A DNA stretch of 15,743 bases, from positions 1 through 15,743 of the forward strand of contig JBBRLJ010000069.1 of the NCBI GenBank assembly GCA_038231435.1, read 5' to 3'. Positions 1 to 15,743 of the stretch are shown here, piece by piece. A program made the position numbers and the translations under genes. The DNA is from Planctomycetota bacterium (GTDB lineage Bacteria > Planctomycetota > UBA11346). The stretch's first letter is position 1, and each line of letters starts with the position of its first letter. Under the pieces are notes generated by a model. The model was not told the origin of the DNA and did no database searches. It was given only the letters and a program-made list of their open reading frames with translations.

Positions 1-135
1 CAGATGGAGGGATTCAACAACCTCGTCTCCAGGTTGATCCACCGCGCCAACGGCATCAGGTCCTTGCTCTACCTGTTCCGCCGGGCCAGGGCCGCCGTCC
101 TCAGACCCCGTCAAGCTGTCTGCGGTCCTGCATGA
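1..135 (+). CDS. ISL3-family transposase, C-terminal fragment (5' part outside window)
   Basis: Frame 1 reads QMEGFNNLVSRLIHRANGIRSLLYLFRRARAAVLRPRQAVCGPA*. This matches the ISL3 C-terminal pattern EGxNNxIKxIKRxAYGFRxxxxF that carries the catalytic E of the DDE triad. Not in the ORF track. Confidence 0.8.
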   Translation, partial: QMEGFNNLVSRLIHRANGIRSLLYLFRRARAAVLRPRQAVCGPA

Positions 136-158
136 GACCCACTTTTAATAAGTGGGGC
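1..158 (+). mobile_element. Right end of a putative ISL3-family insertion sequence (boundary uncertain)
   Basis: Transposase stop at 135 is followed directly by gacccacttttaataagtggggc, which loosely resembles ISL3 right ends, and then AT-rich tttcatca. The left IR is outside the window, so the end cannot be confirmed. Confidence 0.45.
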
Positions 159-169
159 TTTCATCAAGT

Positions 170-211
170 GGGGCTACGGCCCCCCTTCAAACGGCCTCCG
201 GCCTGACCCCC
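170..211. repeat. Dispersed palindromic repeat, copy A (related copy at 11024-11063, partial copy at 303-325)
   Basis: ggggctacggccccccttcaaacggcctccggcctgaccccc. Two small hairpins, with the same organisation as 11024-11063. Confidence 0.7.
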
Positions 212-302
212 TGGGAAGCCGACTACTGGGTGGGATGGGAAGCGGTCGGCGGCGCCGCTTCACCTCAGAAATGGGCCTAGCCCACTGAGTAATCCTCCTC
301 AG

Positions 303-325
303 AACGGCCTCCGGCCTGTCCCCCC
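303..325. repeat. Partial copy of the dispersed palindromic repeat
   Basis: aacggcctccggcctgtcccccc, near-identical to 190-211. Confidence 0.6.
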
Positions 326-371
326 AGGAGGCAGGGAGCAGGGGATTTTGGCGGCTGTCGCCGTCGCGAAG

Positions 372-1412
372 TTAATGTGGTATCGGCGCCAAGGTGCTGG
401 TCGCTTGGTCTAGCGCTGTGGTGACACGATCGGCCAGCAGCGCGATGAAGAGCGGGTGGTCGTGGACGCTGCGGGCGCGGTGGAGGGTGATGCCGAGGCG
501 GTCGGCGAGGTGTTTCGCGTCGATGTCGAGGTCGTAGAGGACTTCGGTGTGGTCGACGAGGAAGCCGGCGGCGGCGAGGATGATGTCCTTCACGCCACGG
601 CGGTGGGCGTCCTCGATGACCGAGAGGATATCGGGCGACGACCATGGAATGCTGCTGTCGCCGGGCTGACTCTGGAAGGCGATGCGGTGCTCGGGATGGC
701 CAAAGGCGGCAGCGGCGAGCAGAGAGGTTTCCGCGAATTGGCGGCGATAGGGCGAGGTCGACTCGACGGGCTGGGGCACGGCGTGCGCCGTGAACACCAG
801 CTCCGCGCGCGCACGGCGGTCGGCGACGAGCGTTGCTGTCGCCTCGCGCAGGCGATCGGCGATGGCGCTGACGAAACCGTCTGCGTTCCACCATGGCTCG
901 GCGACGGCAACGATCTGCGGCGCCTTCGCGCCGAGCTGCTCGGCGGCCTCGGCGGCGTGCTTGAGGTACCAATCCCAGCTCACGCTCGACTGGTGCGGCG
1001 CCATCACCAGCAGCACCACGCGCTCGCAGCCGCGCGCGCGCAGTTCGCGCAAGCCGTCTGATGACCATGGTCGCCAGTGCCGGAAGCCGCAGGCGACCTG
1101 CAGCGGACGGCCCCTGCGTTCGAGTTCGGTGCGCAGCGCCTCGGCCTGCAGGCTCGTGAGCTGGTTGTAGGGGCTGAAGCCCCCGAGCTGGCGGTAATGG
1201 CCGGCGACTTCAGCCACGCGTCGCGCGCGCGCGGGATTGTCGCCCAGGATCCCCGAGACGAAGCATTCGGCCTCGCAGCCGGGCGTGCGCGGGCACGTGG
1301 CTCGGCGCTCGCAGCAGCCGGGCGTCGGCCCGCCGAAACCGAGCAGCAGCACGCCGTGCTTCGGCTCGCCTCGCTTCCTCTCGTCCAGGTTCATCTCGGC
1401 CCGATCGCCCAT
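372..1412 (-). CDS. hemH: Ferrochelatase (actinobacterial-like coproporphyrin ferrochelatase type)
   Basis: Motifs LLLGFGGP, HYRQLGGFSPYN, FTAHAVP, FQSQPG..PWSSPD, GFLVDHTEVLYDLD. Start placed at ATG 1412, preceded by GGAGG; GTG 1442 is an alternative. Confidence 0.93.
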   Translation of the reverse strand: MGDRAEMNLDERKRGEPKHGVLLLGFGGPTPGCCERRATCPRTPGCEAECFVSGILGDNPARARRVAEVAGHYRQLGGFSPYNQLTSLQAEALRTELERRGRPLQVACGFRHWRPWSSDGLRELRARGCERVVLLVMAPHQSSVSWDWYLKHAAEAAEQLGAKAPQIVAVAEPWWNADGFVSAIADRLREATATLVADRRARAELVFTAHAVPQPVESTSPYRRQFAETSLLAAAAFGHPEHRIAFQSQPGDSSIPWSSPDILSVIEDAHRRGVKDIILAAAGFLVDHTEVLYDLDIDAKHLADRLGITLHRARSVHDHPLFIALLADRVTTALDQATSTLAPIPH

Positions 1413-1547
1413 GCCGCCTCCGCGTAGAACCCCGTTATCCACCTGCCGCGCGAAGACGTTGCGCCGTCGCCCCGCACACTGTGGGAAATCCCTACGGCGG
1501 GCAACCTGCCACCGCGAATAGGTTCCCGCCTCACTCAGGAGATCGTC

Positions 1548-2561
1548 ATGAAGTCGTTCGTACCCGTCGTCGCGCTCAGCACCGCCCTCTTCGCCCTTGG
1601 AGGTTGCGGCCAGAAACAGGATGTCGCCCCGCTCGATCCGCAGGCAGCCGCCATCCAGGACAGCAGCGCCTCGGAGTCGGGCATGTCGCAGAGCCTCGGC
1701 GCAGCAACCCAGTCCCTAGTGGACCACGCCACCCAAGGCACCCCGGGCGATCAGCCCACCAGTTTCGCCAGCGGCGGTAGCAATGCGGGCGGCATGGATC
1801 GCCTGGTCATCACCGCCACGGTCGATGTCGATGTCGTGCTCGAGAACGTCCTCGACGCCGGCGGACACCGGAAATACCCGAATCTCAGCGGTAATATCCA
1901 CGTCCACGCCGATGGCGAGGTGGTGAACAGCTGGCCGACCGCGGCCGCGACCATGGCCCACCACGTGGTCACCGTGACCTTCGACCACGTGACGTACCAT
2001 GACCCCGAGTGCGGCGCGACCGCGACGCTGGTCAGCGGCGCGTACACCTACGACCTCGATTCGGACTACCACTACACCTCCAACCAGAACTGGACCGCGT
2101 CGTTCGACGCCAAGCTCAGCGTCGGCTCCGGCACGGCTCTGGTGTGGACGGTGTCGCGCCCCGCACATGCGCTGCGCACGGTCTCGCTGTTCGGCGTGCG
2201 CGACGCGCATCTGGATCTGGCGCGCAGCAACAACGGCGGCACCGTCAACCGCCTGGTGGTCGACGCCCAGATCGACGGCACCAACGGCGATGGCACCACG
2301 CTCGATGGCGTGGTCGGCATTGATCCCGGCGCCGCCACGGACAGCTACACCAATTGGGACTTCACCGTGAACGGCACCGACCACCTGGTCTGGAATCGCC
2401 GCGCCATCCTGCATGTGCAGTGGGATTTCCCCGCGGTCGGTCCCGCCGGATTCGCGATCAGCGGCAGCGACCAGGTCTTCCTGACCCTCAATGGGACCAA
2501 GACCGGGCCTTACGCGGCGGATCAGCTGCGCGCGCAGTTCCACTGCAAGCTGGATGACTGA
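1548..2561 (+). CDS. Uncharacterised lipoprotein, predicted beta-rich
   Basis: AGGAGA RBS upstream; signal peptide MKSFVPVVALSTALFALGG-C with lipobox; GC3-rich codon usage; T/D/V/G-rich alternating strands. Confidence 0.85.
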   Translation: MKSFVPVVALSTALFALGGCGQKQDVAPLDPQAAAIQDSSASESGMSQSLGAATQSLVDHATQGTPGDQPTSFASGGSNAGGMDRLVITATVDVDVVLENVLDAGGHRKYPNLSGNIHVHADGEVVNSWPTAAATMAHHVVTVTFDHVTYHDPECGATATLVSGAYTYDLDSDYHYTSNQNWTASFDAKLSVGSGTALVWTVSRPAHALRTVSLFGVRDAHLDLARSNNGGTVNRLVVDAQIDGTNGDGTTLDGVVGIDPGAATDSYTNWDFTVNGTDHLVWNRRAILHVQWDFPAVGPAGFAISGSDQVFLTLNGTKTGPYAADQLRAQFHCKLDD

Positions 2562-2564
2562 ACG

Positions 2565-2810
2565 TCACGCGATCCGCGGGCTGCGCCCGCACTCGCTGCG
2601 CTCGTTTGTCCGGCTGCGCCGGACGGATCGCTACGACAGCCGGGGGGTCGAGGACGACCCCCCCGGCAACGCGCCTGTCGGCGCTGCCCCCCTCGCGAGA
2701 ACGCGGATGTTCTGCAAGCACGCGCGGGCTGCGCCCGCGCTCGAGATCACGCGATCCGCGGGCTGCGCCCGCACTCGCTGCGCTCGTTTGTCCGGCTGCG
2801 CCGGACGGAT
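2565..2810. repeat. REP/BIME-like cluster: two identical 64-bp direct repeats (2565-2628, 2747-2810) plus extra hairpins
   Basis: tcacgcgatccgcgggctgcgcccgcactcgctgcgctcgtttgtccggctgcgccggacggat occurs twice. Additional hairpins at 2639-2667 and 2722-2740. Lies between convergent genes. Confidence 0.9.
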
Positions 2811-2826
2811 GGTTGGCTCTGGGCCG

Positions 2827-3366
2827 CTAGTCGCCGGCCAGCATGGCGGTGAAGAAGCGGGGGAGACTGGCGAAGGTGGTGACCAGGTCGCCGTAGGAGG
2901 AGGGCTTCACCAGGAAGGCGGAGGCTCCCAGGTCGAGGCAGCGGCGGCGGTCGTTCGGGGAGCTCGAGGTGGTGAACATCACCACGGAGATCGCGTCCGT
3001 AGTGGCGTCAGACTTCAATCTCGTCAGCACGTCGAGGCCGCTCATGCCGGGCATGTTGAGGTCCAGGAGCACCAGGCAGCGCTGCGCTGCGACGGCTTCG
3101 ATGAGGCGGTCGCTCGGTTCGGCGAGCAGGGCCAGCAGGTCGTCGCCGCGAGGGAAGGCCATGAGCTCGGCATCGAATCCGCTGTCGGCGAGCGCCTCGC
3201 CCATCAGCACGCGGTCTGCCGCGTCATCGTCGACGATGATCAGCAGGGGACGCAGCCGGGGGAGGCGGCTCGCCTGCTCCGCCGGAGATGACGCTTCATC
3301 GTCCAATGGATCCGATGAATCCGATGAATCCGATGAAGAAGAGGCGTGCGCGTTCACTGGCGGCAT
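2827..3366 (-). CDS. Single-domain response regulator (receiver, Rcp1/CheY-like)
   Basis: LIIVDDD acidic pocket, LVLLDLNMPGMSGLDVL with phosphoacceptor D, VVMFTTSS, GASAFLVKP. Start uncertain (ATG 3366; TTG 3396 alternative). Confidence 0.9.
   Translation of the reverse strand: MPPVNAHASSSSDSSDSSDPLDDEASSPAEQASRLPRLRPLLIIVDDDAADRVLMGEALADSGFDAELMAFPRGDDLLALLAEPSDRLIEAVAAQRCLVLLDLNMPGMSGLDVLTRLKSDATTDAISVVMFTTSSSPNDRRRCLDLGASAFLVKPSSYGDLVTTFASLPRFFTAMLAGD
3310..3336. repeat. 9-bp tandem repeat (atccgatga)x3 encoding Ser-Ser-Asp repeats
   Basis: Three perfect units read directly, in the N-terminal extension of the response regulator. Confidence 0.8.
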
Positions 3367-3397
3367 CTTGCGCGCGGCACTCTGCGGCCCAAGCAAA

Positions 3398-4204
3398 TCA
3401 GGCCTGCTGCGTCGGCAGCTCGAGGCGCACGCGCACGGCCGAGCGGAACCGCGCCAGCGTCAGCTCGTCGTGCTCGCTGCCGGCCGTGGAGCTGGGAAGG
3501 GCCGGGAAGCGCGCGCGCATCCTGCCCGCGTTCACCTTGTCGGCGATGCCCCACCACAACCGTTCGCGCGCGGCGAGGCTGGCGGCGCAGCCGCGGCGGA
3601 TCTGCTCCTGCGCGTCAGGGGTAGTCGCGTAGCGGGCGAGCGCCTCCTCGAGCCAGGCGGCGTGGTCCACGTCCTGCGCGGTATGCAGCGTGAAGTAACC
3701 GATCTCGTCCTCGGCGAAGCCCGCCTGGCGCAGGCCGCGGAGGATGTTCTCGAACATGGTCGGGATCGCCCACTCGTGACCCGGGCCGACCGCACCGAGG
3801 CCGACCAGAAAGGGTTCGTGCACGCACAGCCGCAGGTGCTCGACGATGAAACCGGTGACGGCGGGATGCAGGCTGATGCCGTCGAGCTCGTCGTCGCGCC
3901 AGCCGCAGGCGCGCATGAACACGCGGTAGTGGGCGGCGTGGTCCTGCGCCTCGGAGCGCTCGCCATATTCGTCGACCAGCACCTTGGCCAGCCACAGCTT
4001 GGCCTCCGATGACGGCGCGTTCAAGAGCAGTAGCTCGAGATAGCGCGTGAAGGTGCCGACCAGCGGGTAGTGCTGACCCGAGAAGATCTTGAAGTCGTGG
4101 CGCTGTTTCGGGTCCATTTCCATGCGCCCGAGCAGCGAATGCCCCAGCCCTGGATGGTGCGCGACCTCGTCGTGCAGCTGCCTGAGGAATGCGCGCGCGT
4201 CCAT
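3398..4204 (-). CDS. Heme-oxygenase-like diiron / iron-containing redox enzyme (TenA-PqqC-CADD fold)
   Basis: Helical protein with metal-ligand pattern VLVDEYG..DHAAHY, GHEWAIP, YFTLHTAQDVDHA (E-H, E, HxxxDxxH). Confidence 0.8.
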   Translation of the reverse strand: MDARAFLRQLHDEVAHHPGLGHSLLGRMEMDPKQRHDFKIFSGQHYPLVGTFTRYLELLLLNAPSSEAKLWLAKVLVDEYGERSEAQDHAAHYRVFMRACGWRDDELDGISLHPAVTGFIVEHLRLCVHEPFLVGLGAVGPGHEWAIPTMFENILRGLRQAGFAEDEIGYFTLHTAQDVDHAAWLEEALARYATTPDAQEQIRRGCAASLAARERLWWGIADKVNAGRMRARFPALPSSTAGSEHDELTLARFRSAVRVRLELPTQQA

Positions 4205-4339
4205 CCCCGGAAGCGTATCCGCGGCGGCGCCGGCGGCTACGCCAGGTGCGCGGCGAGCGCGGCCCTGCTAATCCCTCATGAAACCCGCGAGGGACGGAAT
4301 CCACCGATCGACGGAAATTTCATTCGAACACAATAAACG

Positions 4340-4444
4340 TGCGAGGACCGTTATCGACCACGATGCCAAGGCGCCGAAGCCGCAAGCGGTAGTCATCTAC
4401 CGCCAGGCAAGGCAACGCCGGCAGCGTGGTCGAGAACGGCCGCA
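4340..4444. other. Long imperfect inverted repeat / rod-like stem-loop (candidate structured RNA or gyrB 3' stabiliser)
   Basis: 4348-4367 pairs with 4420-4439 (18/20); apical gcggtag-tcat-ctaccgc at 4386-4403; short intermediate GC stems. Confidence 0.65.
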
Positions 4445-4456
4445 GCAAGGCCGCGG

Positions 4457-7114
4457 CTAGACGTCGAGCTTCTTGGCGACGGCCAGCGCGAAGCGTTCGA
4501 TGAAGTCGCGACGGATCGCGACATCGGTGCCCATCAGGGTCGCGAACATGCGCTCGGCCTCGATCGCATCAGACAACCCCACCTTGAACATGCGGCGCTT
4601 GGTCGGATCCATGGTGGTCTCCCACAGCTGGTCCGGATTCATCTCGCCGAGACCCTTGTAGCGCTGGATCTCCATGCCGCGCGAGCCGAACGCCTTGATC
4701 GTGGGAACGATCGCGCGCAGCTGGGTCATGGGCACCTCTTCCTTGGCATCCTTGAGGACGAAGGGAGCGATGCGCCCCGGGGCATCGAGCAGGTACTCGG
4801 GATTGTGCCCGAGCACACGCAACCGGTCGAGACTGCGTTCGATGGTGTCGCGCTCGTGGAATTCGATGATCTCGGGAACGATTGGCGGCAAGCCGTCGAC
4901 GGTGGTCGGCGCGACGATCGGCTGGCCGGCCTTGCGCCCGAGCAGCTCGTCGAGCTCATCCTCGCTGAACAGGAAGCGCTCGGCCTCGCCGATGCGCGCG
5001 CGGTACAGCGGCAGCAGCCCACGGCCGTTGCGCAGCGCGAGGTACTCGTTGAAGGTCAGGCCCTTGAGCGCGAGCACGCGCTCGTGCTCGTCGAACTCCT
5101 GGAGCAGCTCGACCAGCGATCCGAGCGCGGCTCCGCCGATCTCGCGCTCGCGCGCCCCGGTACGATCGATGAGCACCGCGCCATCGAGGCCGAGGCGGAT
5201 GATCTCGCCGGACAGGCGCTTGTCGTTGTAGACGTATTCAGACGACTTGCCGCGGGTGACGCGGTACAGCGGCGGCTGCGCGACGTAGATGTGGCCGGTC
5301 TCGATCAGCTGGTGCATCTGCCGGTAGAAGAAGGTGAGCAGCAGGGTGCGGATGTGCGAACCGTCGACGTCGGCGTCGGTCATGATGACGATCTTGCCGT
5401 AGCGCAGGCCGGCGAGATTGAACTCGTCGCCGATGCCGGTGCCCATGGCCTGGATCATCGCCGAGATCTCGCTGTGGCCGATGACCTTGTCGAGGCGCGC
5501 CTTCTCGACGTTGATGATCTTTCCCTTCAGCGGCAGGATCGCCTGGTACATGGCATTGCTGCCGCGCTTGGCGCTGCCGCCGGCGGAATCGCCCTCGACC
5601 AGGAACAGCTCGGTCTCGTCGACGTTGCGGCTCTGGCAGTCGCGCAGCTTGTCGGGCATGCCGGCGCTGTTGAGCATGCTCTTGCGGTTCTTACGCGCGA
5701 GATCGCGGGCCTTGCGCGCGGCTTCGCGCGCGTCCATCGCGGCGCAGGCCTTGGCGATCAGGCCCTTGGCGATCTTGGGGTTCTCTTGGCAGTAATCCTT
5801 GAGCGAGTCGCCGAGCAGGCCCTGGACGATGCCCGAGATCTCGATGTTGATCAGCTTGTCCTTGGTCTGGCCGCTGAACTTGGGGTCGGGCAGCTTGACC
5901 GAGATGATCGCGCACACGCCTTCGCGCAGATCCTCGCCGGTCGGGGGCTTCTCGGTCTTGAGGATGTTCGCGGACTTGGCGTAGGAGTTGAATTCGCGCG
6001 TCAGCGCCGTCTTGAAGCCCTCGAGATGGGTGCCGCCGTCGCGGTTTCGGATGTTGTTGGCGAAGCAGATCAGCTGCTCGTCATAGCCGTCGTTGTACTG
6101 CATCGCCAGCTCGACCATCACGCCGTCGGGGGTCTCCTTCTGGAAATGGATGACGGGATGGATGGCTTCCTTGCCCTGGTTCAGGTAGCGCACGAACGCG
6201 GCCAGGCCGTCGGTCGAGTAGAACACCTCGCCCTTGCCCTCTTCGCGCAGGTCCTGGAGGTTGATGCGCACGCCGCTGTTGAGGAAGGACAGCTCGCGCA
6301 GGCGCGCCGCCACGACCTTGAAATCGGGAATGACGTTCTCGCCGAAGATTTCGGTGTCGACCTTGTAGTGCACGGTGGTGCCGCGCTCCTTGGCGTCGCC
6401 CACGGTCTCGAGCTTGGTCACGGCCAGGCCGCGCTCGAAGCGCATGCGGTAGTGCTTGCCGTTGCGCTTGACGTCGGCCACCAGCCACTGCGACACCGCG
6501 TTGACGCAGCTGACGCCGACGCCGTGCAGGCCGCCCGAGACCTTGTAGCTGTTGCGGTCGAACTTTCCGCCCGCGTGCAGCACCGTGAGCACCACTTCGA
6601 GCGTCGAGCGTCCGTCGGACGGATGCGGCTCGACGGGGATGCCGCGGCCGTTGTCGGACACCGACACGGAATTATCGGCGTGGATGGTGACGATGACCTC
6701 GGTGCAATGTCCGGCGAGGGCCTCGTCGATGGCGTTGTCGACCACTTCCCAGACGCATTGGTAGAGACCGTTGGATCCCGGATCGCCGATGTACATGCCA
6801 GGGCGCTTGCGCACCGCGGCCATGCCCTCGAGCACCTGGATGTTGTCGGCCGAATAGTCGCTGGACGCCTGGCCCTGCGACTTCACCGACGGAGAGCCGG
6901 CCTGCGGACCCGCGGGAGCGTTCGATGGCGACGGTGATGACGAGGATGGCGGCGGCGTTGAGGATGCCTGGGACATGGGGTTCGGAATGCTCGCGTTCTT
7001 GGTGGGTTTGAGCGTGCCGTCCATTGACGGTGGAGATGTGACGGCGGGCTGGACGGCGGATTTCGAGGCCCCCTGGAGCGGCATGGCGGCGGGCTGGGAC
7101 GGGTCCGATGCCAT
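4457..7114 (-). CDS. gyrB: DNA gyrase subunit B
   Basis: [77 protein letters not shown] insertion, [11 protein letters not shown]-terminal LDV. Start placed at ATG 7114 with GGAG upstream; ATG 6976 is an alternative. Confidence 0.97.
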
Positions 7115-7368
7115 GCGCTCTCCAGCCACTTCGCGGTGCTCCCTCGATGTGGAGGAGCGTTCCGGAAATGGGGTGGGCCGAGTGTACCCGCATGCCGGAT
7201 GAGGCAATGATTTCCGCTGGCGAAAATGCCCTTCGCAGACGGGTGTCGCAGGTCTGGCCACGGGTGAAATCCCGACCGCGCGCCGCTCCCGAATCATCGG
7301 AGTTTGCCTTGCACCACGCATGTCCACGGCACGGTGCGTGCATGCGTCCAGACCGTCGCGGAGCCAGC

Positions 7369-8262
7369 GTGCGCACGCCACCGGCGGTGGCGCCGGAGCT
7401 GTTCCTCGCCGAGGCCGCGCGCCTGGCCGACGCCGCGCTCGAACGCGCCCTGCCACCGCTCGCCGCGCCGCCCGCGCGGCTGCACGCGGCCATGCGCCAC
7501 AGCGTCTTCGCCGGCGGCAAGCGCCTGCGCCCAGCGCTGGCCCTGGGCGCGTGCCGCGCCTGCGCTGGCGCCGATGAGCCGTGCTTCCCGGCGATGGCCG
7601 CGGTCGAACTGCTGCACACCTACACTCTGATCCACGACGACCTGCCGGCGATGGACGACGACGACCTGCGTCGCGGACGGCCCACCTGCCACAAGGCCTT
7701 CGACGAGGCCACCGCGATACTCGCGGGGGACGCGTTGCAGGCTCTGGCATTCGCGCGGGTCGGGGCGCTCGGGGTGAGCGCGGTCGGCGTGCTCGCGTAC
7801 GCCGCGGGCAGCCTCGGCGTGGTCGGCGGACAGCAGGAGGACCTCGATGCCGAGGGCGCGCCCGTCGACGGCTCGCCCGCATGCCGCGAACGGCTCGAGC
7901 GCATCCACCGCGGTAAGACCGCCGCGCTGATAGCGGCCTCATGCGAACTCGGGGCGATCGCGGCGGGGGCTTCGGACGACGAGCGCGCGGCGCTGCGCGC
8001 CTATGGCGAGGCGGTCGGCCTCGCCTTCCAGATCGCCGACGACGTGCTCGACGCCACCGCCAGCGCCGCGGCGCTCGGCAAGACGCCCGGCAAGGACGCA
8101 GCCCAAGGCAAGCTGACCTACGTCGCGGTCTTCGGTCTCGAGGCGGCACGCGTCCAGGCCGCGCGCCATGCCGATGCGGCGGTGGCGGCGCTGGCGCCGT
8201 TCGGCCCGGCCGGCGAGCAGCTCACGGCTCTTGCGCGCTTCATCGTCAGCCGCGACCATTGA
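7369..8262 (+). CDS. ispA: Short-chain polyprenyl diphosphate synthase (FPP/GGPP synthase)
   Basis: GGKRLRP, HTYTLIHDDLPAMDDDDLRRG (first Asp-rich motif, Tyr five residues upstream), GQQEDL, KTAALI, FQIADDVLD, GKTPGKD. Start GTG 7369 after GGAG; ATG 7342 is an alternative. Confidence 0.93.
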   Translation: MRTPPAVAPELFLAEAARLADAALERALPPLAAPPARLHAAMRHSVFAGGKRLRPALALGACRACAGADEPCFPAMAAVELLHTYTLIHDDLPAMDDDDLRRGRPTCHKAFDEATAILAGDALQALAFARVGALGVSAVGVLAYAAGSLGVVGGQQEDLDAEGAPVDGSPACRERLERIHRGKTAALIAASCELGAIAAGASDDERAALRAYGEAVGLAFQIADDVLDATASAAALGKTPGKDAAQGKLTYVAVFGLEAARVQAARHADAAVAALAPFGPAGEQLTALARFIVSRDH

Positions 8263-8266
8263 GCCG

Positions 8267-9217
8267 ATGTCCTGGCCCGCCCTGATCCCGCCGTCGGTGC
8301 TGCTGTGTGCGTGCGCCGGCGCCTGGACCGCCGAGACGCCGCCGACGATCCCTCCACCGGTCGCTGCGTCCACGGATTCGCCGGCAGCCGCGCCCACGAA
8401 AGCCACGGCGGCGAGCGCCGGATACTCGTTCACCACCAATCAACAGCTCAGGTACGTCTACGAGCTGAAACAGGACACCTCGTTCGACAGCGCCGGTGAT
8501 GCCCTGGCCTACAGCACCATCATGGTGTGGTCGTTCGTGGCCATGCCCACGACGGTGACCAGCGAGCGCGTGGAGCTCGGGGTGACCATCCTGGCGATCA
8601 AGGCCTCGATGAGCGGGCCGGGATCGCACCACGAGATCGATACCGCGCATCCGACCAGCGAGGCGCAGAAGGATCCGCTGTTCGGCCATCTCTTCGCCCT
8701 CGATGGCGCTGGGCTGGTGGTGGCGCTCGATCCCCGCGACGGACGCGTGCTGTCGGTGCAGGGGGGCGACGCGATCGCCGCGGCGATCGCCAAGCGCGAC
8801 ACCCGCTTCGGGCCCGGAGAGGCCTCGCCCCAGGAAGCCCAGGCCAAGGCCGCCTACTCGTCTGAGGCGTTGACCAGGATGTGGGGCGAGATGCTGGCCC
8901 TGCCGACGTCCGGCCCCCAGATCGTACCTCTCGGCCCCCCCTTCAGCGGGGCGCTCGAGCGGCGGTGGTCGGGCATGGCGTACACCCTGGGTCTGCCGAC
9001 AGGGGTCGATCACCTCGACCTGGCCATGGGTCGCGAGCCGGTGGCGGTGGCTGGCGCGGTCACCGCGGTGGTGGGAAAAGGCTCGGTGGCGCCCGCCAAC
9101 GGCGCTCCGGGGGCGGCGGAAGGCGAATTGGCCTTCGTCCTGACCCTGACCGCCCTGACCCAGCCGGTGGTCGAGAAACAGGTCCTGCATTGGCGACTCA
9201 GCCAAGCCAAGCCGTGA
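8267..9217 (+). CDS. Hypothetical exported protein (loosely DUF6263-like)
   Basis: ATG 4 nt after ispA stop; hydrophobic N-terminus ending AWTA, P/A/T linker, then beta-rich domain (LRYVYELKQ, EIDT, VALDPRDGRVLSVQG). Family resemblance is from memory only. Confidence 0.7.
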   Translation: MSWPALIPPSVLLCACAGAWTAETPPTIPPPVAASTDSPAAAPTKATAASAGYSFTTNQQLRYVYELKQDTSFDSAGDALAYSTIMVWSFVAMPTTVTSERVELGVTILAIKASMSGPGSHHEIDTAHPTSEAQKDPLFGHLFALDGAGLVVALDPRDGRVLSVQGGDAIAAAIAKRDTRFGPGEASPQEAQAKAAYSSEALTRMWGEMLALPTSGPQIVPLGPPFSGALERRWSGMAYTLGLPTGVDHLDLAMGREPVAVAGAVTAVVGKGSVAPANGAPGAAEGELAFVLTLTALTQPVVEKQVLHWRLSQAKP

Positions 9218-9290
9218 GCTGACCGCCCTCGGCAGGCCCTGGCGCACCCCCCGGGTGACCGCCCCGCTTCTATTTGCCACCATTGCGGGT

Positions 9291-9296
9291 TATACT
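9291..9296 (+). promoter_or_regulatory. Possible -10 hexamer (TATACT) for pilM
   Basis: TATACT in a locally AT-richer intergenic patch about 150 nt before pilM. No correctly spaced -35. Confidence 0.3.
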
Positions 9297-9449
9297 ACCA
9301 TCCGTGGCCAGCGGCTTTACGCCATGGGCGCTCTTTCGTGACAACTTTCGATCCCGGGCCGCTCGCGGGCTCGGCGATCCAGACCGAATACATCCGGGGG
9401 ACTCCGTCCCCCAAGGCGACGCTCGTCGCTCCCGGAGGGGAAAAATACC

Positions 9450-10982
9450 ATGGCTCTCGGACAAGCGAAGACGGTGGTCGGCCTCGATATCGGATCCTAC
9501 GCGGTCAAGGCCGTGGCGCTCGCCGGCAACCGCGACCGCATCACCCTGCAGGGCTATGCGCAGGCGCGCATCGACAACCAGGACGCGGGCGAGGTCATCC
9601 GCAAGGTCATCGATCAGCTGGGCATCAAGCCCAAGCGTCTGGTGACCAGCGTCTCTGGCCGCTCGGTGATCGTGCGCCAGGTCGAGACCCCGCGCCTCGG
9701 ACCCGACGAGCTCAAGGCCCACATCGCCTACGAGGCGGACAAGTACATCCCCTTCGGTACCGAGGAAGTCATCATCGACGCGCAGCCGCTGCCCGAGGCG
9801 CCGGGCGCCGAGAAGACCGCCAACATGCAGGTCATGCTCGTCGCGGTGCGCAAGAGCTTCGTGCAGGACCACCTCAATCAGCTCAAGGGCGCCGGCATCG
9901 CGCCCGAGGTCATCGACGTCGACGTATTCGCGCTCGCCAACGCCTACGAACTGCTCGGCCCCGCCGCGCCGCCCGAGAGCGACAAGAAGGCGACCGCGCT
10001 GATCGACATCGGCGCGTCCAAGAGCAACATCGCCATCGTCCAGGGCAGCCGCGTGCTGTTCACCCGCGAGGTCTATCTCGCCGGCAACGAGATCTCTGAC
10101 GCCATCGCGCGCACGTTCAATGAGCCCGCCGAAGACATCGAGCGCATCAAGCTGGCCCCGGGCGAGACGCTCGAGGCCCTGGTCGACGCGGCGATGCCGG
10201 CATTCGAGGATCTGGCGAACGAGATCCGCCTGAGCTTCGATTACGTCGAAGGCCAGTTCGACATGGAAGTGTCGACGGTGGTGCTCACCGGCGGATCCAG
10301 CCAGCTGCCGAACATCGCCGACATCCTCGGCAACATCCTCAACCGTCCGGTGCATGTCTTCGATCCGCTCGCCGGGCTCGATCTGGTCCCGAGCAAGTAC
10401 GACATCCACGGGCTCGACGCCAACAGCCCCTGCCTGACGGTCGCGCTCGGCCTCGCCGCGCACATCCTCAACTTCGGCCAGACCTCGTTGGGTGGCGCGC
10501 AGAGCCACAACTGGCAGCCGCGTCAGAAGGCCGGCGAGGCCGGCGCCCCTGCACCCGCCCCGTCCGCGCCATCTCCCGCGCAGCGCGCACCGGAACCGTC
10601 GGGTGCGCACCGCAGCCCGCCGGTGCCGATGAACCTGGCCCCGGCCCCGACCCCGCTGTCGAGCCCGGCGATCACCAACACGCCGTCGCCGCGCGCCGTC
10701 CCCATCCCGCCGGCCCCGCAGATGACGCCGCCTCCGGCGCCCGCGGCCCCGCTCGCTCCGCCGCCGATGTCGCAGACCTCGAAGGTCATGGCCGACAAGA
10801 ACAAGAGCGGCCTGCTGGTGGTGCTCGACGACGACCAGGAGATGCCGGCGAGCGAGAAGTTCGAGAAGCGCCCGGCGGCCAACCGCACCAGCTCGATCGT
10901 CAAGGTCGAGAGCTTCGACGAGGACGAGGGCAAGAAGAGCGGCGGCAGCGGGGTCGATCTGCCGGATCTGCCCAAGCTGTAG
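9450..10982 (+). CDS. pilM: Type IV pilus assembly protein PilM (actin/FtsA-like) with long Pro-rich C-terminal tail
   Basis: VGLDIGSYAVKAV, EADKYIPF, VIDVDVFALANAY, LIDIGASKSNI, EIRLSFDY, VVLTGGSS, VALGLA; GGAGG RBS. Confidence 0.9.
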   Translation: MALGQAKTVVGLDIGSYAVKAVALAGNRDRITLQGYAQARIDNQDAGEVIRKVIDQLGIKPKRLVTSVSGRSVIVRQVETPRLGPDELKAHIAYEADKYIPFGTEEVIIDAQPLPEAPGAEKTANMQVMLVAVRKSFVQDHLNQLKGAGIAPEVIDVDVFALANAYELLGPAAPPESDKKATALIDIGASKSNIAIVQGSRVLFTREVYLAGNEISDAIARTFNEPAEDIERIKLAPGETLEALVDAAMPAFEDLANEIRLSFDYVEGQFDMEVSTVVLTGGSSQLPNIADILGNILNRPVHVFDPLAGLDLVPSKYDIHGLDANSPCLTVALGLAAHILNFGQTSLGGAQSHNWQPRQKAGEAGAPAPAPSAPSPAQRAPEPSGAHRSPPVPMNLAPAPTPLSSPAITNTPSPRAVPIPPAPQMTPPPAPAAPLAPPPMSQTSKVMADKNKSGLLVVLDDDQEMPASEKFEKRPAANRTSSIVKVESFDEDEGKKSGGSGVDLPDLPKL

Positions 10983-10995
10983 TGCACGGCGCGTG

Positions 10996-11063
10996 CGCGA
11001 GCTCCGCTCGCGTGCGCCTATGGGGGGCTACGGCCCCCCATGAACGCGCTCCGCGCTGCCCCC
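10996..11063. repeat. Hairpin cluster including copy B of the dispersed palindromic repeat
   Basis: cgcgagc-tcc-gctcgcg (10996-11012), atggggggc-tacg-gccccccat (11020-11041), gcgc-tcc-gcgc (11046-11056). Homologous to 170-211. Confidence 0.7.
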
Positions 11064-11124
11064 TTCGAAGAAACGGGAAGGGCAGGCGGGGCCAGACCAC
11101 CTGCGACGCAATGGCGATTTTTTC

Positions 11125-12270
11125 ATGACCGAACTGTATTCGCTCCACCGCCTCACCATCGACGATGCGGGGCAGCAGCTGTTCGCGGCATTGGCGACGG
11201 CGATACCAGGGCTGTCGCGGCATCAGGCGCGGCAGGCGGTGTCAGCGGGACTGGTGACGGTGCGGGGGGCGCGGGTGCTCGAGCCGAAGTCGCCGCTCCC
11301 GGCGAAGGCGCGCGTCGAGTGCGATCTGCGCCACGGCATCAAGAAACCATTCCTCGCCAAGGTCCACGCCGAGATCGCTCCGGCCGAGAAGCCCTTCACC
11401 ATCCTGCACGAGGACTCGTCACTGGTCATCGTCGACAAGGCCGCGGGCGTGCTCAGCGCGCCGAGCGAGCGCGGCGAGCATGGCCACGTGCCCGAGCTAT
11501 TGCGCCGCGCCTGGCGCAAGCGCGGACGCGACGTGCGCTTCATCGGCGTGGTCCACCGCCTCGACAAGGACACCAGCGGCTGCCTCTGCTTCGCCCTGAC
11601 GCGCGAGGCGCAGCGGCTGATCGCGGCGCAGTTCGCGGCGCATTCCGCGAGCCGTGTCTACCGCTGCCTGGTGCAGGGCGGGCCGCGCAAGGATCAGGAT
11701 ACCCTGGCCGGCCGCATCACCCACGGCATGTATGGCCGTCGCGTCCTGCTGCGCGACGCCCCCGATGGCGCGCGCGCGCGCGACGACGATTCATCCGTTG
11801 AAGACGACGACGAGGACGACGGGGACGATCGCCAGGACGACGGCTTCGACGACGAGGACTTCGACGACCACGACGATGGCGACGCGGGCGAGGATCGCGG
11901 CCCTCGCGCTGGAGGCGGACGCGGGCGTGGCGACGCGGGCAAGCCGGGCAAGGAGGCGGTGACCAGCTTCAAGGTGATGAAGCGCTGGCCGCGCGCCGCC
12001 GATCTGGAAGTCAGCCTGGAGACCGGCCGCACCCACCAGATCCGCGTCAGCCTCGCGGCGATCGGCTGCCCGGTGCTCGGCGATCGCGTGTACGGGTTCC
12101 GTGGCGCCGACCGCACGCTCGCGCCTGGACAGACGCCCCTGCCGCGGCCGCCCCGGCTGATGCTGCACGCGCAGCGCCTCGCGCTCGATCATCCAATGGG
12201 CGGCGAGCGGCTGGTGGTCGACGCGCCGCTGCCGCGAGAGTTCACGGAATACGCGAGCCGATTGAAGTGA
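11125..12270 (+). CDS. RluA-family 23S rRNA pseudouridine synthase with N-terminal S4-like domain (RluC/RluD-like)
   Basis: SRHQARQAVSAGLVTV (S4-like), ILHEDSSLVIVDKAAG, VHRLDKDTSG with catalytic D, LETGRTHQIRV, PVLGDRVYG, LMLHA. Confidence 0.93.
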   Translation: MTELYSLHRLTIDDAGQQLFAALATAIPGLSRHQARQAVSAGLVTVRGARVLEPKSPLPAKARVECDLRHGIKKPFLAKVHAEIAPAEKPFTILHEDSSLVIVDKAAGVLSAPSERGEHGHVPELLRRAWRKRGRDVRFIGVVHRLDKDTSGCLCFALTREAQRLIAAQFAAHSASRVYRCLVQGGPRKDQDTLAGRITHGMYGRRVLLRDAPDGARARDDDSSVEDDDEDDGDDRQDDGFDDEDFDDHDDGDAGEDRGPRAGGGRGRGDAGKPGKEAVTSFKVMKRWPRAADLEVSLETGRTHQIRVSLAAIGCPVLGDRVYGFRGADRTLAPGQTPLPRPPRLMLHAQRLALDHPMGGERLVVDAPLPREFTEYASRLK

Positions 12271-12496
12271 CCGACGCGGCCTCTGGCCAGCGGATCCGCC
12301 CTGCGAGCGGCGCCTCGCCCTGCGCTTCGATTGCCGGACGGAGAGACAGCCAGCGCCTGGCTTTTCCACGTTCCGGCACACCATCGCCCCTCATGCGCGG
12401 GCTCTTTCCACAGCGGAAACTCAGACGAGAGCGCCCTCGAGGAGAACTCCTTCGCGACCGCGATCGGGATGACGGCAAGGGGCCGGAGCGCGCGCC

Positions 12497-13654
12497 ATGC
12501 TGATCCAGGCCGTCAAGCCGCGACTGGTGCCTTGGGCCCTGATCGCTGCCGTGCTGCTGCTGACCAGCTACGGCATTGCCTGCGTGATCAGCGCCTGCTT
12601 CGACCCCGCGCACAGTTTCGGCCTGGGGCGCGAATCGCGACTGCAGTTGTACTGGTGGGCGATCGCAGCGGGTGCCTGCCTGGTGGTGGCGCACGTGACC
12701 CTCGGCGCATGGAAGCAGATGGCTTGGCCGCTGTACGGCCTGGGCGTGATGGTGGTGGTCTTCATGATGCTCGCCGCCGGATCGTCGCTGGTGCCGTCGA
12801 TCAAGGGCCAGGCGAATTGGATCGTGGTGGGGCCGCTGCGGGTGCAGCCGGTGGAATTCATCAAGCTGAGCGCGTTGCTCGGGTGCGCCAAGCTGATGTC
12901 CGGTGCGGGCTTCGACGCGCGCAAGCTGCACCACGCAGTGCTCGGACTAATGGTGGCGGCGGTGCCTTCTGCGCTGGTAGCCCGCGGCGATCTCGGCAGT
13001 GGCTTGACCTTCGTGCCCATGGCGATCGGCATGCTCTACGTCGCCGGCATGCAGCTGCGCTGGATCGCCGTCGGCGCGGTCCTGATGAGTGGCGTCGCGG
13101 TCGTCGGGGTGATGGCTCTGCCCAAGGATGGCTACCAGTACAAGCGCGTGCAGGCTTATCTGCATCCCGACGAATACGCGCTGACTGAAGGGTACCAGAC
13201 TCAGCGCAGCATGAGCGCAATCGGCTCCGGACAGTGGCTCGGCAAGGGCTATGCCGTCGGCGATCAGAACCGACTCGGCTGGGTGCCCGAGAAGCACACC
13301 GACCTCATCCTCGCCGTCGCCGGCGAGGAGCTCGGCTTCGTCGGCACCACCGTCATCATGCTGCTGTTCGTGGGCTTCGCCTGGGCCGGCCTTTCGGCCG
13401 CAGCGCAATGCCGAGATCCCACCGGCAGACTGGTGATCACCGGCTACGTCTGCCTGATCGGTGGACAGGCATCGATCAATATCGCGGTGGCCACGGGGCT
13501 GATGCCGGTGACCGGCGTGACGCTGCCGTTCTTCAGCTACGGCGGCTCGAGCCTGCTCGGCTCGTACATCGGTCTCGGCCTGGCGATCTCGAGCTGCGTC
13601 GCGCCGCGGCGGATGACCACCACTGCGCGCTCGGGCAGCTACCAGGCGCTCTAG
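12497..13654 (+). CDS. rodA: SEDS-family peptidoglycan glycosyltransferase, RodA-like
   Basis: Multiple TM segments; VQPVEFIK, DLGSG, AIGSGQWLGKGY..GDQNRLGWVPEKHTD, GEELGF, GLMPVTGVTLPFFSYGGSS. The AIGSG..GKG..GxQ..L pattern fits RodA better than FtsW. Confidence 0.88.
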   Translation: MLIQAVKPRLVPWALIAAVLLLTSYGIACVISACFDPAHSFGLGRESRLQLYWWAIAAGACLVVAHVTLGAWKQMAWPLYGLGVMVVVFMMLAAGSSLVPSIKGQANWIVVGPLRVQPVEFIKLSALLGCAKLMSGAGFDARKLHHAVLGLMVAAVPSALVARGDLGSGLTFVPMAIGMLYVAGMQLRWIAVGAVLMSGVAVVGVMALPKDGYQYKRVQAYLHPDEYALTEGYQTQRSMSAIGSGQWLGKGYAVGDQNRLGWVPEKHTDLILAVAGEELGFVGTTVIMLLFVGFAWAGLSAAAQCRDPTGRLVITGYVCLIGGQASINIAVATGLMPVTGVTLPFFSYGGSSLLGSYIGLGLAISSCVAPRRMTTTARSGSYQAL

Positions 13655-14370
13655 CGCTCGGTCGACGTGGCCGGAGCCGCGGGAGCCGCGGACAGCGCGG
13701 GAATCACCAGCGTGGCGCCCACCCGCAGCGTCTCGAAATCCACGCCGGGATTCGCCTTCATGACGTCCTTCCAGTGCTGCGGATTGCCGTAAAAAGCCGT
13801 GGAGATATCCGCGAGCGTGTCGCCAGCCTGCACCACGTAGCTGCGCGCGTGGCGGTCGTCGTGCGCCAGTGGCGACACGACGGCCGCCGGTGCCGGCATG
13901 GACAGCACCTCGAAGCGCGCGGCGTCGGCGTGCTCCGCCACCGAGACCGCGAGATGCTCGGCCGCACGCACCACGCGCGGACGCATGTACGAAGTCACCG
14001 CGCCCCGCACGTCCTCGGCCGCGAGAGGCGACGGCGCTTGGCCATCGCCCACCAGCTCGATGGCGACCGTGGCCTGCTCCCACATCCAATCGCCGCCTTC
14101 GCCGCGCCGGTCCGGTGTCCACACCGGGGTCTCGGCAATCGACGCGGCCACTCGCCAGTGCTCACCCAGGTGCGGCTGGAGTTGCGAGACGATGGTGCGC
14201 GCCGCTTCATCGCGCGTGTTCTCGGCGGTATTGTCGAGCATCCGCCCGTCGCCAGTGATGATCACGCCAGGCGAGCGCGCATCGCCGCATCCAGTCGACA
14301 GCAGCAGGGCGAGCGTCAGCGCGGCTTGGACGAAGACCAGAAAAACGACATCGGCGCGCGCTCGTTGCAT
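13651..14370 (-). CDS. LysM-domain lipoprotein
   Basis: Signal peptide ending LLLSTG-C; C-terminal LysM YVVQAGDTLADISTAFYG...IMKAN-like VMKANP...LRVGATLVIP. Start ATG 14370; the ORF-track extension to 14868 overlaps the next gene. Confidence 0.85.
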   Translation of the reverse strand: MQRARADVVFLVFVQAALTLALLLSTGCGDARSPGVIITGDGRMLDNTAENTRDEAARTIVSQLQPHLGEHWRVAASIAETPVWTPDRRGEGGDWMWEQATVAIELVGDGQAPSPLAAEDVRGAVTSYMRPRVVRAAEHLAVSVAEHADAARFEVLSMPAPAAVVSPLAHDDRHARSYVVQAGDTLADISTAFYGNPQHWKDVMKANPGVDFETLRVGATLVIPALSAAPAAPATSTER

Positions 14371-14432
14371 GGCGCGGATCCTAGGATCCACCGGGATAGC
14401 GCAATCGGCCACGGGCGGGCCAGAGGGCGCCG

Positions 14433-15305
14433 TCAGCGCACGGCGGTAGGCATGCGTCCCGAGATTCGATCGAGCGCGGCGCTGATCGCGGGCGACAGTG
14501 GGCGCGAGCTGGCGCTCACCTCTGGAGCGATGGCGCCCGCAGCGACGAGTTCGTGGTAACGGGCAACCGTCCATTCCGTGCCGTCGAACTCCAATGCGCT
14601 GAGGTTGTCCACCCAGTCGCCTGAATTCAGATAGGCGATCTCGCGCGGGCCATCGGTTCCGGCGACGAGCTGGCGCTGGTGGCACGGCATGTGGATGTGG
14701 CCGCAGATGATCTGGTCGACGTTGCGTTGGGCCGCCTCGCGCAGGCACACCTCCTCGAACGAGGCGATGTGGCGCGCGGCTTGGCCGAAAAGGCGCTTCG
14801 AGCCGACGGCGATGCGCTGCCGCGCCCTCGGCAGGCCGAACCACGCGCGCACCGCGTCGTGCCAGCAATCGGCGTCGACAAAGCGGTCGTAGAACCAGGC
14901 GCCGACCGCCGCCATCCAGCGCGGAGTCGCAAGCTGGTCATCGAAACGGTCACCGTGGTGGATCCAGGTCTTCTTGCCGCCGATGTCCCACACCATCTCG
15001 TCGACGAGGTGCACGCGGTCGATCGAGAGATCCGAGAATGTGCGCAGGGCGGCATCGTGGTTGCCGGTGACGTACCAGACCGGGACTCCGTCCTGCGCGA
15101 AGCCGAGGATCTGGCGCAGCACGCGCTCGTGCCCGGGCAGGAACGCGCGGCTGCGGAATTGCATGATGTCGACGATATCGCCATTGAGGATCAGCGTGCG
15201 TGGCGCGATCGAGTCGAGATAGGCGGACAGCTCGGCCGCATGGCTGCACTTGGTGCCGAGGTGCACATCCGAGATGATGGCGACTTCCAGCTCGCGTTTA
15301 CCCAT
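14433..15305 (-). CDS. Calcineurin-like metallophosphoesterase, UDP-2,3-diacylglucosamine diphosphatase (LpxH-like) family
   Basis: ISDVHLG, LNGDIVD, GNHD, HGDRFD, CGHIH, YLNSGDWV. Confidence 0.88.
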   Translation of the reverse strand: MGKRELEVAIISDVHLGTKCSHAAELSAYLDSIAPRTLILNGDIVDIMQFRSRAFLPGHERVLRQILGFAQDGVPVWYVTGNHDAALRTFSDLSIDRVHLVDEMVWDIGGKKTWIHHGDRFDDQLATPRWMAAVGAWFYDRFVDADCWHDAVRAWFGLPRARQRIAVGSKRLFGQAARHIASFEEVCLREAAQRNVDQIICGHIHMPCHQRQLVAGTDGPREIAYLNSGDWVDNLSALEFDGTEWTVARYHELVAAGAIAPEVSASSRPLSPAISAALDRISGRMPTAVR

Positions 15306-15370
15306 TCGCCTAGGCTATCCGCGCAACCCTCTGCACATGCTGCAAATCCTACAGGTTTGGACTTCTATAT

Positions 15371-15743
15371 AATCGGGGGCTCCGCCCCCAAACCCCCACG
15401 GCCTTTGTCGCCCCTCACTCTGGCCGCCGGGCGGCCAGAGTGTTTGCGTCATGGGCTGCGCCCATTATTGACGCAAACCGGGGCTCGGCGGCCGCTATAA
15501 AATCGGGGGCTCCGCCCCCAAACCCCCACGGCCTTTGTCGCCCCTCACTCTGGCCGCCGGGCGGCCAGGGTGTTTGCGTCATGGGCTGCGCCCATTATTG
15601 ACGCAAACCGGGGCTCGGCGGCCGATGTTAATCGGGGGCTCCGCCCCCAAACCCCCACGGCCTTTGTCGCCCCTCACTCTGGCCGCCGGGCGGCCAGGGT
15701 GTTTGCGTCATGGGCTGCGCCCATTATTGACGCAAACCGGGGC
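15371..15743. repeat. Tandem array of 124-bp structured repeats (15371-15494, 15501-15624, 15630-beyond window end)
   Basis: Units are identical except A15439 versus G15569/G15698. Linkers are ctataa and atgtt; period 130 then 129 bp. Each unit has three hairpins and a closing stem. Confidence 0.95.

Follow-up and report, generated by a model that had tools for sequence, protein, structure and literature searches.

The closest known counterparts of the repeat family reported here are the REP, BIME and REPIN sequences (PMC3733652, PMC3116915, PMC8266576). In the available parts of these reports they are characterized by hundreds of extragenic palindromic copies, by an arrangement as singles, inverted doublets and tandem clusters with patchy, lineage-specific expansions, by ends that supply stop codons, by CT at junctions, by use as a target for insertion sequences (ISs) and by the lack of a target duplication, and our family resembles them in these respects, its arrangement apart, where inverted pairs and tandems occur but singles dominate. 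According to the available part of PMC8266576, the enzyme TnpA-REP cuts folded single-stranded DNA (ssDNA) between C and T, 5′ or 3′ of the hairpin, and for E. coli REPs an influence on translation has been reported within a range of 0-17 nt from the stop codon (PMC12306157, in a passage citing Liang 2015). ISs that target REP repeats at a specific site have been described as well (PMC1525189); ISL3 is not named in the part of that report that was available. Our literature search found no description of the present family, relatives of which may be listed in the supplements of PMC3733652, PMC2267715 and PMC3372372 or in closed journals, and the motif string led only to a paper on Torque Teno Mini virus. 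The genomes that carry the elements are uncultured and postdate the repeat catalogues of those three reports.

We analysed a window of 15,743 nucleotides that is the complete contig C69 of a Planctomycetota genome (G000; 5.2 Mb in 108 contigs, 87.6% complete). At its right end, Tandem Repeats Finder reports a tandem repeat (15365-15743) with a period of 130, 2.9 copies and 97% matches, which agrees with an earlier note on this DNA that had proposed at least three near-identical units continuing past the window edge. The unit length of 124 nt given there needs correction: the start-to-start spacing is 130 and then 129 nt, each unit consisting of a 121-nt body (15374-15494 in the first unit) and a leader of 9-10 nt. 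All of the helices named in that note, namely hairpin 1, the closing helices, the 12-bp hairpin and the bulged hairpin, are present (Table 1), and the units have folding z-scores of -4.0 to -6.8 on both strands, with none of 200 shuffles equally stable. The note had also counted a single change between units; the A/G difference at 15439 was found again, but position 15370 in the leader also differs, and the third leader differs more.

Because C69 is the whole window, the array stops at an assembly break, and the sequence to the right of 15743 is unreadable. A unitig of 144-145 nt spans the junction between units 2 and 3 at approximately single-copy depth in three of four sequencing runs, which come from one study and one of which may be the source run. 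This bridge shows that the tandem is not a collapse artefact, and an origin of the array in an assembly artefact, raised in the earlier note as a counter-case, is thereby ruled out. The array had been held to be neither a tRNA nor a CRISPR locus, and so it proved: a tRNA search of the array gave no match, there was no Rfam CRISPR match and, unlike in a CRISPR array, the whole 130-nt unit repeats and only the 9-10-nt leader varies. An Rfam scan of the array, suggested earlier as a check for a structured RNA, returned no family at gathering score (best E 0.19, 14.6 bits versus a cut-off of 291), and a promoter search at the locus found nothing. The G001 orthologue of the neighbouring metallophosphoesterase gene has no element upstream. 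Elsewhere in the window (2565-2810), a further small repeat lies between convergent genes as two identical 64-nt copies 182 nt apart; it contains three TNC-loop hairpins, and its hairpin matches four sites in G000.

Table 1. Coordinates of the array units, of their structural parts and of related features; positions refer to the window unless contigs are named.
Feature	Position	Strand	Remarks
Array unit 1	15365..15494	minus (coordinates on plus; presumed to fold as minus-strand ssDNA)	Subfamily A element
Array unit 2	15495..15624	minus	Two differences from unit 1: 15370/15500 (leader) and 15439/15569 (hairpin 2)
Array unit 3	15625..15743	minus	Cut by contig end; leader 1 nt shorter and unlike the other two leaders
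Leader of unit 1	15365..15373	plus	T-rich, begins CT; junction end of the element
Hairpin 1	15375..15389	minus	G-run/C-run stem, GNA triloop on minus; present in sister family C as well as in subfamilies A and B
Third C-run (G-run on minus)	15393..15397	minus	Run length follows the hairpin-1 stem in G000
5′ arms of closing helices P1 and P2	15399..15414	minus	Include near-invariant internal-loop strand 15404-15409; pair with 15480-15494
Hairpin 2	15416..15442	minus	12 bp; most variable arm, covarying; many copies with minus-strand G.A mismatches
Hairpin 3	15443..15477	minus	Bulged, GNA triloop on minus
3′ arms of P2 and P1	15480..15494	minus	Contain the second near-invariant loop strand
Metallophosphoesterase gene (PF00149), context	14433..15305	minus	Start faces the array, 60 nt away
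Family C variants	170-223, 294-332, 11021-11064	GNA-type loop on minus	Three occurrences
IS-carrying contig ends in G000	C6, C7, C8, C11, C18, C20, C60, C64, C70, C85		

The array is one instance of a dispersed family. A profile built from 73 copies gave 297 matches in G000, which form 182 clusters with a total of 33.8 kb; only one cluster overlaps a called gene (3,961 genes, called within the analysis). The clusters comprise 102 singles, 39 tandems and 41 with an inverted pair, their junctions include 43 tail-to-tail and 8 head-to-head arrangements, and 82 clusters lie near contig ends. Parsing yielded 179 full elements, 72 of subfamily A, to which the C69 array belongs, and 107 of subfamily B, which has an extra hairpin inserted after hairpin 1. 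On the minus strand, GTAG precedes this inserted hairpin in 105 of the 107 B copies, and relatives carry substitutes.

Of 48 genomes in the same Planctomycetota family, 26 contain the core pattern, with 0-171 matches per genome across the family and with genome-specific variants; a second pattern is present in 13 of 23 family genomes and in none of 377 genomes from elsewhere in the phylum. Across GTDB, at least 48 loci were obtained: the title is Planctomycetota for 36 and 'bacterium' for 3, a further 3 are near-identical to loci of G000 although their metagenome-assembled genome (MAG) carries another label, and 6 are chance matches; for want of profile support, 6 of these loci and 3 of 97 metagenome loci were dropped. 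Loci identical or near-identical to those of G000 in other MAGs (L025, L039, L049 and contig C38 of G047) are probably mis-binned contigs; they were kept out of cross-genome counts from the gene-end comparison onward, and L134 enters that comparison once. Several 1-2-kb contigs of G000 itself (among C86-C108) look foreign by content (C102, C106, C107), which fits its contamination figure of 3.35%. A whole-unit search gave only two 24-nt matches in the phage collection and none in the plasmid collection, and the core pattern had no match in viral contigs. Some metagenome contigs contain longer variants (L234, L243, L253, L275, L301, L304, L308), in which P2 is extended or hairpin 3 has a bulged insert; both invariant loop strands are kept.

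The fold is conserved by covariation. Among 60 diverse cores, 95.6% of the cells of the three-way junction are paired, and two-sided changes occur at 22 of 31 pairs. None of 500 shuffles reach this value, a test inflated by sequence relatedness, and slid registers used as controls fall to 36-48%. The two internal-loop strands are near-invariant (150 and 149 of 157 copies). GNA triloops and sheared G.A pairs are stabilizing in ssDNA. On the minus strand, 333 of 345 triloops are GNA (289) or ANA (44), compared with just two GNA loops on the plus strand, and G.A stem mismatches number 168 on minus versus 18 on plus. Loops and mismatches together point to ssDNA of the minus strand as the folding form, and they decide the question of strand in favour of the GNA loops that the earlier note had set against a T/U.G wobble on the plus strand; that single wobble is unrepresentative, as G.T wobbles are even across the family (41 on plus, 35 on minus). 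The lengths of the hairpin-1 stem and third run in G000 are 5/5/5 in A, 4/4/4 in B and mostly 6/6/6 in sister family C, and they agree in 123 of 139 G000 copies versus 61 of 123 others, with an anchoring offset in some copies. An intramolecular triplex of hairpin 1 and the third run (G.GC, T.AT) was considered and was not confirmed in an independent test on viral matches: ACCCC follows an AGGGG stem in 21 of 114 cases, yet also follows a GAGGG stem in 8 of 110, and the predicted CACCC follows a GAGGG stem in 2 of 110.

On balance, we lean towards the view that the family is a non-autonomous, REP/BIME-like mobile ssDNA element that is moved in trans by an HUH-type enzyme. The suggestion of a tandemly amplifying non-autonomous element had been made for the array alone, and it is supported by the hundreds of dispersed copies, the tandems, the nested insertions and the presence or absence of copies at orthologous gene ends. 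By size, tag and linked RAYT, the family is not itself a REP/BIME/REPIN family. Compared with what the available parts of the REP reports describe, our elements span 120-170 nt and form a covarying three-way junction in place of a 20-40-bp palindrome, just one of the 72 A copies has a GTAG/GTGG or CGTC foot tag, most clusters (102 of 182) are singles, the leader is hypervariable and we found no flanked RAYT. In E. coli REPs, tag and cut are on one strand (PMC8266576, available part), whereas the CT of our elements lies opposite the GNA-loop strand.

Other described classes share some of these traits. In size, folding and position at 3′ gene ends, the elements are like the bacterial MITEs treated in the available part of PMC3184786 (ERIC, 127 bp; RUP; Correia); both defining features are missing, however, and the family is not a MITE family. 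Terminal inverted repeats were found in 0 of 42 solo copies and target-site duplications in 0-2 of 42, at or below permuted means, with an ill-defined 3′ end and 60 nt searched. The earlier note had considered that the unit might be a known REP or MITE family without an associated gene; REP-like behaviour and the lack of a linked gene stand, whereas our searches brought up no known family to which it could belong. IS200/IS605 derivatives are peel-and-paste ssDNA transposons with hairpins near their ends and no target-site duplication. Like the non-autonomous members of that group (PMC6006769, available part), our elements have ssDNA hairpins near both ends, lack a target-site duplication and have their junction about 10 nt from a terminal hairpin. 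Unlike them, the elements show only a purine, mostly G, before CT where IS200/IS605 has a conserved 4-5-nt AT-rich 5′ target, their far end is variable and no TnpA/TnpB element with the same ends was found in the incomplete G000 assembly. The class 3 TnpA-Y1 repeats (Quentin et al. 2018, PMC6006769, available part) also occur in Planctomycetes and have G.A mismatches in their stems; CCGAG, which might correspond to their CnGA foot, precedes a helix on the presumed active (minus) strand of our elements. Those repeats, however, are 25-30-nt hairpins of other sequence, and no class 3-like TnpA-Y1 gene was seen in G000 by motif or profile.

The two ends of the element differ. The leader starts with CT in 128 of 174 elements versus 385 of 3801 control sites, and the base before CT in subfamilies A and B is G in 89, A in 18, C in 16 and T in 4 cases. 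Younger copies interrupt older ones, and the same CT marks the joint between tandem units. At the far end, which varies, there is usually a terminal hairpin; in solo copies this hairpin follows the 3′ arm of P1 and varies itself, and it is missing between tandem units, as at C69. In the mechanism that we envisage, an HUH-type (tyrosine) strand-transfer enzyme supplied in trans would bind hairpin 1 and/or the invariant internal loop, cut about 10 nt from hairpin 1 and join the element to its target. Cutting and rejoining of a circle, or rolling-circle run-on, might then produce tandems such as the C69 array.

Subfamily A is also a target. An IS, presumably ISL3-like, is inserted at one site, the junction of hairpins 2 and 3, at 10 of 10 IS ends and in both orientations. 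We rejected the idea that this insert is an autonomous form of the element, as it is an IS with ends of its own, and by analogy with the REP-targeting ISs in the available part of PMC1525189 it appears to be a passenger. The IS is known only from these 10 ends, and its transposase is missing from the G000 assembly, which indicates that multi-copy genes drop out of that assembly. At positions 1-135, C69 opens within the 3′ end of another transposase, which we take to be ISL3-like, adjoining a family C variant; this 41-aa piece had no Pfam match.

The search for a mobilizing enzyme covered incomplete MAGs throughout (G000 at 87.6%), in which the absence of a gene is not proven. Among 268 neighbours of the 182 clusters in G000, no gene recurs beyond large paralogue families, and none recurs between close element pairs, around genes flanked by modules on both sides, in 36 loci of low-copy relatives or in 94 metagenome loci. 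A cognate protein just right of the window, as had been envisaged, is therefore unlikely: the contig ends there, and no neighbour family recurs at the 182 clusters or at the related loci examined. G000 encodes one Y1 gene above the cut-off and one weaker relative, with no hairpin-1 module within 1 kb of either; the Y1-like proteins of G000 are encoded at C28:22443-23490 and C25:40581-41336. In relatives, an element lies near a single locus in each of two sets of Y1 loci, one of 30 (a degenerate copy at a distance of 1.3 kb) and one of 20. A subclass 2.3-like Y1 is present in 8 of 12 genomes with at least 10 copies versus 10 of 22 with none; because its presence does not track the elements, we rejected it as the mobilizer. 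The Y1 locus L001 (G000, contig C28, 21759-24935) encodes a 348-aa subclass 2.3-type protein; a tyrosine integrase and two tRNA-like genes adjoin it, and it has its own short direct repeats on both sides. In G019, a class 2 Y1 gene (L088) is flanked by its own inverted REP-like pair (1404-1443/2058-2097), unrelated to the element family. No Y2 gene was found in G000 by a search whose control also matched nowhere, and searches for RT, Rep_trans, DUF559, IS110, TnpB and IS200-type TnpA in G000 gave no match. Two GIY-YIG genes of G000, which we read as UvrC-like and as a small stand-alone nuclease, do not adjoin elements.

Elements of subfamilies A and B are mostly sited at gene ends. In 143 of 174 elements, a stop codon on the same strand precedes the hairpin-1 end, in 124 of these at 0-17 nt, and the far end shows no preference (42 versus 35). 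The stop begins within the T-rich leader in 75 of 87 cases; TAG (34 of 87) and TAA (15 of 87) are over-used relative to 808 and 247 of 3,939. The C69 array is among the 31 exceptions: it faces a gene start, and its leader neither holds nor follows a host stop codon, unlike the usual case. We rejected an AT-rich target preference by itself, as T-rich sites in general are at stops only 1.1% of the time. On the replication strands, elements number 54 versus 33 and genes 1054 versus 853, a similar direction from which the element count is not separable. No functional class was found among the neighbouring genes in G000. We propose that elements are retained at gene ends since their leader provides a stop codon or comes after one, and many copies are probably co-transcribed as 3′ UTR sequence, as a secondary effect.

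Sister family C, with 98 copies in G000, is shorter and consists of leader, hairpin 1, inserted hairpin and C-run, with no junction core. Its strict pattern occurs 68 times in G000 versus once in each of two congeners and not at all in 45 other family genomes, which indicates that the system was active in the G000 lineage. CT stands at a fixed place in 91 of 98 copies, preceded by G in 50 and A in 33 of the 91. Of the 72 copies that are not nested, 27 have their first base directly behind a called stop; a stop-like triplet in front of CT proved to be a real gene end in 27 of 31 cases versus 12.3% expected. Nested junctions have 0-3 additional bases in front of CT, and the element may thus bring some of the stop codon with it; even then, family C hits gene ends far more than spacer sequence, and its base-exact placement suggests some true targeting as well.

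Hairpin 1 with the third run is the part that A, B and C share and is likely the mobility signal. In viral contigs, this module was found at 83 and 94 loci, and weakly in plasmids; it also forms repeats with its C-run in giant-virus contigs. The viral loci (L331-L507) adjoin CRESS, microvirus and inovirus Rep, capsid or assembly genes, anellovirus ORF1, and DGR RT or target genes. The GNA strand is coding in inovirus, DGR and most microvirus loci and non-coding in anellovirus loci; for groups of known virion polarity, it is presumably the packaged strand. The module thus resembles the GC-rich hairpins of DGR targets (PMC3240598, available part) and of intergenic regions of ssDNA viruses, next to whose genes it lies. 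Unlike the DGR hairpins, which have 4-nt GRNA loops on the sense strand, our elements, which are much larger, have a 3-nt GNA loop that lies antisense to host genes.

Against cut-and-join by an HUH-type enzyme stand the lack of a cognate enzyme in our searches, the missing GTAG tag of subfamily A and the position of CT opposite the GNA-loop strand, together with the near-unique leaders and the 0-3 extra bases before CT, unlike the prediction of a clean cut; nor did the sequencing-run unitigs contain an empty allele of the same species. In 18 near-identical tandem pairs, the leader diverges by 27% per base versus 2.1% for the core; 112 of 119 leaders are distinct and tied weakly to core relatedness, and 33 junctions into known element sequence carry 29 distinct leaders. 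These data lend some weight to an alternative that is possible though improbable: a mobile ssDNA element that moves by a route other than RAYT/IS200-type cut-and-join, in which hairpin 1 and its G-run, as a generic ssDNA signal, recruit a host or helper polymerase or primase, the element is copied onto an exposed 3′ end at a gene end and the leader is partly rebuilt in each event. The coincidence of family C triplets with true gene ends, set against the low rate for T-rich sites, is consistent with such a route, as are the viral loci beside ssDNA-virus and DGR genes, where the strand is consistent in most groups. However, no polymerase, primase or Rep is linked to copies, and the module is short and of low complexity, so that its virus likeness may be convergence. 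Among dispersed copies, loops, linker and tail are uncoupled from the stems as well, so module shuffling together with drift at unpaired sites may suffice for the leader diversity, and the recurrence of family C leaders (the commonest in 14, 13 and 8 copies) shows that these leaders are inherited. With comparable reserve, we offer a speculation covering all three groups: A, B and C might form a class of very small mobile elements of ssDNA whose insertion is directed to the bases just behind a stop codon and is linked to the termination of transcription or translation. An enzyme other than RAYT/IS200 would read a signal made of a hairpin and a G-run, which ssDNA viruses and DGR targets would also employ, and would rebuild the leader at each jump.

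The siting at stops also allows for a host-selected RNA or DNA signal at gene ends (a 3′ UTR stabilizer, or a translation, termination or processing signal) that is spread by recombination and kept for its function, with arrays arising by local slippage; we regard this as unlikely. The 124 stop-proximal copies at 0-17 nt coincide with the range reported for E. coli REPs in the available part of PMC12306157, structural conservation is strong, and an insertion at the end of pilM is common to G001 and G002. The same insertion is absent in G000, and presence at orthologous sites is patchy: 22 of 84 upstream segments from relatives could be aligned to a G000 gene end, and 19 of these 22 ends have no A/B element in G000, with the stop usually in the same place or a few codons away. 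Inheritance of copies and their gain or loss thus both occur. Copy numbers of 0-171 among relatives and neighbours without a functional class also speak against a host signal, as do the missing wobble bias to the mRNA strand, the stable loops on the template strand, a T-run that on the mRNA strand precedes and does not follow hairpin 1, and the C69 array, which faces a gene start.

A retro-element, in which a structured RNA is copied by an RT and the A-rich minus-strand tail acts as in target-primed reverse transcription or DGR adenine mutagenesis, is very unlikely. The leader is indeed 57% T on the plus strand, giving a variable, A-rich minus-strand tail, and the module lies beside DGR genes in phage contigs. 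However, RT searches gave no match in five element-rich genomes (G000, G002, G020, G062 and G063), although an RT is present in 33 of 48 family genomes, there is no target-site duplication, near-invariant adenines (150 of 157) stand in the minus strand of the internal loop and the loops are of DNA type. Least probable of all is the single-locus ncRNA array with its own adjacent protein that near-identical structured units in tandem and an unread right side had suggested: C69 is one of 182 clusters, 39 tandem-only and 82 contig-end clusters occur elsewhere in G000, there is no Rfam match, no recurring neighbour and no G.T strand bias, and loops and G.A mismatches point to minus-strand ssDNA.

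For those who work with such genomes, the family matters in that it breaks assemblies, 83 of the 216 contig ends of G000 ending in it, and will mislead ncRNA screens. How REP-like repeats move and come to be sited at gene ends is still an open question even for E. coli. To this question, the non-autonomous, REP/BIME-like element that we favour brings unusually readable material: its large ssDNA fold covaries and has two invariant loop strands, its junction end is fixed and nested insertions lay the junctions open, and there are in addition a recently expanded, stop-placed family C and an IS that targets the element. If the enzyme is not a RAYT, the family represents a new ssDNA mobility system; if it is a RAYT, the substrates of these enzymes extend far past simple hairpins.
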